Assembly (NCBI GenBank): GCA_045589515.1
Contig: JAZNPH010000050.1
Coordinates: forward strand, 137,668-201,667
Reading direction: 5' to 3'
DNA length: 64,000 nucleotides
Source: Eubacteriales bacterium
Lineage (GTDB): Bacteria > Bacillota > Clostridia > Oscillospirales > CAG-382
In this document: positions 1 through 64,000 of the stretch, piece by piece
Numbering within the stretch: the first letter of the stretch is position 1
How the letters are laid out: each line of letters starts with the position of its first letter
Notes under the pieces: generated by a model
The model's database searches: none
What the model was told of the DNA's origin: nothing
The model's input: only the letters and a program-made list of their open reading frames with translations
Translations under genes and position numbers: made by a program

Positions 1-2
1 CT

Positions 3-740
3 GCCGCAGGAACCCCCGTGTTTTGCTCCAGCTTTGCTATGTTCGCTTGCGGACGTGCTTACGAGCAGATCCGTAATTCCGTGGCTTATCCCAAACTGAA
101 CGTGAAGATCTGCGCTTCCCACGGCGGTATCACCGTTGGTGAGGACGGCGCTACCCACCAGTATTGCGAGGATTTGGCCATCATGCGCGCCACCCCCAAC
201 ATGGTGGTGGTGAACCCTGCCGACGCTACCGAGACGGTGAAGGCTATCGAGGCCATTCTGGATTACGACGGCCCCGTTTACTGCCGCTTGGGCAGATTTG
301 CCGTTCCCGTGGTGTTTGACCCCGCTACCTACAAGTTCGAGCTGGGCAAGGGCAACGTACTGGCAGACGGCAAGGACGTAGCCATCTTTGCCACCGGTAT
401 TATGAACGCCGCCGCTTTGGAGGCAAGAGAACAGCTGAAGGCTTACGGCGTGGATGCGGCCATCATCGATATTCATACCATCAAGCCCATCGACAGAGAT
501 CTTATCGCTCACTACGCCGCCAAGACCGGCGCCGTGGTTACCGTTGAAGAGCATAATATCATCGGCGGCTTGGGCAGTGCGGTGGCCGAGGTTCTGGCCG
601 AGACCGTGCCCACCAAGATGGCCCGGGTTGGCATTGAGGACGTATTCGGCACTTCTGCTTCCGCAGAGGTTCTGCTGGATTACTACAAGCTCAACGCACA
701 GGGCATCGTAGAGAAGACTTTGAAGCTTCTCGGAAAATAA
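3..740 (+). CDS. Transketolase C-terminal subunit, with the 5' end cut by the window edge
   Basis: Translation reads ...GEDGATHQYCEDLAIMRATPNMVVVNPADATE...IDIHTIKPIDRDLI..., typical of the split transketolase C-terminal subunit. The frame is open to the window start. Confidence 0.85.
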   Translation, partial: AAGTPVFCSSFAMFACGRAYEQIRNSVAYPKLNVKICASHGGITVGEDGATHQYCEDLAIMRATPNMVVVNPADATETVKAIEAILDYDGPVYCRLGRFAVPVVFDPATYKFELGKGNVLADGKDVAIFATGIMNAAALEAREQLKAYGVDAAIIDIHTIKPIDRDLIAHYAAKTGAVVTVEEHNIIGGLGSAVAEVLAETVPTKMARVGIEDVFGTSASAEVLLDYYKLNAQGIVEKTLKLLGK

Positions 741-794
741 CAAACACGTGCCCACCCTCGGGTGGGCACACTTTGTATCACTAAGAGGTACCAT

Positions 795-1547
795 ATGACC
801 GTACAAGAATTGGCAGTATACCTGGATGAACGGATTCCCCCGGCCCTTTCCGAGCCCTGGGATAACGACGGACGGATGGTGATCCCCCATAGAGAGACTA
901 AGGTCACGGGGGTGCTTTGCGCCCTGGATTGCACAAGCGGCGCCATCGCCCGTGCCAGGGAGCTGGGATGCAACGTGATCTTGACCCATCACCCCCTGAT
1001 CTTCAAGCCCCTGGCAAGCCTTGCGGATACCGACAGCGTGGGGAAGCGGGTGCTTGCCTGCGTGGAAAGCGGCATCGCCGTCCTTTCCTACCACACCCGT
1101 CTGGACTCTCTGGAGGGCGGGGTCAACGATTGCCTGGCAAAGGCTCTGGAATTGCGGAACGTCACCTCCTTCCTGCCCTACGGCAGAATCGGCGAGGTGG
1201 AGGAGCAACCCTTCGAGACATTCGCCTCCCACGTGGGCAAGGCGTTGGAAACGAAAGAGCTTTCCTTGGTGAAGGCAACGTCCACCGTGAAAAAGGTTGC
1301 TTTGGTCTCCGGCAGCGGCAAGGACGAGATCCGTGAAGCGCTGGAAGCAGGGGCAGATACCTTTGTCACCGGGGAAGCCAACCACAGCAGTATGCTGGAT
1401 TGTATGGAGCTGGGGCTGAACCTGATCTGCGCAACCCATTACGCCACCGAGCGGGTGGTGCTGCCCTTTTTGCAGACTCTCACAGAGGAAGCAGGGCTGA
1501 AGGCCGTTATCTACCCCTTCGCCAGGGAGGCGGAATATGGCATTTGA
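795..1547 (+). CDS. Nif3-like dinuclear metal centre protein (YqfO/GTP cyclohydrolase 1 type 2 homologue)
   Basis: MTVQELAVYLDERIPPALSEPWDNDG...LTHHPLIF...ICATHYATE motifs. ATG at 795 follows AAGAGG (783-788). The longer ORF-track start at 762 lacks an RBS. Confidence 0.8.
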   Translation: MTVQELAVYLDERIPPALSEPWDNDGRMVIPHRETKVTGVLCALDCTSGAIARARELGCNVILTHHPLIFKPLASLADTDSVGKRVLACVESGIAVLSYHTRLDSLEGGVNDCLAKALELRNVTSFLPYGRIGEVEEQPFETFASHVGKALETKELSLVKATSTVKKVALVSGSGKDEIREALEAGADTFVTGEANHSSMLDCMELGLNLICATHYATERVVLPFLQTLTEEAGLKAVIYPFAREAEYGI

Positions 1548-3267
1548 CGGCTTCTTTTGTGTGGCGGTTGCCAATGAATTGAACGCGTGGGCAGGTGCCA
1601 AGGTAGAAAAGGTCCACCAAAGCGCCCCCTCTTGTATGTATCTTTGCCTGTATCGGGAGGGCAAACGGGCCAATCTGATCCTTTCCGTGGCGGCCTCCCG
1701 CCCTCTTTTGGCTATTACCGAGGAGGACATCGCCAAGCCCAAGGATCCCACCCCCTTCTGTATGCTGTTCCGCAAGCATTTGCAGAATGGCAGGTTGACC
1801 TCCGTCTCCTGTGTGCCCCACGAGCGTATTGTGAAGTTTTCCTTCGCCTGCGCCGACGAATTGGGCTTCCTGCGGGAGAAGACTCTGTATGCGGAGATGA
1901 TGGGGAAGTATTCCAATCTGATCCTTGTCAACGAGGACGGAAGGATCGTGGGGGCAACCTCCACGGCAGACCTCACCGCCTCCGTGCGCCAGGTGATGCC
2001 GGGGATGCCCTACGAATTGCCCGCCCCCCAGGAGAAATTCGACGCCCTCACCGTGACGGAAAGCGATTTCTTTGCCCTGCTGGCGGTGAATCGGGAGTTG
2101 ACCTTCGACCGCTTTCTGGTGTCTAAGTTCTTCGCCTTTTCCCCCGCCGTGGCAAGGGAGATCGCCTTTTTGGCATCGGGGAGCACCGATACCTTTGTCA
2201 GCGAATTGAACTTCACCCGTGCATGGGAGAGCTTTTCCTCCGTGATCGCCCGTATACGGGAAAACGACTATCTGCCCTCTGCGGTATACAACGGAGAGAA
2301 GGGCGTGGAATACGCCTACATTCCCCTCACCCAGTACGAAGGCATGACGGTGAAGCCTTACCAAAGCTTCTCAGAACTCCTGCTTTCCTATTTCGCCTCC
2401 AAGGAGGAGACGGTGAACATCCGCTCCTATGCGGCGGATATTCTCAAAACGGTGAACAATCATCTTGCCAGAGAAGAAAAGAAGATGGGTCTGCAGAAAA
2501 AAGAACTGCAGGACTGCGAAAAACGGGAGGCTCTGCGGAAGAACGGAGACCTGCTCATGGCAAACCTGTACCGCCTGAAGGGCGGCATGACCTCCGTGGT
2601 GGTAAGCGACTATGAGACCGGGGAGGACGTGGAGATTGCCATGGACGGCAGACTCACCCCCGTGCAGAACGCCCAGAACTACTACAAAAAGTACGCCAAG
2701 ATGAAGCGTGCCGCCGAGGCGTTGACGGAACAGCTTTTGCTCACGGAGGGGAAGATCCACCATCTGGAAAGTATTCTGGACGCCGTGGCCCGTGCAAGCG
2801 AGCTCACCGACTTAGAGGAGATCCGCAGAGAGCTGATAGAAACCGGCTTTTTGAAGTCCCACGCCGCCTTTAACCCCAAAAAGAAAAAGCAAGGGCTTTC
2901 CAAGCCCATCACCTATACCACCACCGACGGCATGACCGTCCGCGTGGGGCGTAACAACCTGCAAAACGACGCCCTGACCGCCTCTGCGGAGAAAAAGGAC
3001 CTGTGGTTCCACATCAAGAAGTTCCACGGCTCCCACGTGATCCTGGTGACAAACGGAGTGGAGCCCACCGACCGTGACTACACCGAAGCCGCCATGCTAG
3101 CCGCCTTCCACAGCGAAAAGAAGGGAAGCTCCAACGTGGAGGTGGATTATACCCGTGTGAAGTTTTTACGCAAGCCTGCGGGAAGCGCCCCGGGCTTCGT
3201 GACCTACGAGACCTATTACAGCGCCGTGGTAGACGCGGTGGATCCCTTTGCAAAAGGAAAGGAATGA
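1537..3267 (+). CDS. rqcH: RqcH / FbpA-NFACT family ribosome quality-control protein
   Basis: 576 aa. It has an NFACT-N-like N-terminus, a coiled-coil middle and a C-terminal ...LWFHIKKFHGSHVIL... (NFACT-R/DUF814) signature. It overlaps the upstream gene by 11 nt. Confidence 0.8.
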   Translation: MAFDGFFCVAVANELNAWAGAKVEKVHQSAPSCMYLCLYREGKRANLILSVAASRPLLAITEEDIAKPKDPTPFCMLFRKHLQNGRLTSVSCVPHERIVKFSFACADELGFLREKTLYAEMMGKYSNLILVNEDGRIVGATSTADLTASVRQVMPGMPYELPAPQEKFDALTVTESDFFALLAVNRELTFDRFLVSKFFAFSPAVAREIAFLASGSTDTFVSELNFTRAWESFSSVIARIRENDYLPSAVYNGEKGVEYAYIPLTQYEGMTVKPYQSFSELLLSYFASKEETVNIRSYAADILKTVNNHLAREEKKMGLQKKELQDCEKREALRKNGDLLMANLYRLKGGMTSVVVSDYETGEDVEIAMDGRLTPVQNAQNYYKKYAKMKRAAEALTEQLLLTEGKIHHLESILDAVARASELTDLEEIRRELIETGFLKSHAAFNPKKKKQGLSKPITYTTTDGMTVRVGRNNLQNDALTASAEKKDLWFHIKKFHGSHVILVTNGVEPTDRDYTEAAMLAAFHSEKKGSSNVEVDYTRVKFLRKPAGSAPGFVTYETYYSAVVDAVDPFAKGKE

Positions 3268-3271
3268 CCAT

Positions 3272-3835
3272 ATGGCAAAAATGAAATGGAAGGGCGGCAC
3301 CATGATGTCTCCCGTTCCCGCGGTGCTGGTAAGCTGTGCCGACGGGGAAAAGAAAAATCTGTTTACCGTGGCGTGGACGGGCATCGTATGCTCCAACCCG
3401 CCCCGTACCTACGTTTCCGTCCGTCCCGAGCGGTATTCCTACGAGCTGATCAAAAACAGTGGGGAATTCTGTATCAACCTGCCCACCTCTTATCTTGTGA
3501 AGGCGGTGGACTTCTGCGGCGTGCGAAGCGGCAGAGATATGGATAAGTTCGAGATGTGCCGCCTTACCCCCGAATCCTCCCAAACGGTTTCCTGCCCCTC
3601 TGTGGCGGAATGCCCCATTACTTTGGAATGCAAGGTGTTTGAGGAAAAGGATCTGGGCAGCCACACCATGTTCCTTGCAGACATCACTGCCGTAACGGTT
3701 GATGAAAGCATCGTGGGCGAGGACGGCAAGATGCATTTGGAGAAGGCTCACCCCATGGCCTACGGTCACGGCACCTACTATACTTTGGGGAAACGGATCG
3801 GCAAATTCGGCTACTCCGTGAAGAAGCGCAAATGA
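3272..3835 (+). CDS. Flavin reductase-like (FMN-binding split-barrel) protein
   Basis: SPVPAVLVSCADGEKKNLFTVAWTGIVCSNPPRTYVSVRPERYSYELI is a typical flavin reductase domain. ATG at 3272 is preceded by AAAGGAAAGGA. Confidence 0.75.
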   Translation: MAKMKWKGGTMMSPVPAVLVSCADGEKKNLFTVAWTGIVCSNPPRTYVSVRPERYSYELIKNSGEFCINLPTSYLVKAVDFCGVRSGRDMDKFEMCRLTPESSQTVSCPSVAECPITLECKVFEEKDLGSHTMFLADITAVTVDESIVGEDGKMHLEKAHPMAYGHGTYYTLGKRIGKFGYSVKKRK

Positions 3836-4308
3836 CCTCCGTCGTATTGATCCACGTGGGGGATTTTCGGGAAACCTACTTCCGCGAGGCGGAGGCGGAA
3901 TACAAAAAACGTCTCCAGAAGTATTGCACCTACCGCACGGTTTGCATTGCGGAAGAGCGTGTCCCCGACGAAAATAACCAAACCCACATCAAGCGCGCCT
4001 TGGAAAAGGAAGCGGAAAAGATCCGTGCCGCCATCCCGCCCCACCACACCAAGATCGCTTTGTGCGTGGAGGGGAAACAGCTTTCCTCCGAGGGGCTGGC
4101 CAAGCTGATGGGGGAAAAGACCTTGGAAGGCGGGCTGTGCTTCATCATCGGCAGCAGCCACGGGCTGGACGAGACCCTCAAAAAGGAATGTCCCGTAAAG
4201 CTTTCCTTCTCCCATATGACCTTCCCGCACCGCATCGCCCGCATTCTGCTGGCGGAGCAGGTGTACCGCGGCTTCACCATTTTGGCGGGGACAGGCTACC
4301 ACAAATAA
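3832..4308 (+). CDS. rlmH: 23S rRNA (pseudouridine1915-N3)-methyltransferase RlmH
   Basis: 158 aa with the SPOUT C-terminus ...IIGSSHGLDETLK...LSFSHMTFPHRIARILLAEQVYRGFTILAGTGYHK. ATGA overlap with the upstream gene. Confidence 0.9.
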   Translation: MTSVVLIHVGDFRETYFREAEAEYKKRLQKYCTYRTVCIAEERVPDENNQTHIKRALEKEAEKIRAAIPPHHTKIALCVEGKQLSSEGLAKLMGEKTLEGGLCFIIGSSHGLDETLKKECPVKLSFSHMTFPHRIARILLAEQVYRGFTILAGTGYHK

Positions 4309-4320
4309 TCTGTATAAAAA

Positions 4321-4369
4321 AGCTTCTTTTCGGTCTATACTAAGGTTACCAACCGAAAGGAGCTTTTTC
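4321..4369 (+). terminator. rlmH intrinsic terminator whose 3' arm contains the RBS of the downstream micro-ORF
   Basis: AGCTTCTTTTCGGT (4321-4334) pairs with ACCGAAAGGAGCT (4352-4364): 13 bp with one bulge. It is followed by TTTTT. Confidence 0.55.
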
Positions 4370-4370
4370 T

Positions 4371-4523
4371 ATGTCCAATTCCAAGAACCAAAAGAATCAA
4401 GCCAAGAACCAAAAGAACGATTGCAAGAATCAGCAAAATCAGCAGAACCAGCAAAATCAGAATCAGCAGAACAAAAGCAAAATACAAAACGAAAAAAGCA
4501 AAGAGCAGCTCTACGACTTCTGA
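4371..4523 (+). CDS. Unannotated 50-codon Gln/Asn/Lys-rich micro-protein, possibly a minor SASP-like spore protein
   Basis: Hand translation: MSNSKNQKNQAKNQKNDCKNQQNQQNQQNQNQQNKSKIQNEKSKEQLYDF*. AAAGGAG RBS at 4356-4362, 8 nt before the ATG, and an intrinsic terminator 12 nt after the stop. It is below the ORF-track length cut-off. Confidence 0.35.
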   Translation: MSNSKNQKNQAKNQKNDCKNQQNQQNQQNQNQQNKSKIQNEKSKEQLYDF

Positions 4524-4534
4524 TCCTCTCTCTG

Positions 4535-4564
4535 CCCGCCCTCCTCGGAGGGCGGTTGTTTTTT
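4535..4564 (+). terminator. Intrinsic terminator after the micro-ORF
   Basis: CCGCCCT/AGGGCGG GC-rich stem (4536-4555) followed by TTGTTTTTT. Confidence 0.7.
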
Positions 4565-4594
4565 ACCAAAAGAGAACCTTTGTTCGATTTTCTA

Positions 4595-4623
4595 TTGCAA
4601 TCGGGCAAAAAGTATGATATAAT
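4595..4623 (+). promoter_or_regulatory. Sigma-A-type promoter of the ycaQ-like operon
   Basis: TTGCAA-17 nt-TATAAT with a TGn extended -10, about 27 nt upstream of the 4651 ATG. Confidence 0.55.
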
Positions 4624-4650
4624 GAAAAAACAGGGAAGGGGGGAACGTCC

Positions 4651-5703
4651 ATGACCTTGGAAGAGCTGAAGATCCGCCAAATGACCAACCAATATCTGAT
4701 CCGAAAGGGTACAAAGGAAACCGTGGTTCGTGACCTTTGCGGGGTGCAAGCCCAATTTTTGGGGAACGCCATCCATTCTTTGCGGATCCGTTGCCATGAT
4801 TTTGAGGAATCCACGGTAAAAGACGGCCTGGCGAAAAACTGGACGTTGCGCGGTACCGTCCACGTTTTCTCGGAGAAGGATCTACCCCTGTTCATCCGTT
4901 GCAACAACGGGGCGGACTACCGCAGAAATCAATGGAACGGCTACACCTTCTGGAACCAACGGGACAAATGGGCACTTTCCCCGGAGCGTCAGGCTTACCT
5001 TTCCGAAGTGATCCTGGAGGCTTTGGAAAACGGCTCCAAGACCCGTGAAGAACTAAAGGAGATCTGTCGGGAAAAGGGCATGATCTACCCGGAGGAGACC
5101 TGTATGTTCGAGCCCTGGGGCGGCGGGATCTGCGAGCTTTGCAAGCGGGGCTTTATGCAGTATGTGGTGCAGGAAAAGAAGGCTTACTGCCTGTCACCTG
5201 CCTTCACCCCCATGAAGGACGAGGAAGCACAGCTTGAGATCGCAAGGCGGTATTTCACCCACATCGGCCCTGCCACCATCCACGACGCCATGTATTTCCT
5301 GGGGGCAAAGCAGGCGGAGGTGAAAAGGTGGCTTTCCCTGCTGCCTGTGGAAAGCACCACCCTGGAGGGCAAGACCTATTTCTACATCGAAAACGGAAAA
5401 TCCTACGACGAGGCTATCCCCAAGTGCGTCTTCCTCGCAGGATTCGACCAATTGATGTTGGGTTATCAGAAAAAGGAAAGCCTGTACCTTCCTCCGGAGC
5501 ATCTCCGCGGGATCTTCAACTTAGCGGGGATCGTGATGCCTGCCCTCCTTTTGGACGGCCGCGTGGTGGGGAAGTGGAAAAAGAAAAATACCAAGCTCAC
5601 CGTCACCTTGTTTGAGCAGGTGAGGGCGGAGGACAGAAAAGCCATCGTCTCCCACGGGGAAGCCCTTTGGAGCGACCTGAAGAAGATCGAGTTTGAGGAG
5701 TAA
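4651..5703 (+). CDS. Winged-helix DNA-binding protein of the YcaQ/AlkZ (DUF1006) DNA glycosylase family
   Basis: The N-terminal ...VVRDLCGVQAQFLGNAIHSLRIRC... (QxQ-type motif) and the overall 350-aa length fit the YcaQ/AlkZ family. Confidence 0.65.
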   Translation: MTLEELKIRQMTNQYLIRKGTKETVVRDLCGVQAQFLGNAIHSLRIRCHDFEESTVKDGLAKNWTLRGTVHVFSEKDLPLFIRCNNGADYRRNQWNGYTFWNQRDKWALSPERQAYLSEVILEALENGSKTREELKEICREKGMIYPEETCMFEPWGGGICELCKRGFMQYVVQEKKAYCLSPAFTPMKDEEAQLEIARRYFTHIGPATIHDAMYFLGAKQAEVKRWLSLLPVESTTLEGKTYFYIENGKSYDEAIPKCVFLAGFDQLMLGYQKKESLYLPPEHLRGIFNLAGIVMPALLLDGRVVGKWKKKNTKLTVTLFEQVRAEDRKAIVSHGEALWSDLKKIEFEE

Positions 5704-5707
5704 AGCC

Positions 5708-6094
5708 ATGCTGACCCTGAAAAACAAAAACCTTTGTTATTCCTACGTGATGGGGATGAACGACGAGATCTTTTCCCTGAAGGAGCAGGGCTTTACCGTC
5801 TGCCGAGACGGAGAGAACTACACCGTGACCTTCCCGAAGGAACTAACTTCCCTGTGGGAAATGTTCGTTTCTTCTCATTTGCCCCGGGACTATTGGAACG
5901 AGTATCTTGCCGACGGCTGTGTGGTGTTCCTGTTCTCCTTGGAAGCGGGGATCAAACGCTTTGTAGTGGAAGCCGACTCCCACCCGGAGGTGCTTTCCCT
6001 TTGCGAAGCGCTTTGCGGGTGTAAGTTCCCGTCCTTGCAAGAGATGCTCTTGGGAAATTGGTTTTATAGGCAAGCGATAGGAGGAACCCCATGA
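5708..6094 (+). CDS. Hypothetical protein
   Basis: ORF packed 4 nt after the upstream stop, with an ATGA overlap to the next gene. No family recognised. Confidence 0.5.
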   Translation: MLTLKNKNLCYSYVMGMNDEIFSLKEQGFTVCRDGENYTVTFPKELTSLWEMFVSSHLPRDYWNEYLADGCVVFLFSLEAGIKRFVVEADSHPEVLSLCEALCGCKFPSLQEMLLGNWFYRQAIGGTP

Positions 6095-6810
6095 CGAAAA
6101 ACGAGATCTGCCAACCGATCTACGATACGTATCATGCATTAAACGCCGCCCTGCAGGGGGATGACCTTGGGTTGATCAAAAAGCTGGCCTTGGAGCTTCA
6201 CGCCATGACCCATCCGAGGGAGGTTTCCGGGAGCGATATTCCCACCATCGCAGACACCGTTTTTGACTATATGCGTTGCGGCCACCGGAATCTTTTGGTT
6301 CCCCGGGAGGATTACGAAACGGATCTTCACTATGCGGGGACGAAGACCGTTCCTCTGTGCTGGTACTTCTGGCATACCTACCGCATCGAAGACCTGGTGA
6401 GCAATCTTCTCATGTGCAACCAAAACCAGATCTTCGACAGCACGTGGCAAAAGGCGATGAACGCCCCCATCACCGACACGGGCAACGCCTTGAACGAGGA
6501 GGAAGCCATTGCCTTGGGCAAGGCGTTGGATCTCAACGCGCTGTACGAATACATGATCGCTGTGGGGAAGAACTCCCGCAGGGTGATCGAAGGCTTGTCC
6601 CTTGAGGAGATCCGTTCCATGGTGCCCGAGGAATGGGTGATGCGCATCCTGGAGGAAGGGGGCGTCACCACAGACTTCCGCTCCGTGTGGCTGTTGGTGT
6701 TCTGGGGCAGACTCACCCGCGGCGGCATGATCCTGACCCCGCTGACCTCCCACCACATGATGCACCTCCCCGCGTGCTTGGATAAAATATTGAACGAACG
6801 GTTTATTTAG
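6091..6810 (+). CDS. Hypothetical helical protein, possibly with a DinB-like fold
   Basis: 239 aa, with conserved-looking His residues (HAMTHP, WHTYRIEDL, SHHMMH). Translationally coupled to its neighbours. The family assignment is tentative. Confidence 0.5.
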   Translation: MTKNEICQPIYDTYHALNAALQGDDLGLIKKLALELHAMTHPREVSGSDIPTIADTVFDYMRCGHRNLLVPREDYETDLHYAGTKTVPLCWYFWHTYRIEDLVSNLLMCNQNQIFDSTWQKAMNAPITDTGNALNEEEAIALGKALDLNALYEYMIAVGKNSRRVIEGLSLEEIRSMVPEEWVMRILEEGGVTTDFRSVWLLVFWGRLTRGGMILTPLTSHHMMHLPACLDKILNERFI

Positions 6811-6828
6811 ATCGGATAATAAAAAGAT

Positions 6829-7695
6829 ATGCACTTCGTCAATGCAAAAGGGATCTTATCCCAACACAACGGAATGAATATTTACCGCGGGTGTACCCAC
6901 GGGTGCATCTACTGCGACAGCCGTTCTGCCTGTTATCAAATGCCCCACGATTTTGAGGATATCGAGGTGAAGCAAAACGCTCCCGAACTGTTGGAGCAAG
7001 CTCTGCGGCGGAAGCGGAACAAATGCATGATCGGTACGGGGGCTATGTGCGACCCGTATATGCATTGCGAGGCGGAGCTGATGCTCACCCGCCGTTGCCT
7101 GGAGATCATCGACCGCTATCACTTCGGGGTGGCGTTGCAGACGAAATCCGATCTGGTACTGCGGGATCTGGATCTCCTCAAAAGCATTCACGCCCATTCC
7201 AAGGCCGTGGTGCAAATGACCCTGACCACTTACGACGAAGCGCTTTGCCGCATTGTGGAGCCGAACGTCTGCACCACCAAACGGCGGTACGAGGTCTTGA
7301 AGCGCCTTCAAAAGGAGGGCATCCCCACGGTGGTTTGGCTCACTCCGCTTCTGCCCTACATCAACGACACCCCGGAGAACGTGCGGGGGATCCTGAGCTA
7401 CTGTTTTGATGCAGGGGTGAAGGGGATCCTTACCTTCGGCGAGGGCGGTATGACTCTGCGGGAAGGGGATCGGGAATACTACTATGCCGCTTTGGATCGG
7501 CATTTCCCGGGGTTGAAGCAGAGGTATATCCGGCGATACGGGATGGAGTACCAACTCCCTTCGGACAGGGGCAGGTACTTGATGCACATCGTCCGCGAGG
7601 AATGCAAAGCCCACGGCGTCATGTGCGACCAAAACGAGATCTTCGGATATCTGTTTGCGTATCCAAAGAAGTTTGAACAGTTAAGCCTGTTTTGA
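6829..7695 (+). CDS. Radical SAM protein, SplB/COG1533-like (DNA repair photolyase-type)
   Basis: The N-terminal ...NIYRGCTHGCIYCDSR... is a CxxxCxxC cluster motif in the context typical of SPL-family radical SAM proteins. Confidence 0.75.
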   Translation: MHFVNAKGILSQHNGMNIYRGCTHGCIYCDSRSACYQMPHDFEDIEVKQNAPELLEQALRRKRNKCMIGTGAMCDPYMHCEAELMLTRRCLEIIDRYHFGVALQTKSDLVLRDLDLLKSIHAHSKAVVQMTLTTYDEALCRIVEPNVCTTKRRYEVLKRLQKEGIPTVVWLTPLLPYINDTPENVRGILSYCFDAGVKGILTFGEGGMTLREGDREYYYAALDRHFPGLKQRYIRRYGMEYQLPSDRGRYLMHIVREECKAHGVMCDQNEIFGYLFAYPKKFEQLSLF

Positions 7696-7716
7696 TGGAA
7701 CGCAATTGTCTATTGC

Positions 7717-7745
7717 TTGACGGCGAACCTCTGCGGTGGTATAGT
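7717..7745 (+). promoter_or_regulatory. Sigma-A-type promoter
   Basis: TTGACG-17 nt-TATAGT upstream of the XRE/zinc-ribbon gene. Confidence 0.55.
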
Positions 7746-7773
7746 ATAGTTAACAATATTTCAGGAGTACGCT

Positions 7774-8220
7774 ATGAAAGATATGATCATTGACCTCCGC
7801 AAAAGGAATCACCTTACCCAAGAACAGTTTGCAGAGAAGCTTTTTGTAACCCGTCAGGCCGTATCCCGTTGGGAGCTTGGAGAGTCTATACCCAACGTGG
7901 AAACAATAAAAATGATTTCCGAGCAGTTCGGCGTTCCTACCGACACGCTTTTGAATGTCAAGCGAAATATGATGTGTCAGTGCTGTACCTATCCGTTGCA
8001 CAAGATCGAGGAACTGGGCACAAATGAAGACGGCACGTTGAATACAGATTACTGTATTTACTGCTTCAAGGACGGGAAGTGGGTGGATCCCGATTATACC
8101 GTTGAGGATGTGGTGAACTATACGATCCCGTTTATGACTTCTCCGAATTTCACGTCGGAGCAAGCCCGCGAATATCTTGAATCTCTTGTTCCCACACTAA
8201 AAAGATGGCGCAAGGAATGA
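7774..8220 (+). CDS. XRE-family HTH regulator with a C-terminal zinc-ribbon domain
   Basis: HTH LTQEQFAEKLFVTRQAVSRWELGESIPNVETI, then CQCC...CIYC Cys pairs. AGGAG RBS, with a consensus promoter upstream. Confidence 0.75.
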   Translation: MKDMIIDLRKRNHLTQEQFAEKLFVTRQAVSRWELGESIPNVETIKMISEQFGVPTDTLLNVKRNMMCQCCTYPLHKIEELGTNEDGTLNTDYCIYCFKDGKWVDPDYTVEDVVNYTIPFMTSPNFTSEQAREYLESLVPTLKRWRKE

Positions 8221-8229
8221 GCACTTTCG

Positions 8230-8256
8230 GCCGAGGTTATTCCTCGGCTGTTTTTT
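8230..8256 (+). terminator. Intrinsic terminator
   Basis: GCCGAGG-TTATT-CCTCGGC followed by TGTTTTTT. Confidence 0.7.
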
Positions 8257-8392
8257 GCAATGAGAAGGTTGTGGGGACAACGAAAAGGCGTCCCTTGGCA
8301 TGGGGGAAGAGGGGGATTGTCCTAAAGACAAAATATTTTTTGCGGGCCCCCTGTTTTTATCGAGGCGGGTTGTCCTCGCAACGAAATGTTGC

Positions 8393-8421
8393 TTGATTCT
8401 TTTTGGCTTTTTTGCTATACT
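8393..8421 (+). promoter_or_regulatory. Sigma-A-type promoter
   Basis: TTGATT-17 nt-TATACT, 27 nt upstream of the 8449 ATG. Confidence 0.5.
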
Positions 8422-8448
8422 CAAAGCACACCGGATTGGAGGGACAAT

Positions 8449-9123
8449 ATGATCGGCGAAAATATTAAAAAAATGCGTGTGCAAATGAACATCACGCAAG
8501 ATGCTCTTGCCGAGACTTTGAATGTGACTCGGCAGGCGGTTTCCAAGTGGGAAAATAATAACGGCGAACCGGATCTCGACATGCTGCAACGTATAGCGGC
8601 GGCTTTGAATACGACGTTGGAGGAGCTTCTGTATGGAGATTGCTCTGTCCAAATCCTTTCCATCTCCAAAGAAAAGCTTCCTGCGGTTCGCCTGGTTGGG
8701 AAGCGGTATAGCGGGAATGAAAATTTCCATGCAAAATGGCGGCAGTGGCAAACAAACGGCTTGTTTTCTGCGTTGGAGCAATCGAACTCTCCTTATAGTG
8801 GCTGTTGCGTCGGCGCAAAACGCATTGTAAACGGAGGGCTGGAGTATTGGATCGGGATGTTATTTCTTCCCGACACACCCGTTCCCGCAGGTTTTGAGTT
8901 TGCGGATATAGCCTCGGTGGATTTAGCAAACCTCCGCTTGCGTGGAAAAGCGTATCAGCTTTCTTCTTTCGATACTCATAACCGCTGTCTTGCGGAGCTA
9001 AGCGCGCATGAAATGACCCGATTTGAAGATCACTGGTGCTTTGAATGCTTCGAGAGGCATATGGTAGGGTTGGCATACACCGAAAAAATGGTCGAAATGG
9101 AGTACAAAATCGCGATCCTGTAA
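8449..9123 (+). CDS. XRE-family HTH regulator with a GyrI-like/effector-binding C-terminal domain
   Basis: HTH ITQDALAETLNVTRQAVSKWENNNGEPDLDML. The C-terminal half resembles GyrI-like small-molecule-binding domains. ATG at 8449 follows GGAGGG. Confidence 0.7.
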   Translation: MIGENIKKMRVQMNITQDALAETLNVTRQAVSKWENNNGEPDLDMLQRIAAALNTTLEELLYGDCSVQILSISKEKLPAVRLVGKRYSGNENFHAKWRQWQTNGLFSALEQSNSPYSGCCVGAKRIVNGGLEYWIGMLFLPDTPVPAGFEFADIASVDLANLRLRGKAYQLSSFDTHNRCLAELSAHEMTRFEDHWCFECFERHMVGLAYTEKMVEMEYKIAIL

Positions 9124-9151
9124 GTGGAGTGCAAAAAGAAACTTTTCCTCA

Positions 9152-9180
9152 TTGACAAATCTTTTGCGGTGTGTTAAACT
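9152..9180 (+). promoter_or_regulatory. Sigma-A-type promoter
   Basis: TTGACA-17 nt-TAAACT upstream of the lipoprotein gene. Confidence 0.5.
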
Positions 9181-9210
9181 AAAAAAAACGAATACAGGAA
9201 GGAATCATTT

Positions 9211-11124
9211 ATGAAAAAACGTTTGATCCCGTTGCTTCTGATCCTGACCTTGCTTTTGGGGGCTTGTGCCACTGCACCTGCAGACACCTCCTCGGAACCT
9301 GAAGACACTTCCTCGGAAGCGAGCGCGGAAGCAAGCACAGAAGCCAGCGACGAAACATCATCTGAAGAAAGCGGTGAAGACATGCCCAACCAACCCATCG
9401 TCCGTCCCACGGATTACCCCACTCTGTGCGGTAACTTTATGCAGCCCGGGGCGTTTAAGAATTATTCTGCCCAGCAGATGAAATCCCACCTCCAGACCAT
9501 GTACGACGTGGGCATCGACATTCTGATCCTCCAGTGGTCTTTTGAGAACACAAGCGACGGCGTGACAAGCGTTTACTACGACGCTTCCTTTGAGTCTGCG
9601 GACAAGTCGTCTCTTTACAACGAAAGCGGCAAGAACCTGCTGGGGAACATCCTGAAGGCCGCCGAGGAGGTTGGCGTAAAGGTGTTTGTAGGCCTCAATA
9701 ACAACGACGAGTGGTGGGAAAAGGCTGTTTCCGACCGTTCCTGGCTTGCCGATCAGGCAGATTTGGGTATCAAGGGCGCAAAGCAGATCTATGATACCTA
9801 TAAAGAACAGTACCCCAACGCACTCTACGGCTGGTACTTCGTATTTGAAATGTATAACACCGCGACAACCCAGACCATGATGGAAAACGCAGCATTCCTG
9901 CTGAACGGCTTCTGTGACGGTTTGACGGAGATCGATGGGGAAATGCCCATGATGCTCTCTCCCTTCCTTTCCGCTTACGGCACCGAGCCTGAGGTCACAG
10001 GTCAGCAGTGGAAGGAGATCTTCGCCATGACCCATTTCCGCGACGGCGACATTTTCTGCTGCCAGGATTCCGTGGGTGCAGGCTACATCTCCATCGACCA
10101 GCTGGAGGGTTATTACAGAGAGATCAAGAAGGCGGTAGACACCAAGGAAGGTTTGCACTTCTGGGCCAACAACGAGGATTTTGACCTGTCCAACAGCAGT
10201 ACCGCTCCTTTGAATCGCTTTTTGAAGCAGCTGCAGATCTCTTCTTCCTACGTGGAAGCGCACGTCACGTTTGCATACTCTCATTATCAGCATCCCGATA
10301 TGGGAAAGACCGGTTATCACAACGCCTATAAAACCTATTACGAGACGGGAAAACTCCCCGAAAATACGTTGACCGCGCCCGAAGTAAGCTTCGATATGGA
10401 GGAGGATGGTTCCGCCGTCACTCTGAGCGGTTCTATTCAAAACCCCGATAAGACCGTAGCGGGCATTCGTATCCTTAAGAACGGCGAGGAGCTCCAGGCT
10501 ATCGATCTCACCCGCGAGTATGGCAAATCTTCCATCAGCTTCTCCTTCACCGATCACGACAATGCAGGAAGCGGCACTGCAGAATACGAGATCTGCGGTA
10601 TTGACTACTGCGGCAGCAACGGCCCCGCCGCTAAGCTCACCGTGTCCTTTGTAACGCGAAACGGCGTGAACGTTGCCGCAGGGAAGGACTACACCATGCT
10701 GAAACAGCCTGAAGCCAACTACCCCGACGAGGTGGGAAATGCCTTCACCGACGGCAAGCTGGGCGAACCCACCTACGGCGATAAGGCATGGTCCGGCTTC
10801 CTGGGCAAGCCCGAGTTTGTCATCGACCTGGGCGAAAAGGTGGATGGCATCTACTCCGTCCGCGTCAATACCCTGGGCGGCGGCAATGCGGCCATCTACG
10901 CCCCCAATCAGATCACGATTTACGTTTCCGACGACGGCGAGAACTTCACCCAGGTGGCAAGCAAGACCTTCGCCGCCGACGTGAACACCGGCAGCCTGAA
11001 CGTGGTGGTACGCAGCGTTTCTCTGCCCCAGGATGCTTCCGCGAGATACGTGAAGATCGCGGTGGCTACCAACCAGAGCTGGATCTTCATCGACGAGATC
11101 AGCGTTATGGCTGAACAGTCATAA
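9211..11124 (+). CDS. Lipoprotein with a DUF4434-like (glycoside-hydrolase-like) domain and a C-terminal discoidin (F5/8 type C) domain
   Basis: Lipobox LLLGAC, then a Ser/Glu-rich linker. DUF4434-like core (FMQPGAF...DILILQWSF). The C-terminal ...DKAWSGFLGKPEFVIDLGEKV...ITIYVSDDGENF is discoidin-like. Confidence 0.75.
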   Translation: MKKRLIPLLLILTLLLGACATAPADTSSEPEDTSSEASAEASTEASDETSSEESGEDMPNQPIVRPTDYPTLCGNFMQPGAFKNYSAQQMKSHLQTMYDVGIDILILQWSFENTSDGVTSVYYDASFESADKSSLYNESGKNLLGNILKAAEEVGVKVFVGLNNNDEWWEKAVSDRSWLADQADLGIKGAKQIYDTYKEQYPNALYGWYFVFEMYNTATTQTMMENAAFLLNGFCDGLTEIDGEMPMMLSPFLSAYGTEPEVTGQQWKEIFAMTHFRDGDIFCCQDSVGAGYISIDQLEGYYREIKKAVDTKEGLHFWANNEDFDLSNSSTAPLNRFLKQLQISSSYVEAHVTFAYSHYQHPDMGKTGYHNAYKTYYETGKLPENTLTAPEVSFDMEEDGSAVTLSGSIQNPDKTVAGIRILKNGEELQAIDLTREYGKSSISFSFTDHDNAGSGTAEYEICGIDYCGSNGPAAKLTVSFVTRNGVNVAAGKDYTMLKQPEANYPDEVGNAFTDGKLGEPTYGDKAWSGFLGKPEFVIDLGEKVDGIYSVRVNTLGGGNAAIYAPNQITIYVSDDGENFTQVASKTFAADVNTGSLNVVVRSVSLPQDASARYVKIAVATNQSWIFIDEISVMAEQS

Positions 11125-11134
11125 GCATCATAAA

Positions 11135-11166
11135 AACGACCTGTCTGCCTCGGCAAACAGGTCGTT
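11135..11166. terminator. Bidirectional terminator between convergent genes
   Basis: AACGACCTGT/ACAGGTCGTT 10-bp stem, with an A-run upstream and a T-run downstream. Confidence 0.65.
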
Positions 11167-11168
11167 TC

Positions 11169-11396
11169 TCATTCTCCAAGCTTTTCAAACAGCTCCGCCA
11201 AGGATTCCTCCCCGCGGATCTCGGCGGTGGTCACAAATCGTTCTGTTTCGATGCGTCCATCTTCAAAGAATTCCACTTCCCAACGTTCTCCCGGAACGGC
11301 GATCTCCACCATGATGCTGTCCCGTACCCGTTCCAAACGGTAGCTGATCCTCTTTTCGTCCAGCAGATTCAGAAATTGAAAAATGCTCATCTTCAT
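11169..11396 (-). CDS. Small hypothetical protein
   Basis: 75 aa starting MKMSIFQF..., preceded by GGAGGG. No family recognised. Confidence 0.5.
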   Translation of the reverse strand: MKMSIFQFLNLLDEKRISYRLERVRDSIMVEIAVPGERWEVEFFEDGRIETERFVTTAEIRGEESLAELFEKLGE

Positions 11397-11539
11397 CCCT
11401 CCTTGGTTGGTGTATCCATAGGATAGCATACTTTTCCCGCCGTGTCAAGCGCCCTTCTGTCAACCACGGGACGATTGACAAAACGCTCATCCTGTGGTAT
11501 GATGAAAGCAGAAATACGTTCGGAAAGAAAGGAACCGCC

Positions 11540-11848
11540 ATGGAACATCCTCAAACTCCTGCCACAACCAAAGAATTTCTCTTTTTGATGGAATGGGTCT
11601 GCTATACCATCGACGATCTGATCGACCACGTTCTGGCGGATTCCGAGGAAGATCCCCATTATTCCGCCGTGACCGCCACCAATATGATCAAATGCCTGAT
11701 CAAGACTATGGCAGATCACGGAGAGCCCCTTTCCTATACCGATGCGGAAGGATATTTCCGAAAGAGCGGCTATTCCCCCGAAGACTTCCGTCTCTTTGAA
11801 GAAAAACGACTCAAGGAGATTCCCGTTTTCCACGGCGAGATCTTTTGA
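11540..11848 (+). CDS. Hypothetical protein
   Basis: 102-aa ORF with a GAAAGGA RBS, coupled to the next gene. Confidence 0.5.
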   Translation: MEHPQTPATTKEFLFLMEWVCYTIDDLIDHVLADSEEDPHYSAVTATNMIKCLIKTMADHGEPLSYTDAEGYFRKSGYSPEDFRLFEEKRLKEIPVFHGEIF

Positions 11849-11865
11849 GCAAACGAGGGTCTTTT

Positions 11866-12693
11866 ATGTCCGATTGTTCTTTTCTTACCCTTAACACCAA
11901 CCCCTCCGTCTCTGCCATCTACTACGCGCTTTTGCAATGTGGTTACGAATACCACCTTCCCGAGAGAGACGCTACTCACGGGGAAGCCTTGGAGCGTTTT
12001 CGCGGCGGGGATGTACCCGACTTCTTTCGGGGCGTCAAGCAAAACACCTGTGAGGTCTACCCCTATTGGCCCCGTGCCGCCTTGCTGGAAAGCGTCCTGT
12101 TCTACTTGACTCCCGATCATAGGGAGTGGGCAGACTTTCCTGCCTTCCGGGCCCGGGTGATGAACGCCCCAAATCTCACGCCGGAGGAGCGGAATGACGA
12201 TCTTTGGCAGTGGATCCGGGAGTTCCCCTCTGCTTTGCAGGAGGTCCTTGCGTCCCCTGCCTTCGGGGATTATCTGACATGGGAAAGCACCCGGACGGAA
12301 GAACAAAAAGCTCTCCACGCCCATTCTCTGAACGCCTTGGGAGACCTGCTTGCAGAGTGCAATGCCCGTTACGGCGGAAGTGTAAGGCGGGTACAGCTTT
12401 GGCTGAACCCCATCAAATGCGTTTACTCCGCGGATTATCACATCCACGGCGACACCTTGTACTATTGCTCCGGCACGTTGAAGCCGGAATCCATCCTCCA
12501 CGAGTTTCTCCACCCCATCGTTCACCCGCTGATGGTGGAGAGGGAAGACCTCCCCGCAGATCTCGGTCTGGATCCTTCCTATACAGCAGATCCCCGCTAC
12601 GCCGCAGAGGAGACCGCTGTTCGCCGTCTCACCTCCGCCATCTTAAAAGGGGAGTTCCCCGAAGATCTGCCCACATTTCTTTCGTCTCTCTAA
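11866..12693 (+). CDS. Hypothetical protein with an HExxH motif, a possible zinc-metallopeptidase-like fold
   Basis: ATG at 11866 follows GAGGG; the ORF-track start at 11845 is TTG. The motif ...ILHEFLHPIVHPL... is HEFLH. Confidence 0.5.
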   Translation: MSDCSFLTLNTNPSVSAIYYALLQCGYEYHLPERDATHGEALERFRGGDVPDFFRGVKQNTCEVYPYWPRAALLESVLFYLTPDHREWADFPAFRARVMNAPNLTPEERNDDLWQWIREFPSALQEVLASPAFGDYLTWESTRTEEQKALHAHSLNALGDLLAECNARYGGSVRRVQLWLNPIKCVYSADYHIHGDTLYYCSGTLKPESILHEFLHPIVHPLMVEREDLPADLGLDPSYTADPRYAAEETAVRRLTSAILKGEFPEDLPTFLSSL

Positions 12694-12699
12694 AAAACG

Positions 12700-12734
12700 G
12701 CATCCCGACCCACACGGATCGGGATGCTTTTTTT
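12700..12734. terminator. Bidirectional terminator between convergent genes
   Basis: GCATCCCGA/TCGGGATGC 9-bp stem flanked by AAAAAA and TTTTTTT. Confidence 0.7.
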
Positions 12735-12737
12735 GTC

Positions 12738-15700
12738 TTATTCCACCGTGATCTCCACGTAGCAGATTTGGGATTCCCCAAGGTAATTGTTGTAGGTGTA
12801 AGCGAAGGTGTCCTTCCCGGTGTAGCCGGGTTCGGGGAGATAGCGGAAGGTGCCGTCGACGGAAAGCACCACGCTGCCGTGGGTGGGAGAGCCCGCCGGG
12901 GTGTACCGTGCAGGAACGTCACCCCTATGCAGGGTGCCGTCCAGAATGGTGTCCTTCTTCGCCGTGAAGGTGAGGGTTTCTACCGTCTCGGGATAGACCT
13001 CCAGGGTGCCTTTTGCAAACCGGTAGGTGGATTCGTACTGCATGCGGCAGAGAGGCAGGTCGCTTCTTGCCATCTGTGCGAAGTTGTCACGGTCGTCGTA
13101 GTAGATCCGCACGCCCTCGTCGTACCCGGTGACAACGCCGTAATACAGATACAGCATATAGTTCCGCACGAAATGGGGGTCGGAAAGGGCCTGGTAGGAA
13201 TGCTCGATCTCCACGGACATATGGAGCTGCTTGGAAACCTCCGCGGTGTGGGTGAACTGCCACAGAGGCACGTCCCCGGTGAACATCACGTTGGGCTGCA
13301 TACAAACCAGGTCAAAGCCCAATTCGTACCCGGTGTAGTAGCGGTTGGCCACGTAGTAGGGAATCCAAAGAAGCTGTGAGCCTCTGTCGTGGATCACGTC
13401 GGCGGTCTCTTTTACCAAATGGGTGTCGTCTCTGCCGTAGCCGATGGCCTCGATGCCCCAGTAGAACCCGCCGAGCTCCAGGTTTTTATACCCGCGGGAG
13501 GCGAATTCCTCCAGGCACAGATCGGTGAACCACTCCAGAACCTTTTTGCGGTCTTCAGCCTTGGTAAGATCCTCGGAAACACCGTCCCCGTCCACGTCGC
13601 CGAAATCCTTCACCGTGTCACGGATGGGAAACAGGGAGAGGTAGATCTGCACCTTGTAATCGGGCTTGTTCAAGGCATCCTTGACGGTGCCCACCACTTC
13701 CTCCACGTGATCCATGCCCGTGGGGCCGTTGAACACGCAGTCAAAGAGGTGATCCCAGTCCTTTTTGTAGCTGGCCTCCGCCACCTTGGACTTGGAGGGA
13801 AGATCCTCTCCGTTGGAAAGGATAAAGCCGTCCATAAAGGTATCGGTGATATTGCCTTCCTCATCCAGATACGCCACGTAGGGTAGGAGACGGTTCAGAT
13901 CCGTCATTTGGGTGTTGATAAAGGAGATATCGTGGGCCTTCACGGAGGTGTTTTCCGTGGTGGCGTATTGGAGGGTCTCCTCGTTGGTGTAGAAACGATT
14001 GGGGACGATACCGCTGTCCTGTACGAGGACGGCGTCATCCTTCACTTCCTTGGTGCCGAAGGCCTCCAGCTCGTCCAGCCAAACGGATTCGTTGTAGCCG
14101 CATTCCACACGGAAGCGGACGAAGCGGGCGGCGTAGGGGGTGTCAAGGGTGAAGTCTAGAGTGACGGGGGAGAAATTGTTTCCCAGCTTGGATTCATCCC
14201 ACTTGCAATCGGAAACGGGATACCACAGATTGCCGTCGTTGGAGAGCAGGATCGTCACGAACTTGGGACGGGAGATGCCCCAGCTCTTCTGATCCAGTGT
14301 GTGCACCTTGAAGGACTCCAGAGTGGAGATGGCTCCCAGATCAAAGAAGAAATCAATGGCGTTGCCGCCGCTGGCAAAGAACCAGTCGGGGGCGTAGCAG
14401 GTCTTGCTGGTGGCCCGTTTGCCGTCGGTGAGAATGGGGCTGTCCCCGGGCGTGTGCTCCTTCTTCACCGTGGCGGGGGCGTAGTAAGAGGTGGCGATCT
14501 GTTGGAGCTTGCCAAAGAGCAGGTTTTGGGTCTTGTCGTAATCTGCGTCGCTTGGGTTCCAGTATACTTCCTCGGTGACGGCGGGGAAGCGTACCTTCCC
14601 GTAAACGGAATCCTCGGGGATGTTTTCCAGCCCCGCGAAGACTTCAATTTCCTCCACCCAATAATTCCCCGCGCCGGGGGCAAAGTCCAAACGGATATAC
14701 CTTGCGGATATAAATTCCGGCAACAGCAGGGTGTAGGTGTAATTATCTCCCTGCAAAGGGGCGTACATTCTACCTAAGAAGGTGTAAGTCTTGCCGTCCG
14801 CGGAGCCATAGGCGTCGATGTAATCCGCATACCGCACGTCGATCCCCGAGCCTAGGGCGTGGACACGGAGGTGGTACAGATCGGAACGCTTCTGCCCCAG
14901 ATCCAGCTTGATAGAGGAAAGATCCTTTTCTTTGGCCCGGATCCCCACCCAAACGGACTCGCTGAACAGGCGGGTGGTACGTTCCCCGTTGGTGAGAAGC
15001 TTGTCGTTCTTGGGGGCACGTTCGTCGAAGGTGCAGTTTTCAAAGGTATAGGTAGCGCCTGCGGCTGCGTTTTCCGAAGCGGCGGGCAGGGCTTCTTTCC
15101 TGGTGGAAAGGGATTTCCACGCCATACGGTCGATGTTCTCTTTGCCGTATGCCAGAGCAACGGTGTCTGTTTCCTCCTTGGGCGGCACGTCGGCGTAAAC
15201 CTCCAATTCATCCAAGAAAATGAACATTCCTCCGATACCCACCCGCATACGGATGCGGATATAGCGGTAGTCCGCCACCTCCTCCAACTCAAGCCTTGCG
15301 GAGCTGACGGTGAGGTAGCCCGTCTCCTCAAAATTCACGGTGCCCAGTCGTTCAAACTCCTTGCCGTCGTTGGAGCCGTAAAAGCGAGCGCTTTGAGCCA
15401 GCTTCACCCCGTCCTTGGTCTGATCCAGACTGCGGGCAACGATGGCGGAGATCCGTTTGCCGTCCTCTCCCAGATCGATGGTGAAGATCACGTCGGAGGC
15501 AAAGCCCACCATGCGGGAGTCGATATAATGGGCCCCCACATCGGGAGTCTTCAGCCCGTCGGTGAGCTGTTGATCAAAAAAGTCGTCGTATCCGCCGCCG
15601 GAGGGTTCCACGTTATAGGTGTAGGGCTTCCCTACGCTGACCAGGGTGTAAAGCCGCTCCTCCTTGTTGGTATTTTCCTCGGAGGAGGCCTCTTCCATAG

Positions 15701-15809
15701 AGGAGTCCTCGGAAGAGGGCGTCATGGATTCCGTTACCCCGCTTTCGCAAGCGGAAAACAAAAGCGTCGCCGCAAGGAGCAACAGAAGCCATTTTTTCAT
15801 ATATTTCAT
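12738..15809 (-). CDS. Large lipoprotein with discoidin (F5/8 type C) repeats, a DUF4855-like domain and a C-terminal Ig-like domain
   Basis: 1023 aa with lipobox LLFSAC. Several ...YIRIRM/YIRLDF/FVRFRV... discoidin-type beta-sandwich signatures. The C-terminal GKDTFAYTY... region is cadherin/Ig-like. Confidence 0.75.
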   Translation of the reverse strand: MKYMKKWLLLLLAATLLFSACESGVTESMTPSSEDSSMEEASSEENTNKEERLYTLVSVGKPYTYNVEPSGGGYDDFFDQQLTDGLKTPDVGAHYIDSRMVGFASDVIFTIDLGEDGKRISAIVARSLDQTKDGVKLAQSARFYGSNDGKEFERLGTVNFEETGYLTVSSARLELEEVADYRYIRIRMRVGIGGMFIFLDELEVYADVPPKEETDTVALAYGKENIDRMAWKSLSTRKEALPAASENAAAGATYTFENCTFDERAPKNDKLLTNGERTTRLFSESVWVGIRAKEKDLSSIKLDLGQKRSDLYHLRVHALGSGIDVRYADYIDAYGSADGKTYTFLGRMYAPLQGDNYTYTLLLPEFISARYIRLDFAPGAGNYWVEEIEVFAGLENIPEDSVYGKVRFPAVTEEVYWNPSDADYDKTQNLLFGKLQQIATSYYAPATVKKEHTPGDSPILTDGKRATSKTCYAPDWFFASGGNAIDFFFDLGAISTLESFKVHTLDQKSWGISRPKFVTILLSNDGNLWYPVSDCKWDESKLGNNFSPVTLDFTLDTPYAARFVRFRVECGYNESVWLDELEAFGTKEVKDDAVLVQDSGIVPNRFYTNEETLQYATTENTSVKAHDISFINTQMTDLNRLLPYVAYLDEEGNITDTFMDGFILSNGEDLPSKSKVAEASYKKDWDHLFDCVFNGPTGMDHVEEVVGTVKDALNKPDYKVQIYLSLFPIRDTVKDFGDVDGDGVSEDLTKAEDRKKVLEWFTDLCLEEFASRGYKNLELGGFYWGIEAIGYGRDDTHLVKETADVIHDRGSQLLWIPYYVANRYYTGYELGFDLVCMQPNVMFTGDVPLWQFTHTAEVSKQLHMSVEIEHSYQALSDPHFVRNYMLYLYYGVVTGYDEGVRIYYDDRDNFAQMARSDLPLCRMQYESTYRFAKGTLEVYPETVETLTFTAKKDTILDGTLHRGDVPARYTPAGSPTHGSVVLSVDGTFRYLPEPGYTGKDTFAYTYNNYLGESQICYVEITVE

Positions 15810-15934
15810 AGAAATCCTGTCCTTTCGCAGTATTACCTATAAGTATAGCATATTCCCAAATCTTTGGCAATCGTCAAGAGGGTCAAAAATTCTCCTCCCG
15901 TTTTATGAAAAATCCCGAAACACCAAACCCATCG

Positions 15935-15963
15935 TTGCATTTTCTTGCAGAGTGTGTTATACT
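15935..15963 (+). promoter_or_regulatory. Sigma-A-type promoter of the nitroreductase-WYL-WYL operon
   Basis: TTGCAT-17 nt-TATACT with a TGn extended -10, 25 nt before the 15988 ATG. Confidence 0.55.
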
Positions 15964-15987
15964 GTGGAAAACACTTGGAGGTCATTT

Positions 15988-16518
15988 ATGGAATTCTTTG
16001 AAACCTTATACAGCCGCAAAACGGTGCGGAGCTACAACGGAACCCCCGTGACCGAGGCAGAGCTGCAAGAGATCTTAAAAGCGGGCTACGCCGCCCCCAT
16101 CGGCAGAAGACGGTACGACACGTTGCATCTCACGGTGATCACCGATGCCGCTTTCCTTGCGGAATGGGAAAAACAGGTGGGGATCGAAAGCGGAAAAGAG
16201 GACGCTCATCCTTTTTACGGTGCGCCCACGGTGGTGCTCATCTCTTCTGTGGTGGACGAGGATCCCTACGGCAACGTGAACTACTCCAACGCCGCCTCCA
16301 TCGCCCAGAACATGGCCCTTGCGGCCTGTGACCTGGGTGTGGGTGCCTGCCACATCTGGGGCGCCGTCCGCACCTTGAACAACTGTCCCGACCTGCTGTC
16401 CCGCTTGCCTATCCCTGCGGGAATGAAGCCCGTTTGCTCGGTAGCCTTGGGACACACCGACGAGACCTATACCCTGCGGGAGATCCCCGCGCGGATCGAG
16501 ACCGCCTATTTGAAGTAA
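15988..16518 (+). CDS. Nitroreductase family protein
   Basis: MEFFETLYSRKTVRSYNGTPVTEAELQEILKAGYAAP... is a classic nitroreductase N-terminus. ATG at 15988 follows GGAGG. The upstream part of the ORF-track call is antisense read-through. Confidence 0.85.
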   Translation: MEFFETLYSRKTVRSYNGTPVTEAELQEILKAGYAAPIGRRRYDTLHLTVITDAAFLAEWEKQVGIESGKEDAHPFYGAPTVVLISSVVDEDPYGNVNYSNAASIAQNMALAACDLGVGACHIWGAVRTLNNCPDLLSRLPIPAGMKPVCSVALGHTDETYTLREIPARIETAYLK

Positions 16519-16540
16519 CCTGTGAAAGGAGAAGCCGTAT

Positions 16541-17788
16541 ATGTCCGCATACCGTGAGTTGATCAAAAATTTCGGGCGGATCCGCGCCTATATGCGGGAG
16601 TTCTATGTTTACGGCTTCAAGCATAGAGAGCAGTACGCCGCAAAAAGCCCCCGCTCCTACGACGACGAGCGCCGCCGCGTGGAAAGCTGGCTGGGGGATC
16701 ACATGGGCTTCGTCCGCACTCCCGAGGGGAAGAACGTGTTCCTTTCCATCGATAGCCGCAGGATGGATCACAATCCCCTGTACAAGGCCTGGAAGGCAAA
16801 AAGCTTCACCGACGGGGATATTACTTTGCATTTTATTCTGCTGGACATCCTGCATACTCCCGAGACGGCACTTTCCGCAGGGGAGCTGCTGCGGATCATG
16901 GACAGTGAGTATCTTTCTTCCTTTCAAAAGCCCTTGGCATTGGACGAATCCACCCTGCGGAAGAAGCTGAAGGAGTACGTCTCCGAGGGGATCTTGACCA
17001 TGGAAAAACAGGGGAAGCGGGTGCTTTACCGCCGTGCGACAGATACCGTCGCCCTTCCGTCTCGGGACGTGTTGGATCTGTTTTCCGAGATCCTGCCCTG
17101 CGGCGTCATCGGTTCTTTTATGCTGGACCGCACAGAGGAGCGGGACAGCCCCTTCCGCTTCAAGCACCACTACATCACCGGCACTTTGGAAAGCGACCTG
17201 ATGGCCGTCTTGTTCGACGCCATGGGGAAGGGGGCTTCCGTGACGGTCACCAACGCTGCAAGGCGTACGGGGGAGCCTAAGCGGGTACGGACGATCCCCT
17301 TGCGGATTTACATCAGCGTGCAAAGCGGCAGGCAGTATCTGGTGGCTTACGTGCCGGAGCAAAACCGCATCCGCGCCTTCCGTTTGGATTATCTTTCCGC
17401 CGTAAAGCTTGAAGAACCCACGCCCCGCTTTGGGGAATTGCGGGCAAGGCTGGATGCCATGGAGCCTTTTCTTTGGGGCGTGAACTTGAAGGATGGGAGC
17501 GGAAAAACGGAGACAATCTCCTTCACCGTGAAGGCGGGGTACAACGAAGGGTACATCATCGACCGTCTGAGGCGGGAAAAACGCACGGGTCAGGTGGAGT
17601 GCCTGGAAAACGGGCTGTACCGCTTTTCCGCCCAAGTGCAGGACGCAAGAGAGCTGCTTCCCTGGATCCGTACCTTCTTATGCCGCATTGTGGCCTTTGA
17701 CTGCTCCAATACCGGCGTTAAGGAGCAGTTTTTGCGGGATCTGAAGGCTATGTATGCGATCTATGGCTTGGGAGGTGATTCGGGATGA
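16541..17788 (+). CDS. WYL domain-containing putative transcriptional regulator (wHTH-WYL-C-terminal extension)
   Basis: 415 aa. The WYL-like core is ...RTIPLRIYISVQSGRQYLVAYVPEQNRIRAFRLDYLSAV.... A winged-helix-like segment lies upstream (LSAGELLRIM...TLRKKLKEYVSEGIL). It starts 22 nt after the nitroreductase. Confidence 0.8.
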   Translation: MSAYRELIKNFGRIRAYMREFYVYGFKHREQYAAKSPRSYDDERRRVESWLGDHMGFVRTPEGKNVFLSIDSRRMDHNPLYKAWKAKSFTDGDITLHFILLDILHTPETALSAGELLRIMDSEYLSSFQKPLALDESTLRKKLKEYVSEGILTMEKQGKRVLYRRATDTVALPSRDVLDLFSEILPCGVIGSFMLDRTEERDSPFRFKHHYITGTLESDLMAVLFDAMGKGASVTVTNAARRTGEPKRVRTIPLRIYISVQSGRQYLVAYVPEQNRIRAFRLDYLSAVKLEEPTPRFGELRARLDAMEPFLWGVNLKDGSGKTETISFTVKAGYNEGYIIDRLRREKRTGQVECLENGLYRFSAQVQDARELLPWIRTFLCRIVAFDCSNTGVKEQFLRDLKAMYAIYGLGGDSG

Positions 17789-18696
17789 TCTTCCGTGAAT
17801 ATTTTTCTGCCTATTACCGCACCGTGGGGAAGCTTCTGGAGGCGTTGCAGACGGGAACTCCAACGGAGAAGGAGCTTCAAGCCATCGTGAGGAGGTACGC
17901 CTTTGAGGAAAGCACCGCTGCCATCCTTCCCGCCTTAAAGCAGGGGGAGTGGCAGTTGATGAGGGTGGATCTTACCACGCCCATCCGTCACACCCCCACC
18001 ATGCCCTTGACCTTGATGGAAAAGCGTTGGCTGAAGGCGGTCTCCTTGGATCCCCGCATTCGTCTGTTCGATTTTTCCGCGGAGGGGTTGGAGGACGTGG
18101 AGCCTTTGTTCACCCCGCGGGACTTTCGTGTGTTTGACCGCTACGGTGACGGCGATCCCTACGAGGACGAGACTTACCGCCGCCATTTCCGTACCGCTTT
18201 GGAGGCGGTGAAGACGGGAAAGCCGTTGTTCATCCGCATGAAGGGACGGAAGGGCAACGATGTTTGTGCCGTTTGTATGCCCTACAAGCTGGAATACTCC
18301 GAAAAGGACGATAAATTCCGCCTCCTCACCCGAGGCAACCGCTACGTCACCACCCTGAATCTGGCAAAGCTTATAGAATGCCGTTTCCACGAAGGTGTTT
18401 GGCAGAACCGTCGGAGCAGGGAACAGCGGGAGCAATACGCCGTTGTGCTGGAGATCCACGACCGCCGCAACGCCATGGAGCGGGTGATGTTCCATTTCGC
18501 CCACTTCAAAAAGCAGGCGGAGAAGATGGGGCGGGAAAAATACCGTCTCACCCTTTGGTGCGACAAGGAGGACGAGATGGAGCTTGCCATCCGTATCCTG
18601 TCCTTCGGCCCCATGGTAAAGGTTTTGGAGCCTGCACCCATGGTGGATCTCATCCGAAAAAAGTTAATGATGCAGAAAAACTGCGGACTCATTTAA
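17785..18696 (+). CDS. Second WYL domain-containing protein, paired with the upstream one
   Basis: 303 aa with an ATGA overlap to the upstream WYL gene. Core ...VCMPYKLEYSEKDDKFRLLTRGNRYVTTLNLAKLIEC..., plus a WCX-like C-terminus (ELAIRILSFGPMVKVLEP). Confidence 0.75.
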   Translation: MIFREYFSAYYRTVGKLLEALQTGTPTEKELQAIVRRYAFEESTAAILPALKQGEWQLMRVDLTTPIRHTPTMPLTLMEKRWLKAVSLDPRIRLFDFSAEGLEDVEPLFTPRDFRVFDRYGDGDPYEDETYRRHFRTALEAVKTGKPLFIRMKGRKGNDVCAVCMPYKLEYSEKDDKFRLLTRGNRYVTTLNLAKLIECRFHEGVWQNRRSREQREQYAVVLEIHDRRNAMERVMFHFAHFKKQAEKMGREKYRLTLWCDKEDEMELAIRILSFGPMVKVLEPAPMVDLIRKKLMMQKNCGLI

Positions 18697-18714
18697 GAGT
18701 TCGCAGCTTTTTTT
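18681..18714 (+). terminator. Intrinsic terminator overlapping the stop codon of the second WYL gene
   Basis: CTGCGGACTC/GAGTTCGCAG 10-bp stem (one G-U pair), a 6-nt loop containing the TAA stop, then CTTTTTTT. Confidence 0.75.
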
Positions 18715-18724
18715 CCGTGTTTTT

Positions 18725-18895
18725 ACAGGAAAACCATGGTAAACTGTGCTTGCAAGAGGGAAGACGGAGCGTTTCCTCACACGCCGGGGTGCGGCGGAGG
18801 CTTTCTCCGAGCGTATTCCCAAGTCCTCTCTCTTGTAAAAAGCAGGTTCGATTCCTGCGGTATGCACTCAAAAAATGCATACTCCTATGGTTTGG
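18725..18895 (+). ncRNA. Candidate structured RNA with a tRNA-like T-arm. It could be Y-RNA-like or tRNA-like, or a tRNA 3'-fragment relic.
   Basis: GCAGG-TTCGATT-CCTGC (18842-18858) is a canonical 5-bp T-stem with a 7-nt T-loop. GGTATGCA follows. A closing helix pairs AAACCATGG (18731-18739) with CC-T-ATGGTTT (18884-18893). There are several internal hairpins and no credible ORF. Confidence 0.3.
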
Positions 18896-19122
18896 GAAAG
18901 CGCTCTTCGGAGCAAAAACGGTACGCGAAAGCGTGCGAGAACGTTTTTATGCAAAACCAAGGTGCTCCCGCAAAGACGGCAAGCTTGGGGGACACGCCGC
19001 CTTTGCAGTGAAAGGATCGCCTTGCCGGGGAGAGGATACCGCATTCTTGCATAGAAAAGAGTGCTGAATCTTCCTGCCGCGGTCCTTTCACGGAAGCGCC
19101 CTTCAAGGAAGGAAGAAAAGTG
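18896..19122 (+). promoter_or_regulatory. Long structured leader of the hyp-SPFH-rtcB operon
   Basis: It has a UUCG-capped hairpin (18902-18913) and a GAAA-capped hairpin inside an AAAACG/CGTTTT helix (18915-18947). There is an 11-bp stem at 18970-19006. Long-range pairs are TATGCAA/TTGCATA (18948-54/19047-53) and GTGAAAGGATC/GGTCCTTTCAC (19008-18/19082-92). CTTCC can pair with the RBS GGAAG. Confidence 0.3.
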
Positions 19123-19719
19123 ATGTTTTGGAAAGACAGGAAAAAATTCAGAAAAAAGATCAGCGCCGCTTTTCCCGGCGTCTGCCAAAAGGACGTTTTG
19201 GCGGTGTTGAGACGTCTCCTTCCCGGGGGATTTGCCGAGATCGGTGAAGGCATGACTTGGCAGCTATCCGACGGCGAAACCGTCTCTCTCCCGCGCTGTG
19301 TGTGGCATTCGGATGTCCTGCTTCCGGGTTTTCCGCTGACGGAACGGCAAAAGCTGATCTACCACTGCATTTTCACACGAAGTTCAGACGGATACGCCCG
19401 ACAGCGGCACGCGGAAGCGCTTTTGGAACGGGAGACCCCGGAGTGGGTGTTGCCCTTTGTCGTCCAGCTGAGCCAGAGCTACGTGGCGGAGATCTTAGAG
19501 GCGATCTATAACGGGTTGCGGGAACGTGACAACCAAGACTATCGCGCTTTCTGCCGTTTGAACTACACCACCTTCCACAGGGGCTACGACAGAATGCTCA
19601 GCTATTGGGCGGAATACTACCGTTGGTACGATCCCCGTACCCAAAAATACTGCAAGACACGCTATCGTGATTACGTAGGCTGGAAGCTGTACGCCGAGGT
19701 CTTCGGCTGTAAAAAATAG
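19123..19719 (+). CDS. Hypothetical protein, first gene of the SPFH-RtcB operon
   Basis: 198 aa, Trp/Tyr/Arg-rich C-terminus. ATG at 19123 is 7-10 nt after AAGGAAGGAAG. No family recognised. Confidence 0.6.
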   Translation: MFWKDRKKFRKKISAAFPGVCQKDVLAVLRRLLPGGFAEIGEGMTWQLSDGETVSLPRCVWHSDVLLPGFPLTERQKLIYHCIFTRSSDGYARQRHAEALLERETPEWVLPFVVQLSQSYVAEILEAIYNGLRERDNQDYRAFCRLNYTTFHRGYDRMLSYWAEYYRWYDPRTQKYCKTRYRDYVGWKLYAEVFGCKK

Positions 19720-19740
19720 AAGGAAGAAAGGAATCTACTT

Positions 19741-20838
19741 ATGAAAACGATCATCCATGAAAATATGAAAGGTCTGCTGTTCAAGAACGGCAGATTCCAA
19801 AGGCTGCTGGGCGCGGGAAAATACTGCACGTGGGGCGGCAAGGTCATTGAGACGGTGGCGTTGGATGCCCCGCTGGAAAGTGCATATTGCTCTTTGGAGG
19901 CGCTGTTGGCCGATCCCGTGATCGCCGCAAAGACGGTCACCGTGGAGGTAGGGGAGCAACAGCTGGCTTTGCACTATGCGGACGGTCTGTTCTGTCACGC
20001 CCTCACCGCCGGTAAATACGCTTTCTGGAGGGAAGGCAAAAACCACGAGTTCCGTATGGTGGACGTTTCCCGTCCCGAGGCAGACCCCGATCTGCCCGCT
20101 CATCTGTACGCAAAGCTTCCAAAGACGCTTTACGCCAAGGTGGAGGTGGCTCCCCACCAAAAAGCCATGCTGTTTGTGGATTGCAAGCCTGTCAAGCTGT
20201 TGGATGCGGGCGTTTACCATTTCTGGAACAACGACGTGTCCGTGGAGGTCAAAAAGGCGGACGTTCGTCTGTGTTCCATGACGGTATCCGGTCAGGAGCT
20301 GCTCACCAAGGACAAGGTGACCTTGCGGATCACCTTCGTTTGCAGCTTCCGTGTCACGGATCCCGAAAAGGCTCTGACCTTGGTGGATGATTACGTCTCC
20401 CAACTGTACGTAGCGGTACAGCTGGCATTGCGGGAATACGTGGGCAGTTACCGTCTGGATGAGATTCTGGAAAACAAGGAGGAGATCTCCCGTTACGTGC
20501 TGGAAAAGCTTGCCGCAAAGCGAGAAGAGCTGTTTGTGGAGATCACCGAGGCGGGTGTGAAGGATATCATTCTCCCCGGCGAGATCCGGGAGATCATGAA
20601 CACCGTGTTGGCGGCGGAGAAACGGGCGCAAGCCAACGTGATCACCCGCCGTGAGGAGGTGGCCTCTACCCGTTCTCTGCTGAACACCGCCAAATTGATG
20701 GAGGAGAATCCCATCCTTTACAGATTGAAGGAACTGGAATATCTGGAGAGGATCTGCGAAAACGTAGGCAATATCCAACTAAGCGGCGGCGATATGCTTA
20801 CCCAACTGACCGCACTGTTCCGAAGCGGTGCTACCTAA
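19741..20838 (+). CDS. SPFH/band-7 (slipin-like) protein with a ~180-aa N-terminal extension
   Basis: The C-terminal half ...LTKDKVTLRITFVCSFRVTDPEKA...VKDIILPGEIREIMNTVLAAEKRAQANVI... is an SPFH domain. 21-nt gap from the upstream gene. Confidence 0.8.
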   Translation: MKTIIHENMKGLLFKNGRFQRLLGAGKYCTWGGKVIETVALDAPLESAYCSLEALLADPVIAAKTVTVEVGEQQLALHYADGLFCHALTAGKYAFWREGKNHEFRMVDVSRPEADPDLPAHLYAKLPKTLYAKVEVAPHQKAMLFVDCKPVKLLDAGVYHFWNNDVSVEVKKADVRLCSMTVSGQELLTKDKVTLRITFVCSFRVTDPEKALTLVDDYVSQLYVAVQLALREYVGSYRLDEILENKEEISRYVLEKLAAKREELFVEITEAGVKDIILPGEIREIMNTVLAAEKRAQANVITRREEVASTRSLLNTAKLMEENPILYRLKELEYLERICENVGNIQLSGGDMLTQLTALFRSGAT

Positions 20839-20850
20839 AGGAGAATTGAT

Positions 20851-22059
20851 ATGATCGAAATAAAAGGAAAACATAACACCGCCGTTTGTTACACCGACAC
20901 CATGGAGGAGGGAGCAATGGCACAGATCAAGACCATGTGCGATCTGGAGGCATTCTCAGGCTCCCGCATCCGCATCATGCCCGATGTGCACGAGGGGATG
21001 GGATGTACCATCGGCACCACCATGACCGTGACGGATAAAGTGGTTCCCGCCATGGTGGGGGTGGACATCGGATGCGGAATGTATACCATGGCATTGGGAA
21101 AGGTAGATTTGGACCTCGCTTTGCTGGACGAGGCGGCCCACGGCATTCCTTGCGGCTTTTCCGTATGGGAGGGCAGGCAGGAGCGGTTTGACCTGACGGA
21201 GCTGAAGTGCTACCGCTATCTGAAGGACTCCAAGCGCTTGGAGCGAAGCCTTGGCACTCTGGGCGGGGGCAATCACTTCATCGAGGCGGACGTGGATGAT
21301 GAGGGAAATCATTATTTGGTGATCCACTCCGGGAGCCGTAATTTGGGCACCCAGGTGGCCAATTACTACCAGGACCTTGCCGCAGACCTGAATGCGGGGA
21401 AGGAGGACCTCTTCCGCGAAAGAGAGGAGCTGATCCGTATCTACAAGGAGCAGGGGAGGCGCACGGAAATTCAAAAGGCCTTGAAGGAGCTGGAAAAGGC
21501 CTACGAGGCCAAATCTCCCACCCTGCCCAGAGAGCTTTGCTACCTCTACGGAGACTTTATGGAGAGCTACCTCCACGACATCCGCATCTGTCAGCAGTTT
21601 GCAGGGCGGAATCGGGAGAAGATGGGGGAGATCCTCCTTGCCAAGCTGGGGCTTGAGGCGGCAGACGCCTTCCACACGGTGCACAACTACATCGATGTGG
21701 AGGCGGGCATCCTCCGCAAGGGTGCAGTTTCCGCGGCGGCGGGAGAGAAATTGTTGATCCCCATCAATATGCGGGACGGAAGCCTGATTTGCATCGGCAA
21801 AGGCAACCCCGATTGGAACTTTTCCGCACCCCACGGGGCGGGGCGGTTGATGTCCCGTGCCAAGGCCTTTGAGAAGCTGACCATGGAGGAGTACCGTAAG
21901 GAGATGGCGGGGATCTACACCACCTGCGTCAACGAGAACACCTTAGACGAGTCTCCCATGGCCTACAAAAGCATGGAGGAGATCTTACGCCATATCGGGG
22001 ATACCGCGGAGGTGGTCGCTCATATCAAGCCCATCTACAATTTCAAAGCGCCGGATTGA
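20851..22059 (+). CDS. rtcB: RtcB-family RNA 3'-phosphate ligase
   Basis: Motifs PDVHEGMGCTIG, VGVDIGCGM, GGGNHFIE, HSGSRNLG and APHGAGR. 402 aa. 12-nt gap after the SPFH gene, followed by a terminator. Confidence 0.9.
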   Translation: MIEIKGKHNTAVCYTDTMEEGAMAQIKTMCDLEAFSGSRIRIMPDVHEGMGCTIGTTMTVTDKVVPAMVGVDIGCGMYTMALGKVDLDLALLDEAAHGIPCGFSVWEGRQERFDLTELKCYRYLKDSKRLERSLGTLGGGNHFIEADVDDEGNHYLVIHSGSRNLGTQVANYYQDLAADLNAGKEDLFREREELIRIYKEQGRRTEIQKALKELEKAYEAKSPTLPRELCYLYGDFMESYLHDIRICQQFAGRNREKMGEILLAKLGLEAADAFHTVHNYIDVEAGILRKGAVSAAAGEKLLIPINMRDGSLICIGKGNPDWNFSAPHGAGRLMSRAKAFEKLTMEEYRKEMAGIYTTCVNENTLDESPMAYKSMEEILRHIGDTAEVVAHIKPIYNFKAPD

Positions 22060-22065
22060 CCGAGA

Positions 22066-22100
22066 CGGGAGATTTTTTAGGAAGTCTCCCGCTCTTTTTG
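22066..22100 (+). terminator. Intrinsic terminator after rtcB
   Basis: CGGGAGA/TCTCCCG stem followed by CTCTTTTT. Confidence 0.6.
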
Positions 22101-22122
22101 TTCTCCGAGGCGAGAAAATCAG

Positions 22123-22151
22123 TTGCAATTCCTATAAAACTGTGGTATAAT
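22123..22151 (+). promoter_or_regulatory. Sigma-A-type promoter of mtaD-ahcY
   Basis: TTGCAA-17 nt-TATAAT with a TGn extended -10. Confidence 0.6.
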
Positions 22152-22189
22152 ATTCCAAAGAGTATAATAGGAGGAGTGTTGAAACAGAT

Positions 22190-23449
22190 ATGGAAAGCAT
22201 TCTCATCAAAAATACGAAAGCCCTATCCGGTGGGCAGGTGGTGGAGGCGGAGATCGCTATCGAAAACGGCGTGATCCTTTCCATGACGGGTACCCCCGAA
22301 GGCTTTACGGCAGATAAAGTGATCGACGGGGAAGGGAAGCTTTGTATTCCCGGCCTGGTCAATGCCCACACCCACGTGTATATGACCCTGTTCCGCAACT
22401 ACGCCGACGACGTGGCCTTTACCGAGTGGCTCTTCGGCCGTGTTCTCCCCAAGGAGGACGCCATGTCCGTGGAGGATGCCTATTGGGGCACTCTGCTGGG
22501 CTGTATCGAAATGGTAAAAAGCGGCACCACCACCTTCTGCGATATGTACCCCATTGCGGGGATGTCCGCAGAGGCCGCCCGCAAGGCTGGTATGCGCGCC
22601 GTGGTGAGCAGAGGGCTGACAGGCTCCGAGGGCGGAGAACGGCGGATCGCCGAGGCCTTGGGAGAATGGGAGACCTGGAAGCATGATCCCATGGTGACCC
22701 ATATGCTGGCACCCCACGCCATCTATACCTGCGATACTCCCTTCCTGGAGCGGGTGATGCAGGTCTCCGACGAGACGGGAATGCTGATCAACACCCACCT
22801 TTCAGAGTCCGAAAAGGAGATCGCCGATTGTATTGAAGCACACGGCTGCTCTCCTGTGGAATACCTGGCAAAGCTGGGGATGTTCGACCGCAAAACCTTG
22901 GCCGCTCATTGCGTACACCTTTCCGAGCTTGACATCATGCTGTTGGCGGAAAAAGGGGTCTCTGTTGCCCACAACCCCAAGAGCAATCTGAAGCTTGCCA
23001 ACGGTATCGCTCCCGTAAAACAGCTTTTGGACGCAGGAGTGAACGTGTGCCTGGGTACCGACGGCGCAGGCTCCAACAACACCTTGAATATGTTCTCCGA
23101 AATGAACTTCGCCTGCCTCCTGCCCAAGGGTGTGAACAAGCAGGGAGATGTGGTCAGCGCCAACACCGTTTTGCAGATGGCCACGGCAAACGGCGCCAAG
23201 GCACTGTCTCTGGACAAGCTGGGCGACCTGCAGGCAGGCTGGAAGGCTGATATTGCCATCCTGAACCTTGACTATCCCTGGATGCATCCCATGCATAACG
23301 TGGCAAACGCCCTGTGTTATTCCGCCACCGGCACCGAGGTGGAAACGGTGATCATCGGCGGCGAAGTGGTAATGGAAAACCGCAAGATGACCAAGATCGA
23401 CGAAGAAGAGGTCTACGCAAATATCGCGCGGATCGCAAAGGATTGGTAA
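22190..23449 (+). CDS. mtaD: Amidohydrolase, 5'-methylthioadenosine/S-adenosylhomocysteine deaminase-like
   Basis: ...CIPGLVNAHTHVYMTLFRNYADDV...WL... is a metal-binding HxH motif in the MtaD context. It is adjacent to ahcY. Confidence 0.75.
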   Translation: MESILIKNTKALSGGQVVEAEIAIENGVILSMTGTPEGFTADKVIDGEGKLCIPGLVNAHTHVYMTLFRNYADDVAFTEWLFGRVLPKEDAMSVEDAYWGTLLGCIEMVKSGTTTFCDMYPIAGMSAEAARKAGMRAVVSRGLTGSEGGERRIAEALGEWETWKHDPMVTHMLAPHAIYTCDTPFLERVMQVSDETGMLINTHLSESEKEIADCIEAHGCSPVEYLAKLGMFDRKTLAAHCVHLSELDIMLLAEKGVSVAHNPKSNLKLANGIAPVKQLLDAGVNVCLGTDGAGSNNTLNMFSEMNFACLLPKGVNKQGDVVSANTVLQMATANGAKALSLDKLGDLQAGWKADIAILNLDYPWMHPMHNVANALCYSATGTEVETVIIGGEVVMENRKMTKIDEEEVYANIARIAKDW

Positions 23450-23454
23450 TTTTT

Positions 23455-24708
23455 ATGTTGAACTATGAAATCAAAGACCCCTCCCTGTGGGAAAGCGGGG
23501 AACGAAAGATCCTCTGGGTCAAGGAGCATATGCCCCTGTTGAGAGGGCTGGAGGAGGAAATGCTGGCTACCAAGCCCCTGGCAGGCTTGCGTGTTGCCCT
23601 TTCCGTCCATTTGGAAGCAAAGACCGCCTACCTCTGCCGCGTGCTTGCCGCAGGGGGCGCAGAAATGTATATCACCGGCAGTAACCCCTTGTCCACCCAG
23701 GACGACGTTGCCGCCGCTTTGGTGAAGGACGGCCTCCACGTCTACGCGGAGCACGGATGCTCCATGGAGACCTACCACCGCCATATCTCCTATGTGATCC
23801 AGGCCGCACCCCAGATCATCATCGACGACGGCGGTGACCTGGTACACTTGATCCACACGGAATACCGCCACCTCCTCCCCGGCGTCATCGGCGGCTGCGA
23901 GGAGACCACCACGGGCATCCTCCGCCTCCACGCCATGGAGCGTGAGGGAGAATTGAAGTTCCCCATGGTAATGGTAAACGATGCGGATTGCAAGCATCTC
24001 TTTGATAATCGTTACGGCACGGGACAGTCCGTTTGGGACGGCATCAACCGTACCACCAATCTGATCGTGGCAGGGCAGACCGTTGTGGTAGCCGGCTACG
24101 GCTGGTGCGGCAAGGGCGTTGCCATGCGCGCCAAGGGCTTGGGCGCTTCCGTCATCGTCACGGAGGTAGATCCCATCAAGGCCATGGAGGCTGTGATGGA
24201 TGGCTTTGCTGTGATGCCCATGAAGGAAGCCTGCCCCAAGGGCGACTTCTTCGTCACCGTGACGGGAGATATGGAGATCATCACCACCGAGCATTTCCCC
24301 CTGTTAAAGGACGGCGCCATTCTTTCCAACGCCGGCCATTTCGACGTGGAGGTGGATATGCAGGCTCTGCGTGCCTACGCGGTTCGCTCCTGGGAGGCAA
24401 GACAGAATATCACCGGCTACGAGCTGCCCGATGGCAAGAAGGTCTACGTTCTGGCAGAGGGCCGCTTGGTAAACCTGGGGGCAGGGGACGGCCACCCCGC
24501 AGAGATCATGGATATGTCCTTCGCCGTCCAGGCCATGAGCGTGCTGTACCTTATCCGTAACAAGGACGTGCCCAAAACCTCCAACGTCATCGCTGTTCCC
24601 AGAGAAGTGGATCTGGAGATCGCAAGACGGAAACTTTCCTCCTGGGGCATCGCCATTGACGAGCTGACGGAAAAGCAAAAAAGATATCTGGATTCCTGGG
24701 GCTCGTAA
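23455..24708 (+). CDS. ahcY: Adenosylhomocysteinase
   Basis: MLNYEIKDPSLWESGERKILWVKEHMPLL...CEETTTG...GYGWCGKG... are hallmark AhcY motifs. ATG at 23455; the upstream part of the ORF-track call overlaps the mtaD 3' end. Confidence 0.9.
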   Translation: MLNYEIKDPSLWESGERKILWVKEHMPLLRGLEEEMLATKPLAGLRVALSVHLEAKTAYLCRVLAAGGAEMYITGSNPLSTQDDVAAALVKDGLHVYAEHGCSMETYHRHISYVIQAAPQIIIDDGGDLVHLIHTEYRHLLPGVIGGCEETTTGILRLHAMEREGELKFPMVMVNDADCKHLFDNRYGTGQSVWDGINRTTNLIVAGQTVVVAGYGWCGKGVAMRAKGLGASVIVTEVDPIKAMEAVMDGFAVMPMKEACPKGDFFVTVTGDMEIITTEHFPLLKDGAILSNAGHFDVEVDMQALRAYAVRSWEARQNITGYELPDGKKVYVLAEGRLVNLGAGDGHPAEIMDMSFAVQAMSVLYLIRNKDVPKTSNVIAVPREVDLEIARRKLSSWGIAIDELTEKQKRYLDSWGS

Positions 24709-24785
24709 TTTTTGCAAACCCTTCTCGGAATCTGCATAAAATATTCATATTTTCATGTTAAAATGAAGGGAAAGGAGGGGGAAGG

Positions 24786-26252
24786 ATGTTTAAAAGCGTA
24801 TTTTCCCGTATGCTTACGGCTTTCACCGTGATCCTGCTTTTGTGTATCACGCTGTTGGTCTTTGTGGTCGCCTCGGGCTTGTTTCAGGAAAGTCTGGAAA
24901 AAGAGCGTTCCGAATTGGGAGTTGCCGCCAACGAGATCGGCTTCTTCTTAGAGGAAATGCAACGCATTTCCGCCTTGCCCGCTCCCTTGCTTTTGCAAAG
25001 TGAAAGCTTTCATTCCAACCTGATCGGTATTGCCGATCTGACGGAAGCGGATATCTCCGTCCTGCGTATGGACGGTGTTGTAGCCGCCACCTCTGCCGAT
25101 CGCTGGGGGGTAGGGAAGCAAATGCTTTCCAAGGAGACCGTGATGCGGATCATGGAAAACGATGCCGCTTATATTGTCAGCAATCTGGACGGTGTTCTGG
25201 AACGCAAACAGCTTAACAGCTTTGCCATCATCGGAGATGCTAAGGGTTCTCCTGCTTACCTCATTGTGGTGACCAGCGAAAAGGCCTTGAATTCCGACGT
25301 AGCCAACTCCGTCACCGAGCGTATGGTGGTGGTGGCCATCTGGATCTTCTTTGCCGCTATGATCATCATTTTCCTGATCTCCCGCCGTATCACCGATTCC
25401 ATCAAGGTGCTTTGCTCCGCCGCACGTGAATACGCCCAGGGGCGGTTTAACATTCGCGTCAAGGTGAACGGGCAGGATGAGATCACGGAGTTGACCACGG
25501 CCTTCAACAACATGGCAAGCGGCCTTGCCAAGCTGGAGGAAAACCGTAACACCTTCATCGCCAACGTGTCCCACGACCTACGCACCCCTATGACCACCAT
25601 TTCCGGCTTTGTGGACGGCATTTTGGACGGCACCATTCCTCCCGAGGAGCAGCAGCGGTATCTGCAGACCATTTCCGCAGAGGTGCACCGCCTTTCCCGC
25701 TTGGTAAACACCCTTTTGGAGATCTCCCGTTTGGAATCCGGCAAGGGGATGAACACAAGAGACTTTAACCTCACCGAGACGGCAAGGCAAGTCCTCATTT
25801 CCCTGATGGGAAAGATCGAAGCCAAAAAGCTGGACGTTGAGTTTGAGGGAGGGGACGAGGACGTATTCGTCCTGGCTGACCCGGATGCCATCCACCAGGT
25901 GATGTATAACCTGCTGGACAACGCCATCAAGTTCACTCAGGAGAAGGGCACCATTTCCATCGGCATCACCGCCAAGAGCAAAAAGGCCTTGGTGCGGGTG
26001 CGGAACACCGGGGAGGGGATCCCCGAGGAAGAGATCTCCCACATTTTTGAACGCTTTTATAAGTCCGACCGTTCCCGCGGACTTGACAAAACGGGAACAG
26101 GCCTTGGACTTTACATCGTCAAGACCATTTTGGAAAAGCACGGGGAGGAGATCTCCGTGGAATCGGTTGTCTCGGCTTATACGGAGTTTCGCTTTGGATT
26201 GTCCTTGTCCGCGGGGAAACCAAAAGCCAAGGGCGGAGACCTGATGGATTGA
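24786..26252 (+). CDS. Sensor histidine kinase (TM-sensor-TM-HAMP-HisKA-HATPase) with no adjacent response regulator
   Basis: H-box FIANVSHDLRTPMT, N/G boxes LLDNAIKF and GTGLGLYIV, and two TM segments. Confidence 0.85.
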   Translation: MFKSVFSRMLTAFTVILLLCITLLVFVVASGLFQESLEKERSELGVAANEIGFFLEEMQRISALPAPLLLQSESFHSNLIGIADLTEADISVLRMDGVVAATSADRWGVGKQMLSKETVMRIMENDAAYIVSNLDGVLERKQLNSFAIIGDAKGSPAYLIVVTSEKALNSDVANSVTERMVVVAIWIFFAAMIIIFLISRRITDSIKVLCSAAREYAQGRFNIRVKVNGQDEITELTTAFNNMASGLAKLEENRNTFIANVSHDLRTPMTTISGFVDGILDGTIPPEEQQRYLQTISAEVHRLSRLVNTLLEISRLESGKGMNTRDFNLTETARQVLISLMGKIEAKKLDVEFEGGDEDVFVLADPDAIHQVMYNLLDNAIKFTQEKGTISIGITAKSKKALVRVRNTGEGIPEEEISHIFERFYKSDRSRGLDKTGTGLGLYIVKTILEKHGEEISVESVVSAYTEFRFGLSLSAGKPKAKGGDLMD

Positions 26253-26279
26253 TATTGAACGCGAAAGGAAACGACACAC

Positions 26280-27611
26280 ATGAACGATTTTAAGAACGAC
26301 CGTGACGATCAGAATACGGAGTTGACCCCCGAAGGCAACCAGACTCCCCATCAAACTCCTCCCGCCTACGTTTGGGACGGCAAGCAGGGCGGCAACCGCC
26401 GCAGAGGGAAAAAGCCCTTTATGTTCTTTGTGGTAGCCGTGGTGTGCTTGGCGTTGACGGCGGCCATCTGCATTCCCACCGTCCTGTACGCATTGGACGA
26501 TAGTCACATTGCAGACGGTTCGGCGGATTCTTCCGTGGGCGGTACCTCCGAAGGAGAGCAGTCCCGCGAGGAGACCTCCTTTGACGTCAGCGAAACGGTG
26601 ACCATCACCGACACCCCCTTCTTGGAGGAAAACGCGCTGACCCGGGTGTACAAAAAGTGCCAGGGCTCTTGCGCTACTATTTACGTAGAGATCGGCACCA
26701 CCGGCTATTCCATCGGCAGCGGCTTTGTCCTCAGCGAGGACGGCTATTTGGCAACCAACCAGCACGTTGTGGACGACGGCACCAAGGTAACGGTGATCTT
26801 CTATGACGGCACCGAGTATGAGGCACAGGTGGTAGGGGAAGACCCCATCCGCGACCTTGCGGTGTTGAAGATCGACGCCAAGGACCTCACTCCCTTGGAG
26901 CTGGGGGATTCCGACTCTCTTTCCGTGGGGCAGACCACCATCGCCATCGGCACTCCCTACGATCAGGAGCTGGCAGGCACCATGACCATGGGTATCATCA
27001 GCGGTCTGAACCGCGGGATTACCATCGAAAACGATGCGGGCGTGGTCACCAAGACCATGCATCTCATCCAGACGGATACCCCCATCAACCCCGGTAACAG
27101 CGGCGGCCCGCTGATCAACATGGCCGGCCAGGTGGTCGGTATCAACTCCCTGAAGCTGATCAATGAATACGAGGGCATCGGCTTCGCCATTCCCATCAAC
27201 TCCGCCGTGGAGATCTTCAACCAGCTCATTCAGTACGGTGAGGTGGTACAGGATCCCGAAAACGATTTCGTTATCGAAAATCCCCGCCTTGGCGTACAGG
27301 TATACGAGCTGGAGGCAGGCCTTGAGGCCTTCCGCATCAAGCCTCGCTGCGAGTATCCCAAGGAGGGCGTTCTGGTGGCTTCCGTAGAGCCCCACACTGC
27401 CGTCTACGCCGCAGGTCTGGAGCTGTACGACATCATCACCGACTTCAACGGCACTCCCATCAAGGGTCTGCAGGATCTTACCAATGCCTTGAAGCAGTAC
27501 CGCGCAGGAGATGAGGTGACCATCACCGTGTTCTCCTTCTCCCGCAACTTCTCTGAGGGCGAATACAAGACCTTGAAATTCATTTTGGATTCCGCTGAGG
27601 CCATCGGCTAA
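26280..27611 (+). CDS. HtrA/DegP-family trypsin-like serine protease with a PDZ domain
   Basis: ...GSGFVLSEDGYLATNQHVV..., ...TDTPINPGNSGGPLIN..., an N-terminal TM segment and a C-terminal PDZ-like region. Confidence 0.85.
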   Translation: MNDFKNDRDDQNTELTPEGNQTPHQTPPAYVWDGKQGGNRRRGKKPFMFFVVAVVCLALTAAICIPTVLYALDDSHIADGSADSSVGGTSEGEQSREETSFDVSETVTITDTPFLEENALTRVYKKCQGSCATIYVEIGTTGYSIGSGFVLSEDGYLATNQHVVDDGTKVTVIFYDGTEYEAQVVGEDPIRDLAVLKIDAKDLTPLELGDSDSLSVGQTTIAIGTPYDQELAGTMTMGIISGLNRGITIENDAGVVTKTMHLIQTDTPINPGNSGGPLINMAGQVVGINSLKLINEYEGIGFAIPINSAVEIFNQLIQYGEVVQDPENDFVIENPRLGVQVYELEAGLEAFRIKPRCEYPKEGVLVASVEPHTAVYAAGLELYDIITDFNGTPIKGLQDLTNALKQYRAGDEVTITVFSFSRNFSEGEYKTLKFILDSAEAIG

Positions 27612-27618
27612 AAATCAA

Positions 27619-27653
27619 ACGGATCACCTTTTTGTGGGTGATCCGTTTTTTTA
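27619..27653. terminator. Bidirectional terminator between convergent genes
   Basis: ACGGATCACC/GGTGATCCGT 10-bp stem followed by TTTTTTT. Confidence 0.7.
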
Positions 27654-28385
27654 TCCAAACCTTCTTCTCCCCAAAAGGGCGAAGGTACCTACTGCGGAGA
27701 TTCCGCAGAGCAACACGAAAAGCAATAGGTTGCTGTCCCCCGTCTGGGGCGCGGAGGTATCCCCATGAGGCGGTGCAGAGGATCTGCCTGTATTCTCCTC
27801 CGAAGGCGGGGGAGAGACGGTCACGGGGTTTCGCCCCTGCAACACGGAGATCTCGTCTAAGAACGTCCAGGCTGCGTTTTCTTCCGGGGTGATTACCACC
27901 TTCAAGAACTGCCCCGATTGCTCTTCAAGAGCATTCAAAGCAACCACACCCGCCTTTTCCGAGGTGGCGGCGGGGGAAAGCTCTCCCAAAAAGAGAAACT
28001 CTCCCTCCTCCGTGTCCCCCAGATAGAAGGCGATCCTTGCGGGGGCGTGGATCCCCACCTCTTCCTCTCGAAGGTAACTGACCTCGAAGGTCCAAAGCTC
28101 CGAATAAGGTTCCCCCAAGTCCAAAACCACGGTGATCTCTTCACTACCCCGAAATCCCACGTATTCGCTGTCCCGATAGTAATAATTCACCGTGCCGTTT
28201 TCCACGGGAGTGCCGTACTTGCCGTTGGTCAGCTCAAAGCCCTCGTCGGGATACCCTTGGGAAGCCCCCGGGGAAAGGGTGTACCCCTTGTGCAGGGACA
28301 CCACGTTCTGCGCCGCAGAAACGGAAAGCATCCCCACCAAAGAAAACAAAAACAAAAAGATACAAAAAGCCCGCTTCATTGCCAT
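27651..28385 (-). CDS. Secreted discoidin-like protein with a sortase sorting signal (APQTG + TM + RRR)
   Basis: Signal peptide, and C-terminus ...SAPQTGDSNLLLFVLLCGISAVGTFALLGRRRFG. This resembles the (S/P)PxTG signals used by clostridial class B sortases. Confidence 0.65.
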   Translation of the reverse strand: MAMKRAFCIFLFLFSLVGMLSVSAAQNVVSLHKGYTLSPGASQGYPDEGFELTNGKYGTPVENGTVNYYYRDSEYVGFRGSEEITVVLDLGEPYSELWTFEVSYLREEEVGIHAPARIAFYLGDTEEGEFLFLGELSPAATSEKAGVVALNALEEQSGQFLKVVITPEENAAWTFLDEISVLQGRNPVTVSPPPSEENTGRSSAPPHGDTSAPQTGDSNLLLFVLLCGISAVGTFALLGRRRFG

Positions 28386-28588
28386 TCTCCGATCCTGTTC
28401 ACCACGCTTTGCATTTCTTCCTTGCTCCTGGCGTGGCGGGCATCAAAGAGAAACCGTTGCCGCTGTCGCTCGTCCATCTTACCGAACTTCTTCAGCGCCA
28501 GATCGTTTTGCGCCAAGGCCATGCCGAACCCCAAGGGAAGCTCCTCGTCGGACACTCCCGGCAGGGTGTTTTTTTGATAACGCTCCAT
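28376..28588 (-). CDS. Small hypothetical protein, start uncertain
   Basis: 70 aa starting MERYQKNTLPGVSDEELPLGFGMALAQNDLALKKFGKM..., with AGGA 8 nt upstream. It overlaps the downstream gene start by 10 nt. Alternative starts are at 28597 and 28639. Confidence 0.45.
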   Translation of the reverse strand: MERYQKNTLPGVSDEELPLGFGMALAQNDLALKKFGKMDERQRQRFLFDARHARSKEEMQSVVNRIGEWQ

Positions 28589-28730
28589 AAAGCCCATCCT
28601 TTTTTTGTTTTTAGTGTTCCGAGCAGGCAGTTTTTCCATACCTTTGCCCCTCTGGAAAAATATGGACTTGACATTCTTTTCGAAATGTTGTAAATTGTAA
28701 AAAAGACCGTTTGTGAAAGGAGCCCCCTTG

Positions 28731-29927
28731 ATGAAAAAACACCTTCTTTTGCTTTTGACCCTCGTTCTGCTGTTGGCGGCCTGCACGGCGCAGGAAACAC
28801 CCCAGACCTCATCCTCTCCGGAAAGCTCTCTTCCCGAAAGCAGTTCTCTCGCCGAGCAGAGTGCTGTGGAAACCTCCTCCGAAGAAGAACCGTCTGCAGA
28901 ATCATCCCTTCCCACCGAAGAAGATCCCCCCGAGGAGGTACCTCCCTTGACCATGACCCAGGTTTCCACCGTCACAGATAATTTCCTGAACGTTACGCTT
29001 TTTCAGGAATTCCTTGCGGGGGGCGAAAAATACGCTCTGATCCCCGGACTGAAGGAAGGCATCGTGCCCCAGGGCATGGGCCGCCATCCCGTGACGGGGT
29101 ACGTGTACATCTCCGCTTACTTCACCACAAGCGATACTCCCTCCGTGATCCTTGTGCTGGACGAGCAGGGGAGCTTCGTGGCGGAATACCATATGTACAA
29201 AGAAGACGGCAACCCTTATACCGGCCACATGGGCGGCGTTTGCGTCACGGAGGAGTATCTCTATTTCTCCGGCCCCGGTGTGGGAGACTATTACGGCATC
29301 GGCGAGCTTGCTCTGGCGGATCTCCCGAAAAAGGGCGCCCACGACGTGACCTTTACCTCCGTGGTTCCTCTGCCCATCCACGCCAGCTATCTGTTTTATG
29401 ACCAAGGCAACCTTTGGGTAGGCACCTTCTACCTCAGCGGCTCCTACGACATGGGCAAGTATTTCAACCGGAAGGTGAAGAACTCCGCAGGCGCATCCTA
29501 CGGCGGATTTGCCGCCATGTTCCCCGTGGACGAAAACGGCCGCCTCACCGTTCCCGAAGGGAGCGACTACGCCGTTCCCACCCTGACTTTGGCCACCGTG
29601 GACAAGGTGCAGGGCTTTACCTGTCGGGACGGCAAGGTGACGCTGAGCATCTCCTACGGCAGAAACAACAACTCCACCCTGGATTTCTATTCTATTGATC
29701 CCGCAAATGCAACCGCAACCTACACCGCCGACAGCAAGACCTACCCCATGATCGTGCTGGATGATACCAACCGCGTCAAGAAGGTCATCACCATGGGCAT
29801 GACGGAGGGCATCACCCTGGATGAAAAGGGCAACGTGCTGATCCTCTTTGAATCCGGTGCCCAGAAGTATTACAACTCCAAAAACCCCACCGACTGCGTC
29901 TGGCGCTTCCCCTTCCCGGAGGAATAA
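28731..29927 (+). CDS. Lipoprotein, hypothetical
   Basis: MKKHLLLLLTLVLLLAAC lipobox, a Ser/Glu-rich linker, then a ~300-aa domain of unrecognised family. Confidence 0.65.
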   Translation: MKKHLLLLLTLVLLLAACTAQETPQTSSSPESSLPESSSLAEQSAVETSSEEEPSAESSLPTEEDPPEEVPPLTMTQVSTVTDNFLNVTLFQEFLAGGEKYALIPGLKEGIVPQGMGRHPVTGYVYISAYFTTSDTPSVILVLDEQGSFVAEYHMYKEDGNPYTGHMGGVCVTEEYLYFSGPGVGDYYGIGELALADLPKKGAHDVTFTSVVPLPIHASYLFYDQGNLWVGTFYLSGSYDMGKYFNRKVKNSAGASYGGFAAMFPVDENGRLTVPEGSDYAVPTLTLATVDKVQGFTCRDGKVTLSISYGRNNNSTLDFYSIDPANATATYTADSKTYPMIVLDDTNRVKKVITMGMTEGITLDEKGNVLILFESGAQKYYNSKNPTDCVWRFPFPEE

Positions 29928-29955
29928 AAGCGCTGTATACCGTTGGTTGAACACC

Positions 29956-29984
29956 TTGAAAACCGCAAGGATCTATGGTATACT
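29956..29984 (+). promoter_or_regulatory. Sigma-A-type promoter
   Basis: TTGAAA-17 nt-TATACT with a TGn extended -10, upstream of the 30011 gene. Confidence 0.5.
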
Positions 29985-30010
29985 GCTTTTGACAGGAAAG
30001 GCGGTGTAGT

Positions 30011-30484
30011 ATGAAATTTTCTGCAAACGATCTGTATCTGAGCTATGGTGAAAATCCCCAAGTGAGTCTGCATGACTGTGAGTTTACTGTCAAACGGGAT
30101 GGGGAGGATCTTGTTTTTGATTTCCCGGAAGGCTTTATCTTCGGGAAAGACGGCGCCTTCTACCGTTGCGCCCATGGAACAATCCGCGCAGTGAAAGTGG
30201 GAGAAGAGGACGTGCAGATCTTCGCCATCCGCTGCAAATGGAAGCGGAAAAGATATTGTAAGAAATCGGTTACCATTTCTTTGGAAGAACTGTTGGAGGC
30301 AATGGGAAGTTACCCTTTGGAGAATTATCGGGAATTCTATTCGTCCCATGAATTTTTCTGGAGCTGTTCTCTGTGGAACATTCCCAAGTATAGAAAGAAA
30401 TTGGGAGACGATCTTGAACTCCAAGTCTATTACGACCACTTAGAATACGAGATCTCCGATGAATACAGCCCCTACGAGGGGTGA
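30011..30484 (+). CDS. Hypothetical protein
   Basis: 157-aa ORF with an RBS (GGAAAGG) and a consensus promoter upstream. AT-richer than its surroundings. Confidence 0.5.
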   Translation: MKFSANDLYLSYGENPQVSLHDCEFTVKRDGEDLVFDFPEGFIFGKDGAFYRCAHGTIRAVKVGEEDVQIFAIRCKWKRKRYCKKSVTISLEELLEAMGSYPLENYREFYSSHEFFWSCSLWNIPKYRKKLGDDLELQVYYDHLEYEISDEYSPYEG

Positions 30485-30559
30485 CTGAAATGGGTTGAGC
30501 CTTTGGCTTGACCCTTTTTGTGTAGGTGACAGCGTAAACCGATCGTTACAATGACTATC

Positions 30560-30601
30560 CCGAAAACGACAGTTTTCGGCAGTAAAAGTTCTTTGAAGTT
30601 T
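30560..30601 (-). repeat. Partial inverted copy of the dispersed multi-hairpin element (hairpin 2 plus linker)
   Basis: CCGAAAACGACAGTTTTCGG (30560-30579) is the exact reverse complement of 35192-35211. The adjacent ...GTTCTTTGAAGTTT resembles the reverse complement of the AAACTCCAAAGAAAC linker. Confidence 0.6.
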
Positions 30602-30699
30602 AAGCATACCTAAATACAAAAAATATGATAAAATCACTGTGAGAAAACAAACTCTTTTTCGTCTAAAGAGTGAAAGCCAAGGAAAGGAGGGCACCGCCC

Positions 30700-31248
30700 A
30701 TGGATCACGGCGCAAGTAGCTACCGCCGTTTTCTGCAGGGGGATGACAGCGGGTTCGAGGAGCTCGTCCGCACCTATAGCGACGGGTTGATCCTGTACCT
30801 GTACGGATACGTTTCCGATTTCCACCTGGCAGAAGATCTTTGCGAGGATACCTTTTTCCGCCTGCTGATAAAAAAGCCCCGCTTTGACGGGCGTTCCTCC
30901 TTCAAGAGCTGGCTGTATACCATCGGGAAGAACCTGGCAACAGATCACCTCCGCCGTGCAAAAAAATACCAAACGGCAGAGTATGAGGGGGATTACCCCG
31001 ACGGAGACACCCCGGAACGGAAGCTTCTCAAGGAGGAGCAACGGGTACAGCTTTACCGCGCCCTGCAAACCCTGAAAACGGAATACAGATGCGCACTGTA
31101 TCTCCTGTATTTCGAGGGCTTTGACATGGAGCAGACCGCCAAACACTTAGGGAAGACCAAGCACCAAACGGAGACCCTGGTGTGGCGGGCTAAGAATGCA
31201 TTGAAAGGGAAATTGGAAGAGGAAGGGTTTGTATATGAAGAGCCATGA
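30700..31248 (+). CDS. ECF-type RNA polymerase sigma-70 family factor
   Basis: Region 2 (...LVRTYSDGLILYLYGYVSDFHLAEDLCEDTFFRL...) and region 4 (...CALYLLYFEGFDMEQTAKHLGKTKHQTETLVWRAKNAL...). Confidence 0.85.
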   Translation: MDHGASSYRRFLQGDDSGFEELVRTYSDGLILYLYGYVSDFHLAEDLCEDTFFRLLIKKPRFDGRSSFKSWLYTIGKNLATDHLRRAKKYQTAEYEGDYPDGDTPERKLLKEEQRVQLYRALQTLKTEYRCALYLLYFEGFDMEQTAKHLGKTKHQTETLVWRAKNALKGKLEEEGFVYEEP

Positions 31249-32071
31249 GGAAATGATCCAAAGCCTTTACGCACGGCGGGAGGCTTACGAAAGGAAGAAA
31301 CTGAAACGAAAAAGAGCCACGATACGGGTCACGGGCATTGCCGCCTGCTTCGTGCTTTGCACCGCCGTCCTTTTGGGAAGCTACGGACAAAGCGAGCCTC
31401 CCGTAACCCCAGCCGTTTCGGAGGAACCGGAGCAGAGCTTGCATAGTGAAAGCAGCGCGGGGGACTCCTTTACGGAGGAAAGCAGCGAAGAACCCGACCG
31501 GCCTTCTCTCCCGCCCGAGGAGAGCAGTGAAGATCCCGATAACCCTTCCCTTCCTCCCGAAGAGAGTGAACGAACGCCCATTTACAGTGAGATCCGCAAG
31601 GTGGAACGGGACGTTCCGGCTTTGGAAGGAGATATCGTGGACGGAATTTTAGGTGGAGGCATATTTGTCGAGGAGAGTGTGAATAGCACCACCTTTGGGC
31701 AAGCGTTGACTTTGAAAATGATGCTCAAATCCGACGACCAGGCCTATCTGTTCAACGTAGTGGTGTATATGAAAGTCGTAGGCGAAGGGGACGGCGATGG
31801 CATGCTGTCCGACGCTTGTGCTATGATCACACAAGATGAAACTGCGGGAATCTCCACGGGAGATTGGCTTCCGGTGGAATGGTTCACAGAAGGAAACGCT
31901 TATTATTGCAGATTGACCGCTCGGGAGTTGTTTGTGCTGAATTCCTATGGAATCACCTGCTTGTACGTAGGCTCTGGAGAAGGCGATCTGAAACAGGCGG
32001 AAACGCAATCGAAAAAAATCGACGCCTATTGCGAATTGTACGGAGATTGCTTGGTGGGTGTCAAAAAGTAG
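31235..32071 (+). CDS. Putative anti-sigma/membrane protein, single-pass
   Basis: It overlaps the sigma gene's 3' end. One TM segment (VTGIAACFVLCTAVLL) follows a short cytoplasmic N-terminus. ATG at 31235; the ORF-track start is TTG. Confidence 0.55.
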   Translation: MKSHEEMIQSLYARREAYERKKLKRKRATIRVTGIAACFVLCTAVLLGSYGQSEPPVTPAVSEEPEQSLHSESSAGDSFTEESSEEPDRPSLPPEESSEDPDNPSLPPEESERTPIYSEIRKVERDVPALEGDIVDGILGGGIFVEESVNSTTFGQALTLKMMLKSDDQAYLFNVVVYMKVVGEGDGDGMLSDACAMITQDETAGISTGDWLPVEWFTEGNAYYCRLTARELFVLNSYGITCLYVGSGEGDLKQAETQSKKIDAYCELYGDCLVGVKK

Positions 32072-32094
32072 ACTTGAGGAAAGGAAGAGAACGA

Positions 32095-33600
32095 ATGAAA
32101 ATCAGAAGATATTTTTGTATGCTGTTGGTCCTGTTCCTGCTTACAGGCTGCGGGACAGAAGCACCGAAGGTGGAAAATACAGGGTCAAAAGCAGAGCCGC
32201 CGCGCGGTGAAAGCGTGGAATTGCATCATGGCCAAAACGAGGAACGTGACGGATCCGGCGAAAGCTCTTTTGAAGGATCCGACGTGAGCGAGGGAAGCGA
32301 TGAAGCACAGCCGGCCGAAGAGCCTCAGCCGGTCAAGCCCGATTGGGATTTTGGTGAAATGCTTCAGCTGACTCCCGGCGAACATAAATATGGCGGCTTT
32401 TATGAGGATTTCGAAAGATTGAAGATCTTATACAGCACCGAGGAACTGGAAGCCTTTGCGGATGATATGGGCTGGAAGGGAGAATGGCTGGACAAATATA
32501 CGGGAATGCTTTCCGGATTTGATGAAGCGTTCTTTGAGACCAATGTGCTGGCAACGGTTTTTGATTGGAGCGGTGCCGGATTCCCCAAATATGGATTTGA
32601 AGGGGTACGCTGGCTTTCGGATAGCGAAAACGGCGAGACCAACGGAGAATTGCTGATACGGGAATACAGGCCGGACGGTTTATTTGCGGATGACATCTAT
32701 CTCGAGTATATGTTCGTGATACCGCTATCCAGGGCAGCGGTGGAGGCTTGCGATCATTTGCAGGTGCGGTATCTGTACGGGAGGCGCCAAGAAGACGGGC
32801 ATCTGCATATTGAACCTGTTGATCCGTTGCTTACTCAGAATGAATCTTCCTACGAAAAGGGAACGCCCGTAGAGGTGACAAGATGGGGAAAGATCTGGGA
32901 AGGAGAGGGAACCTACCGATACGATTTGCGTACCGACGTATTGGCCGATGATGCTCTGGCGGAAGCCTTGATGGTTATGCTGGAGACCCTTGACTATACG
33001 GAGGAAGCTGTTTGCTCCTGCGAAACGGAAATTGATGAAGAGGATCTGTATTTTGGATCCTTCTGCGTCAACGGGGAGTATACTTTTTTCCGTAACATCG
33101 TGCGTTGTTCGCGAGGACAAGTACAATTGACCGGTGATCAGATCAAGCTCATGCATTCCGTTAGAGAGGAATTGAGCAAGATAGAGGTAGGACTCTTTTG
33201 CGCTTACTCCGGTGTGGTGGATTGCTTCTATTTGGGAGAAGAAGATCCCTTCGCGGAGGATGATATGGTTTTGATCGAGGATGCGCGGCAATGGCAGACC
33301 TTTAACCAACAGCTCTATCTGAACGATACGACCCGTTGCTTGAGGCTGTTTGACGATGCGGAAACAGCTTTTGAGACATTGTCATTGTTGGTCTATCGGG
33401 TAGCCACAACGGAAGACGTATCCTATTGGATCAAGCGAAAGATGTGGAACGTAGAGGAAGATACTGTACAAATACAGTTGATGCAGGATGAATCCCGAAA
33501 TCCTACGGGAAATACGGAGATCCGGTACCAGCTGGTTTGTGTTCCTCTGTTCAAATACAACCTGCACGACGGCACGGAAATTACCGTAGAAATCGATTAG
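32095..33600 (+). CDS. Lipoprotein, hypothetical
   Basis: MKIRRYFCMLLVLFLLTGC lipobox. ATG at 32095 follows GGAAAGGAAGAG. The upstream part of the ORF-track call overlaps the previous gene. Confidence 0.65.
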   Translation: MKIRRYFCMLLVLFLLTGCGTEAPKVENTGSKAEPPRGESVELHHGQNEERDGSGESSFEGSDVSEGSDEAQPAEEPQPVKPDWDFGEMLQLTPGEHKYGGFYEDFERLKILYSTEELEAFADDMGWKGEWLDKYTGMLSGFDEAFFETNVLATVFDWSGAGFPKYGFEGVRWLSDSENGETNGELLIREYRPDGLFADDIYLEYMFVIPLSRAAVEACDHLQVRYLYGRRQEDGHLHIEPVDPLLTQNESSYEKGTPVEVTRWGKIWEGEGTYRYDLRTDVLADDALAEALMVMLETLDYTEEAVCSCETEIDEEDLYFGSFCVNGEYTFFRNIVRCSRGQVQLTGDQIKLMHSVREELSKIEVGLFCAYSGVVDCFYLGEEDPFAEDDMVLIEDARQWQTFNQQLYLNDTTRCLRLFDDAETAFETLSLLVYRVATTEDVSYWIKRKMWNVEEDTVQIQLMQDESRNPTGNTEIRYQLVCVPLFKYNLHDGTEITVEID

Positions 33601-33616
33601 AATATCCCTGCCATAC

Positions 33617-33650
33617 AAAAAACGCGGCGTGAGTGATCACGTCGCGTTTT
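33617..33650. terminator. Bidirectional terminator between convergent genes
   Basis: AAAACGCGGCGTGA-GTGA-TCACGTCGCGTTTT extended hairpin. Confidence 0.7.
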
Positions 33651-33662
33651 GCATCTCGTTTT

Positions 33663-34823
33663 TTACTTCAAAGCTACCCGGAGGATGTTCTCCAGCGCGG
33701 CTACCTTTTCCACCACGTCGGCGGAGATCTCGTTGCCGAAATCAAACATAGACACCGCGTAGTTGCCCTTGGATTGGTTTGCCATGGCCTCGATGTTCAC
33801 GCCGATGATGGCAAGAGCACCGGAAATGGCGTTCACCACGCCGGGCACGTTGCGGTGGAGCACCACCAAGCGATGGTCGTGGATGCGGGGCATATGGATC
33901 TCGGGGAAGTTCACGCTGTTCTTGATGTTGCCGTTTTCCAGGAAGTCGATCAGTTCCTCCGCCGCCATCTTGGCACAGTTGTCCTCAGACTCGGGAGTGG
34001 AAGCGCCCAAGTGGGGGATACATACCGCACCCTCCAAGCCCAAAAGCTCTTCCGCAGGGAAGTCGGTGACATAGGAAGCGATCTTGCCGCTCTTCAAGGC
34101 CTCTGCCACGTCGGCAACGTTTGCCAGATCCCCGCGGGAGAGGTTGATGATCCGCACGCCTTCCTTCATCTTGGCGATGTTTTCTTTGTTGATGATGCCC
34201 TTGGTGGTGGGCAGGGCGGGGATGTGGTAGGTGATATAATCCGCATTTGCGTAGATCTCATCGTAATCCGCCGCGGAATGGACGGAGTTCTTCAAGGACC
34301 AGGCCGCCTTGACGGAAAGGAAGGGGTCGCAACCGATGACGTTCATTCCCAGGCTCACCGCCGCGTTGGCAACCATACCGCCGATGGCACCCAAGCCGAT
34401 CACGCCTAAGGTCTTTCCCTTCAGCTCCGGGCCCACGAATTGGGACTTGCCCTTTTCTACCTTCTTGGAGAGCTCGGGGTCACCCTTCAGGGTTCTTGCC
34501 CATTCAATGCCGGCCACTACCTTACGGGAGGCCATCAGCAGTGCCAGAATGGCAAGCTCTTTGACACCGTTTGCGTTGGCGCCGGGTGTGTTGAACACCA
34601 CGATGCCTTCCTCGGCACAGCGCTCCAGGGGGATGTTGTTGACGCCTGCACCTGCGCGGGCGATGGCGGCAAGGGTGGCAGGGAACTGCATATCGTGCAG
34701 TACCGCAGAACGCACCATGATCCCGTCGGGGGATTCCACCTCTGTGCCCACGTTGTACGCGGTCTTGTCAAACACCTCAAGACCTACGTCACTGATCGAA
34801 TTCAAAAGCTGAATGTTTTTCAT
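33663..34823 (-). CDS. serA: D-3-phosphoglycerate dehydrogenase with a C-terminal ACT domain
   Basis: NAD-binding GVIGLGAIGG, catalytic ...LSRG...PHLGAST..., and an ACT-like C-terminus. Downstream of serC. Confidence 0.9.
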   Translation of the reverse strand: MKNIQLLNSISDVGLEVFDKTAYNVGTEVESPDGIMVRSAVLHDMQFPATLAAIARAGAGVNNIPLERCAEEGIVVFNTPGANANGVKELAILALLMASRKVVAGIEWARTLKGDPELSKKVEKGKSQFVGPELKGKTLGVIGLGAIGGMVANAAVSLGMNVIGCDPFLSVKAAWSLKNSVHSAADYDEIYANADYITYHIPALPTTKGIINKENIAKMKEGVRIINLSRGDLANVADVAEALKSGKIASYVTDFPAEELLGLEGAVCIPHLGASTPESEDNCAKMAAEELIDFLENGNIKNSVNFPEIHMPRIHDHRLVVLHRNVPGVVNAISGALAIIGVNIEAMANQSKGNYAVSMFDFGNEISADVVEKVAALENILRVALK

Positions 34824-34845
34824 AATTTTTTACCAATATTTTCGT

Positions 34846-35133
34846 CCCACGCATGGCGACGATCCTTTCTTTAGGTTTATTATGAAATGATTGTTGTAAT
34901 AAACTAATTATATGAAATTGCCGTTTACGGCAATTTCCCCCTGAAAAACGATCCGCTTTTCAGGATTTCCACTGCATGGTAGCAGTCCTTTCTGAGTTTT
35001 ATTATGAATGTTGTTTTAGGATACACTACGCAGATGAAATTGCCACTTGTGGCAATTTCCCCCTGAAAAACGATCCGTTTTTCAGGATTCCCACCTGCAT
35101 GGCGACGATCCTTTCTGTGTATTATTATGAAAT
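34846..35133. repeat. Tandem repeat with an exact 123-bp period, about 2.3 copies, filling the serC-serA spacer
   Basis: The GCATGG anchor recurs at 34851, 34974 and 35097. Each unit carries ATTGCC(N6)GGCAAT and CCTGAAAA(N9)TTTTCAGG hairpins. A compensatory change is seen between units (ATTGCCG..CGGCAAT versus ATTGCCA..TGGCAAT). Confidence 0.8.
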
Positions 35134-35139
35134 TTATTC

Positions 35140-35296
35140 AAGAACCTTTCTTTCGAAAAGAAAGGTTCTTAAACTCCAAAGAAACTGACTTCCGAAAACT
35201 GTCGTTTTCGGTTTTTTATTTATGATCCTCAAAATACCGGGTTCTTAGGGAGCGGGCTCCCTAAGCGGAGATTCTTAAGAGGCGGCGCCTCTTAAG
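35140..35296. repeat. Dispersed four-hairpin intergenic element, copy A
   Basis: Hairpins at 35140-35170, 35192-35211, 35244-35265 and 35274-35296, collinear with 54436-54590. Confidence 0.8.
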
Positions 35297-35307
35297 CCCT
35301 CGTTCCC

Positions 35308-36384
35308 TCAACCGTTCTCTTTTTCGAACTTCTCCATAAAGGCGATCAGCGCCTCTACGCCTGCCACGGGCATAGCGTTGTAAATAGAAGCGCGCATACC
35401 GCCAACGGAGCGGTGTCCCTTCAGGTTGGAAAGCCCCGCCGCAGTTGCCTCGGCACAGAACTTCTTGTCCAGATCGGCATCCCCGGTGACAAAGCAAACG
35501 TTCATCAGAGAGCGGCATTCCTTTTCTGCGGTGGCCTTGAACAGCTTGCTGTTGTCCAGGAAGTCGTAAAGCATACCCGCCTTGGTCTCGTTGATCTTCT
35601 GCATCTCCTCCAAGCCGCCAAGCTCCAACAGCCACTTGTACACCAAGCCTGCCACGTAAATGGAGTAGCAGGGCGGGGTGTTGTACATAGAGCCGTTTTC
35701 CGCCTGGATCTTGTATTGCAGCATCACGGGACAGCAATCCATGGCGTCGCCGATGAGATCCTCACGGACGATCACCAAGGTCATGCCCGCGGGTGCCATG
35801 TTCTTCTGTGCACCTGCGTAGATCAGACCGTAATCTGCCACGTTCACAGGCTTGGAAAGAATACCGGAGGACATATCCGCCACCAGGGGGATATCACCCG
35901 TCTGAGGAACGTAAGGATACACCGTGCCGAAAATGGTGTTGTTGTAGCAAATGTGTACGTAGTCGGAATCCTTGTTGAACTCCGTCACGTAGGGGACGTA
36001 GGTGAAGTTCTTGTCCTTGGAGGAGGCAAGAATGCGCACTTCGCCGTAACGCTCCGCTTCCTTGGCCGCCTTGCCGGAGAACTGACCGCTGACGATGTAG
36101 TCCGCCTTGCCGTTCTTGGTCATCAGGTTCAAGGGTACCGCGGAGAACTGGGTGGAAGCACCGCCCTGGAGGAACAATACCTTGTAATTATCGGGAATGT
36201 TCATCAGCTTGCGAAGATCCGCCTCGGTCTGATCGATGATCTGCTGATACACCGCAGATCTATGGCTCATCTCCATTACGGACATCCCACTGCCGTTGTA
36301 ATTCAGCATTTCGGATGCGGCACGCTCCAACACGGGAACGGGCAGCATGGAAGGTCCTGCGGAGAAGTTAAAAATACGATTCAT
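35308..36384 (-). CDS. serC: Phosphoserine aminotransferase
   Basis: MNRIFNFSAGPSMLPVPVLERAASEML...MSHRS...FLQGGASTQF... are canonical SerC motifs. Confidence 0.92.
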   Translation of the reverse strand: MNRIFNFSAGPSMLPVPVLERAASEMLNYNGSGMSVMEMSHRSAVYQQIIDQTEADLRKLMNIPDNYKVLFLQGGASTQFSAVPLNLMTKNGKADYIVSGQFSGKAAKEAERYGEVRILASSKDKNFTYVPYVTEFNKDSDYVHICYNNTIFGTVYPYVPQTGDIPLVADMSSGILSKPVNVADYGLIYAGAQKNMAPAGMTLVIVREDLIGDAMDCCPVMLQYKIQAENGSMYNTPPCYSIYVAGLVYKWLLELGGLEEMQKINETKAGMLYDFLDNSKLFKATAEKECRSLMNVCFVTGDADLDKKFCAEATAAGLSNLKGHRSVGGMRASIYNAMPVAGVEALIAFMEKFEKENG

Positions 36385-36444
36385 GGAAGAATTCCCTCTT
36401 TCTTGAAAAACTAAAAAGTGATACTTTGATAAGCTTTTCTTTAT

Positions 36445-36472
36445 ATTATACTCTTTTTCTGTAAGATGTCAA
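36445..36472 (-). promoter_or_regulatory. Sigma-A-type promoter of serC
   Basis: On the minus strand, TTGACA-16 nt-TATAAT. Confidence 0.55.
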
Positions 36473-36492
36473 GAGGGAACGCAAGGTTTCTG

Positions 36493-36521
36493 TTGACAAA
36501 CAGATCATTTTTTGATAGAAT
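36493..36521 (+). promoter_or_regulatory. Sigma-A-type promoter of the Gfo/Idh/MocA gene
   Basis: TTGACA-17 nt-TAGAAT with a TGn extended -10. Confidence 0.55.
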
Positions 36522-36572
36522 ATTTAGGATAAAATACGGGAGTTTTTTCTTTTCTTCACAAAGGAGCTTTTT

Positions 36573-37601
36573 ATGGATCGTAAGATCGGTTTCGGGATCA
36601 TTGGTTGCGGTGTCATTGCAGATTTCCATGCCAACGCCCTGTTCAGTCTCCCCGAGGATGCCGTTTTGGTGGGCGTTGCCGATGCACGGCCGGAATCCGC
36701 ACAGCGGTTTGCCCTGGCAAAGCAGGTGCGCGCCTTCGCTTCCGTGGAGGAGCTGTTGGCTTGCCCCGAGATCGACGTGGTGACTATCTGCGTCCCCAGC
36801 GGCTTCCACGCGGATATTGCCGTCAAGGCTGCCAACGCAGGGAAGCACATCATCGTGGAAAAACCCATGGCCATCACAAAGGAGCAATTGGACGCTATGG
36901 AAGAAGCCTGCGCCCGCAACGGGGTGCTTCTTTCCTCCATTGCCCAGAGCCGCTTCACCAAGGGCGTGAGCATGACCAAGCAGGCTGTTGCAGACGGTCT
37001 TTTGGGCAAGCTGGTGTGTGCCGACGTTTATATGAAATTCAACCGCACCCAGGAATATTACAACAGCGGCGGCTGGCGGGGTACGAAAGCCATCGACGGC
37101 GGCGGTGCCTTGATGAACCAGGGCATCCACGGCGTGGATCTGCTGTTGTACCTGGCAGGGGATGTGAAGAGTGTCTACGCCGTTTCCAAGACCTTGGCCC
37201 GTCAGATCGAGGTTGAGGACACCTTGTCCGCTGTGCTGGAGTTCAAGTCCGGTGCTACGGGCGTGATCCAGGCCACCACCTCTGTCTACCCCGGCTATCC
37301 CCGCCGCCTGGAGCTGAACGGGGACAAGGGCTCCATCGTCTTGGAGGAGGGCAACGTGGTTCGTTGGGATCTGGAAAACCCGGGCAAGCAGGACATCGTC
37401 CTCCAGCCCACCATGTATTCCTCTGCCGCCACCCCCACAGCCATCGCCGTGGATAACCACACCAAACAGTTCAGAGACGTGATCCGCGCCCTGCGTACCG
37501 GCACCAAGCCCCTCATCGATATTCACGAGGGCAGACGTCCCGTGGATCTCATTCTCGCCATCTACAAGTCTGCCGAAGAGCGCAGAGTGATCGAGCTTTG
37601 A
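36573..37601 (+). CDS. Gfo/Idh/MocA family oxidoreductase
   Basis: Rossmann N-terminus IGFGIIGCGVIADFHA, ...EKPMA... motif, 342 aa. Confidence 0.85.
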   Translation: MDRKIGFGIIGCGVIADFHANALFSLPEDAVLVGVADARPESAQRFALAKQVRAFASVEELLACPEIDVVTICVPSGFHADIAVKAANAGKHIIVEKPMAITKEQLDAMEEACARNGVLLSSIAQSRFTKGVSMTKQAVADGLLGKLVCADVYMKFNRTQEYYNSGGWRGTKAIDGGGALMNQGIHGVDLLLYLAGDVKSVYAVSKTLARQIEVEDTLSAVLEFKSGATGVIQATTSVYPGYPRRLELNGDKGSIVLEEGNVVRWDLENPGKQDIVLQPTMYSSAATPTAIAVDNHTKQFRDVIRALRTGTKPLIDIHEGRRPVDLILAIYKSAEERRVIEL

Positions 37602-37745
37602 TCGAAAGAGACCTCGTTTTTTGCACGCGGGGTCTCTTTTCTGTACGAAAAATGCAAAAAGATGCCGTTCGGTCGAAAATCGGCAACATCTCGGTGGTAT
37701 GATAGGAACAGCAGAAGATTTGCAGTAGGAAAAGGAGGGCATATT

Positions 37746-38393
37746 ATGGCAAAAATACTCATCGTCGAGGACGAAAAAGCCATCAACGACCTTGTGAGGT
37801 TCAACCTGGAGCTGGTGGGTCACGAATGTGTCCAGACGTTTGACGGCGGGACAGGGCTGGAGGAAGCCATGCGCGTTAAATACGATCTGATCATTCTGGA
37901 CGTGATGCTCCCGAAGCTTTCCGGCTTTGAGATCATGGAATGTATCGAGGGCACTCCCACCATCTTCGTCACCGCGAAAACGGGAGCCCGGGATCGGATC
38001 AAAGGCCTCCGTCTGGGCGCCGACGACTATATCACCAAGCCCTTCAACATCATTGAGCTGGTGGAGCGCGTCAAGGCAGTTTTGCGGAGAACGAAAAGCG
38101 ACGGGGAAGTCTTCGAATTCGACGATATCCGCATTGAGTTTCATACCCGCAGGGTGTACAAAGGCGGGGAAAAGGTGGCTCTCAAGCCCCGTGAATTCGA
38201 TCTTCTGGAGGTTTTGGTGAACAACCGCAACCTTGCCCTTTCCAGAGAAAAGCTGTTGAACCTGGTTTGGGAATACGACTACGAGGGAGATATCCGTACT
38301 GTGGACGCCCATATCCAACGACTGCGCCAAAAGCTGGGCATCTCGGACCGCATCCAAACGGTCTACAAAACGGGGTACAGGTTTGAAATATGA
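37746..38393 (+). CDS. OmpR/PhoB-family response regulator
   Basis: MAKILIVEDEKAINDLV...LIILDVMLPKLSG...KPF..., and a winged-helix C-terminus ...VWEYDYEGDIRTVDAHIQRLRQKL.... ATG at 37746 follows AAAGGAGGG. Confidence 0.9.
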   Translation: MAKILIVEDEKAINDLVRFNLELVGHECVQTFDGGTGLEEAMRVKYDLIILDVMLPKLSGFEIMECIEGTPTIFVTAKTGARDRIKGLRLGADDYITKPFNIIELVERVKAVLRRTKSDGEVFEFDDIRIEFHTRRVYKGGEKVALKPREFDLLEVLVNNRNLALSREKLLNLVWEYDYEGDIRTVDAHIQRLRQKLGISDRIQTVYKTGYRFEI

Positions 38394-39781
38394 AAATGAG
38401 ATTTTGGCAAAAGACCTACATCTTCACCCTGGTGCTGTTTCTCGTCTGCCTGAACGTGGGGGTTCTTTCCCTCACGGTGTATACCTACCGAAAGAACGTG
38501 GAGGCGGCAGAGACCGCCACCGCGGCAGAGCAGTACTACGTGGCAATGTGCTTTGAGCGGGATTATCGGGATATGACGGAATCCAACGCTTACAGCAACC
38601 CCTCTCTGCTGATGCAATCCTTCGGGGTGTATTACAGGAACAAAGGGCTGTACCTCGCCTTCGAAGAACAGGGTGAAGTGATTTTTACCGGATTCCCAAG
38701 CGATTACGCCATCGGGGAAAATGAATTGCTTCACACCCGCATTGACGGAAAACGCCATATTCTTATTTCTTCCGATCTCTGCGACGGCAAGTACAAAATG
38801 ATCTTCGCCAAGGACGTAGCGTCTTTGGACACCGAGTTTCAATCGCTGATGGTGACCTACGTTCTCACCGCGGTGGGGGTATCCCTGCTTCTTGCAATCT
38901 TCCTGTACTTCATTCTGAAAAAGCTTTCCGGCCCTCTGGAAAAGCTACGTAAGACCACCGAGGCCATCCGTGCAGGGGATTTTTCCGTCACCGCCGAGGA
39001 AAAGGGGAGTGATGAATTTACCCTTCTGGCAGAGAGCTTCAACGCCATGCTGGGGAAGATCAATCAGCAAATGGCGGCTTTGGAGCAGGAGGCGGAGGCA
39101 AAAATGCTGGAAGCCGACCGAAAGCAGATGCTGGTGGACAATATGGCTCACGAGCTTCGCACCCCGCTTACCAGCATTCACGGCTACGCGGAATACATCG
39201 AAAAGGCCAACACCACCGAGGAACGGAGGCTGATCGCGGCGAAGTACATCATGTCCGAGTCCGAGCGCCTTGGGAAGATCTCCGAGCTCCTGTTGGACGG
39301 CGCTTTCATTCGGGAAAACGCCATCGAAATGACTTGGGTGGAGCTTCCCGCCCTTCTTGCCGACGTGGCGGAAAAGCTGCAGCCGAAGGCGGAGCATGGG
39401 GAGGTGGAGATCCTCTGTAATACCTCGCCTGCCACCGTTTGGGGCAACGAGACCTTGCTTTCCATGCTGTTCTACAACCTGACGGAAAATGCCATCAAGG
39501 CGTGTCCTCCGGGCGGTAAGGTGAAGCTTTCCTGCGAAGGCACCCAAGCCACCGTGGAAGACAACGGCAAGGGGATGACGGCGGAACAGCTTTTTCATAT
39601 CACGGAGCCCTTCTACCGCACCGACAGATCCCGTTCCCGTGCGGAAGGGGGTGCAGGGCTGGGGCTGGCCCTTTGCAAGCAGATCATCCGCACCCACGAC
39701 GCAGAGATGAAGTTTGAATCCGAAATGGGCGTGGGGACGAAAATTTTTGTGAATTTCTCGGAAACGGTGAAAACTCGGTGA
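38390..39781 (+). CDS. Sensor histidine kinase, cognate of the upstream response regulator
   Basis: ATGA overlap with the response regulator. Two TM segments, HAMP, H-box NMAHELRTPLTSI, N box LTENAIKA and G box GAGLGLALC. Confidence 0.88.
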   Translation: MKMRFWQKTYIFTLVLFLVCLNVGVLSLTVYTYRKNVEAAETATAAEQYYVAMCFERDYRDMTESNAYSNPSLLMQSFGVYYRNKGLYLAFEEQGEVIFTGFPSDYAIGENELLHTRIDGKRHILISSDLCDGKYKMIFAKDVASLDTEFQSLMVTYVLTAVGVSLLLAIFLYFILKKLSGPLEKLRKTTEAIRAGDFSVTAEEKGSDEFTLLAESFNAMLGKINQQMAALEQEAEAKMLEADRKQMLVDNMAHELRTPLTSIHGYAEYIEKANTTEERRLIAAKYIMSESERLGKISELLLDGAFIRENAIEMTWVELPALLADVAEKLQPKAEHGEVEILCNTSPATVWGNETLLSMLFYNLTENAIKACPPGGKVKLSCEGTQATVEDNGKGMTAEQLFHITEPFYRTDRSRSRAEGGAGLGLALCKQIIRTHDAEMKFESEMGVGTKIFVNFSETVKTR

Positions 39782-39866
39782 CAAGTTGGAGACATTCCTA
39801 TGGTACACTCATAGCGCAGGGTAAGGGATCCCCTCTGCAAAATACGACGAAAGGATGGTTGATACC

Positions 39867-41102
39867 ATGAAAAGAAACGTGAAATTTTTTATGACCGTAA
39901 CCGCGTTGCTTCTGTTGTCCGCCGTGATCCTGACGGGATGTATGTACGTCATCGCCGCAGACAACGGCGCAACAAAGCCTTACGATCTGAACGTACAAGA
40001 GGAAAACAGCGGCTCCGGTGGCATTGTGGAGGATGCTCCGATTTCGCAGGATTCTTTGCAAGCAAAGTTTGAGGCTATGTATCACATCAGCGAGGATGAT
40101 AAAACGATCACCGTTATTTCCGAGGACTATCTCAATAATTACTGGCAGAGTGCCCCCGAAGAGATTAAGTCCCTTACCACGGAAGAGGTGTACTTTATTG
40201 TTCAGGATTCTTTTCGCATCTATGAAGAGTACGACGAGGTTATGCTTCCCGATTGTGCTTTGTATTCCGATCTTCCCTTTATTGCTGCAAAATATCCGCT
40301 TCCCGAGAATCATATCATCAATACAAAACCGAATAACCAATCTTTTAATCTATGTTTTACCCATGAAGACCTTCGCAGTATTTATGTGATGATCATGTAT
40401 CGTTTGGCTGCGTTGTCTTCCCGCGAGGCTTTCTTTTCCGCTTGGGAAGCAATTGCCTATATCGGCGACGATCCTACGACATATAGTGATATGTATCCCG
40501 AAACCGTATTCTATATTCCCGGTTATTCCGAAACCACAGACAGGGAGTATATCCTCTCAATCTGTGGAGGAAATAGCGACTTTACTGACCTCGAAAGATT
40601 TTCCGACTTGTTTGTGGTATACCACCGGGACACCCCGTTTATAGGATTTTCGTCCAAAACCAATGGTACGACACAAGTTTTCTCAATAAGTGGAAGAGAC
40701 AATCCGTATAGTTATTTCTATACGACAACACCGGGAGGCTATAAGTATGACACAAATGGGGAGTTGATCGATCAGCTTGTTTACGGTCCGTCCTTCTGGT
40801 TATACAGAAATAAAAGGTTTGTTATTTCCTATCATACGTGTCTTTCCACCTGTGACATCGGTACGTATATAAAAGAGGGGGATAAGCTTACGTTGGTATA
40901 TGAAGGCGACGAAACTTATAAACTCGTTTTCTATTACCAAACAGGTGAAGGATATCGCTACGCTAAGTCGGAATCTGTTCCTTGGCCCAGCGCCTATAAT
41001 TACGAAGATGGAACTATGTTCTACTTTGTTTTTGGGGATGAACATACAGATGAAGCTATAGGTTCAGGCAAGCCCGTTGAAACGCCCAACGGAGAAGGTT
41101 GA
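39867..41102 (+). CDS. Lipoprotein, hypothetical, AT-richer gene
   Basis: MKRNVKFFMTVTALLLLSAVILTGC lipobox. No family recognised. The start could also be 39855. Confidence 0.6.
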   Translation: MKRNVKFFMTVTALLLLSAVILTGCMYVIAADNGATKPYDLNVQEENSGSGGIVEDAPISQDSLQAKFEAMYHISEDDKTITVISEDYLNNYWQSAPEEIKSLTTEEVYFIVQDSFRIYEEYDEVMLPDCALYSDLPFIAAKYPLPENHIINTKPNNQSFNLCFTHEDLRSIYVMIMYRLAALSSREAFFSAWEAIAYIGDDPTTYSDMYPETVFYIPGYSETTDREYILSICGGNSDFTDLERFSDLFVVYHRDTPFIGFSSKTNGTTQVFSISGRDNPYSYFYTTTPGGYKYDTNGELIDQLVYGPSFWLYRNKRFVISYHTCLSTCDIGTYIKEGDKLTLVYEGDETYKLVFYYQTGEGYRYAKSESVPWPSAYNYEDGTMFYFVFGDEHTDEAIGSGKPVETPNGEG

Positions 41103-41143
41103 AAATCGAGTTGAGCGAACGCGGGTAAATAAATCGTCAAGCA

Positions 41144-41173
41144 AAAAGGGCTCCTTTGACGGGGAGCCCTTTT
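41144..41173 (+). terminator. Intrinsic terminator
   Basis: AAAAGGGCTCC...GGAGCCCTTTT hairpin after the 39867-41102 gene. Confidence 0.65.
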
Positions 41174-41381
41174 ACGTTGTTTGTAACCGTCGGCTCCTGA
41201 TACGTCCTTCATCTGTTATGCGAGCACTTGGATTTGAGAATCAGCTTTCTTTGCTTTCAACCGAAAAAATCACCTATCAAGCAAAAAAACAACCGATTAT
41301 CCCTGTTCTTTTCTAAAAAAGTGTGGTAAGATAGGATCATCGAGAGTGCATTCCGAAAAAAACATCGGAGGAACGTGATTT

Positions 41382-41867
41382 ATGAAAGAACACATTGGCG
41401 AACACATTGCCGTTTACCGCAAGAAGGCGGGGCTGACCCAGGAGCAATTGGCGGAGAAAATGAACGTCACCGCCCAGGCGGTCTCCAAGTGGGAAAACGG
41501 GCTGACCTGTCCCGATCTGGATTCCGTTGCCAGGCTGGCAGGCTTTTTGGGAGTGACCGTGGAGCAGTTGATCCACGGCGACGCCGCCGTCCCTGCCGTT
41601 CAGGTGGTGGAGACACCCCGGGTGGGGAAACGGGTGCTTTGCATCCGCGTGCAGGTGAAGGGCCCCGCAACCACTAACGTCACCGTACGTTTTCCCGTGG
41701 AATTGATCTTGAAGGCGTACGAGATGGGCTGTCTGGAGTCTCTGGTGGGGGATGAGGCCCCCTTCGTGGAGCAGGCGATCGAAATGATCCGCCAAGGCAC
41801 CGTGGGCTCCCTTGTGGACGTGGAAACGGAGGAAACTGACGTGAAGATCGAGGTGGTGGAGGTATGA
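41382..41867 (+). CDS. XRE-family HTH regulator with an unknown C-terminal domain
   Basis: HTH LTQEQLAEKMNVTAQAVSKWENGLTCPDLDSV, with GGAGGAA RBS. Confidence 0.75.
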   Translation: MKEHIGEHIAVYRKKAGLTQEQLAEKMNVTAQAVSKWENGLTCPDLDSVARLAGFLGVTVEQLIHGDAAVPAVQVVETPRVGKRVLCIRVQVKGPATTNVTVRFPVELILKAYEMGCLESLVGDEAPFVEQAIEMIRQGTVGSLVDVETEETDVKIEVVEV

Positions 41868-42163
41868 CGGTATATTTGCAGACCACCGCAGGCAGGGAAG
41901 TGATTCCTTTGCCGGAGGAGACCGTTTTCGTGGGCGTGTATAACAAAGCGGAGGACGGCAGTAATAACCTTGAGATCATGACGGGCTTCGAGAAGGTGTT
42001 TCCCTGCGGGAAGATCCGGCGGGTCACCCCTGAGGGCGTGAATATTACCATAGACTGCATGGCCGCAGAAGAATCGGCATTTTATGAAATCTTGCAGCGG
42101 TATCGCGGCATTTCCATGGTGGAGATCGTGGAGCAGGACTTTGAGCTTACCGTGGTGATATAA
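41864..42163 (+). CDS. Hypothetical protein
   Basis: 99 aa, with an ATGA overlap to the upstream XRE gene. Confidence 0.45.
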   Translation: MTVYLQTTAGREVIPLPEETVFVGVYNKAEDGSNNLEIMTGFEKVFPCGKIRRVTPEGVNITIDCMAAEESAFYEILQRYRGISMVEIVEQDFELTVVI

Positions 42164-42195
42164 AAATAAGGGGTGCTTTTGCGGCACCCCTTGAC

Positions 42196-43752
42196 TTATT
42201 TCTTGCTGTTCTGCAATATCTCCTCTTTCGTCAAGCCGTAGGCCCTGGCGATGTCCTTGGCGTAGCTTTGTCCGCTACTGCCGGGTAGGATGCGGAACAC
42301 CCGCCTGTGGGAGGTCTCCTCCAACTGTGCGGTGAGGTTGTGCAGGGTGGGGATCTCCCCTTCCAAACGGCATAGGTCGTGGAAATGGGTGGTGAAGATC
42401 CCCTTGGCCCCGATCTCCCCGTAGGCCGCCAGGATCTCACTCGCAATGGCGGTGGCTTCCGTGGCGTCGGTGCTGGAGAGGGCTTCGTCGAACAGGAACA
42501 AGCTGTCCTTGGTAATGACCCGGTTCAGCTCGCTGATCTGCAAGCACTCGTCGGAAAGTCTGCCGTGGACGTAGGATTTCCCCCGCATATCAATGAAATG
42601 CACCAGAATGGCGTCTACCGGGGTGACAGCCGTGGTGTTGGCGGGGAGAAGCAACCCCAAATGGAGCATGGCGTACAGGAGCCCCACCGATTGGGTATAG
42701 ATGGACTTGCCGCCTTGGTTGGGTCCTGTGAGAATATACTGCCTGCGGGTAGCGGAAAAGTCCAGGTCGTTTTGCACCACGCCGTGTTTCTTTTCCGTGG
42801 CGAGGGCGAGAATAGGATGGTAAAGCCCCTCTACCTTGTCTTCCGCCCCGAAGGTGGGCTTGCACAGAGGATAGCCGCCCTCCCTCAGCTCCCGCAAGGG
42901 AACCATGGCGGCGGAGACAAACTTCCACTCTTCAAAGACGGAAAGCAGGCTTTGCAGGTTGCCCAGCATATATTTCTTGATCACGCCCGACCAGGAGCGC
43001 AAAGCGGAGGAGAACACTTTCCCAAGTGCGCTGTTGACGGAGGCACGCAAAGAACCCAATTCCTCCGCCGTCAGCCTGTGCTGTAAGGGCAACAGAGGTG
43101 CAGAACAGGTCTGATCCTTGCTCCCGGGATCCAGCCGCAACAGCCTGTCCAGATAATTTCCGGACACGAAGGGCTCCGTATGTACCTCGATCAGCCCCGC
43201 CTCCGTGGGTTGCAGCTGACCGTTCAGGTTGATCCCAACGGAAATGCTCTTGACATCCCGCACCAAATGCACCTGCTCCTCCACGGCGCGGCAAAGCTGT
43301 TCAAAGCCTTCTCCGTCGCAAAGAGGGGCAAGTAGCCTTCGCAGAGTTTGCAAAGCGGTGCTTTGGGGTCGGAAGCGGCCGAACAGCGCCTTCATGTCGG
43401 ATAAAAAATCCACGTAGGACTCCATTTCCTTCACGCTGTAAAGCAAGCGCTCGTTGGAGGTGGCAGAGTCTTTTTCTTTTTGCAGGTCGTAAAGATCGGA
43501 AAGCTTTGCAAAGCCCTGCTCCAAGCCTTCAAACAGCGCGGGATGCTCCAAAAGCTCTTCGAAAAGCGCTTCCCGCAACTGCAGAGTTTCCTTGCATACC
43601 GAGAAATACCCGCGGATCTCCCGTTCCTTTTCCCCGATCTTTCTTCCCTTGCCAATGGGGATCAAGGCGTTCAGATCCAAGGCCTCCACGAAGGAGAACT
43701 GCAAAAAAGATGTGCGGGAATCCTGCTCATGCCAGATCATGCTTGCGGTCAT
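42196..43752 (-). CDS. MutS-family ATPase (domain V only), lacking mismatch-recognition and Smr domains
   Basis: Walker A ILTGPNQGGKS, ...SLFLFDEALSSTD... (Walker B) and ...FTTHFHDL.... The N-terminal 300 aa do not resemble MutS domain I. Confidence 0.8.
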   Translation of the reverse strand: MTASMIWHEQDSRTSFLQFSFVEALDLNALIPIGKGRKIGEKEREIRGYFSVCKETLQLREALFEELLEHPALFEGLEQGFAKLSDLYDLQKEKDSATSNERLLYSVKEMESYVDFLSDMKALFGRFRPQSTALQTLRRLLAPLCDGEGFEQLCRAVEEQVHLVRDVKSISVGINLNGQLQPTEAGLIEVHTEPFVSGNYLDRLLRLDPGSKDQTCSAPLLPLQHRLTAEELGSLRASVNSALGKVFSSALRSWSGVIKKYMLGNLQSLLSVFEEWKFVSAAMVPLRELREGGYPLCKPTFGAEDKVEGLYHPILALATEKKHGVVQNDLDFSATRRQYILTGPNQGGKSIYTQSVGLLYAMLHLGLLLPANTTAVTPVDAILVHFIDMRGKSYVHGRLSDECLQISELNRVITKDSLFLFDEALSSTDATEATAIASEILAAYGEIGAKGIFTTHFHDLCRLEGEIPTLHNLTAQLEETSHRRVFRILPGSSGQSYAKDIARAYGLTKEEILQNSKK

Positions 43753-43767
43753 AGGTTGGTGCCTCCT

Positions 43768-44073
43768 TTATAAAAGCCATTGATGGATCCCCATTGCCGC
43801 CAGCAACGCCAGCAGGGGAAACGCCCCTAAGTAGAGCCCCGAAAAACGGTAGGATCGCCAGACCTTGCAGAAGAAGTAGTAAAAATACCCCTCAAAGGCA
43901 AGAATGGGCAGGGCGACGATCACCCAAGGGGTGAAGACGAACACGAAGAGCAGGGTGGCCACGGCGAAAAAGACCAAAGCCATGGTCAACAGCCTCCCCG
44001 TGGGGGAAAGGATGAGGGTGCTTTGCTCGCAGAGGTTGAGGATTCTGTTTGCCCATTGGGACAATACGTGCAT
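43768..44073 (-). CDS. Small integral membrane protein
   Basis: 101 aa starting MHVLSQWANR..., after AAAGGAG. Three hydrophobic segments. 15 nt upstream of the MutS-like gene. Confidence 0.5.
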   Translation of the reverse strand: MHVLSQWANRILNLCEQSTLILSPTGRLLTMALVFFAVATLLFVFVFTPWVIVALPILAFEGYFYYFFCKVWRSYRFSGLYLGAFPLLALLAAMGIHQWLL

Positions 44074-44138
44074 ACCTTGCTCCTTTCGTGTTTTCCAAAA
44101 ACAGTATACCACGGTTTTCCGCAAAATGCAAGTGCGTG

Positions 44139-44885
44139 TCAGATATACAATTCCGCCTTAACGTTAAGCTTCCCCTTACGGCTGGTGGAAACCACGCCCG
44201 CAAAGCGGAACTTCCCGTGGTGGCGGACGGAGACCACGCTGTTTTCGTTTACTATGCCGCTGTTGTTTTCGATGCGCCGTCCGTCTATGAAAACCAGACC
44301 CTTGCGGAACAGCTCCAGGCTTTCCTCTCGGGAAAGCTTGAACATCCCTGCCACCAGCACGTCCGCCCGCAGGGAGGCTACCTGCAAAAATTTTTCCTCT
44401 GTGCGGGTGCAGAGGTCGGTAGGCGCTTCCTCGCAGAGACTGCAACGCAGGGAGGTGTGCTTCGCTTTCACCAGTTCCTCCAGCAGGATGGGGGCGACGG
44501 ATTCCTTGCAGAAGATATACCCCACGTTGTCCCGCAGGTAGATATCTCCAAGGGTGTCCCTGGCGATGTCCAGGTTCATCATGGCTCCCAGCAGGTCTCT
44601 GTGGGTGAGGGAATCAGCGAACTTTTGTTGGGCGGGCTCCGCCTTGATGCAAAGGATGGGGAAGGGGTCTTCCCGCTCTCCGAAGCGGGCCATCACCCGC
44701 TCACAGCCCTCCGTGCCGCCGAACAATGTCAGCCCGGCGTAGTCTATTTCATTCTTGCATTGCAGTAGCAGATCTACCTCGTCCATGGAAAGGAAGTCGG
44801 TGAACAGACATCGTCCCGTGACGTAGGCACGCTCTGCCAGCTCCTCAAAACGGCGGATCTTCTGTTGTTCTTCAGTATAGGACAT
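44139..44885 (-). CDS. ylmH: YlmH-like S4-domain RNA-binding protein
   Basis: MSYTEEQQKIRRFEELAERA..., and a C-terminal S4 domain (...LRADVLVAGMFKLSREESLELFRKGLVFIDGRR...). Confidence 0.75.
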   Translation of the reverse strand: MSYTEEQQKIRRFEELAERAYVTGRCLFTDFLSMDEVDLLLQCKNEIDYAGLTLFGGTEGCERVMARFGEREDPFPILCIKAEPAQQKFADSLTHRDLLGAMMNLDIARDTLGDIYLRDNVGYIFCKESVAPILLEELVKAKHTSLRCSLCEEAPTDLCTRTEEKFLQVASLRADVLVAGMFKLSREESLELFRKGLVFIDGRRIENNSGIVNENSVVSVRHHGKFRFAGVVSTSRKGKLNVKAELYI

Positions 44886-44925
44886 GGTAAACTCCTGTGA
44901 AAAAGTCGAGACGCGGAAGCGGTGT

Positions 44926-44959
44926 GAAAGAAACACCCCGAAACCGAGGTTTCGGGGTG
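44926..44959 (-). terminator. Intrinsic terminator of fba
   Basis: CACCCCGAAAC/GTTTCGGGGTG 11-bp stem, followed on the minus strand by TTTCTTT. Confidence 0.65.
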
Positions 44960-44974
44960 AGAGCGAAGCGAAAA

Positions 44975-45913
44975 TTATGCCTTGCCGTTGCAGCCGAGTA
45001 CGTTGACCAGCTTGTGACGAACCAGCTCTTTGATGTTCGCGCGAGCGGGCTTCAGATATTCTCTGGGGTCGAACTTGTCGGGATGCTCGTTGAAGAACTT
45101 ACGGATGGTACCGGTCATAGCCAGACGGAGGTCAGAGTCGATGTTGATCTTACAAACAGCGGATCTGGAAGCTTCGCGGAGCTGCTCTTCGGGAACGCCG
45201 ATAGCGCCGGGCATTGCGCCGCCGTTCTCGTTGATCATCTGCACATAGTTCTGAGGAACGGAGGAAGAACCGTGGAGAACGATGGGGAAGCCGGGGAGCT
45301 TCTTCTCGCACTCGTGGAGTACGTCGAATCTCAGCTAGGGCTTGGTACCGGGCTTGAACTTGTAAGCGCCGTGGGAAGTACCGATAGCGATTGCCAGAGA
45401 GTCGCATCCGGTTCTGGAAACGAATTCCTCAACCTCTTCGGGTCTGGTGTAGGAAGCCGCGCCTGCGTCAACCTTAACGTCGTCCTCGATACCTGCCAGG
45501 GTACCCAGCTCAGCCTCAACCACAACACCGTGAGCGTGAGCGTATTCAACTACCTTCTTGGTGATCTCAATGTTCTCTTCGAAGGGCTTGGAGGAAGCGT
45601 CGATCATAACGGAAGTGAAGCCGCCGTCGATGCAAGCCTTACAGGTTTCGAAGTCGGGACCGTGGTCCAGGTGAAGAACAACGGGGATCTCGGGGCATTC
45701 CAGAACTGCAGCCTCAACCAGCTTTACCAGATAGGTGTGGTTAGCGTAAGCGCGTGCACCCTTGGAAACCTGGAGGATGACGGGAGCCATCTCTTCCTTA
45801 CAAGCCTCGGTGATCGCCTGAACGATCTCCATGTTGTTTACGTTGAAAGCACCGATAGCGTAGCCGCCTGCGTATGCCTTCTTAAACATCTCGGTAGAAT
45901 TGACAAGTGCCAT
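44975..45913 (-). pseudogene. fba: Class II fructose-1,6-bisphosphate aldolase interrupted by one in-frame TAG (45335-45337)
   Basis: Two ORF-track pieces (45335..45988 and 44975..45244) are in the same frame. Read through, the sequence is ...SHGAYKFKPGTKP*LRFDVLHECEKKLPGFPIVLHGSSSVPQNYVQMINENGG.... The total of 312 codons is normal for Fba. AAGGAG RBS and a terminator are present. Confidence 0.85.
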
Positions 45914-46003
45914 AATGTTTGAATCTCCTTTTGTAAAATCGCTTTTTAATCCGTCTAAGAGTTTACTCCAAAATGAATAAAATGTCAATAGTTTTTTGGC
46001 AAA

Positions 46004-47284
46004 TTATTCTTCGGATTCCGTTTCAATATACTCTGCAAAGCAGTAACCCTCGTGCCACATACCGGGGGAAACGTCGTAGCGGACGAAGTACCACAGATCA
46101 CCGTTCTCATCTGTCTCGGAACGCAGGATTTCCACGTGGGTGTTTTCGGGGATGGTGGCAATGATATTGGAATTGTCGGAGGTATCCATGGCCTTGCGCA
46201 TACGGAGACGGGTGGTGGTGCGGGGAAGCTCTGCGGGAGTGGTGTCCACGGATTCCTCGGGTTGGGAGGATTCTTCGGGCTCGGAGGATTCCTCGGGTTC
46301 GGAAGGCTCCTCGTCCTCGGAGGATTCTTCTGCTTCGGAGGATGCCTCAACTTCGGAGGATTCTTCTGTCGCGGATTCTTCCGCGGAGCTTTCTCCTGCG
46401 GGAAGAGAGCTTTCCGTTTGAGAGACGGGGTCGGTGCTGCCTTCGGCGGGAGAGGTGGAGAACCAATAGATTACGTAGGTCAAAGCACCTACCAGCAACA
46501 GTGCAAGCAGAACATACAGCCAGGAGGTAAGCTTTTTGGAAATGGTCACGGGCTTTTCCTCGGGCGCAGACTCGTAGGATGCGGGAAGCTCTGCTTCCAC
46601 GGCCTGCAAGGCGGCGGCTACCCGTTCATCCAACTCTGCGGGCGGGTTGCAGTTTCTGCCGCAGGTGCGCAGCAGTCTGCCCAGATGGGGACGCAACAGC
46701 TCACCGAAGCCGGGAGCGGAAGCTTCCATCCCTGCGATCAAAGCCTCGTTGGCGTTATAGATACGGCATTTTGCGGTGGCCACGGAGCAGCCTGCCACGG
46801 AGGCGACCTCTTCCGGGGTGAAGGAGGCGTAATCGTACAACAGAACACAAAGTCTGTCGCTGTCGGGAAGCTTGTTCACAAGCTCCGTTACCGCCTCCAG
46901 ATCCGCGCGGCGGATGGTGGGCTCGGGAGTGGGAAGCTTGTTGTCCGCCACCATCTGCTCAAAGCAGTCTGTGTCGGGGTTTTCCACAGGCTCGATGTTG
47001 GCAGAGCCGCCGCGAAGACTTGCCAGCGCGATCTTCGCAAAATAAAAGGCGTTTCCACAGACCCAATGATAGAAGGTCTGCTCCCTCGGGAGCTGACGGA
47101 TATTCCGTCTTGCATACGTGAAGGTGTCCTCCGTCACATCCAGCGCTACGTCGCTATCACCCACCAGGGTCAGGCAGAAATAATAGATCCGCTTTCCGTA
47201 AGCGGAATAAAGTGAACCGAACGCGGCAGAATCGCCCTTTTTGGCATCCGCCGTGAGTTTCGCAATGCGTTCCGTTTCTGTCAT
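46004..47284 (-). CDS. Sigma-70 family (ECF-like) factor fused to a TM segment, an acidic linker and a C-terminal SH3b-like domain
   Basis: Region 2 (FGSLYSAYGKRIYYFCLTLVGDSDVALDVTEDTF), region 4 (LPDSDRLCVLLYDYASFTPEEVASVAGCSVATAKCRIYNA) and a TM segment (WLYVLLALLLVGALTYVIYWF). The C-terminal ...TRLRMRKAMDTSDNSNIIATIPENTHVEIL...WYFVRY... is SH3b-like. Confidence 0.75.
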   Translation of the reverse strand: MTETERIAKLTADAKKGDSAAFGSLYSAYGKRIYYFCLTLVGDSDVALDVTEDTFTYARRNIRQLPREQTFYHWVCGNAFYFAKIALASLRGGSANIEPVENPDTDCFEQMVADNKLPTPEPTIRRADLEAVTELVNKLPDSDRLCVLLYDYASFTPEEVASVAGCSVATAKCRIYNANEALIAGMEASAPGFGELLRPHLGRLLRTCGRNCNPPAELDERVAAALQAVEAELPASYESAPEEKPVTISKKLTSWLYVLLALLLVGALTYVIYWFSTSPAEGSTDPVSQTESSLPAGESSAEESATEESSEVEASSEAEESSEDEEPSEPEESSEPEESSQPEESVDTTPAELPRTTTRLRMRKAMDTSDNSNIIATIPENTHVEILRSETDENGDLWYFVRYDVSPGMWHEGYCFAEYIETESEE

Positions 47285-47586
47285 GTTTGCGTCCTCTCTT
47301 TCCATATTCTAAAACAGGTATTTTTTCTTCCGTATTTTATTATACCGATTTTCCTGCCTCTGTCAAGGAGGATGGATAGAAAGTTTTGTGAACAAATGGG
47401 AAATTTCCCGGCTTTGCCCCGGAGGACCGCCTCGGAGGTGCAGAGGAAGGGGAAATGGTAGTGGTTTCGCCAAACATCCCCCACAAGATACGGTAGTTGA
47501 CAAAATCCTCGTTTTGTGTTATAATACCTGCGTATGTCTCTGAGATGAGACGGTTTCGCTTCGTTTATTACTATGGAGGTTGGCTC

Positions 47587-49941
47587 ATGAATCCAAAAAC
47601 AAAGCACCGAAAGCACCCGCTCAAACGGTGTTTGTCTCTGATGCTTGCTCTGCTTGTTTTGTTCACCGTGCCGGTGATCCCCTCCACCACCGTTTCCGCG
47701 GGGGTGAAGGATAATATTGCCAAGCTGAATGAGTGGCAGCAGATCTACCTGCGGGTCATCAGCTGCCTGGCGTTGAAGGATTCCTATGAATCCGGTATTT
47801 TCCCCTCCCTGACTGCAGGGCAGGCGGTTTATGAGAGCGGCTGGGCACGCTACGGGCTTTCTGTGGTTGCCCATAACCAATACGGCATCAAGGCTTATTC
47901 CAGCTGGGAAGGTAAGGTCATCGACTATAAGCAGTACGTGATCTACGACAGCTACGAGGATCTGGTGCGTATCAAGGGTGCTTCCTACGCCCGTCACGGC
48001 AGTATCTGGCGTGCTTACGACAGCTGGGATGAAAGCATCGCAGACCATTCCGCCCTGCTCTCCACCGATCGCTACGAGGGTGTACGCAAGGCAAGAAATT
48101 ATAAAAAAGCCATTCAGGCCATGATCGACGCGGGGTATTCCTCCAACGACGATTACGTGGATAAGCTGGTGGATATCATCAAGACCTACGGGTTGGACGC
48201 TCTGGACGACGTTGAGGTGGATGAGAAGGGTATCTTCGGATTGATCATGAACCAGTCCAAGGTTGCCATCCCCGTGAACGGCTCCCTGTCGCTTTCCGCT
48301 ACCACCTATCCCGAGGTGGTGGACGTCGGCGTGGAATGGAAGTCCAGCAATCCCAAGGTTGCCAAGGTGGACGATCAGGGGAACGTCACCGCCCTGCAGC
48401 AGGGTGTGGCGCTGATCACCGCTACATACAACGGCAAGGAAGCAGCCTGCGCGGTATGCGTAGGCACCAACGGCTTTGTCTTTGACGACGACGTGGCCAT
48501 CCGCTCCACCCCCGACAGAGATTCCAACTCTCTGGGGAAGGTGTACCGCGGTATGCCCATTGCCGTGGTGGACGGCAAGCTGTATAAATCCTCCGACGGT
48601 ACCAAGTACTACCGCGTCCGCGCCAATTGCACCAACGGCAAGATCGTTGAGGGCTACGCCATTGCGGAATGCATCTACCTGAATACCCGTGAGGTATCCG
48701 TCATCTCCACAAAGCAGGAATTAAACCTGAACGTGAACGTGGAGTACGAGATCGAAGTGGAGATCGCTCCCGCCGACGCTATCGACAAAACGTTGGAATG
48801 GAGCTCCTCCGACGAATCCATCGTCAGCGTGGATCAGGAGGGATGGATCACCACCCACCAGCCCGGTACGGCCACCATCCGTATCACCGCAGTGAACAGC
48901 GTTTATCTGGACGTTGTGGTACACGTGGGCGGTACGGTGAACTATAAGGGTATCACCACTGCCAACTTGTACGTTCGCTCCAGCCCAAGTTCCGGGGCTT
49001 CGACCCTGGGTCTGGTTGCGGAGGGCACCGAGATCACCCTGATCGGCGAGCCTGTGAACGGCTGGTACCACGTGGAAGCTAAACTGATCAACGGCAACGT
49101 CGTGGACGGCTATTGCTACAGCACGTATATCGAATTGGATTCCGACAGAAACCCCGAGATCGGCTCTAACCAGCGCGAGCGGGACGGATACATTTCCGTA
49201 AATTCCGGCTCTTCTCTGAACCTGCGGTCTACCGCGGGCACGGCGGGGAAGAAGGTGGTCTCTGCGGATAACGGTACCACGGTGCTGATCGTCGGAGAGG
49301 ACATCATTCTCAACAACGAGCCCGTCTACAAGACCTGGTACTACGTTCACCTGTATCTGGACGGCGAATTCTACGAGGGCTACGTAGCCGCAGACTTTGT
49401 TACCGTCACCAAGGACAGGCCTCCCGTGCAGGAGGATCCCAATGAAGAACCGGACGACCCCTGGGAGGATCCCGATAATACCCCCGGGTTTATCCCCGTG
49501 CCTCCCATCGATCTGCCCGATCCCAACGAGATTCCCGGCTACATTCCTCCGGAATACATTCTTACCGATACGGTGATCCGCGGCATCAGCCCCGAAACCA
49601 CCGTGGCACAGTTGCGGGAAAAGGCAGGGCCTTTGGTGGACGTATTCGACAGCGAAGGCAACAAGCTGGCGGACAATGCCGAGGTTGCCACCGGTTGCGA
49701 GGCCCGTTACGTGATCGGCTCCACCGTGATCCGCTCCGTAACCATCATCGTGAGAGGGGACTTGAACGCCGACGGCAGAGTCAACTCCGTGGACTATATG
49801 ATGTTAAAGCGTTACGCCATGCACACCTATGATCTGGACGAAAACGGCATTTACGCCGCCCTGCTCACAGATAAGGACGAGCCCACCGCAGTGGACTATA
49901 TCATGCTCAAGCGTTACGTGCTGGGCAAATTCAGACTGTAA
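47587..49941 (+). CDS. Secreted GH73-type N-acetylglucosaminidase with Big_2 (Ig-like) repeats, SH3b repeats and a C-terminal dockerin-like module
   Basis: ...TAGQAVYESGWARYGLSVVAHNQYGIKAY... (glucosaminidase). Two Ig-like repeats (KSSNPKVAKVDDQGNVTAL, SSSDESIVSVDQEGWITT). The SH3b-like repeats carry the typical NVRS/NLRS motif. The C-terminus is GDLNADGRVNSVDYMMLKRY...DYIMLKRYVLG. Confidence 0.8.
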   Translation: MNPKTKHRKHPLKRCLSLMLALLVLFTVPVIPSTTVSAGVKDNIAKLNEWQQIYLRVISCLALKDSYESGIFPSLTAGQAVYESGWARYGLSVVAHNQYGIKAYSSWEGKVIDYKQYVIYDSYEDLVRIKGASYARHGSIWRAYDSWDESIADHSALLSTDRYEGVRKARNYKKAIQAMIDAGYSSNDDYVDKLVDIIKTYGLDALDDVEVDEKGIFGLIMNQSKVAIPVNGSLSLSATTYPEVVDVGVEWKSSNPKVAKVDDQGNVTALQQGVALITATYNGKEAACAVCVGTNGFVFDDDVAIRSTPDRDSNSLGKVYRGMPIAVVDGKLYKSSDGTKYYRVRANCTNGKIVEGYAIAECIYLNTREVSVISTKQELNLNVNVEYEIEVEIAPADAIDKTLEWSSSDESIVSVDQEGWITTHQPGTATIRITAVNSVYLDVVVHVGGTVNYKGITTANLYVRSSPSSGASTLGLVAEGTEITLIGEPVNGWYHVEAKLINGNVVDGYCYSTYIELDSDRNPEIGSNQRERDGYISVNSGSSLNLRSTAGTAGKKVVSADNGTTVLIVGEDIILNNEPVYKTWYYVHLYLDGEFYEGYVAADFVTVTKDRPPVQEDPNEEPDDPWEDPDNTPGFIPVPPIDLPDPNEIPGYIPPEYILTDTVIRGISPETTVAQLREKAGPLVDVFDSEGNKLADNAEVATGCEARYVIGSTVIRSVTIIVRGDLNADGRVNSVDYMMLKRYAMHTYDLDENGIYAALLTDKDEPTAVDYIMLKRYVLGKFRL

Positions 49942-49943
49942 AA

Positions 49944-49986
49944 CAAAAGATCCGAGTTTTGAAAGACTCGGATCTTTGTTTTTTTA
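49944..49986. terminator. Bidirectional terminator between convergent genes
   Basis: AGATCCGAGT/ACTCGGATCT 10-bp stem flanked by an A-run and TTTGTTTTTTT. Confidence 0.7.
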
Positions 49987-50994
49987 TTGCTTGTTCGGTT
50001 CTTTGCGAGAACAGCCCGCTCTGCCGCCGCCGGCACAGGCGCAGGCACAGGCACAGGCGCACCCTCTGCCGCCGCCTCCGCGGCTGTTTTGGGCATCGCG
50101 GTAAGTGCGGTAACGGGGATTTACCCGCCCGTAATGATGTACGTGATAGCCTCCGCTGCGGATAAAGCCCCGCCCGCGGTGATAGGAAACGTAGCTATCC
50201 ACAATGTAGACCTCTGCAATGATCAGCAAAGCGGCAAAGAGGATCGCCATGATCCGTATCCCCCACAGGGTATTCTGCAGTTCGTTATAGGCGTCATCGT
50301 CGTCAAAGGAGTAGAACTCCACCGTTTCGGCAGTGGGGAAGGACCCTTCCCGATAGTGCACCTCCATGGGAACGTATTCTCCGCACTCCAAAGAGCCCTG
50401 CCAGATAAGCCAGCCCAAGCCGTCGCTTTGGGTATTGGAGGAAACAACGTCAAAGGAATCCTTCCAACGGAAGGTGTACTGCTCCACGGGGGTGGCGTTG
50501 AACCAGCCGGGAACGAAGTAGAAATACCGTTCCTTTCCCTCGCCGTGCAACAGATCCCGTTGATTGATCTTGAAGGAGAACTGCACCTTGTCCCCACCGG
50601 TATATGCTCGGGGGAAGTCCATACGGACGTAGCAGTAGCCGTCGTAAACTTCACGGGTGGCGGTGCCGCCTTTTACGGAGTCCGGGTACAGGGAGAAGTT
50701 GCTGTTGGCGATGCCGATCTCCACCCAGGTGAGAGGTTCTTCCTCATCCAGCGCCGTCCAGATAAACTCGTAGGTAATATCCAAAGAGCCGTTTTCCAAG
50801 GGCTCCACCGTCACGGTGTAGGAATCGATCTTATCCTGAGGTGCAGGGGCTTTTGCAAAGATGGCAAGGCAGACCAGAACGATCTGCGCCACGATGCAAA
50901 GCACCAAAAGAAAGGTCTTCAAAGCGGGGAAGGTGCGATGTTTGCGAATATATTCCGGGGAGAACTTGTCCTCTGCCGTCTTTTTCTTAGCCAT
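49984..50994 (-). CDS. DUF2207-like membrane protein with a Gly/Cys-Ala repeat C-terminal tail
   Basis: N-terminal TM segment, ~200-aa ectodomain, second TM segment, then the tail ...RGGGGRGCACACACACAGGGRAGCSRKEPNKQ. Its start overlaps the radical SAM stop by 8 nt. Confidence 0.7.
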   Translation of the reverse strand: MAKKKTAEDKFSPEYIRKHRTFPALKTFLLVLCIVAQIVLVCLAIFAKAPAPQDKIDSYTVTVEPLENGSLDITYEFIWTALDEEEPLTWVEIGIANSNFSLYPDSVKGGTATREVYDGYCYVRMDFPRAYTGGDKVQFSFKINQRDLLHGEGKERYFYFVPGWFNATPVEQYTFRWKDSFDVVSSNTQSDGLGWLIWQGSLECGEYVPMEVHYREGSFPTAETVEFYSFDDDDAYNELQNTLWGIRIMAILFAALLIIAEVYIVDSYVSYHRGRGFIRSGGYHVHHYGRVNPRYRTYRDAQNSRGGGGRGCACACACACAGGGRAGCSRKEPNKQ

Positions 50995-52360
50995 GGCGTG
51001 CCTCCTTTCGAAAGGGGCAGGCTTCCGCCTCTTTTTCCGTCATCCCGCGGAGCTTTTTGCACACAGGGCGGTTCCAGATGGCTTTCCAATCCTCGGTAAG
51101 CAGGTTGCCCAGACCGCTGTCCGCCTTCAGCCAGCTTTGGCAGGGGATCACCGTGCCGTCGGGAGCTACCGCCATGTTGGAAAGGCAAGCCCCGCAGATA
51201 GGAACGTGAAGTTCCAAGGTTTCCAGCTTTTCCCTTGCGATCAGCCCGGGGGAGGTGAAGTCCATCTCCATGCCGTGGGTGTCGCAGAAGGCCTTTGCCT
51301 TTTCCACAATAGCAAAAAGCGCTTCCTCGGTGAGCTGTTTTTCCGTGGTTTCGGCGGCGCTCCCCGTCAGGATCAGCCCGCTGAGGGTCACGAACCGCAC
51401 CCCCAAGTCCTTCAGGAAGGAAAGGGTGCTTTCGTAGTCTTTGTTGGCGTGGCAAAGGGGCGTGTTCACACTGACGTCCAGCCCTGCCGCCAGGGCGTTG
51501 CGGATGCCCTGTACGGTGTCTGCAAAATGGGTACTGCCCACCAGACGGTTATGGATGTCTTCGTCATGGGAATACAGGGTGATCTGAACGCTGTCCAGAC
51601 TTGCCGCTTTCAGCTGTTCGCAAAGGGGACGGGAAAGCAAAACGCCGTTGGTGTTCAAACGGGTGACGAACCACTTGGCGTATTCCACCAACTCCGGCAG
51701 ATCCTCCCGCAGGGTTGGCTCCCCACCGGTAAAGGTGACCATGGGCACGCGGGACTCACGCAGGGTGTCCAGAATTCCCTTCCATTCTTGGGTGGAAAGC
51801 TCGGGTCTTGCTCCCAGGGGCTCATTTTCCGCATAGCAAAACAGGCAGTTCTGGTTGCAACGCCTATTACCCTTTCCGTCGGCCATGGCGGAGATCATCA
51901 GATCCATTCTGTGGGGTGCGGACATATGCTTGGCGTATGCCTGCAGGGAAAGGGTTTCGATCATCGCTTCCGTTTTCTCTCCCTGCGCCACGGCGAACAG
52001 CACGTTCAGCATTTCCTGCAGGTCATCCTCCAAAACCGCCTTGTCTGCCGAAGGGTAGACCTTTTTCGTTTTGGCAATGGTTTGGGCGAAGATACGCTCT
52101 TCGTCTGCGGGGGTGATCTCTTTGCCGTCAAAGGCGTTGACCTCGTCCATGAAATGGGAAAGCATCACCGCCCAGGAATAGCCCAAGGGCAACAGGTAAT
52201 ACCCGTTTAAGATCACGATATGGCTTGGATTGCCGAACAGGGAGAACTTGGGCGGGATCAAATGGATCCGCACCACTCCCGGCCCCATGGGGTCAAAGGT
52301 GCAGTGCTTCACGCCCTTTTGCCATTCCCGCTTTTGGGCAAGCTTGTTTTTGAAGCTCAT
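50987..52360 (-). CDS. Radical SAM protein with a SPASM-type C-terminal domain and a ~130-aa N-terminal extension
   Basis: CNQNCLFC (CxxxCxxC). GGEPTL. The Cys-rich C-terminus is ...VPICGACLSNMAVAPDGTVIPCQ...CPF.... It starts 3 nt after the prfA stop. Confidence 0.85.
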   Translation of the reverse strand: MSFKNKLAQKREWQKGVKHCTFDPMGPGVVRIHLIPPKFSLFGNPSHIVILNGYYLLPLGYSWAVMLSHFMDEVNAFDGKEITPADEERIFAQTIAKTKKVYPSADKAVLEDDLQEMLNVLFAVAQGEKTEAMIETLSLQAYAKHMSAPHRMDLMISAMADGKGNRRCNQNCLFCYAENEPLGARPELSTQEWKGILDTLRESRVPMVTFTGGEPTLREDLPELVEYAKWFVTRLNTNGVLLSRPLCEQLKAASLDSVQITLYSHDEDIHNRLVGSTHFADTVQGIRNALAAGLDVSVNTPLCHANKDYESTLSFLKDLGVRFVTLSGLILTGSAAETTEKQLTEEALFAIVEKAKAFCDTHGMEMDFTSPGLIAREKLETLELHVPICGACLSNMAVAPDGTVIPCQSWLKADSGLGNLLTEDWKAIWNRPVCKKLRGMTEKEAEACPFRKEARHG

Positions 52361-52363
52361 GGA

Positions 52364-53434
52364 TCATGCCTCCTCGTTACCGGAAAGTTGTGCCGTGCGG
52401 TCTGCTACGGAGAGGGCCTCGATCATTTCCTCCAAATTGCCGTTCAAGAAGCCGTTCAGGTCGTACAGGGAAAGTCCGATACGGTGATCGGTGACTCTGC
52501 CCTGGGGATAGTTGTAGGTGCGGATCCGCTCGGAACGGTCCCCGGTGCCGATCTGACTGCGGCGCTTGGAGGATTGCGCCTCCTCCGCCTTTTGCTTTTC
52601 CATGGCGGCCAGGCGGGATTTCATGATCTCAATGGCCTTGGCCTTGTTCTGGAGCTGACTGCGCTGATCCTGGCAGTCCACCACCAGCCCCGTGGGCTTG
52701 TGGATGATGCGGATGGCGGACTCCGTTTTGTTTACGTGCTGACCCCCTGCGCCGGAGCTTTTGTGGGTGGTGATCTCCAGATCCTCCATGTTCAGCTGGT
52801 AGTCCACCTCCTCTGCCTCGGGGAGAACGGCCACGGTGGCGGTAGAGGTCTGGATCCTGCCCTGGGACTCTGTTTCGGGAACTCTCTGCACACGGTGAAC
52901 GCCGCTTTCGTATTTCAGCTTGGCGTAAGCCCCCGTTCCCTTGATCAGGAAAGAGACCTCCTTCATGCCTCCCAGCTCCGTCTCGTTGCAGTAAGCCAGC
53001 TCGAAGGCAAAGCGGTTGGCGTCGGCGTACATATGGTACATACGGTAGAGCACATAGGCGAACAGGCAGGCTTCCTCGCCCCCCGCCCCTGCGCGGATCT
53101 CCACCACCACGTTTTTGTCGTCGTCGGGATCCTTGGGAAGCAGGAGAAGCTTCAGCTCTTCCTCCAATTTTTCCATGGTTTCTTTTGCTTCCGCCGCCTG
53201 CAGTTCCGCCAGCTCCTTCAGTTCGGGATCGTTTTCCCCCAGCAGAAGCTGTGCTTCCTCAAGGTCGGCGTTTGCTTTTTTATAGGCGCCAAAGGCCTCC
53301 ATAATGGGTGTCAGCTCTTTGTATTCCTTCATGAGTGCCTTGTAGCGCTCCATATCGGAGACCACGTTGGCATCGGAAAGGCCGGCCTCCACCTCTTGGT
53401 ATCTTTTTTCGATTTGGGTGAGTTTGTCTGTCAT
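52364..53434 (-). CDS. prfA: Peptide chain release factor 1
   Basis: MTDKLTQIEKRYQEVE..., PxT-type tripeptide region, and the GGQ motif in ...HKSSGAGGQHVNKTESAIRI.... ATG at 53434 follows AAGGAG. Confidence 0.95.
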   Translation of the reverse strand: MTDKLTQIEKRYQEVEAGLSDANVVSDMERYKALMKEYKELTPIMEAFGAYKKANADLEEAQLLLGENDPELKELAELQAAEAKETMEKLEEELKLLLLPKDPDDDKNVVVEIRAGAGGEEACLFAYVLYRMYHMYADANRFAFELAYCNETELGGMKEVSFLIKGTGAYAKLKYESGVHRVQRVPETESQGRIQTSTATVAVLPEAEEVDYQLNMEDLEITTHKSSGAGGQHVNKTESAIRIIHKPTGLVVDCQDQRSQLQNKAKAIEIMKSRLAAMEKQKAEEAQSSKRRSQIGTGDRSERIRTYNYPQGRVTDHRIGLSLYDLNGFLNGNLEEMIEALSVADRTAQLSGNEEA

Positions 53435-53489
53435 AGTGAAACTCCTTCGTTCATACAATGAAACAAGAAAAAACTGCAAAGGAACGTTG

Positions 53490-54422
53490 ATGAAAATGAA
53501 ACGAAATACATATTTTCCCGAAGGCGGGCTGTTGCGTACCGAAAGTAACCGCACCTATACCGCCTCGGCCGAGGGCTTGCGGTGCGCCATGGAGGATGGG
53601 ATCATCCTGGAGGGACGAAGCTATCTCTGCGACGAGGATCGGGATCTTCACGTGTCTCTCGGGCAGTTCCGCGGGATCATGCCCAAGGAGGAATGCCTGT
53701 ACACAGGCGGGGGAGAGATCAAGGATATCGCCATCATCTCCCGTGTGGGGAAGCCTGTCTGCTGTAAGATCATCGATCTGAAAACCGACGAAAACGGCAG
53801 GCCCTACCCCATCCTTTCCCGCAAGGAGGCCCAGCGGGAATGTATGCATAACATGATCGAAAAGCTTTGCCCCGGGGACGTGGTGGATGCAAAGGTCACC
53901 CATCTGGACCCCTTCGGTGCTTTCTGCGATATCGGTTGCGGGCTGGTGTCCCTTATGCCCATCGACTGTATGTCCGTTTCCCGTATCAACCACCCCAGAG
54001 AACGGTTCGTGGTGGGGCAGAGGATCCGTGCGGTGATCAAGCATTCCGCAGACGAGTTCGGGCGGATCACCCTTTCCCATCGGGAGCTTTTGGGCACCTG
54101 GGAGGAGAACGCAAGCCGCTTTTCTCCGGGGCAGACCGCCGCAGGCATCGTCCGCAGTGTGGAAAGCTACGGTATCTTCGTGGAGCTTGCACCCAATCTG
54201 GCAGGACTTGCGGAGTGCAAGTCCGACGTACATCCCGGACAGAACGCCGCGGTGTATATCAAGAGCATCCTCCCGGGGAAGATGAAGATCAAGCTGGCCA
54301 TCATCGACGTGTGCGAGGGGGACGGGCTGATGAACGATTACCGCTACCCCGACACCCACCATCTGGACGGCTGGCAGTATTCACCCCCGGAATGCGATAA
54401 GCTCATCGAAACGGTGTTTTGA
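53490..54422 (+). CDS. S1 RNA-binding domain-containing protein
   Basis: Two S1-like OB folds (...GDVVDAKVTHLDPFGAFCDIGCGLVSLMP... and ...GQTAAGIVRSVESYGIFVELAPNLAGLAE...). The ATG at 53490 gives MKMKRN.... Confidence 0.75.
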   Translation: MKMKRNTYFPEGGLLRTESNRTYTASAEGLRCAMEDGIILEGRSYLCDEDRDLHVSLGQFRGIMPKEECLYTGGGEIKDIAIISRVGKPVCCKIIDLKTDENGRPYPILSRKEAQRECMHNMIEKLCPGDVVDAKVTHLDPFGAFCDIGCGLVSLMPIDCMSVSRINHPRERFVVGQRIRAVIKHSADEFGRITLSHRELLGTWEENASRFSPGQTAAGIVRSVESYGIFVELAPNLAGLAECKSDVHPGQNAAVYIKSILPGKMKIKLAIIDVCEGDGLMNDYRYPDTHHLDGWQYSPPECDKLIETVF

Positions 54423-54435
54423 TAAGGATTTACGC

Positions 54436-54590
54436 ATAAGAACCTTTCTTTGAAAAGAAAGGTTCTTATGAAACTCCAAAGAAACTTGAATGCCAAAAAC
54501 TGTCGTTTTTGGAGAAATACATATTGAATACGGGATTCTAAAGGGACGAGTCCCTTTAGCGGAGATTCATAAGAGGCGGCGCCTCTTATG
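54436..54590. repeat. Dispersed four-hairpin intergenic element, copy B
   Basis: Hairpins at 54436-54469, 54493-54512, 54538-54559 and 54568-54590. The order and linkers match copy A (AAACTCCAAAGAAAC, CGGAGATT), with compensatory stem changes. Confidence 0.8.
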
Positions 54591-54593
54591 TGT

Positions 54594-55859
54594 TTAAAAT
54601 AGGAAATCAAATTCTACGTCGTAAATGTTGACGGTGTCACCCTCGTCGATGCCCGCATCCTCCAGGGCTTGGATCACGCCCTTTTCCCGCAAAAACTTCT
54701 GGAAGTACTGCAGGGATTCGTAGCTGTCGAAATCCGTGCGGCCGATGAGCTTCAGCAGCCATTCGCCCTTCACGAAGAAGGTGTTGCCGTTTCTGGTCAC
54801 GTCCACGGAATAATCTTCCTTTTCGGGCTCGGGGGCAATATACTCCGGCTCGTAAATGCGGATGGGAGGGAGCTTGTCCAGCAATGCGGCGGTGGCCTTC
54901 ATCAGCTCGGATACGCCCTCGTCGATCTCACCGGCGATGAGGAACAGCTGCCAGCCCTTTTCTTCTGCAAAGGCCTTGATCTCTTGGTACTTCTCTTCGT
55001 CGTAGCCAAGGTCGATCTTGTTGCCCACCAGAATCTGAGGACGGCTTGCCAGCTCGGGGCTGTATTTTTCCAGCTCCGCGTTGATCTTCTTGATGTCCTC
55101 CAAAGGATCGGGACGTTCCGACCCGGAAATATCAAAGATGTGCAGGATCAACCTGCAACGGTCGATATGCCGCAGGAAATCGTGACCCAGCCCCGCACCC
55201 TCGGAAGCACCCTCAATAAGTCCGGGAATGTCCGCGGCCACAAAGGTCTTGTCGTACACGGAGATCACACCCAAATTGGGAGAAAGGGTGGTGAAATGGT
55301 AGTTGGCCACCTTGGGCCTGGCAGAGCTGATCACGGAAAGCAGGGTGGACTTGCCCACGTTGGGGAATCCTGCAAACCCTACGTCTGCCAGCATTTTCAG
55401 CTCCAGCGTCAGGTTCTTTTCTTCACCGGGAGTGCCCTCCTTGGCAAAACGGGGCACCTGGCGGGTAGCCGTGGCGAAATGGGTGTTTCCCCAGCCGCCT
55501 CTGCCGCCTTTTGCAACCACGAAGCGGTCGCAATCCCCCATGTCCTTGATCACCAAGCCGGTCTCCGCATCGCGGATCACCGTTCCGGGAGGCACGGGGA
55601 TCTCCAGATCCTTGCCGTATTTCCCCATGAACTTCTTTGCGGCACCGTCGGCACCGTTCTCCGCCACGAACTTGCGGCGGTACTTGAAGTCCAGCAGGGT
55701 GTTCTTTCCTTCGTCGGTGACAAAGACGATGCTGCCGCCCTTGCCGCCGTCTCCGCCGTCGGGTCCTCCGTGGGAGACGTATTTTTCTCGGCGGAAGGAC
55801 ACGGCACCGTTGCCGCCCTTGCCCGCCTTGACAAAAATATTTACCTTATCAATAAACAT
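54594..55859 (-). CDS. obg: GTPase Obg/CgtA
   Basis: MFIDKVNIFVKAGKGGNGAVSFRREKY...GGPDGGDGGKGG..., G1 GFPNVGKST, and a C-terminal OCT/TGS-like domain. Confidence 0.95.
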   Translation of the reverse strand: MFIDKVNIFVKAGKGGNGAVSFRREKYVSHGGPDGGDGGKGGSIVFVTDEGKNTLLDFKYRRKFVAENGADGAAKKFMGKYGKDLEIPVPPGTVIRDAETGLVIKDMGDCDRFVVAKGGRGGWGNTHFATATRQVPRFAKEGTPGEEKNLTLELKMLADVGFAGFPNVGKSTLLSVISSARPKVANYHFTTLSPNLGVISVYDKTFVAADIPGLIEGASEGAGLGHDFLRHIDRCRLILHIFDISGSERPDPLEDIKKINAELEKYSPELASRPQILVGNKIDLGYDEEKYQEIKAFAEEKGWQLFLIAGEIDEGVSELMKATAALLDKLPPIRIYEPEYIAPEPEKEDYSVDVTRNGNTFFVKGEWLLKLIGRTDFDSYESLQYFQKFLREKGVIQALEDAGIDEGDTVNIYDVEFDFLF

Positions 55860-55899
55860 ATCGATCCCTCGATTCATGCCCCCGTGGGCATATCGTGAT

Positions 55900-55937
55900 G
55901 AAAAAAGCCCTTTCAGTCTGCTACGATTGAAAGGGCT
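55900..55937 (-). terminator. Intrinsic terminator between rpmA and obg
   Basis: AGCCCTTTCA/TGAAAGGGCT 10-bp stem, followed on the minus strand by TTTTTT. Confidence 0.6.
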
Positions 55938-55974
55938 GTTCTTCGTTCTTTTTTCGTAAAACCGTTTTTAGGAA

Positions 55975-56262
55975 TTACTGTGCGTCGGCAGAGAGAACGG
56001 AAACGCTCTTTCTTCCGCCTGCGATGGGCTTGAATTTGACAACGCCGTCAACCAGAGCAAACAGGGTGTCATCAGAGCCACGACCTACGCCTTCACCCGG
56101 ATGGATGGAGGTGCCGCGCTGGCGAACGATGATGTTGCCGGCGATAACGGACTGGCCGTCCTGCTTCTTCACGCCAAGTCTCTTGGATTCGCTGTCACGG
56201 CCGTTCTTGGTAGAACCAACGCCTTTTTTATGAGCAAAGAACTGCAAAGACAATCTAAGCAT
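55975..56262 (-). CDS. rpmA: 50S ribosomal protein L27 with an N-terminal propeptide
   Basis: MLRLSLQFF|[23 protein letters not shown].... The 9-aa extension before AHKKG is typical of Prp-processed L27. Confidence 0.95.
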
Positions 56263-56275
56263 GATTACGTACTCC

Positions 56276-56584
56276 TTACTTTGAATTTTTTTGCACCCGC
56301 ACGTATGTCGGGTACTGCTTTTGTAGCTGCCTCAGCTCTTCGTAGAAGACGGAGATCAGCTTGCTGGCTTCCTCGCAGGGCTTGCACAAATGGTAGGAGA
56401 CCTGTGCCTCCTCACCCTCGGCAGAAACCTCTGCCTCTGCACCGAAGGCTTCTGCGCCGTTAACCACGAAATTGGTCATGGCACTCACCGCGGCACAGAC
56501 GATATCCTCGCCCGCCTCGGCATAGCCTGCGTGCCCCGAAAGGGAAAACCCGGAAAAATCGCGATCAAAGGTGGCTCGGATCAT
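56276..56584 (-). CDS. prp: Ribosomal-processing cysteine protease Prp
   Basis: 102 aa between rplU and rpmA. ...[19 protein letters not shown]... contains the conserved His/Cys dyad context. Confidence 0.85.
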
Positions 56585-56590
56585 AAGATC

Positions 56591-56902
56591 TTAACCGTTG
56601 ATAGCAACGATCTGCAACTTGGTGTAGGGCTGTCTGTGACCGAGATGTCTCTTCTCGTTCTTCTTGGGCTTGTAAGTCATTACGTGGATCTTCTTGCCCT
56701 TGCCGTTCTTAACCACAGTTGCGGTAACGGTTGCGCCTTCCACAACGGGAGCGCCAACCTTAAAGCCGTCTGCGCCGGAAACAGCCAGAACCTGGTCGAA
56801 GGTGTAGGTGGTGCCTTCCTCAACGCCCAGCTTTTCAACGAAGATGATATCACCCTCGGAAACCTTGTACTGCTTACCGCCGGTCTGAATTACTGCGTAC
56901 AT
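56591..56902 (-). CDS. rplU: 50S ribosomal protein L21
   Basis: [25 protein letters not shown]...[19 protein letters not shown]... Confidence 0.95.
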
Positions 56903-57003
56903 TCCAATATAACCTCACTTTCCGTAAGTCTCGCTACCTGAGAGGCACGTGCCCATGAGTTATCGCCAAAAAGCACGATTTGAAAAGCCCCATATATGCG
57001 GCA
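56903..57003 (-). promoter_or_regulatory. rplU 5' leader, a candidate L21-type ribosomal-protein leader
   Basis: About 100-nt untranslated leader between the promoter and the rplU ATG. It contains the palindromic GGCACGTGCC hairpin. The motif identity was not verified. Confidence 0.25.
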
Positions 57004-57009
57004 ATGGTT

Positions 57010-57038
57010 ATCATACCACACTTCCCGCTATTTGTCAA
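57010..57038 (-). promoter_or_regulatory. Sigma-A-type promoter of rplU-prp-rpmA
   Basis: On the minus strand, TTGACA-17 nt-TATGAT with a TGn extended -10. Confidence 0.6.
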
Positions 57039-57094
57039 TAGGATTTTGTACTTTTTCCTAAAAAAATCACGGCTGATTTGTATACAATGCCGAG

Positions 57095-57124
57095 TTGACA
57101 TAATGCAAGGGACTGTGGTATACT
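57095..57124 (+). promoter_or_regulatory. Sigma-A-type promoter of the GH25 hydrolase gene
   Basis: TTGACA-18 nt-TATACT with a TGn extended -10. Confidence 0.5.
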
Positions 57125-57153
57125 GAATTGATCGTAACAGGAGGCGAAAGAGG

Positions 57154-59298
57154 ATGAAAAAGAGGATATTCGCGTGCATTTTTTTGGTTATAGTGTTGCT
57201 TGCGGCCATGCCCTTGACCGCTTTTGCTTACGGACACAGCGCCACTACCCCCTTGCCCGACGGGGCATATAAGTCCTGGTCTCAAGAGGATCCCCGTTGG
57301 ACGGATGTTAAGATCGGGGTTGATCCTTGGACGGATTCTCAGGGCAAGCGTCACGAGGACGAGACCATCGGCCACGCGGGCTGTCTCATCAGCTCCATGG
57401 CTATCCTCGCCCGTGCTTATGGCCTGACGCTGGCAGACGGCACCGCCATCGATCCCGGCACGTTGGGAAAGGCGATGTACGACGACGGCAGCTGCAAGTA
57501 TGTGAATTACAAGGGCGCTTCCAAGTACGAAACGGCCTTTGATATCCTGATCCCCGGGGTGAAGTTCTACAAGACCATGTTCCCCTCCAACCCCGTTTCC
57601 ACCATCCGTACCCTGCTTTCCGACCCGGATAAGGAGTATATCATCATTGCCGCGGTGAAGAACGGCGGGCATTACGTAGCGGTGGACTGCGTGGTGGACG
57701 GCGATGTGGCGATCTGTGACACGGGCTATCCAAAGACCCGACTTTCGGAATATACTGTCCTCTGTCTGCTGGTGTATACCGTGGACGAGGAATACGTGCA
57801 ACAGCCTGTTCAGCCCTCCGGCGCACCCATTTGGCTGGTGACGGAGGCATCGGGTATCAAGATCCGTTCCGGTCCCGGGCTGGATTACGACCGTGTGGGG
57901 GCATATAAGGTAAACACCGAGATCGAAGTGACCGAGACGGTGGAGGCCGACGGCTACCTGTGGGGCAAGACGGAAAAGGGCTGGTGCGCCCTCCGTGCTT
58001 TGGACGGCTCCGATGAATTCTGCAAATGTCTGACGGTAATCAAATATCCCGTTTCCTACCATCTTGCAGGGGGCAGCGACGGGCCTGACGCTCAAGAAAA
58101 GACAGCGGGTGAGCCCCTTACCCTTTCCGATGTGATCCCCAAGAAGGAGGGACACCGCTTCCTGGGCTGGTCTGCAGACCCATCTGCCATTTCCGCTACC
58201 TACGCCCCCGGCGCTACGTATGGGGTGGACGAGCCCTTGACCTTGTACGCCGTCTGGATGGAGGAAAAGGCGATCTACGCCTATGGGATCGACGTATCCT
58301 CCCATCAGAAAGCGGTGGATTGGCAGGCGGTGGCCGACAGCGGGATCCGTTTCGTGCTCCTCCGCGCAGGCACCTCCAACGGAAAAGATACGAATTTCGA
58401 GGCAAATTACGAAGGAGCCAAGGCCGCAGGGCTTTTGGTGGGCAGCTATTTCTTCACTTACGCCGTGACGGAGGAGGAAATGCTGGCCGATGCAAAGCTG
58501 TTCGAGGAATGGCTTGCAGGCAAGGAGTTTGAGCTTCCCGTTTACGTGGACGTGGAGACGGAGGAGCAAAGCAAGCTTCCCGCAGGGGAGCTGACCCGCC
58601 TGACACAGGTGTTCCGCACCTATATCCTGGATGCGGGCTATTACTGCGGTGTTTACGCCAGCTACAATTGGTTCGATTGGTTCCTGGATAAGGATGCCTT
58701 CGGCGGCAAGGAATCCCTCTGGATGGCAAAATGGTCTTCCAGCGGTACTCTTTCCCAGAACCTCAGCGGCGATTGCGGGATGTATCAGTATTCCGAGACG
58801 GGCTCCGTCCCCGGTATTTCCACCACGGTGGATCTCAACGTGTGCTACGCCGATCTTCCTGCCATTGTGGCAGAGTATGATGAGCATATCAAAAACAACG
58901 TTTCTCCCTTGCCGGATTCAGGGCTGACCATCTACGATGACATCCTCACAGGCGGCAGAGAGCGGATGACCGTGGCGGAATGGAAGCTGTTGTTCGACGG
59001 GGAAGTGACCTTCACCGACGGCATGGGGAACACCCTGGCAGATAACGCCGTGGTGTCCACGGGAGACACTGTCCTTTGCGGCGAGACTGTCTACACCGTT
59101 GCCGTGAAGGGCGACCTTGACGGGGACGGAAGAGTGACCGCGGCGGACTACATGCTGACCAAGATGTACGTTATGGGACGGTATCGCCTCACCCCGGAGG
59201 CCTACTACGCCGCTCTGGTCCAAGGGGACAGGGTGAACAGCGTAAGCTACGTGATGATCAAGCGCCACGTGCTCGGGACTTATTCTCTCTATAAATAA
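57154..59298 (+). CDS. Secreted multidomain cell-wall hydrolase: papain/C39-like peptidase domain, SH3b, Listeria-Bacteroides repeat, GH25 muramidase and a dockerin-like module
   Basis: Signal peptide. ...GHAGCLISSMAIL...GGHYVAVD... is a Cys/His pair. YPVSYHLAGG...GHRFLGWSADP...LYAVW is an InlB-type repeat. YGIDVSSHQKAVDWQAV...GSYFFTYA is GH25. The C-terminus is GDLDGDGRVTAADYMLTKMY...YVMIKRHVLG. Confidence 0.85.
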   Translation: MKKRIFACIFLVIVLLAAMPLTAFAYGHSATTPLPDGAYKSWSQEDPRWTDVKIGVDPWTDSQGKRHEDETIGHAGCLISSMAILARAYGLTLADGTAIDPGTLGKAMYDDGSCKYVNYKGASKYETAFDILIPGVKFYKTMFPSNPVSTIRTLLSDPDKEYIIIAAVKNGGHYVAVDCVVDGDVAICDTGYPKTRLSEYTVLCLLVYTVDEEYVQQPVQPSGAPIWLVTEASGIKIRSGPGLDYDRVGAYKVNTEIEVTETVEADGYLWGKTEKGWCALRALDGSDEFCKCLTVIKYPVSYHLAGGSDGPDAQEKTAGEPLTLSDVIPKKEGHRFLGWSADPSAISATYAPGATYGVDEPLTLYAVWMEEKAIYAYGIDVSSHQKAVDWQAVADSGIRFVLLRAGTSNGKDTNFEANYEGAKAAGLLVGSYFFTYAVTEEEMLADAKLFEEWLAGKEFELPVYVDVETEEQSKLPAGELTRLTQVFRTYILDAGYYCGVYASYNWFDWFLDKDAFGGKESLWMAKWSSSGTLSQNLSGDCGMYQYSETGSVPGISTTVDLNVCYADLPAIVAEYDEHIKNNVSPLPDSGLTIYDDILTGGRERMTVAEWKLLFDGEVTFTDGMGNTLADNAVVSTGDTVLCGETVYTVAVKGDLDGDGRVTAADYMLTKMYVMGRYRLTPEAYYAALVQGDRVNSVSYVMIKRHVLGTYSLYK

Positions 59299-59305
59299 AC
59301 GAAAA

Positions 59306-59341
59306 AACGGACTTTTACCCGGCGGGCAAAAGTCCGTTTTG
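59306..59341. terminator. Bidirectional terminator between convergent genes
   Basis: AACGGACTTTT/AAAAGTCCGTT 11-bp stem. Confidence 0.7.
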
Positions 59342-59548
59342 CTATCTGTTGATCTGGGGATTGTCCGTGCGTTCCAGAAGGTAATCTACCGAGACGTCAA
59401 AAAAGTCTGCAATCCGAATGAGCATGGCGTAATTCGTCTCACGTTCTCCCGTTTCGTAACGGCTGATGGTGTGCTGGGAAACGGAAAGCTCCATGGCCAG
59501 CCGCACCTGGGAGATCCCCCGCTCTTTGCGTAATTGCTTCAACCGCAT
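59342..59548 (-). CDS. Small XRE-family HTH transcriptional regulator
   Basis: MRLKQLRKERGISQVRLAMELSVSQHTISRYETGERETNYAMLIRIADFFDVSVDYLL, 68 aa. Confidence 0.8.
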   Translation of the reverse strand: MRLKQLRKERGISQVRLAMELSVSQHTISRYETGERETNYAMLIRIADFFDVSVDYLLERTDNPQINR

Positions 59549-59613
59549 ACAAGCTCCTCCTGCATTTTTTTAGCATACCTCTTAACAATAGTATAACAAT
59601 ATGGTATGACAAA

Positions 59614-59634
59614 TATATCCCAATATGGGATATA
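59614..59634. promoter_or_regulatory. Perfect 9-3-9 palindrome, a candidate operator of the adjacent XRE repressor
   Basis: TATATCCCA-ATA-TGGGATATA, 66 nt upstream of the XRE start on the minus strand. Confidence 0.4.
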
Positions 59635-59791
59635 AAAGGCAAGAGAAAAGCCGCAAGAAAGCGGCTGATTCTCTATCTTTTTATCTTCGCAATGAAAAGT
59701 TTTTGAAGATTTTCAAGAAACTTTTTTCAAAAAGTTTCTTGAATGGGGCTTGGGGCAACGCCCCACCATCGCCCCCTCCTTCTTGTCGCCC

Positions 59792-60568
59792 TTACACAGC
59801 GGCGACGGTCTTGTTCTTCAACCGCAGATTGTCGGCGATCATGGCGATGAACTCGGAGTTGGTGGGCTTCCCGCGGGAGTTCTGCACCGTGTACCCGAAG
59901 AAGCTGTTGAGCACGTCCAGATCGCCCCGATCCCAAGCCACCTCAATGGCGTGGCGAATGGCACGTTCCACCCGTGAGGAGGTGGTACCGTAGGACTTGG
60001 CAACGGAGGGATAAAGGATCTTGGTCACGGAGTTGATCACATCGGTGTTCTCCACCACCATGATGATGGCGGTGCGGAGATATTGATACCCCTTGATGTG
60101 GGCAGGCACACCGATCTGATGGATGATCTTGGTGACTTGCGCCTCCAGATCGCTGTCCTCGCGGGAGGGAAGATGTCCGCCAATACGGGGCTTTCCTTTT
60201 TCGCCGATGCGGCGGATGCGGTCGCCTAAGGTGTTGTAGTCCAAGGGCACCAGCATACAGTAGGCCGCCCCTGCCTCCACGCATTCCTCAAATACCCCGG
60301 GATTGTGGAAGGAGGAGATCATGATGAAGGCTGGGTAAGCATCCCCCAACTGCTTTTTGGATTCCCGGATCAACCCCACACCGTCGATCTTCCCTAGGTG
60401 CATATCCGAGATCACCACCCCGGGCTTCAAGCGGGTGATCTTCACAAGGGCATCCTGCCCGTCGGCGGCCTCGCCGATGACGTTGATCCCCTGACGGCGG
60501 AGGATCTGTGTACATTGGGTACGCAACTCGTCGTTGCCTTCTGCGATCAATACTCTGACTTTTTCCAT
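59792..60568 (-). CDS. spo0A: Sporulation master regulator Spo0A, with an atypical receiver pocket
   Basis: The C-terminal effector domain is near-canonical (...[21 protein letters not shown]...[15 protein letters not shown]...[17 protein letters not shown]). The receiver has E10-G11 instead of DD and V107 instead of the conserved Lys. Confidence 0.9.
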
Positions 60569-60765
60569 GACCTGTATGTTTCTCCTTCAAGATAAGATTT
60601 GTTGATGGGTATATTCTACCATTTTCCAAGCGGAAATTCAATATTTTGACCCTAAAAAAACCACGCAAAAAGGCAACTTTCGTATCCTAATAATCGACAC
60701 TCCCGGTCGAAAACGGCGGTTCTTCCTGTATAATTTCCCGATTTCGACGGCAAAAAATGACAATT

Positions 60766-60782
60766 TGTCGAATTTTGTCGAA
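60766..60782 (+). promoter_or_regulatory. Two tandem consensus Spo0A boxes (TGTCGAA) 10 bp apart
   Basis: TGTCGAA at 60766-60772 and 60776-60782. Related half-sites are GGTCGAA (60705-60711) and TTCGACG (60743-60749). They lie in the spo0A / DUF4430-gene divergent intergenic region. Confidence 0.45.
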
Positions 60783-61001
60783 ACGGATCAAAAAAAGAAA
60801 AGACCGAGGTAGGGGGCGTTTTCCCCCATGTCCATGACGGAAAGGTTTTTTATCCATCATATTTCCCTTATATACACAATTTTTCCCAAAAATAACGGTA
60901 GAATTGTTGCAGATTTTTGCCGAAACGCCGTTGACAAAGGGAAGGGAAAATGCTATACTGCTACACGGAAAAACAAGAGAATCTTTTGGAGTTTTAGAAG
61001 T

Positions 61002-61823
61002 ATGAGCAAACGTTTTTTGATTTGCCTTCTTTTTTTGTGTGTAGCGGTAGGCTGTGTTTCCGTTTCCGCACTGGCAGAGGAGGAGAGTGAACAAGAATCC
61101 GTATACGTGTTCGTCACCCTTGCAGACGGCAAGGGACAGACGGTTCTGGCCCATGAAGAGGTCACCGTGGAGGATACCGACGGTGACGGCGTTCTCACCA
61201 TCCACGACGCATTGACCTGTGCCCACGCACAGAAGTATACCGGAGAAGGGGATGGCTACTGTGCAGAGAGCACGGAATTCGGTCTTTCCATGACCAAGCT
61301 TTGGGGCTGTGAAAACGGCGGTAGCTACGGCTACTACCTGAATAACCAATCTCCCCAAAGCCTTGCCGACCCCATTCGGAAGGGAGATTCCGTCCACGCC
61401 TTCGTGTATACCGATCTCACCGCCTGGTCGGATACCTATTGTTATTTTGATCAAGAGCACGTGGCTGTCTCCGGGGACGGTTCCTTGACCCTCACCCTGT
61501 ACGCCATTGGCTACGATGCCGATTGGAACCCTGTTTCCCTTCCCGTGGCCGGGGCATCCATTACCATCGACGGAAAAGCCACCCCTTACGTCACCGACGA
61601 GGAGGGGAAGGTCACCCTCACCTTTGACGGCGCAGGCTATTGCGTGGTCAGCGCGGTGAAGGAGGGGGGGAACCTGGTGCCTCCCGTGTGTGCCGTGGCC
61701 GTGAGTAGCGGCAGTGCGGATGCAGGGGACCGCGGCGCGTTGCTTCCTTGGATCGGGTTGGGCCTGGCCGCCTTGGTGGCGATCCTTCCCTTGGGGAAGC
61801 GTTTCAAGCATGAAAAGCTGTAA
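61002..61823 (+). CDS. Secreted/membrane-anchored DUF4430-like protein
   Basis: Signal peptide MSKRFLICLLFLCVAVGCVSVSALA, two beta-rich repeats (...GYYLNNQSPQSLADPIRKGDSVHAFVY...) and a C-terminal TM anchor. ATG at 61002. Confidence 0.6.
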   Translation: MSKRFLICLLFLCVAVGCVSVSALAEEESEQESVYVFVTLADGKGQTVLAHEEVTVEDTDGDGVLTIHDALTCAHAQKYTGEGDGYCAESTEFGLSMTKLWGCENGGSYGYYLNNQSPQSLADPIRKGDSVHAFVYTDLTAWSDTYCYFDQEHVAVSGDGSLTLTLYAIGYDADWNPVSLPVAGASITIDGKATPYVTDEEGKVTLTFDGAGYCVVSAVKEGGNLVPPVCAVAVSSGSADAGDRGALLPWIGLGLAALVAILPLGKRFKHEKL

Positions 61824-62913
61824 GCCGCTCTGCGCCCTTCTGCTTGCAATCGCCTTGACGGCGCTTACCCTTCTGCCCGTTTCCGCATCGGAGGAGGAAA
61901 ATCTTTCCACTCTGCTGATGGGAGAGGATCTTAACGCCTACGCCCAGCAGACCTTGCCTTCCTTGGCAGGGGAAGGGGGCGAATGGCTTGCCCTCTATCT
62001 TGCACTGCAGGAGGAAGCATACGATCTTTCGGAATACGCTGCCGCTCTGGCGGCGTATTTTTCCTCGGAGCATAGGCTGAACCCCGTGGAACGTCAGCGG
62101 TGCGCCTTGGCGTGGCTGGCGGCAGGGGGAAGCAGGGAGACCGCCGCAGAGATGGCGAAGGATTCCATAGGCTCTCAGGGGATCATGAGCTGGATCTTCG
62201 GTCTGCACCTGTTGCACAACGGGGTGGAGATGGAAGGATATACCACCGCTTCCGTGGCGGATACTCTGGTGTCCTTACAGCTTGCCGACGGGGGCTTTGC
62301 CCTCAGCGGGCAGTACGCCGACGTGGACGTGACTGCCATGGCACTGCAAGCCTTGGCGCCTGTCAAGGAAGACTACGCCGCTACCATCGAAAAAGGCATC
62401 GCTTGCCTCGCCTCCAAGCAACAGCCCGACGGCGGGTTCAAAAGCTACGGCGTTTCCAACCCGGAAAGCGTGGCGCAAGTGGTGATCGCCCTGACGGCTC
62501 TCGGCGTCGACCCCCGCACCGATGCACGGTTCTCGGGAGACATGACCGAAGCTTGGAAGCAGTTCCGCCTGGAGGACGGAAGCTATTCCCATATTGCAGG
62601 GGGCAAACGGAACGAAAACGCCTGCACCCAAGTGCTGTTGGCTTTGGCGGCCCTTTCCCGCTTTGACGCAGGGAAGGGAAGTCTGTATTTGTTAGATACA
62701 CCTTCGGAAGAACTGCCCGAGATCAGCTTCCCCGAGGAATCCTCCAAAGAGGAGAGCATCCCCGAGGAATCTTCCAAGGAAGAAAGCTCCTCACTGCCTC
62801 CCGCACCTACCGAGGAGGATGGAATGTCCTTCCCACGCAAGGTCGTCCTAACCGTGTCCATCTTGCTGGCGGTGGCAAGCCTTGTGTATCTGTTGATTCC
62901 TAAACGAAAATAA
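61810..62913 (+). CDS. Prenyltransferase/squalene-oxidase-repeat (terpenoid-cyclase-fold) surface protein with a C-terminal TM anchor
   Basis: Repeated ...LADGGFALSG..., ...QQPDGGFKSYG... and ...LEDGSYSH... motifs, plus a signal peptide. It overlaps the upstream gene by 14 nt. Confidence 0.7.
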   Translation: MKSCKPLCALLLAIALTALTLLPVSASEEENLSTLLMGEDLNAYAQQTLPSLAGEGGEWLALYLALQEEAYDLSEYAAALAAYFSSEHRLNPVERQRCALAWLAAGGSRETAAEMAKDSIGSQGIMSWIFGLHLLHNGVEMEGYTTASVADTLVSLQLADGGFALSGQYADVDVTAMALQALAPVKEDYAATIEKGIACLASKQQPDGGFKSYGVSNPESVAQVVIALTALGVDPRTDARFSGDMTEAWKQFRLEDGSYSHIAGGKRNENACTQVLLALAALSRFDAGKGSLYLLDTPSEELPEISFPEESSKEESIPEESSKEESSSLPPAPTEEDGMSFPRKVVLTVSILLAVASLVYLLIPKRK

Positions 62914-62918
62914 ACAAG

Positions 62919-62949
62919 ACGCGTGTTTCAACGAGAAGCACGCGTTTTT
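62919..62949. terminator. Bidirectional terminator between convergent genes
   Basis: ACGCGTG/CACGCGT stem followed by TTTTT. Confidence 0.55.
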
Positions 62950-62950
62950 C

Positions 62951-63655
62951 TTATACCAATTCTTCCAAAAGCTGCAGTTCCTCTTCCGTCAGCTCCCGCA
63001 GCTTGCCCACGGGCAGGTCATCGGGCAGGGCGAGATTCCCCATGGAGACGCGGTGAAGACCCACCACGGTAGCCCCGCAGGAACCAAACATCCGCTTGAT
63101 CTGATGATACCGACCCTCTACCAAGGTGACGTAAGCGGTATTGCCCTCCAGAATTTTCATCTCCGCAGGCTTGGTGAGCCCCTCGGAAAGGGAGATCCCC
63201 TCCTTGAAGCGGTCTACCATCTCCTCCGTGGGAGGAACGTCTAAGGTGACAAGATATTTCTTCTTCACGTGCTTTTTGGGGGCGAGGATGCGGTGTGCCA
63301 TCTGTCCGTCGTCGGTGAGGATCATCATCCCCGTGGTGTCCTTGTCCAGCCGCCCGGCAGGGAACAGCCCGTCACGGTAAAGCTCCTCGGGCACCAGCTC
63401 CAGCACGTAGGCGCCATCGTGCCCCTCCGTGGAGGAGACGTAGCCTTTTGGCTTATTCAGCATGAGATAAAGGTGTTTTTTGATGGTCAGAGGGATCCCG
63501 TCGATGGCAATGACGGCCGCCGTTTCGTCGATCTTTACGTCCGCGCTTTTCACAGAGACACCGTCCACCGTGACCCTGCGGCGGGCCACCAGCTGCTTGA
63601 CTTCCTTGCGGGAATACTTCCCTTGGGAGGCGATGAGCTTATCCAACCGTTCCAT
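62951..63655 (-). CDS. Pseudouridine synthase, RsuA/RluB family (S4 domain + catalytic domain)
   Basis: MERLDKLIASQGKYSRKEVKQLVARRRVTVDG (S4), catalytic ...FPAGRLDKDTTGMMILTDDG... and ...EGRYHQIKRMF.... Confidence 0.85.
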   Translation of the reverse strand: MERLDKLIASQGKYSRKEVKQLVARRRVTVDGVSVKSADVKIDETAAVIAIDGIPLTIKKHLYLMLNKPKGYVSSTEGHDGAYVLELVPEELYRDGLFPAGRLDKDTTGMMILTDDGQMAHRILAPKKHVKKKYLVTLDVPPTEEMVDRFKEGISLSEGLTKPAEMKILEGNTAYVTLVEGRYHQIKRMFGSCGATVVGLHRVSMGNLALPDDLPVGKLRELTEEELQLLEELV

Positions 63656-63802
63656 ACGGTACCGTCCTTTCCTGTTTTCTTTGGGTAGTCTACCATAAAT
63701 TCCATCTTTTTTCAAGGTAAAATGAAAAAAACTCTTGCAATTTCACGGGGAATAAGGTATCATATACTTATACGAAAGACTTGAAAACAAAGGAGATCAA
63801 TC

Positions 63803-64000
63803 ATGCAGAAACCCATCACCGGAACCTGGTTTGAATTTTGGCATCATAACATCCCCGAGGGCAAGTATTGGAACCCCATCTGCCGTCACTTCTCTGCAGA
63901 GCAGTGGGAGGCAAAGGTAGACGAGCTTGCTTCCGTTGGCATGAAGTACATCGTGCTTATGGCAACCGCTCTGGGCTATGAGGAATATGCGGAAAGCTAT
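63803..64000 (+). CDS. DUF4434-like protein, N-terminal fragment, with the 3' end beyond the window
   Basis: ATG at 63803 after AAAGGAG. MQKPITGTWFEFWHHNIPEGKYWNPICRHFSAEQWEAKVDELASVGMKYIVLMAT... resembles the core of the 9211-11124 protein. The frame is open to the window end. Confidence 0.6.
   Translation, partial: MQKPITGTWFEFWHHNIPEGKYWNPICRHFSAEQWEAKVDELASVGMKYIVLMATALGYEEYAESY

Follow-up and report, generated by a model that had tools for sequence, protein, structure and literature searches.

Overall, after analyzing the 64,000-nt stretch of DNA from a Eubacteriales bacterium (hereafter, the window), we propose that one of its regions is a module of two units by which gut Clostridia respond to RNA damage: a pair of WYL proteins would gate an operon of a structured RNA, an SPFH protein and RtcB. 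We assign this reading a probability of roughly 60%. Across many species, the linkage of the WYL pair, a promoter motif and RtcB is strong, and the linkage of the RNA to the SPFH gene is obligate.

Genes of the locus

The features of the locus are listed in Table 1. The gene set, the intergenic gaps and the two terminators all lie where the first-pass annotation had put them. The nitroreductase gene and WYL1 are 22 nt apart, an ATGA overlap joins the end of WYL1 to the start of WYL2, and gaps of 21 and 12 nt separate hyp from SPFH and SPFH from RtcB. RtcB had also been called catalytically complete, and its metal and guanylylation motifs (MPDVHEG, DIGCG, GGGNHFIE, HSGSRNLG and PHGAGR) indeed align with those in the P. 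horikoshii RtcB structures.

Table 1. Features of the locus in window coordinates
Feature	Position	Strand	Details
Nitroreductase gene	15988..16518	+	Pfam Nitroreductase E 4e-12
WYL1 (415 aa, predicted regulator)	16541..17788	+	Pfam WYL E 5e-7
WYL2 (303 aa, putative WYL1 partner)	17785..18696	+	PADLOC WYL; Pfam WCX (below cut-off)
Terminator-like hairpin and T-run, end of WYL genes	18681..18716	+	hairpin 18681-18706, 10-bp stem, 6 G-C pairs, then CTTTTTTT
Invariant 22-nt motif AGTTCGCAGCTTTTTTTCCGTG	18698..18719	+	about -54 to -33 of the operon promoter
Extended -10 promoter element TGgTAAACT	18737..18745	+	TAnnnT invariant in 29 homologues
Structured ncRNA, ~350 nt	~18752..19106	+	tRNA-like 5' domain and conserved 3' domain
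5' hairpin, helices 2 and 3	18786..18818	+	helix 2 95.7% paired
T-arm GCAGG-TTCGATT-CCTGC	18842..18858	+	5-bp stem, 7-nt loop UUCGAUU; 94.5% paired
Acceptor-stem-like closed hairpin (helix 6)	18859..18883	+	directly 3' of T-arm; 94.7% paired
D-loop-like element CC-uAUGGUUU-GG	18884..18897	+	conserved in alignment A5; family consensus CC-AGYGGUUU-GG
3' domain, long irregular hairpin	19005..19097	+	invariant internal loops CCTTGCC...GGATACCG and CTNAA...CNGCCGC
199-aa ORF (hyp), GTG start	19120..19719	+	no family match
SPFH/Band-7 (slipin) gene	19741..20838	+	Pfam Band_7 E 3e-25, residues 138-306
RtcB 3'-phosphate/5'-OH RNA ligase, 402 aa	20851..22059	+	Pfam RtcB E 1e-57
Terminator-like hairpin and T-run, end of operon	22066..22101	+	hairpin 22066-22091, 11-bp stem, then CTCTTTTTGT

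In WYL1, a WYL domain occupies residues 220-289, preceded by a weak winged-helix signal (about residues 100-185) and followed by a WCX-like C-terminal region. The PADLOC matches of WYL1 are to WYL (E 2e-11) and a Csa3-like HTH (E 1e-5), and a weak SmtB-like match covers residues 126-183. WYL2 matches the PADLOC WYL model over residues 125-294 (E 5.6e-7), and its Pfam WCX score is 22.2 bits here (cut-off 23.9) and 25.3 bits in the homologue from locus L005; a search for an HTH in WYL2 detected none. Of the two WYL-domain genes originally annotated, the first is thereby upheld and the second carries the weaker assignment. WYL1 neighbors WYL2 in most loci, at 50-60% identity, and WYL2 directly follows WYL1 in every case. 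Pairwise comparison of the two revealed no significant similarity, and their profiles align weakly and colinearly (E 0.027). Adjacency and the ATGA overlap are the sole pointers to a candidate PafBC-like heterodimer of WYL1 and WYL2.

The AF2 model of the SPFH protein (pLDDT 83.8) comprises three 5-stranded beta modules, the SPFH domain and a long C-terminal helix. Foldseek matched it to stomatin, HflK/C and prohibitin (E down to 1.6e-14), as well as to major vault protein over 417-436 columns. No TM segment was found in the protein, which lacks a membrane anchor and is predicted to be soluble. Its N-terminal extension, previously estimated at about 180 aa, measures about 130 aa and is made up of two additional beta modules that precede the Pfam Band_7 region. 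The protein encoded by hyp was correctly described as unknown, matching nothing in Pfam, NCBIfam or PADLOC, and it has 199 rather than 198 residues. Its AF2 model is poor (pLDDT 54.7), its family is small (12 clusters), and its gene comes first in 6 of 36 loci anchored on the RNA; it is an optional accessory gene adjoining SPFH.

A conserved tRNA-like RNA in the spacer

The spacer between WYL2 and hyp (18697-19119, 423 nt) holds the 22-nt motif, the extended -10 promoter and a real, conserved tRNA-like ncRNA. The + strand of the spacer folds with z = -4.4 relative to shuffles, none of 100 of which was equally good. In an alignment of 29 diverged homologues (A5), compensatory changes occur in 46 of 62 pairs, and 91.5% of base-pair cells pair, compared with 37-48% in slid controls; none of 500 shuffles matched these pairing and covariation values. 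The T-arm matches that of tmRNA and tRNA and shows swaps from G-C to A-U and from C-G to U-A, helix 6 has compensatory changes in 6 of 7 pairs, and helices 9-12 of the 3' domain are 88-94% paired, with many such changes. The homologues carrying these substitutions sit upstream of diverged operons. In keeping with the 3' domain, covariance model R1 scores 76 bits (E 3.6e-19) at its sole match in the window. Additionally, the 3' strand of the helix 2-3 hairpin (18811-18817) can instead pair with 18859-18865, giving an acceptor stem of the tRNA type, which is 90.9% paired compared with 26-53% in slid controls. The likeness of the element after helix 6 to a D-arm is our own, tentative reading. No conserved reading frame was found in the RNA, whose inter-block distances spread evenly modulo 3. 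No Rfam 15 family matched the RNA, and the window yielded no tRNA call from either ARAGORN or the Rfam tRNA model.

An SPFH gene lies downstream of the RNA in all 36 RNA-anchored loci, including loci that have neither WYL nor RtcB. A pattern for the RNA alone gave 90 matches in metagenomes; viral contigs yielded no match. Bases 18758-19106 are missing, with clean edges, from two close relatives, L001 (in which SPFH is present) and L002, a difference of 349 nt; therefore, the RNA is dispensable.

The promoter motif and its linkage to the WYL pair and RtcB

The 22-nt motif is identical in 12 of 12 full-length sequences of alignment A4 and has one copy in the window, with a chance expectation of 0. 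Its 20-nt core, on which species were scored, occurs in at least 120 species versus about 1 expected, the count being a lower bound. The 3' arm and T-run of the hairpin at the end of the WYL genes belong to the motif. However, loci L131 and L135 keep the motif with no complementary arm ahead of it, so termination does not account for its conservation. The motif and the -10 element are separated by a constant 20 nt, the TAnnnT bases (A5 columns 21, 22 and 26) are invariant in the 29 homologues, a canonical -35 element is absent from the operon promoter, and transcription is predicted to start near 18752. We take the motif as the candidate operator of the WYL pair. The spacer of about 420 bp had been proposed as the region bound by the pair; its structure is confirmed, but most of it is conserved ncRNA that travels with SPFH, and the likely operator is confined to the 5' edge. 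Three loci without adjacent WYL genes (L044, L065 and L135) retain the motif, exactly or with 2 changes, so recognition by another factor, or a role in the RNA or the promoter itself, is possible.

Synteny was assessed in loci found via the 199-aa protein, in 80 loci found via the promoter motif alone and in the RNA-anchored loci. In the first set, WYL1-WYL2 precedes hyp/SPFH/RtcB even at about 40-60% protein identity. In the motif-found set, WYL2 ends 4-40 nt upstream in 65 of 71 loci, RtcB is downstream in 23 of 30, and some known cargo is present in 54 of 57. The first-pass annotation had suggested that a WYL pair rather than CARF-RtcR accompanies RtcB in Firmicutes, and synteny across these loci agrees. 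Because it holds in both locus sets, the WYL pair is not confined to the nitroreductase gene, which adjoins it in close relatives only (L001-L003, L007, L008 and L197) and is a lineage-specific neighbor outside the module. Minimal WYL-WYL-motif-RtcB loci are also present, and their leaders span only about 90-500 nt. The cargo is modular, being RtcB alone, SPFH-RtcB, or DUF2828-RtcB with tRNA-like genes; parallel operons with the same motif encode DUF2828, RlaP and RtcB, and their leaders contain Rfam tRNA matches above the gathering score. We take DUF2828 to be TROVE-like. The scaffold is thus exchanged as a module: none, SPFH with the spacer-type RNA, or DUF2828 with tRNA-like genes.

Putative mechanism and alternatives

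From these associations, on which the mechanism as a whole rests, we infer how the WYL pair regulates the operon, what it senses and what the RNA does. The translationally coupled WYL1-WYL2 unit would encode a ligand-sensing regulator of the second unit. This regulator would gate transcription by binding the 22-nt motif, which extends over the -35 region of an extended -10 promoter of the sigma-70 type. By analogy with RtcR, its ligand may be damaged tRNA or RNA ends, and the sign could be either activation or repression. The second unit would be a single transcript whose first ~350 nt form a structured ncRNA rather than a passive leader. Processing would turn this RNA into a stable form that binds its cognate partner, the soluble SPFH protein of the gene immediately downstream. 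End joining would be catalyzed by RtcB, and the 199-aa protein would be an optional accessory.

Alternatively, though we consider it unlikely, the RNA could be a cis-acting leader, such as a riboswitch-like or tRNA-mimic sensor, and no trans partner of SPFH. A ligand, a tRNA-binding protein or backbone cleavage and repair would then switch the fold between two hairpins and the acceptor stem, altering mRNA translation or stability. The RNA does follow the promoter and precede the first start codon, ends 25-60 nt short of the ribosome-binding site and is followed by the same gene family every time, and conservation extends to both of its mutually exclusive pairings (helix 2 and the acceptor hairpin at 95.7% and 94.7%, the alternative stem at 90.9%). 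However, variation in the alternative stem is mostly one-sided, so its conservation may reflect sequence similarity between the two hairpins. Neither a terminator/anti-terminator nor a helix sequestering the ribosome-binding site was found, some operons dispense with the RNA (L001) or have RtcB immediately behind the promoter, and the nearest analogues, yrlA and yrlB of rsr-yrlBA-rtcBA, give rise to trans-acting RNAs by processing (PMC4201824).

RtcB ligates broken tRNAs, which accords with a less probable idea still, namely that the RNA is a decoy for tRNA-targeting nucleases, for example anticodon nucleases of phages, plasmids or competitors. Cleavage of the decoy would shield tRNAs or yield a 2',3'-cyclic-phosphate fragment for the WYL pair, and RtcB would reseal it. 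About half of the family has an anticodon-arm-like hairpin just before the T-arm, with a 7-nt loop CU-NNN-AA in which NNN is mostly GUC but also GUU or UUU. tRNA fragments activate RtcR, and YrlA has been suggested to act as a competitive inhibitor (PMC7790460). However, the RNA of the window lacks this hairpin, and another subgroup carries the CUGUCAA loop on a different hairpin, so the loop may bind protein rather than mimic an anticodon. Moreover, the locus encodes no nuclease, defence-system models matched only its WYL proteins, and viral contigs hold no copies. Finally, a mobile insertion (MITE-like or IS-derived) or an unannotated small ORF could account for the ~349-nt segment, with the WYL pair regulating something else, such as itself or the nitroreductase gene. 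The clean presence or absence between close relatives and the long stop-free frames in the G+C-rich spacer would fit, yet this reading is contradicted and highly improbable: the segment is single-copy, with constant position and orientation, in the window and every locus; comparison of the two junction sequences made neither terminal repeats nor a target duplication evident; plasmids and viral contigs gave no match; base pairs covary strongly and the distances between conserved blocks are evenly distributed modulo 3; and the nitroreductase gene is unlinked beyond close relatives.

Our preferred reading of an RNA-SPFH-RtcB operon gated by the WYL pair has a partial precedent. As quoted in bioRxiv 10.1101/312249, Burroughs and Aravind predicted RtcB with Band-7 and a tRNA-like ncRNA, 'b7a-tRNA', by comparative genomics in 2016, and an SPFH oligomer with the tRNA-like RNA was proposed to serve as an RtcB scaffold or cofactor, like Ro60 with Y RNA in rsr-yrlBA-rtcBA. 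[quoted passage not shown] Because the RNA-SPFH loci match that prediction, as far as it is quoted there, SPFH does not count as a newly recognized partner of Rtc, contrary to the first-pass annotation. What is likely new is the association of the WYL pair and the invariant promoter motif with such RtcB operons in well over 100 gut Firmicute species.

Gene layout and protein families of the operon

The observation made in the first-pass annotation is real and richer than first described. Its gene layout, gaps, ATGA overlap and two terminators were confirmed by an ORF listing together with Pfam, NCBIfam and PADLOC scans, on which the following table is based.

Features of the locus, in window positions
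Feature	Position	Strand	Basis or remark
Nitroreductase gene	15988-16518	+	Pfam Nitroreductase
WYL1 gene	16541-17788	+	Pfam WYL, E 5e-7; starts 22 nt past the nitroreductase gene
WYL2 gene	17785-18696	+	PADLOC WYL, E 5.6e-7; Pfam WCX slightly below cut-off; ATGA overlap with WYL1
Terminator-like hairpin after the WYL genes	18681-18706	+	
Gap (spacer)	18697-19119		423 nt
RNA, first hairpin	18786-18818	+	
RNA, variable region	after first hairpin, before T-arm	+	
RNA, T-arm	18842-18858	+	canonical, GCAGG-UUCGAUU-CCUGC
RNA, 7-bp closed hairpin	18859-18883	+	directly 3′ of T-arm
RNA, D-loop-like element	18884-18897	+	CC-(A/U)(G/A)YGGUUU-GG
RNA, two small hairpins	3′ of D-loop-like element	+	
RNA, long irregular hairpin	~19005-19097	+	invariant internal loops CCUUGCC...GGAUACCG / CUNAA...CNGCCGC
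199-aa ORF	19120-19719	+	no family match
SPFH gene	19741-20838	+	Band_7, E 3e-25; after 21-nt gap
RtcB gene	20851-22059	+	Pfam RtcB, E 1e-57; after 12-nt gap
Second terminator	22066-22091	+	

RtcB had been noted to carry all catalytic motifs, and its Cys/His metal ligands and HGAGR guanylylation motif do align to those of P. horikoshii RtcB. The SPFH protein belongs to a family with more than 7,500 matches and the database name "slipin family protein". Its AF2 model (pLDDT 83.8) contains three five-stranded beta modules, at residues 1-40, 65-108 and 131-174, and the rest comprises the SPFH domain and a helix of ~60 residues. The N-terminal extension described earlier is present and is predicted to form these beta modules, but its length is ~130 aa instead of the ~180 aa first given. 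No membrane anchor was found in the protein, the highest 19-residue Kyte-Doolittle mean being 1.24. Foldseek searches with the model returned stomatin, HflK/C and prohibitin, with E values down to 1.6e-14, as well as major vault protein over 417-436 columns. As in the eukaryotic vault protein, beta-repeat modules at the N-terminus are followed in the predicted structure by an SPFH "shoulder" and a long helix; a small structured RNA accompanies the SPFH protein, as vault RNA does the vault. However, the predicted model has only three repeats, reaches a TM score of only ~0.42-0.44 and gives no sign of a cage. We regard this modeled resemblance as a lead, not as membership.

For the 199-aa protein, structure prediction was less successful; the AF2 model was poor (pLDDT 54.7) and therefore unsuitable for a fold search. 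This protein forms a tiny family, always beside SPFH, with no match in Pfam, NCBIfam or PADLOC.

Of the two genes annotated as WYL regulators, WYL1 was identified by Pfam WYL (30.1 bits against a cut-off of 21.8), whereas WYL2 is less firmly supported, its WYL domain being matched by PADLOC only. A putative HTH region of WYL1 (approximately residues 75-185) gave sub-threshold PaaX, Csa3 and SmtB-like matches, and no HTH was detected in WYL2. The two overlapping genes are constantly adjacent; their products share no pairwise sequence similarity, and hhalign gave a weak match over the WYL-WCX region (E 0.027, probability 1.9%). Searches of the PDB with single sequences and profiles returned only noise-level matches for either protein. 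As with the WYL regulators PafBC, DriD, BrxR and CapW, putative HTH-WYL-WCX-type genes stand beside a nucleic-acid-damage or defence operon, and as with pafB and pafC, two predicted WYL genes are adjacent. However, sequence similarity to these regulators is very low, with no PDB relative by sequence, and, unlike known WYL regulators, WYL2 has no detectable HTH and no paralogy is recognisable between the pair.

Other genes flank the locus. Upstream of the nitroreductase gene lies a divergent gene (12738-15809, - strand) whose 1023-aa product has a signal sequence of the lipoprotein type, and a promoter-like site lies beside this gene at 15870-15842 (- strand). Past the operon terminator, an amidohydrolase and an apparent adenosylhomocysteinase are encoded at 22190-24708 (+ strand), with a promoter-like site at 22123-22151. 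The best NCBIfam matches of the amidohydrolase were below cut-off (chlorohydrolase/TRZ-ATZ hydrolases, and deaminases such as 5′-deoxyadenosine and MTA/SAH deaminase). Its synteny is kept only among close relatives, and it does not belong to the module.

A conserved structured RNA in the spacer

The spacer encodes an RNA of conserved structure. Its + strand folds better than shuffled sequences (z = -4.4). In L001, the locus of a close relative with 87-96% protein identity, WYL2 and the 199-aa gene are only 74 nt apart. This locus and L002, a further homologous locus, lack window bases 18758-19106, which a third, L003, has. Where identity of the 199-aa protein is down to ~40%, a diverged copy still occupies the same position, with obvious compensatory changes. 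A DNA pattern from the 3′ part of the RNA, used as a search query, gave 11 genome matches (10 genuine), 90 metagenome matches and no viral matches; one match, L035, was rejected as chance, sitting inside a spoIIIAE-like coding sequence. In an alignment of 29 representatives with less than 93% identity (A5), RNAalifold found 62 pairs, and compensatory changes occur in 46. Standard pairs fill 91.5% of the pair cells of A5, a share that drops to 37-48% once partners are shifted by 1-3 columns, and the covariation score is 0.473 compared with 0.08-0.14; the observed pairing and covariation values were reached by 0 of 500 shuffles. A covariance model built on the 3′ domain gave exactly one match in the window, at 19005-19097 (76 bits).

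In Rfam 15, no family matched positions 15500-22500 (E <= 1) or the spacer alone (E <= 10); the spacer, like fuller homologues, gave only T-arm fragments of tmRNA models. YrlA and YrlB models, presumably among those searched in Rfam, gave no match. Against tRNA-clan models, the T-arm alone of the window RNA matches. ARAGORN called neither a tRNA nor a tmRNA in the window, and it called one homologue (L009) tRNA-Leu-like.

The D-stem of the RNA has 2 bp. Another pairing, incompatible with the two-hairpin fold, is conserved too: bases 18811-18817, the 3′ strand of the first hairpin, could pair with the strand directly 3′ of the T-arm (18859-18865) to give an acceptor stem with true tRNA topology. 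The alternative stem is 90.9% paired, compared with 26-53% when slid, and its variation is mostly one-sided; the Rfam tmRNA model detects the alternative acceptor together with the T-arm in one homologue, below threshold. Some family members carry a second T-arm-like hairpin 5′ of the T-arm. The 7-nt loop CUGUCAA sits on differing hairpins by subgroup (A5 columns 221-233; L131:5716-5740): in L131, one of the homologous loci, it caps a hairpin 3′ of the T-arm, elsewhere the anticodon-arm-like hairpin 5′ of it, and it is missing from the window RNA.

Other readings of this segment were weighed. A protein-coding reading was ruled out even though stop-free frames are long in the G+C-rich spacer DNA, as the distances between conserved blocks are evenly spread modulo 3 (10/9/8) and no frame is preserved. 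The clean absence of the segment from L001 and L002 led to a first guess of a mobile insertion, which we rejected because diverged, covarying copies occupy the same place in distant genomes and because each locus has one copy, with no plasmid or viral matches. Two rivals concern what the RNA does. It might act in cis, switching between its two alternative folds, or it might serve as a decoy that draws anticodon nucleases. Roughly half of the family members, the window RNA not among them, have a hairpin resembling an anticodon arm a few nucleotides 5′ of the T-arm, and its 7-nt loop is CU-NNN-AA (mostly GUC). Our preferred reading is of an RNA that is released and works with SPFH. The RNA is tied to SPFH, which lies 3′ of it in 36 of 36 RNA-found loci, and in three of the homologous loci (L044, L065 and L057) RNA and SPFH occur alone in unrelated surroundings.

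The promoter motif and its gene neighbourhoods

A TGGTAAAAT-like sequence lies 5′ of the RNA in every homologue, with invariant TAnnnT positions (A5 columns 21, 22 and 26); in the window it reads TGnTAAACT. Exactly 20 nt upstream of this element stands the 22-mer AGTTCGCAGCTTTTTTTCCGTG, which is unchanged in all full-length sequences of A4, another alignment of spacer homologues, and occurs once in the window. The 22-mer falls at about -54 to -33, the usual place of the -35 element, and no canonical -35 is present at the operon promoter. The promoter is sigma-70-like with an extended -10 and without a -35 element. PafBC-dependent promoters likewise lack a -35 element and carry a conserved upstream motif.

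In the window, the first half of the 22-mer also provides the terminator behind WYL2 with its 3′ arm and T-run. A terminator role was rejected as the reason for its conservation because the motif is kept in loci without a preceding complementary arm. At L131:5140-5503, ~360 nt separate WYL2 from the motif and contain at least six short repeats of the ATATCGA / TCGATAT type; the window has none such.

A search with the 20-nt core alone matched at least 120 species, compared with about one expected by chance, and the matches listed include Oscillospiraceae, Lachnospiraceae, Ruminococcus and a Coprobacillus. At L139, L210 and L217 (Paenibacillus cisolokensis), the exact 20-nt motif occurs with no homologue of a module protein nearby; these matches could be chance, other regulon members or an unrelated use of the sequence. 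Neighbourhoods were counted at 80 loci among the matches listed: WYL2 ends 4-40 nt 5′ of the motif in 65 of 71, RtcB lies within 6 kb 3′ of it in 23 of 30, and some known cargo follows in 54 of 57. Where at least 3.5 kb was available downstream, the cargo among the matches listed was SPFH-RtcB (n=12), SPFH-RtcB-RlaP (n=1), RtcB alone behind a leader of only ~90-500 nt (n=5), DUF2828 and RtcB in either order with or without RlaP (n=11), or 199-aa protein-SPFH-(DUF4275)-RtcB (n=3). Anaerofilum hominis BX8 (L146), a cultivable carrier, shows the smallest arrangement, WYL-WYL-motif-RtcB.

Pfam confirmed DUF2828 (PF11443) and RlaP (PF10127). Seven loci (L140, L141, L162, L164, L173, L192 and L208) place a ~490-aa DUF2828 protein with RtcB, and often RlaP, under the WYL-WYL-motif promoter. 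We take DUF2828 to be TROVE/Ro-like, and the protein presumably has a vWA-type DGSGSM motif. In the leader between motif and DUF2828, the Rfam tRNA model scored above its gathering threshold in three loci, L208, L141 and L162, the scores among them being 57.7, 38.3 and 35 bits. Two T-box leader matches, scoring 82 and 42 bits where the gathering score in Rfam is 93, were seen at L140:1605-2038 (- strand), ~2.5-2.9 kb from the motif, on the opposite strand and outside the WYL-RtcB genes; they probably belong to an unrelated aminoacyl-tRNA-related gene.

Among loci found via the 199-aa protein, the order 199-aa protein-(SPFH)-RtcB follows WYL1-WYL2 in ~17, with identities of ~58% for WYL1, ~50% for WYL2 and ~71% for RtcB. 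SPFH is optional in this set, the nitroreductase is linked in the five closest relatives only, and two more optional operon genes come and go. These genes (L013:6592-7149, L025:6580-7071 and similar) encode a DUF4275 protein of ~140 aa (Pfam E 1.6e-14) and an unnamed Cys-rich protein of ~165 aa with CxxC...WYNGWYHVCG motifs, directly 5′ of RtcB; neither is in the window. L001 is without the 349-nt RNA and keeps SPFH (L001:5926-6001); in L002 the RNA and the SPFH gene are both missing, and RtcB directly follows the 199-aa gene (L002:5926-6622). At L136:571-9438, RtcB, a 181-aa protein and a GIY-YIG/integrase-like protein are followed, after a 1-kb gap, by the 199-aa protein, SPFH, two metallophosphatases and an ADP-ribosylglycohydrolase, which suggests end-healing or de-ADP-ribosylation partners.

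The RNA search yielded 53 distinct loci. WYL2 lies 5′ of the RNA in 13/19 and RtcB 3′ of it in 13/19, and the 199-aa gene is the first gene in 6/36; the RlaP nucleotidyltransferase is present in L063, L116 and L135. The WYL pair and motif are tied to RtcB operons and make up one module, which accompanies RtcB; the RNA and SPFH make up another, and the two modules are often, not always, combined. By association, these counts support well the earlier proposal that a WYL pair takes the place of RtcR beside RtcB.

Known RNA-repair systems and a putative mechanism

In 2016, Burroughs and Aravind reportedly proposed a role as scaffolding cofactors for SPFH/Band-7 and Rot/TROVE modules, together with their cognate ncRNAs. 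The window has an intact RtcB, an adjacent Band-7/SPFH protein and an adjacent conserved ncRNA predicted to be tRNA-like from its T-arm, acceptor-like stem, D-like loop, covariation and complete SPFH linkage. As in the Band-7/b7a-tRNA/RtcB system, to the extent of its secondary description, RlaP is an occasional partner and the scaffold can be swapped for the presumably TROVE/Ro-like DUF2828 module. A preprint states that the b7a-tRNA prediction (Burroughs & Aravind, Nucleic Acids Res 2016) had no experimental validation as of 2018 and that b7a-tRNA and YrlA sometimes exchange protein partners (bioRxiv 10.1101/312249). Therefore, given the 2016 prediction as quoted there, the RNA, SPFH and RtcB probably belong to a predicted, unvalidated class. 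The suggestion that SPFH and the 199-aa protein are undescribed Rtc partners was partly right, and wrong for SPFH. Unlike the b7a-tRNA system as excerpted in that source, the RNA here is ~350 nt long with an extra conserved 3′ domain, the window RNA is not called a tRNA by ARAGORN or Rfam, and upstream of the operon stand two WYL genes and an invariant motif at the promoter; each of these differences may be partly known already. No functional WYL-RtcB link was found in the literature searched, and the 2016 paper may mention WYL neighbours; in papers naming both, WYL appeared, where checked, only in the citation of a CARF/WYL paper. As far as can be told, the WYL pair with its invariant motif, the RNA 3′ domain and the alternative folds are undescribed.

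The rsr-yrlBA-rtcBA operon of Salmonella combines Ro60, Y RNAs and RtcB/RtcA under the CARF-sigma54 activator RtcR. By prediction, the two operons share a scaffold protein of a ring- or cage-forming type (here SPFH), a dedicated ligand-sensing regulator upstream (here the WYL pair) and an operon-encoded ncRNA with a tRNA-like domain. In bacterial YrlA, this domain runs from the T-arm through a closed acceptor-like hairpin to a D element (PMC4201824), and the window RNA follows that description with the order (V)-T-acceptor hairpin-D. In contrast to the Salmonella operon, the window operon has no Ro60/TROVE, RtcA, RtcR/CARF or sigma54 promoter, and uses an SPFH scaffold, a WYL-pair regulator and a sigma-70-type extended -10. 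Between promoter and terminator, only the 199-aa protein, SPFH and RtcB are encoded; the upstream genes encode WYL proteins, and none of the seven genes scanned around the window operon encodes a TROVE or DUF2828 protein, unlike the sister operons with DUF2828 under the same motif.

We provide a putative mechanism. The WYL pair would bind the motif and, on sensing a nucleic-acid signal, control the promoter; the analogues are RtcR, whose CARF domain senses tRNA fragments (PMC7790460), and other WYL regulators. The operon transcript may release the RNA from its 5′ end, and this RNA, with an SPFH oligomer, could serve as a scaffold or cofactor for RtcB. In its fullest form, the reading is that a soluble SPFH protein and a ~350-nt bipartite tRNA-like RNA form a vault- or cage-like RNP that gives broken tRNAs or other RNAs to RtcB, with the RNA toggling between a two-hairpin and a cloverleaf-type fold, and that an undescribed WYL pair senses RNA-damage products and acts through an invariant 22-nt element common to SPFH-, DUF2828- (presumably TROVE-like) and bare RtcB operons across Firmicutes. 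We regard this full reading as unlikely, with a probability of roughly 0.2.

The finding bears on the substrates of bacterial RtcB, on its switch outside Proteobacteria and on its frequent partners, a scaffold protein and a tRNA-like RNA. An unvalidated prediction is thereby resolved into exact parts that experiments can address: a clearly delimited candidate operator of 22 nt, a regulator made of two genes, an RNA whose secondary structure is well supported and which has two alternative folds, and natural RNA-minus and SPFH-minus variants (L001 and L002), which resemble knock-outs in near-identical backgrounds. If the WYL pair is the sensor, it would be a Firmicute counterpart of CARF-RtcR, and the role of WYL proteins would extend from the control of DNA damage responses and phage defence to RNA repair.

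Follow-up and report, generated by a model that had tools for sequence, protein, structure and literature searches.

What does a perfect tRNA-like T-arm do in the spacer of an operon for RNA repair? RtcB repair operons are widespread, and little is understood of their natural substrates and accessory factors. In the window (the whole stretch of 64,000 nucleotides analysed here), such an operon is preceded by a T-arm, GCAGG-TTCGATT-CCTGC at 18842-18858. The original prediction read it as part of a tRNA-mimic module of a YrlA-like RNA, or else as the relic of a tRNA 3' half. From the comparison of related loci, the T-arm forms part of a structured non-coding RNA of ~350 nt that is conserved and extends over about 18748-19100. 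Our best explanation, to which we give a probability of roughly 0.7, is that this RNA is the Band-7/SPFH-associated tRNA-like RNA of an RtcB RNA-repair operon, a member of the predicted b7a-tRNA class, and we propose that it acts as a processed partner RNA of the SPFH protein. Added here are a structure model supported by covariation, a covariance model that detects the RNA across phyla, and statistics on the strict co-occurrence of the RNA with SPFH.

Genes and putative promoter region of the operon

The features of the locus are listed in Table 1. On the + strand, the two WYL genes and their terminator are followed by the spacer of 423 nt, the 199-aa ORF, the SPFH gene, and rtcB. RtcB, described in the original prediction as next to the spacer, is actually 2 kb downstream, behind the 199-aa ORF and the SPFH gene. 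The spacer had also been called ORF-free; mechanical ORFs are present in it, and none of them is conserved. The same module (WYL-A, WYL-B, a spacer of ~500 nt, an optional 199-aa ORF, SPFH, and RtcB) is found in 80 genome loci of Oscillospiraceae and other Clostridia.

Table 1. Coordinates of the features of the RtcB operon and its spacer RNA in the window
Feature	Position	Strand	Basis
WYL-A, 415 aa, first of tandem WYL-domain regulator gene pair	16541..17788	+	Pfam WYL, E = 5e-7
WYL-B, 303 aa, HTH-WYL-WCX type, second regulator gene	17785..18696	+	Pfam WCX just under cut-off; PADLOC WYL
Intrinsic terminator of WYL genes / inverted repeat	18681-18706 + T-run (region 18681..18719)	+	terminator scan
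Conserved element TTCGCAGCTTTTTTTCCGTG, overlapping WYL terminator region	18700-18719	+	alignment of 35 spacers
Putative extended -10 box TGGTAAACT (family consensus TGGTAAAAT), without -35 consensus	18737..18745	+	family conservation
5' three-way junction	18750..18838	+	window MFE fold from inferred start; family alignment
P1	18750-18761 with 18824-18838	+	covaries in family alignment
P2	18769-18772 with 18781-18784	+	covaries in family alignment
P3	18786-18793 with 18812-18819, around hairpin 18795-18809	+	covaries in family alignment
T-arm GCAGG / UUCGAUU / CCUGC	18842..18858	+	covarying stem, conserved loop
Loop-closed acceptor-like hairpin GUAUGCA / UGCAUAC, directly 3' of T-arm	18860..18882	+	helix 8
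D-arm-like element CC-UAUGGUUU-GG (family consensus CC-AGUGGUUU-GG)	18884..18895	+	helix 9
UUCG-capped hairpin	18900-18913	+	alignment A3 (35 spacers)
Conserved element AACGGUACGCGAAAGCGUGCGAGAACGUU	18917-18945	+	alignment A3 (35 spacers); BLAST
3' domain: outer helix 18961-18968 with 19092-19100; long hairpin 19006-19092	18961..19100	+	sequence-only alignment; model R2
199-aa ORF, function unassigned, optional operon member	19120..19719	+	rare in databases
SPFH/Band-7 (stomatin-like) protein	19741..20838	+	Pfam Band_7, E = 3e-25
RtcB RNA ligase	20851..22059	+	Pfam RtcB, E = 1e-57

The two WYL genes overlap, and WYL-A adjoins WYL-B in every related locus whose contig reaches far enough. WYL-A has a PADLOC WYL match and a weak Csa3-like match over residues 74-185. 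For WYL-B, which has 7051 homologues, the AF2 model (pLDDT 76.6) resembles PafBC, DriD, CapW, and BrxR in a search of PDB structures (E = 1.7e-8 to 1e-4). Structures bound to single-stranded DNA have been solved for PafBC, DriD, and CapW, and transcription is activated by PafBC and DriD. When the PDB was searched by sequence, nothing useful emerged for the 199-aa ORF, DUF2828, WYL-A, or WYL-B. The 199-aa ORF is found in a minority of the related loci and in only 11 protein clusters in a search of 5.8 billion proteins. It has no Pfam, NCBIfam, PADLOC, or PHROGs match, and its AF2 model (pLDDT 60.6) is too poor for a structure search. The SPFH protein is similar to stomatins in the PDB (best E = 1.5e-18), and no membrane segment is predicted in it (maximum 19-residue hydropathy, 1.24). 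A scan of the eight ORFs around the spacer (12738-23449) shows no Ro/TROVE gene, as originally stated; the same ORFs have no DUF2828 match, and a DUF2828 query gives no tblastn match in the whole window. The missing Ro is explained by the SPFH/Band-7 protein being the putative partner here, as in the predicted b7a-tRNA class.

The element TTCGCAGCTTTTTTTCCGTG is invariant or nearly so across 35 spacers whose WYL-B proteins are just ~50% identical, and it is a candidate operator or upstream promoter element. The extended -10 box stands at a fixed spacing from it in SPFH-type and DUF2828-type loci alike. A consensus promoter scan that needs both hexamers (at least 9/12) lists none at 18737-18745. 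From this conservation we infer a promoter role for the box, with a transcription start near 18748-18752. The RNA would then be co-transcribed with the 199-aa ORF, SPFH, and RtcB; no + strand terminator is found by the terminator scan from the RNA to the ORFs (18717-19300). The promoter lies just 3' of the PafBC/DriD-like WYL genes, and because the fold of WYL-B matches the activators PafBC and DriD, the WYL proteins probably activate it.

This promoter region bears on the closing stem that had been drawn around the segment, between AAACCATGG (18731-18739) and CCTATGGTTT (18884-18893). Both strands are found at these positions, and the pairing does not hold. Its 5' strand overlaps the extended -10 box and lies upstream of the inferred start, and its 3' strand coincides with the conserved D-like loop. 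The run of nine nucleotides exists only in the clade of the window and is reached in 5.5% of shuffles.

Helices of the spacer RNA

The 171-nt segment 18725-18895 is more stable than shuffled sequences on the + strand (z = -4.3) and on the - strand (z = -3.7), and folding energy therefore does not choose the strand. For the whole spacer (403 nt in this test) z is -5.5. By chance, a window would hold 0.29 matches to the T-loop consensus GGTTCGANTCC, and one or more turn up in 24 of 100 shuffles, so that sequence alone proves little. The T-arm rises above chance because of its conserved position, 150-230 nt 3' of the WYL-B stop in most of the 80 related loci, and because a covariance model matches in the window. 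The terminator scan lists an intrinsic terminator on the minus strand (GCAGGAATCGAACCTGC, then TTTTT), and given how often the motif alone is expected, the T-arm might have been such a terminator or a chance hairpin. The comparative data refute this reading and leave its probability practically nil. No family-conserved - strand gene ends there, only unconserved mechanical ORFs; the conserved form of the loop is the + strand T-loop UUCGAAU, whereas the flanking A-run is not conserved; and the model matches on the strand of the SPFH and RtcB genes wherever these genes have been mapped.

The covariance model R1 has 169 positions and 43 pairs and was built from 11 canonical copies. It gives 51 full-length matches, the window included, all of them between WYL-B and the next gene; the match in the window covers 18751-18895 (23.9 bits, E = 3.7e-5). 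In the alignment of 55 matches to R1 (A8), 93.9% of the cells are paired versus 79.4% in shuffles and 28-60% in slid controls, and compensatory changes occur at 35 of the 43 pairs (301 compensatory cells versus 78 +/- 9 in shuffles), pair counts that are inflated by the fitting of this alignment to the proposed structure. The MFE fold of the window copy from the inferred start agrees with the mapping of the helices by the family model.

The 5' part is a three-way junction, whose helices P1, P1b, P2, and P3 are 88-99% paired in the family alignment and show compensatory changes. In P1 and P1b, the 5' end of the RNA pairs with the segment after GYGUAUGCC; in P3, GUGCRC pairs with GYGUAU. Two local hairpins of the original prediction give way to these helices. 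One is CAAG-N8-CTTG, present at 18820-18835, where CUCUUG and the 5' end together make up the covarying P1 instead. The other is the hairpin at 18756-18778, over which the long-range P1 is preferred; the related locus L006 has P1 (AGGGG/CCCCU) without the local hairpin.

Another helix, P4, is an anticodon-arm-like hairpin that is supported in the family and missing from the window copy. It has a stem of 4-6 bp and a 7-nt loop in canonical members. The tRNA-like module could be imagined as a bait or sentinel, a decoy or competitive inhibitor for tRNA-targeting nucleases, with cleavage products or religation by RtcB feeding back on the WYL activators. The loop of this hairpin, which precedes the T-arm, is anticodon-loop-like (YU-NNN-AA, often CUGUNAA), and about 10 of 16 such loops have GUN, the Tyr/His/Asn/Asp set, a bias that comes from few and related sequences. 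The structural relatives of WYL-B are activated in response to single-stranded nucleic acid, and the role of a competitive inhibitor was earlier proposed for YrlA. However, YrlA was not cleaved by the Salmonella anticodon nuclease. Moreover, the hairpin is absent from the window and from L006, L007, L012, L013, and L087, and yet the RNA is still 90% identical between the window and L012/L013. We consider a bait function quite unlikely.

The three elements from the T-arm to the D-like loop are shown by the family alignment to be conserved helices, and their order is that of YrlA. The T-stem covaries (C-G 35 / U-A 15; G-C 36 / A-U 15), and among the aligned copies the T-loop is UUCGAAU in 34 and UUCGAUU in 7. 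In the hairpin 3' of the T-arm (GTATGCA/TGCATAC, 18860-18882) all seven pairs have compensatory changes, in 3-26 sequences per pair; it reads GUACA/UGUAC in L006, where the changes relative to the window are compensatory. The D-like element is 97% paired, both of its stem pairs covary, and the GG of its loop is conserved. Covariation in the family alignment thus supports the T-stem, the hairpin at 18860-18882, and the D-like stem. The idea of a tRNA-mimic module in an RtcB-operon RNA is supported with it, as the order T, closed acceptor, D covaries over the 55 matches.

The acceptor stem fares differently. GGTATGCA is indeed present right after the T-arm (18859-18866), where it had been taken for a 3' acceptor strand; it covaries with the strand downstream of it and not with the upstream one. 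The upstream partner that had been named, GCGTATT (18811-18817), pairs with GGTATGC (18859-18865) in 84.6% of cases versus 82.7% in shuffles, a level due to both columns being rich in G and U, and compensatory cells number 5 versus 3.0 expected.

The 3' domain was aligned with MAFFT by sequence only and independently of R1. In this alignment 87.8% of the cells are paired versus 63.6% in shuffles, 34 of 37 pairs have compensatory changes, and compensatory cells number 324 versus 104 in shuffles. Within its long hairpin, the internal loops GCCUUGCC, GGAUACCG, CUGAAU, and GCCGC are conserved, and the window copy has a shortened distal stem. The model of this domain, R2, matches the window with 68.4 bits (E = 9e-20), and it does not detect the domain in the most distant high-GC loci. 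Between the two domains, the element AACGGUACGCGAAAGCGUGCGAGAACGUU has BLAST matches in the distant loci L019, L044, L047, L062, L066, and L067.

Since the RNA always stands directly 5' of the operon genes, shares their strand, and is separated from them by no intrinsic terminator, it may be asked whether it is a cis-acting leader. In this case the ~350-nt structure would be a 5' UTR that switches pairings (upon binding of a ligand, of tRNA or tRNA fragments, or upon cleavage) to control the downstream ORFs, and not a trans-acting subunit. The motif pair GUGCRC/GYGUAU occurs twice (A:B and A':B'), and B could pair with A or A' in a switch-like layout; the alternative B:A' pairing is 84.6% pairable. 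However, A:B and A':B' covary whereas B:A' does not. Neither a terminator/antiterminator nor a helix hiding the ribosome-binding site is found, and the last helix is followed by ~40 unstructured nt before the Shine-Dalgarno sequence, which lies outside the conserved helices. Relatives from which the RNA has been deleted keep the promoter and the Shine-Dalgarno sequence, and the Y RNAs of the analogous operon in Salmonella act as separate RNAs although they are encoded within it. A leader is therefore unlikely in our view.

In the window, every Rfam 15 family stays below its gathering score. At E <= 10 the spacer has nothing relevant, neither a T-box nor a riboswitch, and one canonical relative likewise gives nothing relevant. 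The Rfam tRNA model matches just the 17 nt of the T-arm (11.6 bits), and ARAGORN calls no tRNA anywhere in the window.

Linkage to SPFH, distant relatives, and loss

Among loci with sufficient downstream sequence, the RNA is found in 39 of 40 SPFH loci, 0 of 19 DUF2828 loci, and 0 of 8 loci with neither gene (0/27 without SPFH). The single SPFH locus without it is the deletion variant L010. A scan of metagenomes with a motif taken from P3 alone (GGTRCRC..GYGTATGCC) yielded at least 120 stretches, and R1 has 65 matches in 81 loci (80 metagenome stretches and one viral contig). The metagenome matches lie directly 5' of SPFH and then RtcB, on the same strand.

The matches include high-GC contigs, where SPFH and RtcB are 35-38% and 31-32% identical to those of the window and a WYL pair is absent; R1 scores 19-35 bits in these loci. 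ARAGORN calls two abutting tRNA-like genes in the high-GC contigs. R1 aligns the T-arm of the window to the T-arm of the first gene, the hairpin at 18860-18882 to the junction of the two acceptor strands, and the D-like loop to the second gene's D-arm. On this alignment, the Clostridial module may be a fused and permuted derivative of tandem tRNA-like genes. With the Rfam tRNA model, the relative L044 reaches 41.2 bits.

In DUF2828/DUF7788 loci (e.g., L042), the same WYL regulators, promoter architecture, and RtcB occur together with a DUF2828 protein and repeated stem units in arrays, which take the place of SPFH and the RNA. The unit is AAAGRYRC.AACAGCAA ... RYRYCUUG, and several units enclose tRNA-like modules. 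The T-arm is common to both kinds of loci, and R1 matches just the hairpin-plus-T-arm part in the arrays. In contrast to the single RNA of the window, the arrays consist of short repeated stem units, and a DUF2828/DUF7788 protein stands in place of SPFH. That WYL regulators and RtcB are paired with either DUF2828 and arrays or SPFH and the RNA argues that the two RNA-protein pairs are functionally interchangeable.

In the closest relatives, L001, L010, and L011 (90-95% identical), 339 nt (18767-19105) are missing, with promoter, operon, and Shine-Dalgarno sequence kept intact. The junction lies between the imperfect direct repeats GCAAGAGGGAAGA and TCAAGGAAGGAAGA. Since the RNA is found in more distant relatives, the absence is a deletion. 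Some lineages can therefore do without the RNA, and the window copy could be decaying. This copy is 90% identical to those of L012 and L013, whose flanking genes are 77-84% identical to those of the window at the DNA level.

A segment missing from the closest relatives, in which a T-arm with its 3' strand resembles a tRNA 3' half, could also be a relic left by an integrase (an att-site duplication) or a small mobile insertion, the alternative named in the original prediction. The comparative data refute it, and we regard it as very improbable. The element occupies the same position in more distant relatives, including some in other phyla and some whose WYL-B identity is as low as ~50%, so that it was the close relatives that lost it, and the junction between direct repeats speaks for deletion. 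Self-BLAST finds no second copy of the spacer in the window, and none is found in phage or plasmid collections; the exact T-arm 22-mer is in no viral contig, and the 5' motif has one chance viral match. The window has no tRNA genes, and the supposed 3' acceptor strand covaries with a downstream strand.

Comparison with b7a-tRNA and YrlA, and the proposed role

In the literature on RtcB together with WYL or SPFH and an RNA, the one mention found is that of b7a-tRNA (band-7-associated tRNA), given second-hand in a preprint (bioRxiv 10.1101/312249). According to this preprint, b7a-tRNA was predicted by Burroughs and Aravind (NAR 2016) and was unvalidated in 2018; it is described as strongly tRNA-like, encoded beside Band-7 and RtcB, and regarded as functionally redundant with YrlA (Wang et al. 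2018). Like it, the window RNA has tRNA features and lies beside an SPFH gene and RtcB. The co-occurrence with SPFH (39/40 vs 0/27) and the recurrence of the RNA-SPFH-RtcB arrangement in distant phyla add to the likeness. Unlike b7a-tRNA, the window copy has no tRNA call, no anticodon arm, and no acceptor stem of 5' and 3' ends, and its tRNA-like part, compared here with a second-hand description, is contained in an RNA of ~350 nt that also comprises a 5' junction and a 3' domain with covariation. The window RNA thus appears to be a stripped-down variant of the b7a-tRNA class, an identity that is drawn from this second-hand description and from gene context.

YrlA comes from rsr-yrlBA-rtcBA operons (Chen et al. 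2014; Wang et al. 2018). It has nearly invariant T and D stem-loops, with a variable, loop-closed acceptor-like stem-loop between them (bioRxiv 10.1101/312249). The same order of T, loop-closed acceptor-like, and D elements is found in the window RNA, and a stem-loop before the T element is optional. Both RNAs are encoded in RtcB operons, and both lack a free CCA end. Further features of YrlA are modifications of the tRNA type (pseudouridine 55 by TruB, dihydrouridine by DusA) and an L-shaped fold. On the other hand, there is no Ro60/Rsr gene in the window locus, where SPFH is the partner gene, and the Ro-binding motif GNCGAAN0-1G is absent, by regular expression, from the window RNA and three canonical members. 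The window RNA also lacks the terminal stem of 5' and 3' ends, is three times longer, and has the additional 3' domain. With a canonical tRNA it shares the T-arm with the loop UUCGAUU, a 7-bp helix that continues the T-stem, and a D-loop-like GG element. Unlike in a tRNA, this helix ends in a loop, the D-like element follows on its 3' side (a permuted order), and there is no anticodon arm.

These comparisons point to the following role for the spacer RNA. The three elements would fold as a circularly permuted mimic of the tRNA 'elbow plus acceptor/T minihelix', from which the anticodon arm would have been lost in the clade of the window. The RNA would be processed out of the operon transcript. 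It would then be the partner of a soluble SPFH oligomer and present a tRNA-shaped surface, by which RtcB or factors that bind tRNA would be recruited to, or organised on, damaged substrates resembling tRNA. Such a function would parallel the role proposed for Y RNA with Ro in rsr-rtcB operons. Against this explanation stand the low score of the window copy (23.9 bits) and its lack of the anticodon-like hairpin and of part of the 3' hairpin.

A more specific version is possible, though we hold it as tentative and rather doubtful. It sees the RNA as a two-domain molecule of ~350-430 nt whose permuted elbow arose from two tandem tRNA-like genes. It would be an obligate subunit of a soluble SPFH-ring/RtcB particle, similar to the Ro/Y-RNA RNP with an unrelated scaffold, and maybe a bait whose damage products turn on the WYL activators. 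If this is true, the 5' junction and the 3' domain would represent an undescribed RNA family, absent from Rfam 15. The relationship between the RNA, SPFH, and RtcB is now directly testable, and canonical copies are carried by the cultured bacteria Ruthenibacterium lactatiformans 585-1 and Hominibacterium faecale SF3.

Modules of the tRNA-like RNA

The tRNA-like part of the RNA upstream of SPFH-RtcB varies among related genome loci (L handles in the table). In family members, the hairpin found 5' of the T-arm resembles an anticodon arm and usually has a 7-nt loop, YU-NNN-AA. In about 10 of 16 such loops the triplet is GUN, the anticodon set of Tyr, His, Asn, and Asp; the triplet at this position is UUU in L044 and UAC in L041 and L061. 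The hairpin is absent from the window clade (the window copy and relatives such as L012 and L013) and from L087. Expanded family members have a second T-arm-like hairpin (GGGGTTCAACTCCCC) upstream of the main one, with further hairpins on its 5' side. From these sequences, the tRNA-like part appears to be modular and to have been duplicated in some lineages.

Coordinates of features in the window and in related loci
Feature	Locus	Positions	Remarks
WYL-A gene	window	16541-17788
Terminator of WYL genes	window	18681-18719	inverted repeat CTGCGGACTC...GAGTTCGCAG
Polymorphic segment	window	18767-19105	compared with L001, L010, L011
Polymorphic segment	window	19734-20836	compared with L001, L010, L011
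199-aa ORF	window	19120-19719	between RNA and SPFH
Site of missing distal stem, 3' hairpin	window	19042-19063	also missing in L012, L013
Distal stem, 3' hairpin	L006	1770-1830	kept
Hairpin before T-arm	L089	2298-2312	also L062, L047, L067, L021, L052, others
Second T-arm-like hairpin	L052	4030-4050	also L028, L023, L055, L056, L060, L066, L048, L037
DUF2828-type locus	L042	7950-9020	also L034, L036, L051, L054, L072, L076, L083

Reduction and loss

In most family members the 3' hairpin has a distal stem, GCCAAAAG...CUUUCCGC. This stem is absent from the window, L012, and L013, so the window clade is reduced in both RNA domains. Presence of the RNA is itself polymorphic among loci 90-95% identical to the window. 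In L001 and L011 the RNA and the SPFH gene are both missing; in L010 only the RNA is. The junction of the RNA deletion is flanked by imperfect direct repeats, GCAAGAGGGAAGA and TCAAGGAAGGAAGA.

Locus classes and the 199-aa ORF

DUF2828-type loci form a second class, which shares the WYL-A and WYL-B genes, promoter, and RtcB with SPFH-type loci. SPFH is replaced by a DUF2828/DUF7788 protein, sometimes with RlaP added. Within their 1-1.5-kb spacer, stem units of the form AAAGRYRC.AACAGCAA ... RYRYCTTG are repeated in arrays. tRNA-like modules sit inside several of the units; they score 32-35 bits with the Rfam tRNA model, and ARAGORN gives them odd anticodons.

Most SPFH-type loci lack the 199-aa ORF, whose family is very rare (11 clusters among 5.8 billion proteins) and gives no domain match. 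Its position varies, being 3' of SPFH in L044 and directly 3' of WYL-B in L070 and L086. A homologue in L002/L003 lies in an unrelated glycoside-hydrolase/glycine-cleavage context.

WYL regulators and a candidate operator

The 5' arm of the terminator inverted repeat lies inside the WYL-B coding sequence. The 3' arm and the following T7-CCGTG are invariant across relatives with about 50% protein identity. Such conservation goes far beyond the needs of a terminator, making this stretch a candidate operator at which the WYL regulators would act. Residues 74-185, in the N-terminal half of WYL-A, weakly match a Csa3 model (PADLOC, E = 1e-5). RtcR of proteobacterial rtc operons has a CARF sensor, which this region would echo if it is CARF-like.

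Follow-up and report, generated by a model that had tools for sequence, protein, structure and literature searches.

The stretch of DNA analyzed here (64,000 nucleotides, hereafter the window) corresponds to positions 137668-201667 of contig C50 of G000, a 2.40-Mb MAG of 98 contigs with 53.6% G+C and a completeness of 98%. Its Obg is 100% identical to that of the MAG "Clostridia bacterium RGIG6254, sheep rectum", and its relatives are uncultured Clostridia/Oscillospiraceae of the ruminant gut. Two ~155-nt copies of an intergenic element are found at 35140-35296 and 54436-54590, and their sequences match the description given in an earlier note on this DNA. Copy 1 lies between serC (35308-36384) and serA (33663-34823), both on the minus strand, where the rest of the spacer is filled by a tandem repeat with a 122-nt unit in 2.3 copies (34851-35131), which is context and not a member of the family. 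Copy 2 fills the gap between a convergent S1-domain gene and obg and is therefore downstream of both.

When folded as single-stranded DNA, both copies form the same four hairpins (H1 to H4) in the same order, as the earlier note had proposed, with folding energies of -40.2 and -39.5 kcal/mol for copies 1 and 2, respectively (z = -6.6 and -8.5; none of 200 shuffled sequences was as stable). On the plus strand of copy 1, H1 (35140-35170; AAGAACCTTTCTTT-CGA-AAAGAAAGGTTCTT, 14 bp in a scan for perfect hairpins) is followed by a tail (35171-35185) that consists of the turn AAA, the pyrimidine block CTCC, the purine block AAAGAAA and a C, and that mirrors the 3' arm of H1. H2 (35192-35211; CCGAAAAC-TGTC-GTTTTCGG) then precedes a T-run at 35212-35221, and CCGGGTT at 35237-35243 precedes H3 (35244-35265; CTTAGGGAG-CGGG-CTCCCTAAG). 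H4 (35274-35296; CTTAAGAGGC-GGC-GCCTCTTAAG) carries its tail on the 5' side (35266-35273; CGGAGATT), where CGGAGA is the mirror image of AGAGGC in the H4 5' arm, and the serC stop codon lies beyond it at 35308-35310 on the minus strand. Copy 2, likewise read on the plus strand, begins 12 nt past the stop codon of the S1-domain gene (54420-54422) with H1 (54435-54470; CATAAGAACCTTTCTT..AAGAAAGGTTCTTATG, 16 bp) and its tail (54471-54485; AAA-CTCC-AAAGAAA-C), continues with H2 (54493-54512; CCAAAAAC-TGTC-GTTTTTGG) and H3 (54538-54559; CTAAAGGGA-CGAG-TCCCTTTAG), and ends with the 5' tail of H4 (54560-54567; CGGAGATT) and H4 itself (54568-54590; CATAAGAGGC-GGC-GCCTCTTATG), next to the obg stop codon at 54594-54596 on the minus strand.

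The two copies are 79.5% identical across 161 nt, and the compensatory stem differences described between them are real: pairing is kept in H2 (CCGAAAAC/GTTTTCGG versus CCAAAAAC/GTTTTTGG), in H3 (CTTAGGGAG/CTCCCTAAG versus CTAAAGGGA/TCCCTTTAG) and in H4 (CTTAAG../..CTTAAG versus CATAAG../..CTTATG). The partial copy reported previously is also genuine; it spans 30560-30605 in reverse orientation, between a plus-strand gene ending at 30484 and a sigma-factor gene starting at 30670, and retains H2, the connector, the tail CTTCAAAGAA and the last H1 bases GCTTAAA, H1 itself having been deleted. A fourth, divergent member is found on the minus strand at 59699-59764, where GGGGC-GTT-GCCCC with the tail AGCCCC is followed by TTCAAGAAACTTTTT-GAA-AAAAAGTTTCTTGAA with the tail AATCTTCAAAAAC and then by a canonical terminator. 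Two negative statements of the earlier note do not hold. The run TTTTTTATTT follows H2 of copy 1 on the plus strand, so it is not the case that every copy is without a U-tract; that strand is antisense to serC and serA, and this hairpin is the only one that scores as an intrinsic terminator, with none in copy 2. Terminal inverted repeats, said to be absent, are formed by the ends of the element itself, H1 plus tail on one side and tail plus H4 on the other. A search of the window against Rfam gave no match at the gathering score and, around both copies, only chance-level matches at E values up to 10.

Across the whole source genome, module A (H1, tail and H2) has 103 non-overlapping matches in iterated nhmmer searches and 122 matches to a covariance model, while module B (H3, tail and H4) has 24 nhmmer matches, which bears out the suggestion of a dispersed, modular and REP/BIME-like intergenic family. 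As in REP/BIME systems, the units are short, palindromic, extragenic, present in high copy number and combined into mosaics. Module A alone is the commonest arrangement, and A+B is that of both full copies in the window; paired inverted A units, either sharing one H2 or each with its own, also occur, and in about eight copies an extra hairpin (CTCGCC-NNNN-GGCGAG) is situated precisely in the turn between H1 and the tail. The palindromes share a conserved CTTAAG core. A conserved GG(G/A)(A/T)ACGC is found 5' of H1, and its reverse complement closes the composite elements, such that the A+B and A+A' forms end in inverted hairpin-plus-tail units with the termini GGGAACGC ... GCGTTCCC, following the pattern GG(G/A)(A/T)ACGC ... 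GCGT(T/A)CC. Terminal inverted repeats of the kind expected of MITEs are therefore present in the composite forms, while copies of A alone have only one such end.

According to our own gene calls, the source genome has 1932 genes and is 87% coding. Among its 76 classifiable module copies, 30 are located between convergent genes (194 such spacers in the genome), 27 in tandem forward spacers (320), 18 in tandem reverse spacers (350) and only one between divergent genes (184), and location at gene 3' ends is thus a property of the family as a whole. The single orientation relative to the transcript that had been deduced from the window does not extend to the genome, given the 27 forward and 18 reverse copies between tandem genes and the 30 copies between convergent ones. 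Where a gene ends on the H1 side, the median distance from its stop codon to H1 is 17 nt (quartiles 13 and 34). Canonical terminators consisting of a hairpin and a T-run are often found 3' of the element, in agreement with the earlier view that these are not ordinary terminators; the element hence lies within 3' untranslated regions and does not substitute for the terminator. Some convergent spacers consist of the element and nothing else, and some copies are found within operon junctions or directly upstream of a start codon.

The family has a limited taxonomic range. Of the 61 species genomes of the genus, eight contain at least 40 matches and a ninth contains 16; about ten further species have a few, and about 42 lack the elements altogether. 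In 103 genomes from 14 other genera of the same family, only one weak match was found, in one genome, and none of 12 other families of the same order has the elements. Within this range, elements have been gained, lost and re-inserted at individual spacers. The spacer between obg and the S1-domain gene, for instance, is B+A in G000 and in relatives whose Obg is 99-100% identical, is occupied by unrelated hairpins in relatives whose Obg is 95-98% identical, and is ~10 nt in distant congeners. In the MAG SIG690 the same spacer contains the entire A+B element in the opposite orientation, so A+B must have been inserted as a unit at least twice, and the insertion polymorphism among close relatives that typifies MITEs is seen at this spacer. 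Similarly, serC and serA overlap (TAATG) in three species, and the element lies between them in G000, G007 and G008. No target-site duplication was found: when G000, G007, G008 and other relatives were compared, copies were common to the genomes, or other modules had rebuilt the spacer; nor did the relatives compared include a clean filled/empty pair for module A, the sole clean indel, between G007 and G008, being of a different GC-rich module. Where loci of G007 or G008 were aligned with G000 across copies that both possess (15 alignments), identity is 88.2% in the orthologous elements, 79.4% in the non-coding DNA beside them and 85.4% in coding DNA. The short distance between stop codon and element, together with conservation above that of the flanking non-coding DNA, could equally reflect a function for the host.

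The proposal that the stems are kept through compensatory change can be extended to 45 genomic copies of module A. Of all cells in these stems, 97.9% pair, and 15 of the 24 pairs have changed on both sides, which none of 500 shuffles matched, with the proviso that related copies share descent and the counts overstate the number of independent events. An additional covarying pair, columns 1-41, lengthens H1 to 17 bp. After the stems, the strongest covariation is that between H1 and the segment 3' of it, a relation that the earlier note does not mention. By mutual information, column 7 is coupled to 46, 9 to 47 and 14 to 52, each time in parallel order. The letters in four parallel arm-tail column pairs are complementary in 96.7% of cases, as opposed to 62-73% when the columns are slid by one or two, and 18 cells of the same pairs have changed on both sides (0/500 shuffles match). 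The tail (turn, TCTCC, AAAGAAA) mirrors the 3' arm of H1 (AAAGAAA-GG-TTCTT); put differently, it complements the other arm when both are read 5' to 3'.

The polarity of this relation was tested on 152 units parsed from 14 genomes (G000 and 13 others), among which there are 99 distinct haplotypes. For the inner block, in which T(a)-C-T(b) of the 5' arm is set against A(c)-G-A(d) of the tail, the parallel alignment is better in 26 haplotypes and the antiparallel alignment in none (p = 3e-8), with 73 ties; the observed score is 5.44, while shuffled tails give 3.57 +/- 0.13. Examples include T5CT4 with A5GA4 and TTCTTTT with AAGAAAA. For the outer block, in which purines of the 5' arm are set against pyrimidines of the tail, the parallel alignment is better in 31 haplotypes and the antiparallel in 13, all large margins being parallel, and the score is 2.92 compared with 0.87 +/- 0.19 for shuffled tails; here GAAA corresponds to CTTC, GGGGAA to CCCTTC and GAGAGAAAAA to CTCTTTTTTC, and a further arm, GAGAGAGGGA, corresponds to the tail CTCTCTCCCC. 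The fit is imperfect in that the tail is one residue short of the arm block, and the CC/GG step and several G-rich variants violate the rule. The mirror rule is kept in the diverged copies of the 13 other genomes, and in one orthologous copy both arms and the tail have changed together between G008 and G000. The family as a whole shows three-way covariation with parallel polarity.

The relation is also found outside H1. When all 432 perfect hairpins of G000 were scanned, 22 mirror, 6 direct, 2 inverted and 0 shuffled matches scored at least 18. Among the best of these matches is a second family of hairpins that is unrelated in sequence (ACGAGAGAGGGGC-TTTT .. AAAA-GCCCCTCTCTCGT, then GCTCTCTCCCCAAAAA) and obeys the mirror rule across 16 nt with a mirror score of 27 and a direct score of 14. 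H4 and the linker before it show the same relation, CGGAGA occurring with AGAGGC and CGGGGA with AGGGGC. Watson-Crick partners for the tail were considered in the 5' flank (GGGAA), the 5' arm and the A-B linkers and were rejected, as they either fail for copies consisting of A alone or have the wrong polarity.

A mirror relation of this kind is the rule of the intrastrand triplex, in which a third strand that is pyrimidine-rich runs parallel to the purine arm (T.A-T, C+.G-C) and one that is purine-rich runs antiparallel to it (A.A-T, G.G-C), as set out in PMC4666352. Templated copying would not give rise to mirror repeats, and inside a unit there is no Watson-Crick partner for the tail; we read the hairpin and its tail as a potential triplex. 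Tolerance of an extra hairpin in the turn between H1 and the tail is what a fold-back model predicts. We propose that the main building block is a hairpin with an adjoining tail, and that the tail would lie as a third strand in the major groove of the hairpin. H4 and, weakly, H3 are short homopurine/homopyrimidine units that obey this sequence rule, and H1 is a two-block form in which the tail switches strands: in the outer block, TCTCC of the tail agrees with the 5'-arm purines under the rule for the pyrimidine motif, and in the inner block, AAAGAAA agrees with the 3'-arm purines under that for the purine motif. No such tail accompanies H2, a plain hairpin.

Judged from sequence comparison, a modular, MITE/BIME-like family of intergenic DNA repeats is probably represented in the window by four members, two of them full, one decayed and one divergent; it has spread within one clade of a genus of uncultured ruminant-gut Clostridia, and its main hairpin-plus-tail units follow the intrastrand-triplex rule. 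The feature preserved would be the fold that the single-stranded DNA adopts, not its sequence, and either an enzyme or replication and recombination may act on this fold such that copies spread and are homogenized. Copies would then survive where insertion does the least harm, between the stop codon and the next terminator or promoter, and their effects on neighbouring genes are probably confined to added structure in the 3' untranslated region. More tentatively, we suggest that H1 and its tail could form a natural alternate-strand (two-block) intramolecular triple helix of ~12-16 triads, and that selection may keep this fold, which might form in single-stranded DNA in vivo and be used either by a mobilizing enzyme or, at the ends of genes, as a barrier that works in both orientations. 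Purine-motif triplexes are reported in PMC4666352 to be unable to form in RNA, and as the purine-motif half of H1 covaries, a complete H1 triplex would point to single-stranded DNA. For the published E. coli motif, that account gives triplex formation solely in isolated single strands, with none detected in vivo. If the two-block triple helix were real, H1 and its tail would be the first alternate-strand triplex design seen in a genome, and its comparative support would be the three-way covariation over subfamilies, two unrelated hairpin families and 14 genomes.

A different explanation is that the element acts as RNA. Once transcribed, the hairpins, to which a short U.A-U / C+.G-C triple helix might be added, would in this case shield mRNA 3' ends from exonucleases or block read-through between closely packed genes. 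Consistent with such a role, copies are almost solely downstream of genes, usually 10-20 nt past the stop codon and ahead of the terminator or the next promoter; some convergent spacers hold nothing else; orthologous copies are better conserved than the non-coding DNA around them; and, according to PMC4666352, RNA could adopt the pyrimidine-motif half of each unit. Both transcript orientations are common (27 versus 18), however, and the half that covaries by the purine motif is the one reported not to form in RNA (PMC4666352). Moreover, most species of the genus are without the family, the same spacers being ~10 nt or absent there, some copies are in operon junctions or just ahead of a start codon, and PIT elements are described in PMC4666352 as having no terminator activity in E. 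coli. We therefore consider an RNA element at the 3' untranslated region unlikely.

It could also be argued that the mirror relation has no structural meaning, and that these are ordinary hairpin MITEs in which low-complexity runs of A, T and C have descended from a few master sequences. Many blocks are indeed mirror-symmetric in themselves (TTTCTTT/AAAGAAA), which accounts for the 73 ties among 99 haplotypes, direct-repeat scores are also high at a low threshold (58 versus 62 at a score of at least 14), and the copies are related through descent. Yet no asymmetric inner block departs from the parallel rule (26 to 0), the tail matches the arm in each of at least eight length classes (T2CT4, T5CT4, T3CT2 and others), and the second hairpin family, which shares no sequence with the first, keeps the rule over 16 nt. 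Given also that mirror repeats would not be expected from any templated copying process, this explanation is improbable. Even less credence can be given to the idea that the palindromes are double-stranded DNA sites for a dimeric host protein, nucleoid-associated or regulatory: perfect palindromes with a conserved CTTAAG core do occur at many intergenic sites, but the stem positions vary freely while pairing is kept, which fits a folded strand and not base-specific reading, promoter-bearing divergent spacers are avoided, and a mirror-image third segment would presumably mean nothing to a protein that reads the duplex.

Least likely of all is movement by a specific enzyme of a known type, either a RAYT (Y1 HUH transposase), as in a REP/BIME system, or a DUF559 nuclease acting on triplex-type repeats, even though the mosaic organization is REP/BIME-like, one Y1_Tnp gene is present in G000 and DUF559 genes are found in five of the eight high-copy species. 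The Y1 gene of G000 encodes an ordinary 156-aa IS200-type TnpA with its own, unrelated end hairpin and is not of the repeat-flanked type, and the presence of Y1_Tnp is uncorrelated with copy number over the 61 species of the genus; it is absent from the high-copy G032, G039, G008 and G052 and present in the zero-copy G009, G010 and G003. DUF559 was not found in G000, with its 122 copies and 98% completeness, or in G008, with 89 copies. At the 14 DUF559 loci inspected in the genus, the gene never lies between A or B units, and at 13 of them the flanks that were inspected contain neither module; at L180, in G031, one nhmmer match to module B lies ~340 nt downstream of the gene. DUF559 is thus largely refuted as a partner, as is RAYT. 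The DUF559 genes of G039 and G053 adjoin a different GC-rich repeat (CCTTCCCC..GGGGAAGG). About 21 of the GC-rich motifs found next to DUF559 genes are also present in G000, which has no DUF559 gene. Searches for the Y1_Tnp and DUF559 families yielded no parent transposase with the same ends, and a self-BLAST of all predicted proteins of the MAG for multi-copy transposases gave only fragments of sugar-kinase and surface proteins. Likewise, no match to the element was found in viral contigs by exact-pattern scan or in plasmids and phages by blastn. As G000 is a MAG of 98 contigs, a partner gene could be missing from the assembly.

Intrastrand triplex repeats have been known since the 1990s. The closest class to the elements described here is that of the BoxC, PIT and TMECO repeats (Hoyne et al. 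2000 as cited in Holder et al. 2015, PMC4666352), for which the latter paper gives triplex formation in vitro only and no known function or partner enzyme. By the same account (PMC4666352), these repeats resemble ours in being short, high-copy and strictly intergenic, in having three consecutive blocks on one strand of which the third mirrors the purine or pyrimidine arm, in lacking strand bias, in frequently occurring as inverted pairs at strain-variable loci, and in having very unequal copy numbers in close relatives. The sequence rule of the class, three blocks with the correct polarity, is followed by H4 (CGGAGA / AGAGGC / GCCTCT) and, in two blocks, by H1. A continuous homopurine tract is present in H4 with its tail and in the GAGAGAGGGAC family, which are homopurine units of the BoxC/PIT/TMECO type. 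It is not present in H1 (AAGAA-CC-TTTCTTT), whose arms switch from purine to pyrimidine, so that H1 is a variant and not a standard member of the class; with this switch within the arm, the tail reads alternate strands. The TMECO sequence itself is unlike those found here, and its consensus (CCCTCNCCC N3-6 GGGNGAGGG N3 GGGNGAGGG) has no match on either strand of G000. In addition, the connection in H1 is 17 nt, whereas loops of 1-6 nt were permitted in the published search (PMC4666352), and our units are built into mosaics of ~80-165 nt together with plain hairpins (H2). Copies here are mostly downstream of genes and their arms and tails covary strongly among subfamilies, while TMECO copies, as described in PMC4666352, are more often upstream and are nearly identical. 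The BoxC, PIT and TMECO copies are thus too uniform to reveal covariation, and the present family is diverse enough to do so, with the polarity that the motif requires.

Palindromic units are joined with fixed linkers into mosaics in the REP/BIME elements of Enterobacteria as well, with hundreds of intergenic copies located mostly at gene 3' ends and operon junctions. Our elements share with them, on general knowledge and the introduction of PMC4666352, the mosaic of palindromic units, the location at gene 3' ends and the occurrence in both orientations. They differ in having neither an association with RAYT nor a conserved 5' motif of the GTAG type, in carrying a mirror tail and in belonging to a genus of Clostridia. 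Bacterial MITEs include the Correia elements of Neisseria and the BOX and RUP elements of pneumococci, with A/B modularity in the manner of BOX. Compared with MITEs by general description and not by sequence, the elements are alike in their length of 80-165 nt, their inverted-repeat ends, their modularity, their presence/absence and orientation polymorphism in close relatives and, by position, their placement within neighbouring mRNAs. They are unlike MITEs in that neither a target-site duplication nor a cognate transposase was found, that the ends consist of a hairpin and a third-strand tail, and that half-elements (A alone) are commonest.

As far as their sequences can tell, the elements add a new, two-block form to the known class of intrastrand-triplex repeats and are assembled into MITE/BIME-like mosaics. 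The joint changes in arms and tail offer comparative evidence that a three-stranded fold is being kept, and they provide dozens of natural variants for biophysical work. Because of the two-block design, searches that demand a continuous purine tract and short loops miss such elements, which may consequently be under-counted. In this genome, the repeats account for many odd stable hairpins after stop codons, and several spacers, such as those of serC-serA and obg, have been rebuilt through their insertions.

Copy 1 of the full element (window 35140-35296) lies in the spacer between serC and serA, the remainder of which is filled by a 122-nt tandem repeat (window 34851-35131; 2.3 copies with 80% matches). 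Each 122-nt unit contains two hairpins, one of which is H2-like (CCTGAAAAAC-GATC-GTTTTTCAGG). Because serC and serA overlap (TAATG) in three congeners, the entire 484-nt spacer is DNA inserted at what was once an operon junction. A divergent member of the same repeat family is found on the minus strand at window 59699-59764, 3' of the stop codon of a minus-strand gene, where a GGGGC/GCCCC hairpin with its tail is followed by a 15-bp AAGAAAC-TTTTT hairpin with the tail TCTTCAAAAA and then by a canonical terminator. This member was not picked up by the module-A HMM.

Elsewhere in the source genome, G000, module A (H1, tail and H2) occurs at C40:9929-10120, C32:16885-17070 and C67:1706-1890. Near-identical sequence common to the three copies continues for more than 110 nt downstream of the module, and contig ends are found near two of them; all three are parts of a larger repeated segment. 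About 9.9 kb ahead of the window and before a minus-strand gene, two A units overlap in inverted orientation (C50:127684-127810) and account for a perfect 17-bp stem there.

The single IS200-type Y1 transposase gene of G000 (156 aa; C45:51055-51411, locus L001 1429-1899) carries its own 16-bp end hairpin and has no relation to the family.

G000 also harbors a second two-block family of hairpins with mirror tails, unrelated in sequence, in which ACGAGAGAGGGGC-TTTT..AAAA-GCCCCTCTCTCGT is followed by GCTCTCTCCCCAAAAA (C41:20027-20064, with further sites at C75:740, C20:13480, C10:54053, C3:27457 and C24:4589). Its mirror score is 27 versus a direct-repeat score of 14.

At 21 sites G000 carries BoxC-like motifs rich in G+C, with the form GGTCCCCCTTCCCC-loop-GGGGAAGG or the inverse of this, and many of them form inverted pairs spaced by ~130 nt (e.g., C23:726/871, C27:8177/8306, C30:966/1095, C56:19610/19746 and C85:4580/4710). 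The same repeat adjoins DUF559 nuclease genes in the sister species G039 and G053, although G000, despite its motifs, lacks a DUF559 gene. Gain and loss affect other hairpin modules of the genus as well: a 144-nt block of GC-rich hairpin modules, situated ~17 nt past a stop codon in congener G007 (L037 258-400), is missing from the corresponding G008 locus (L048).
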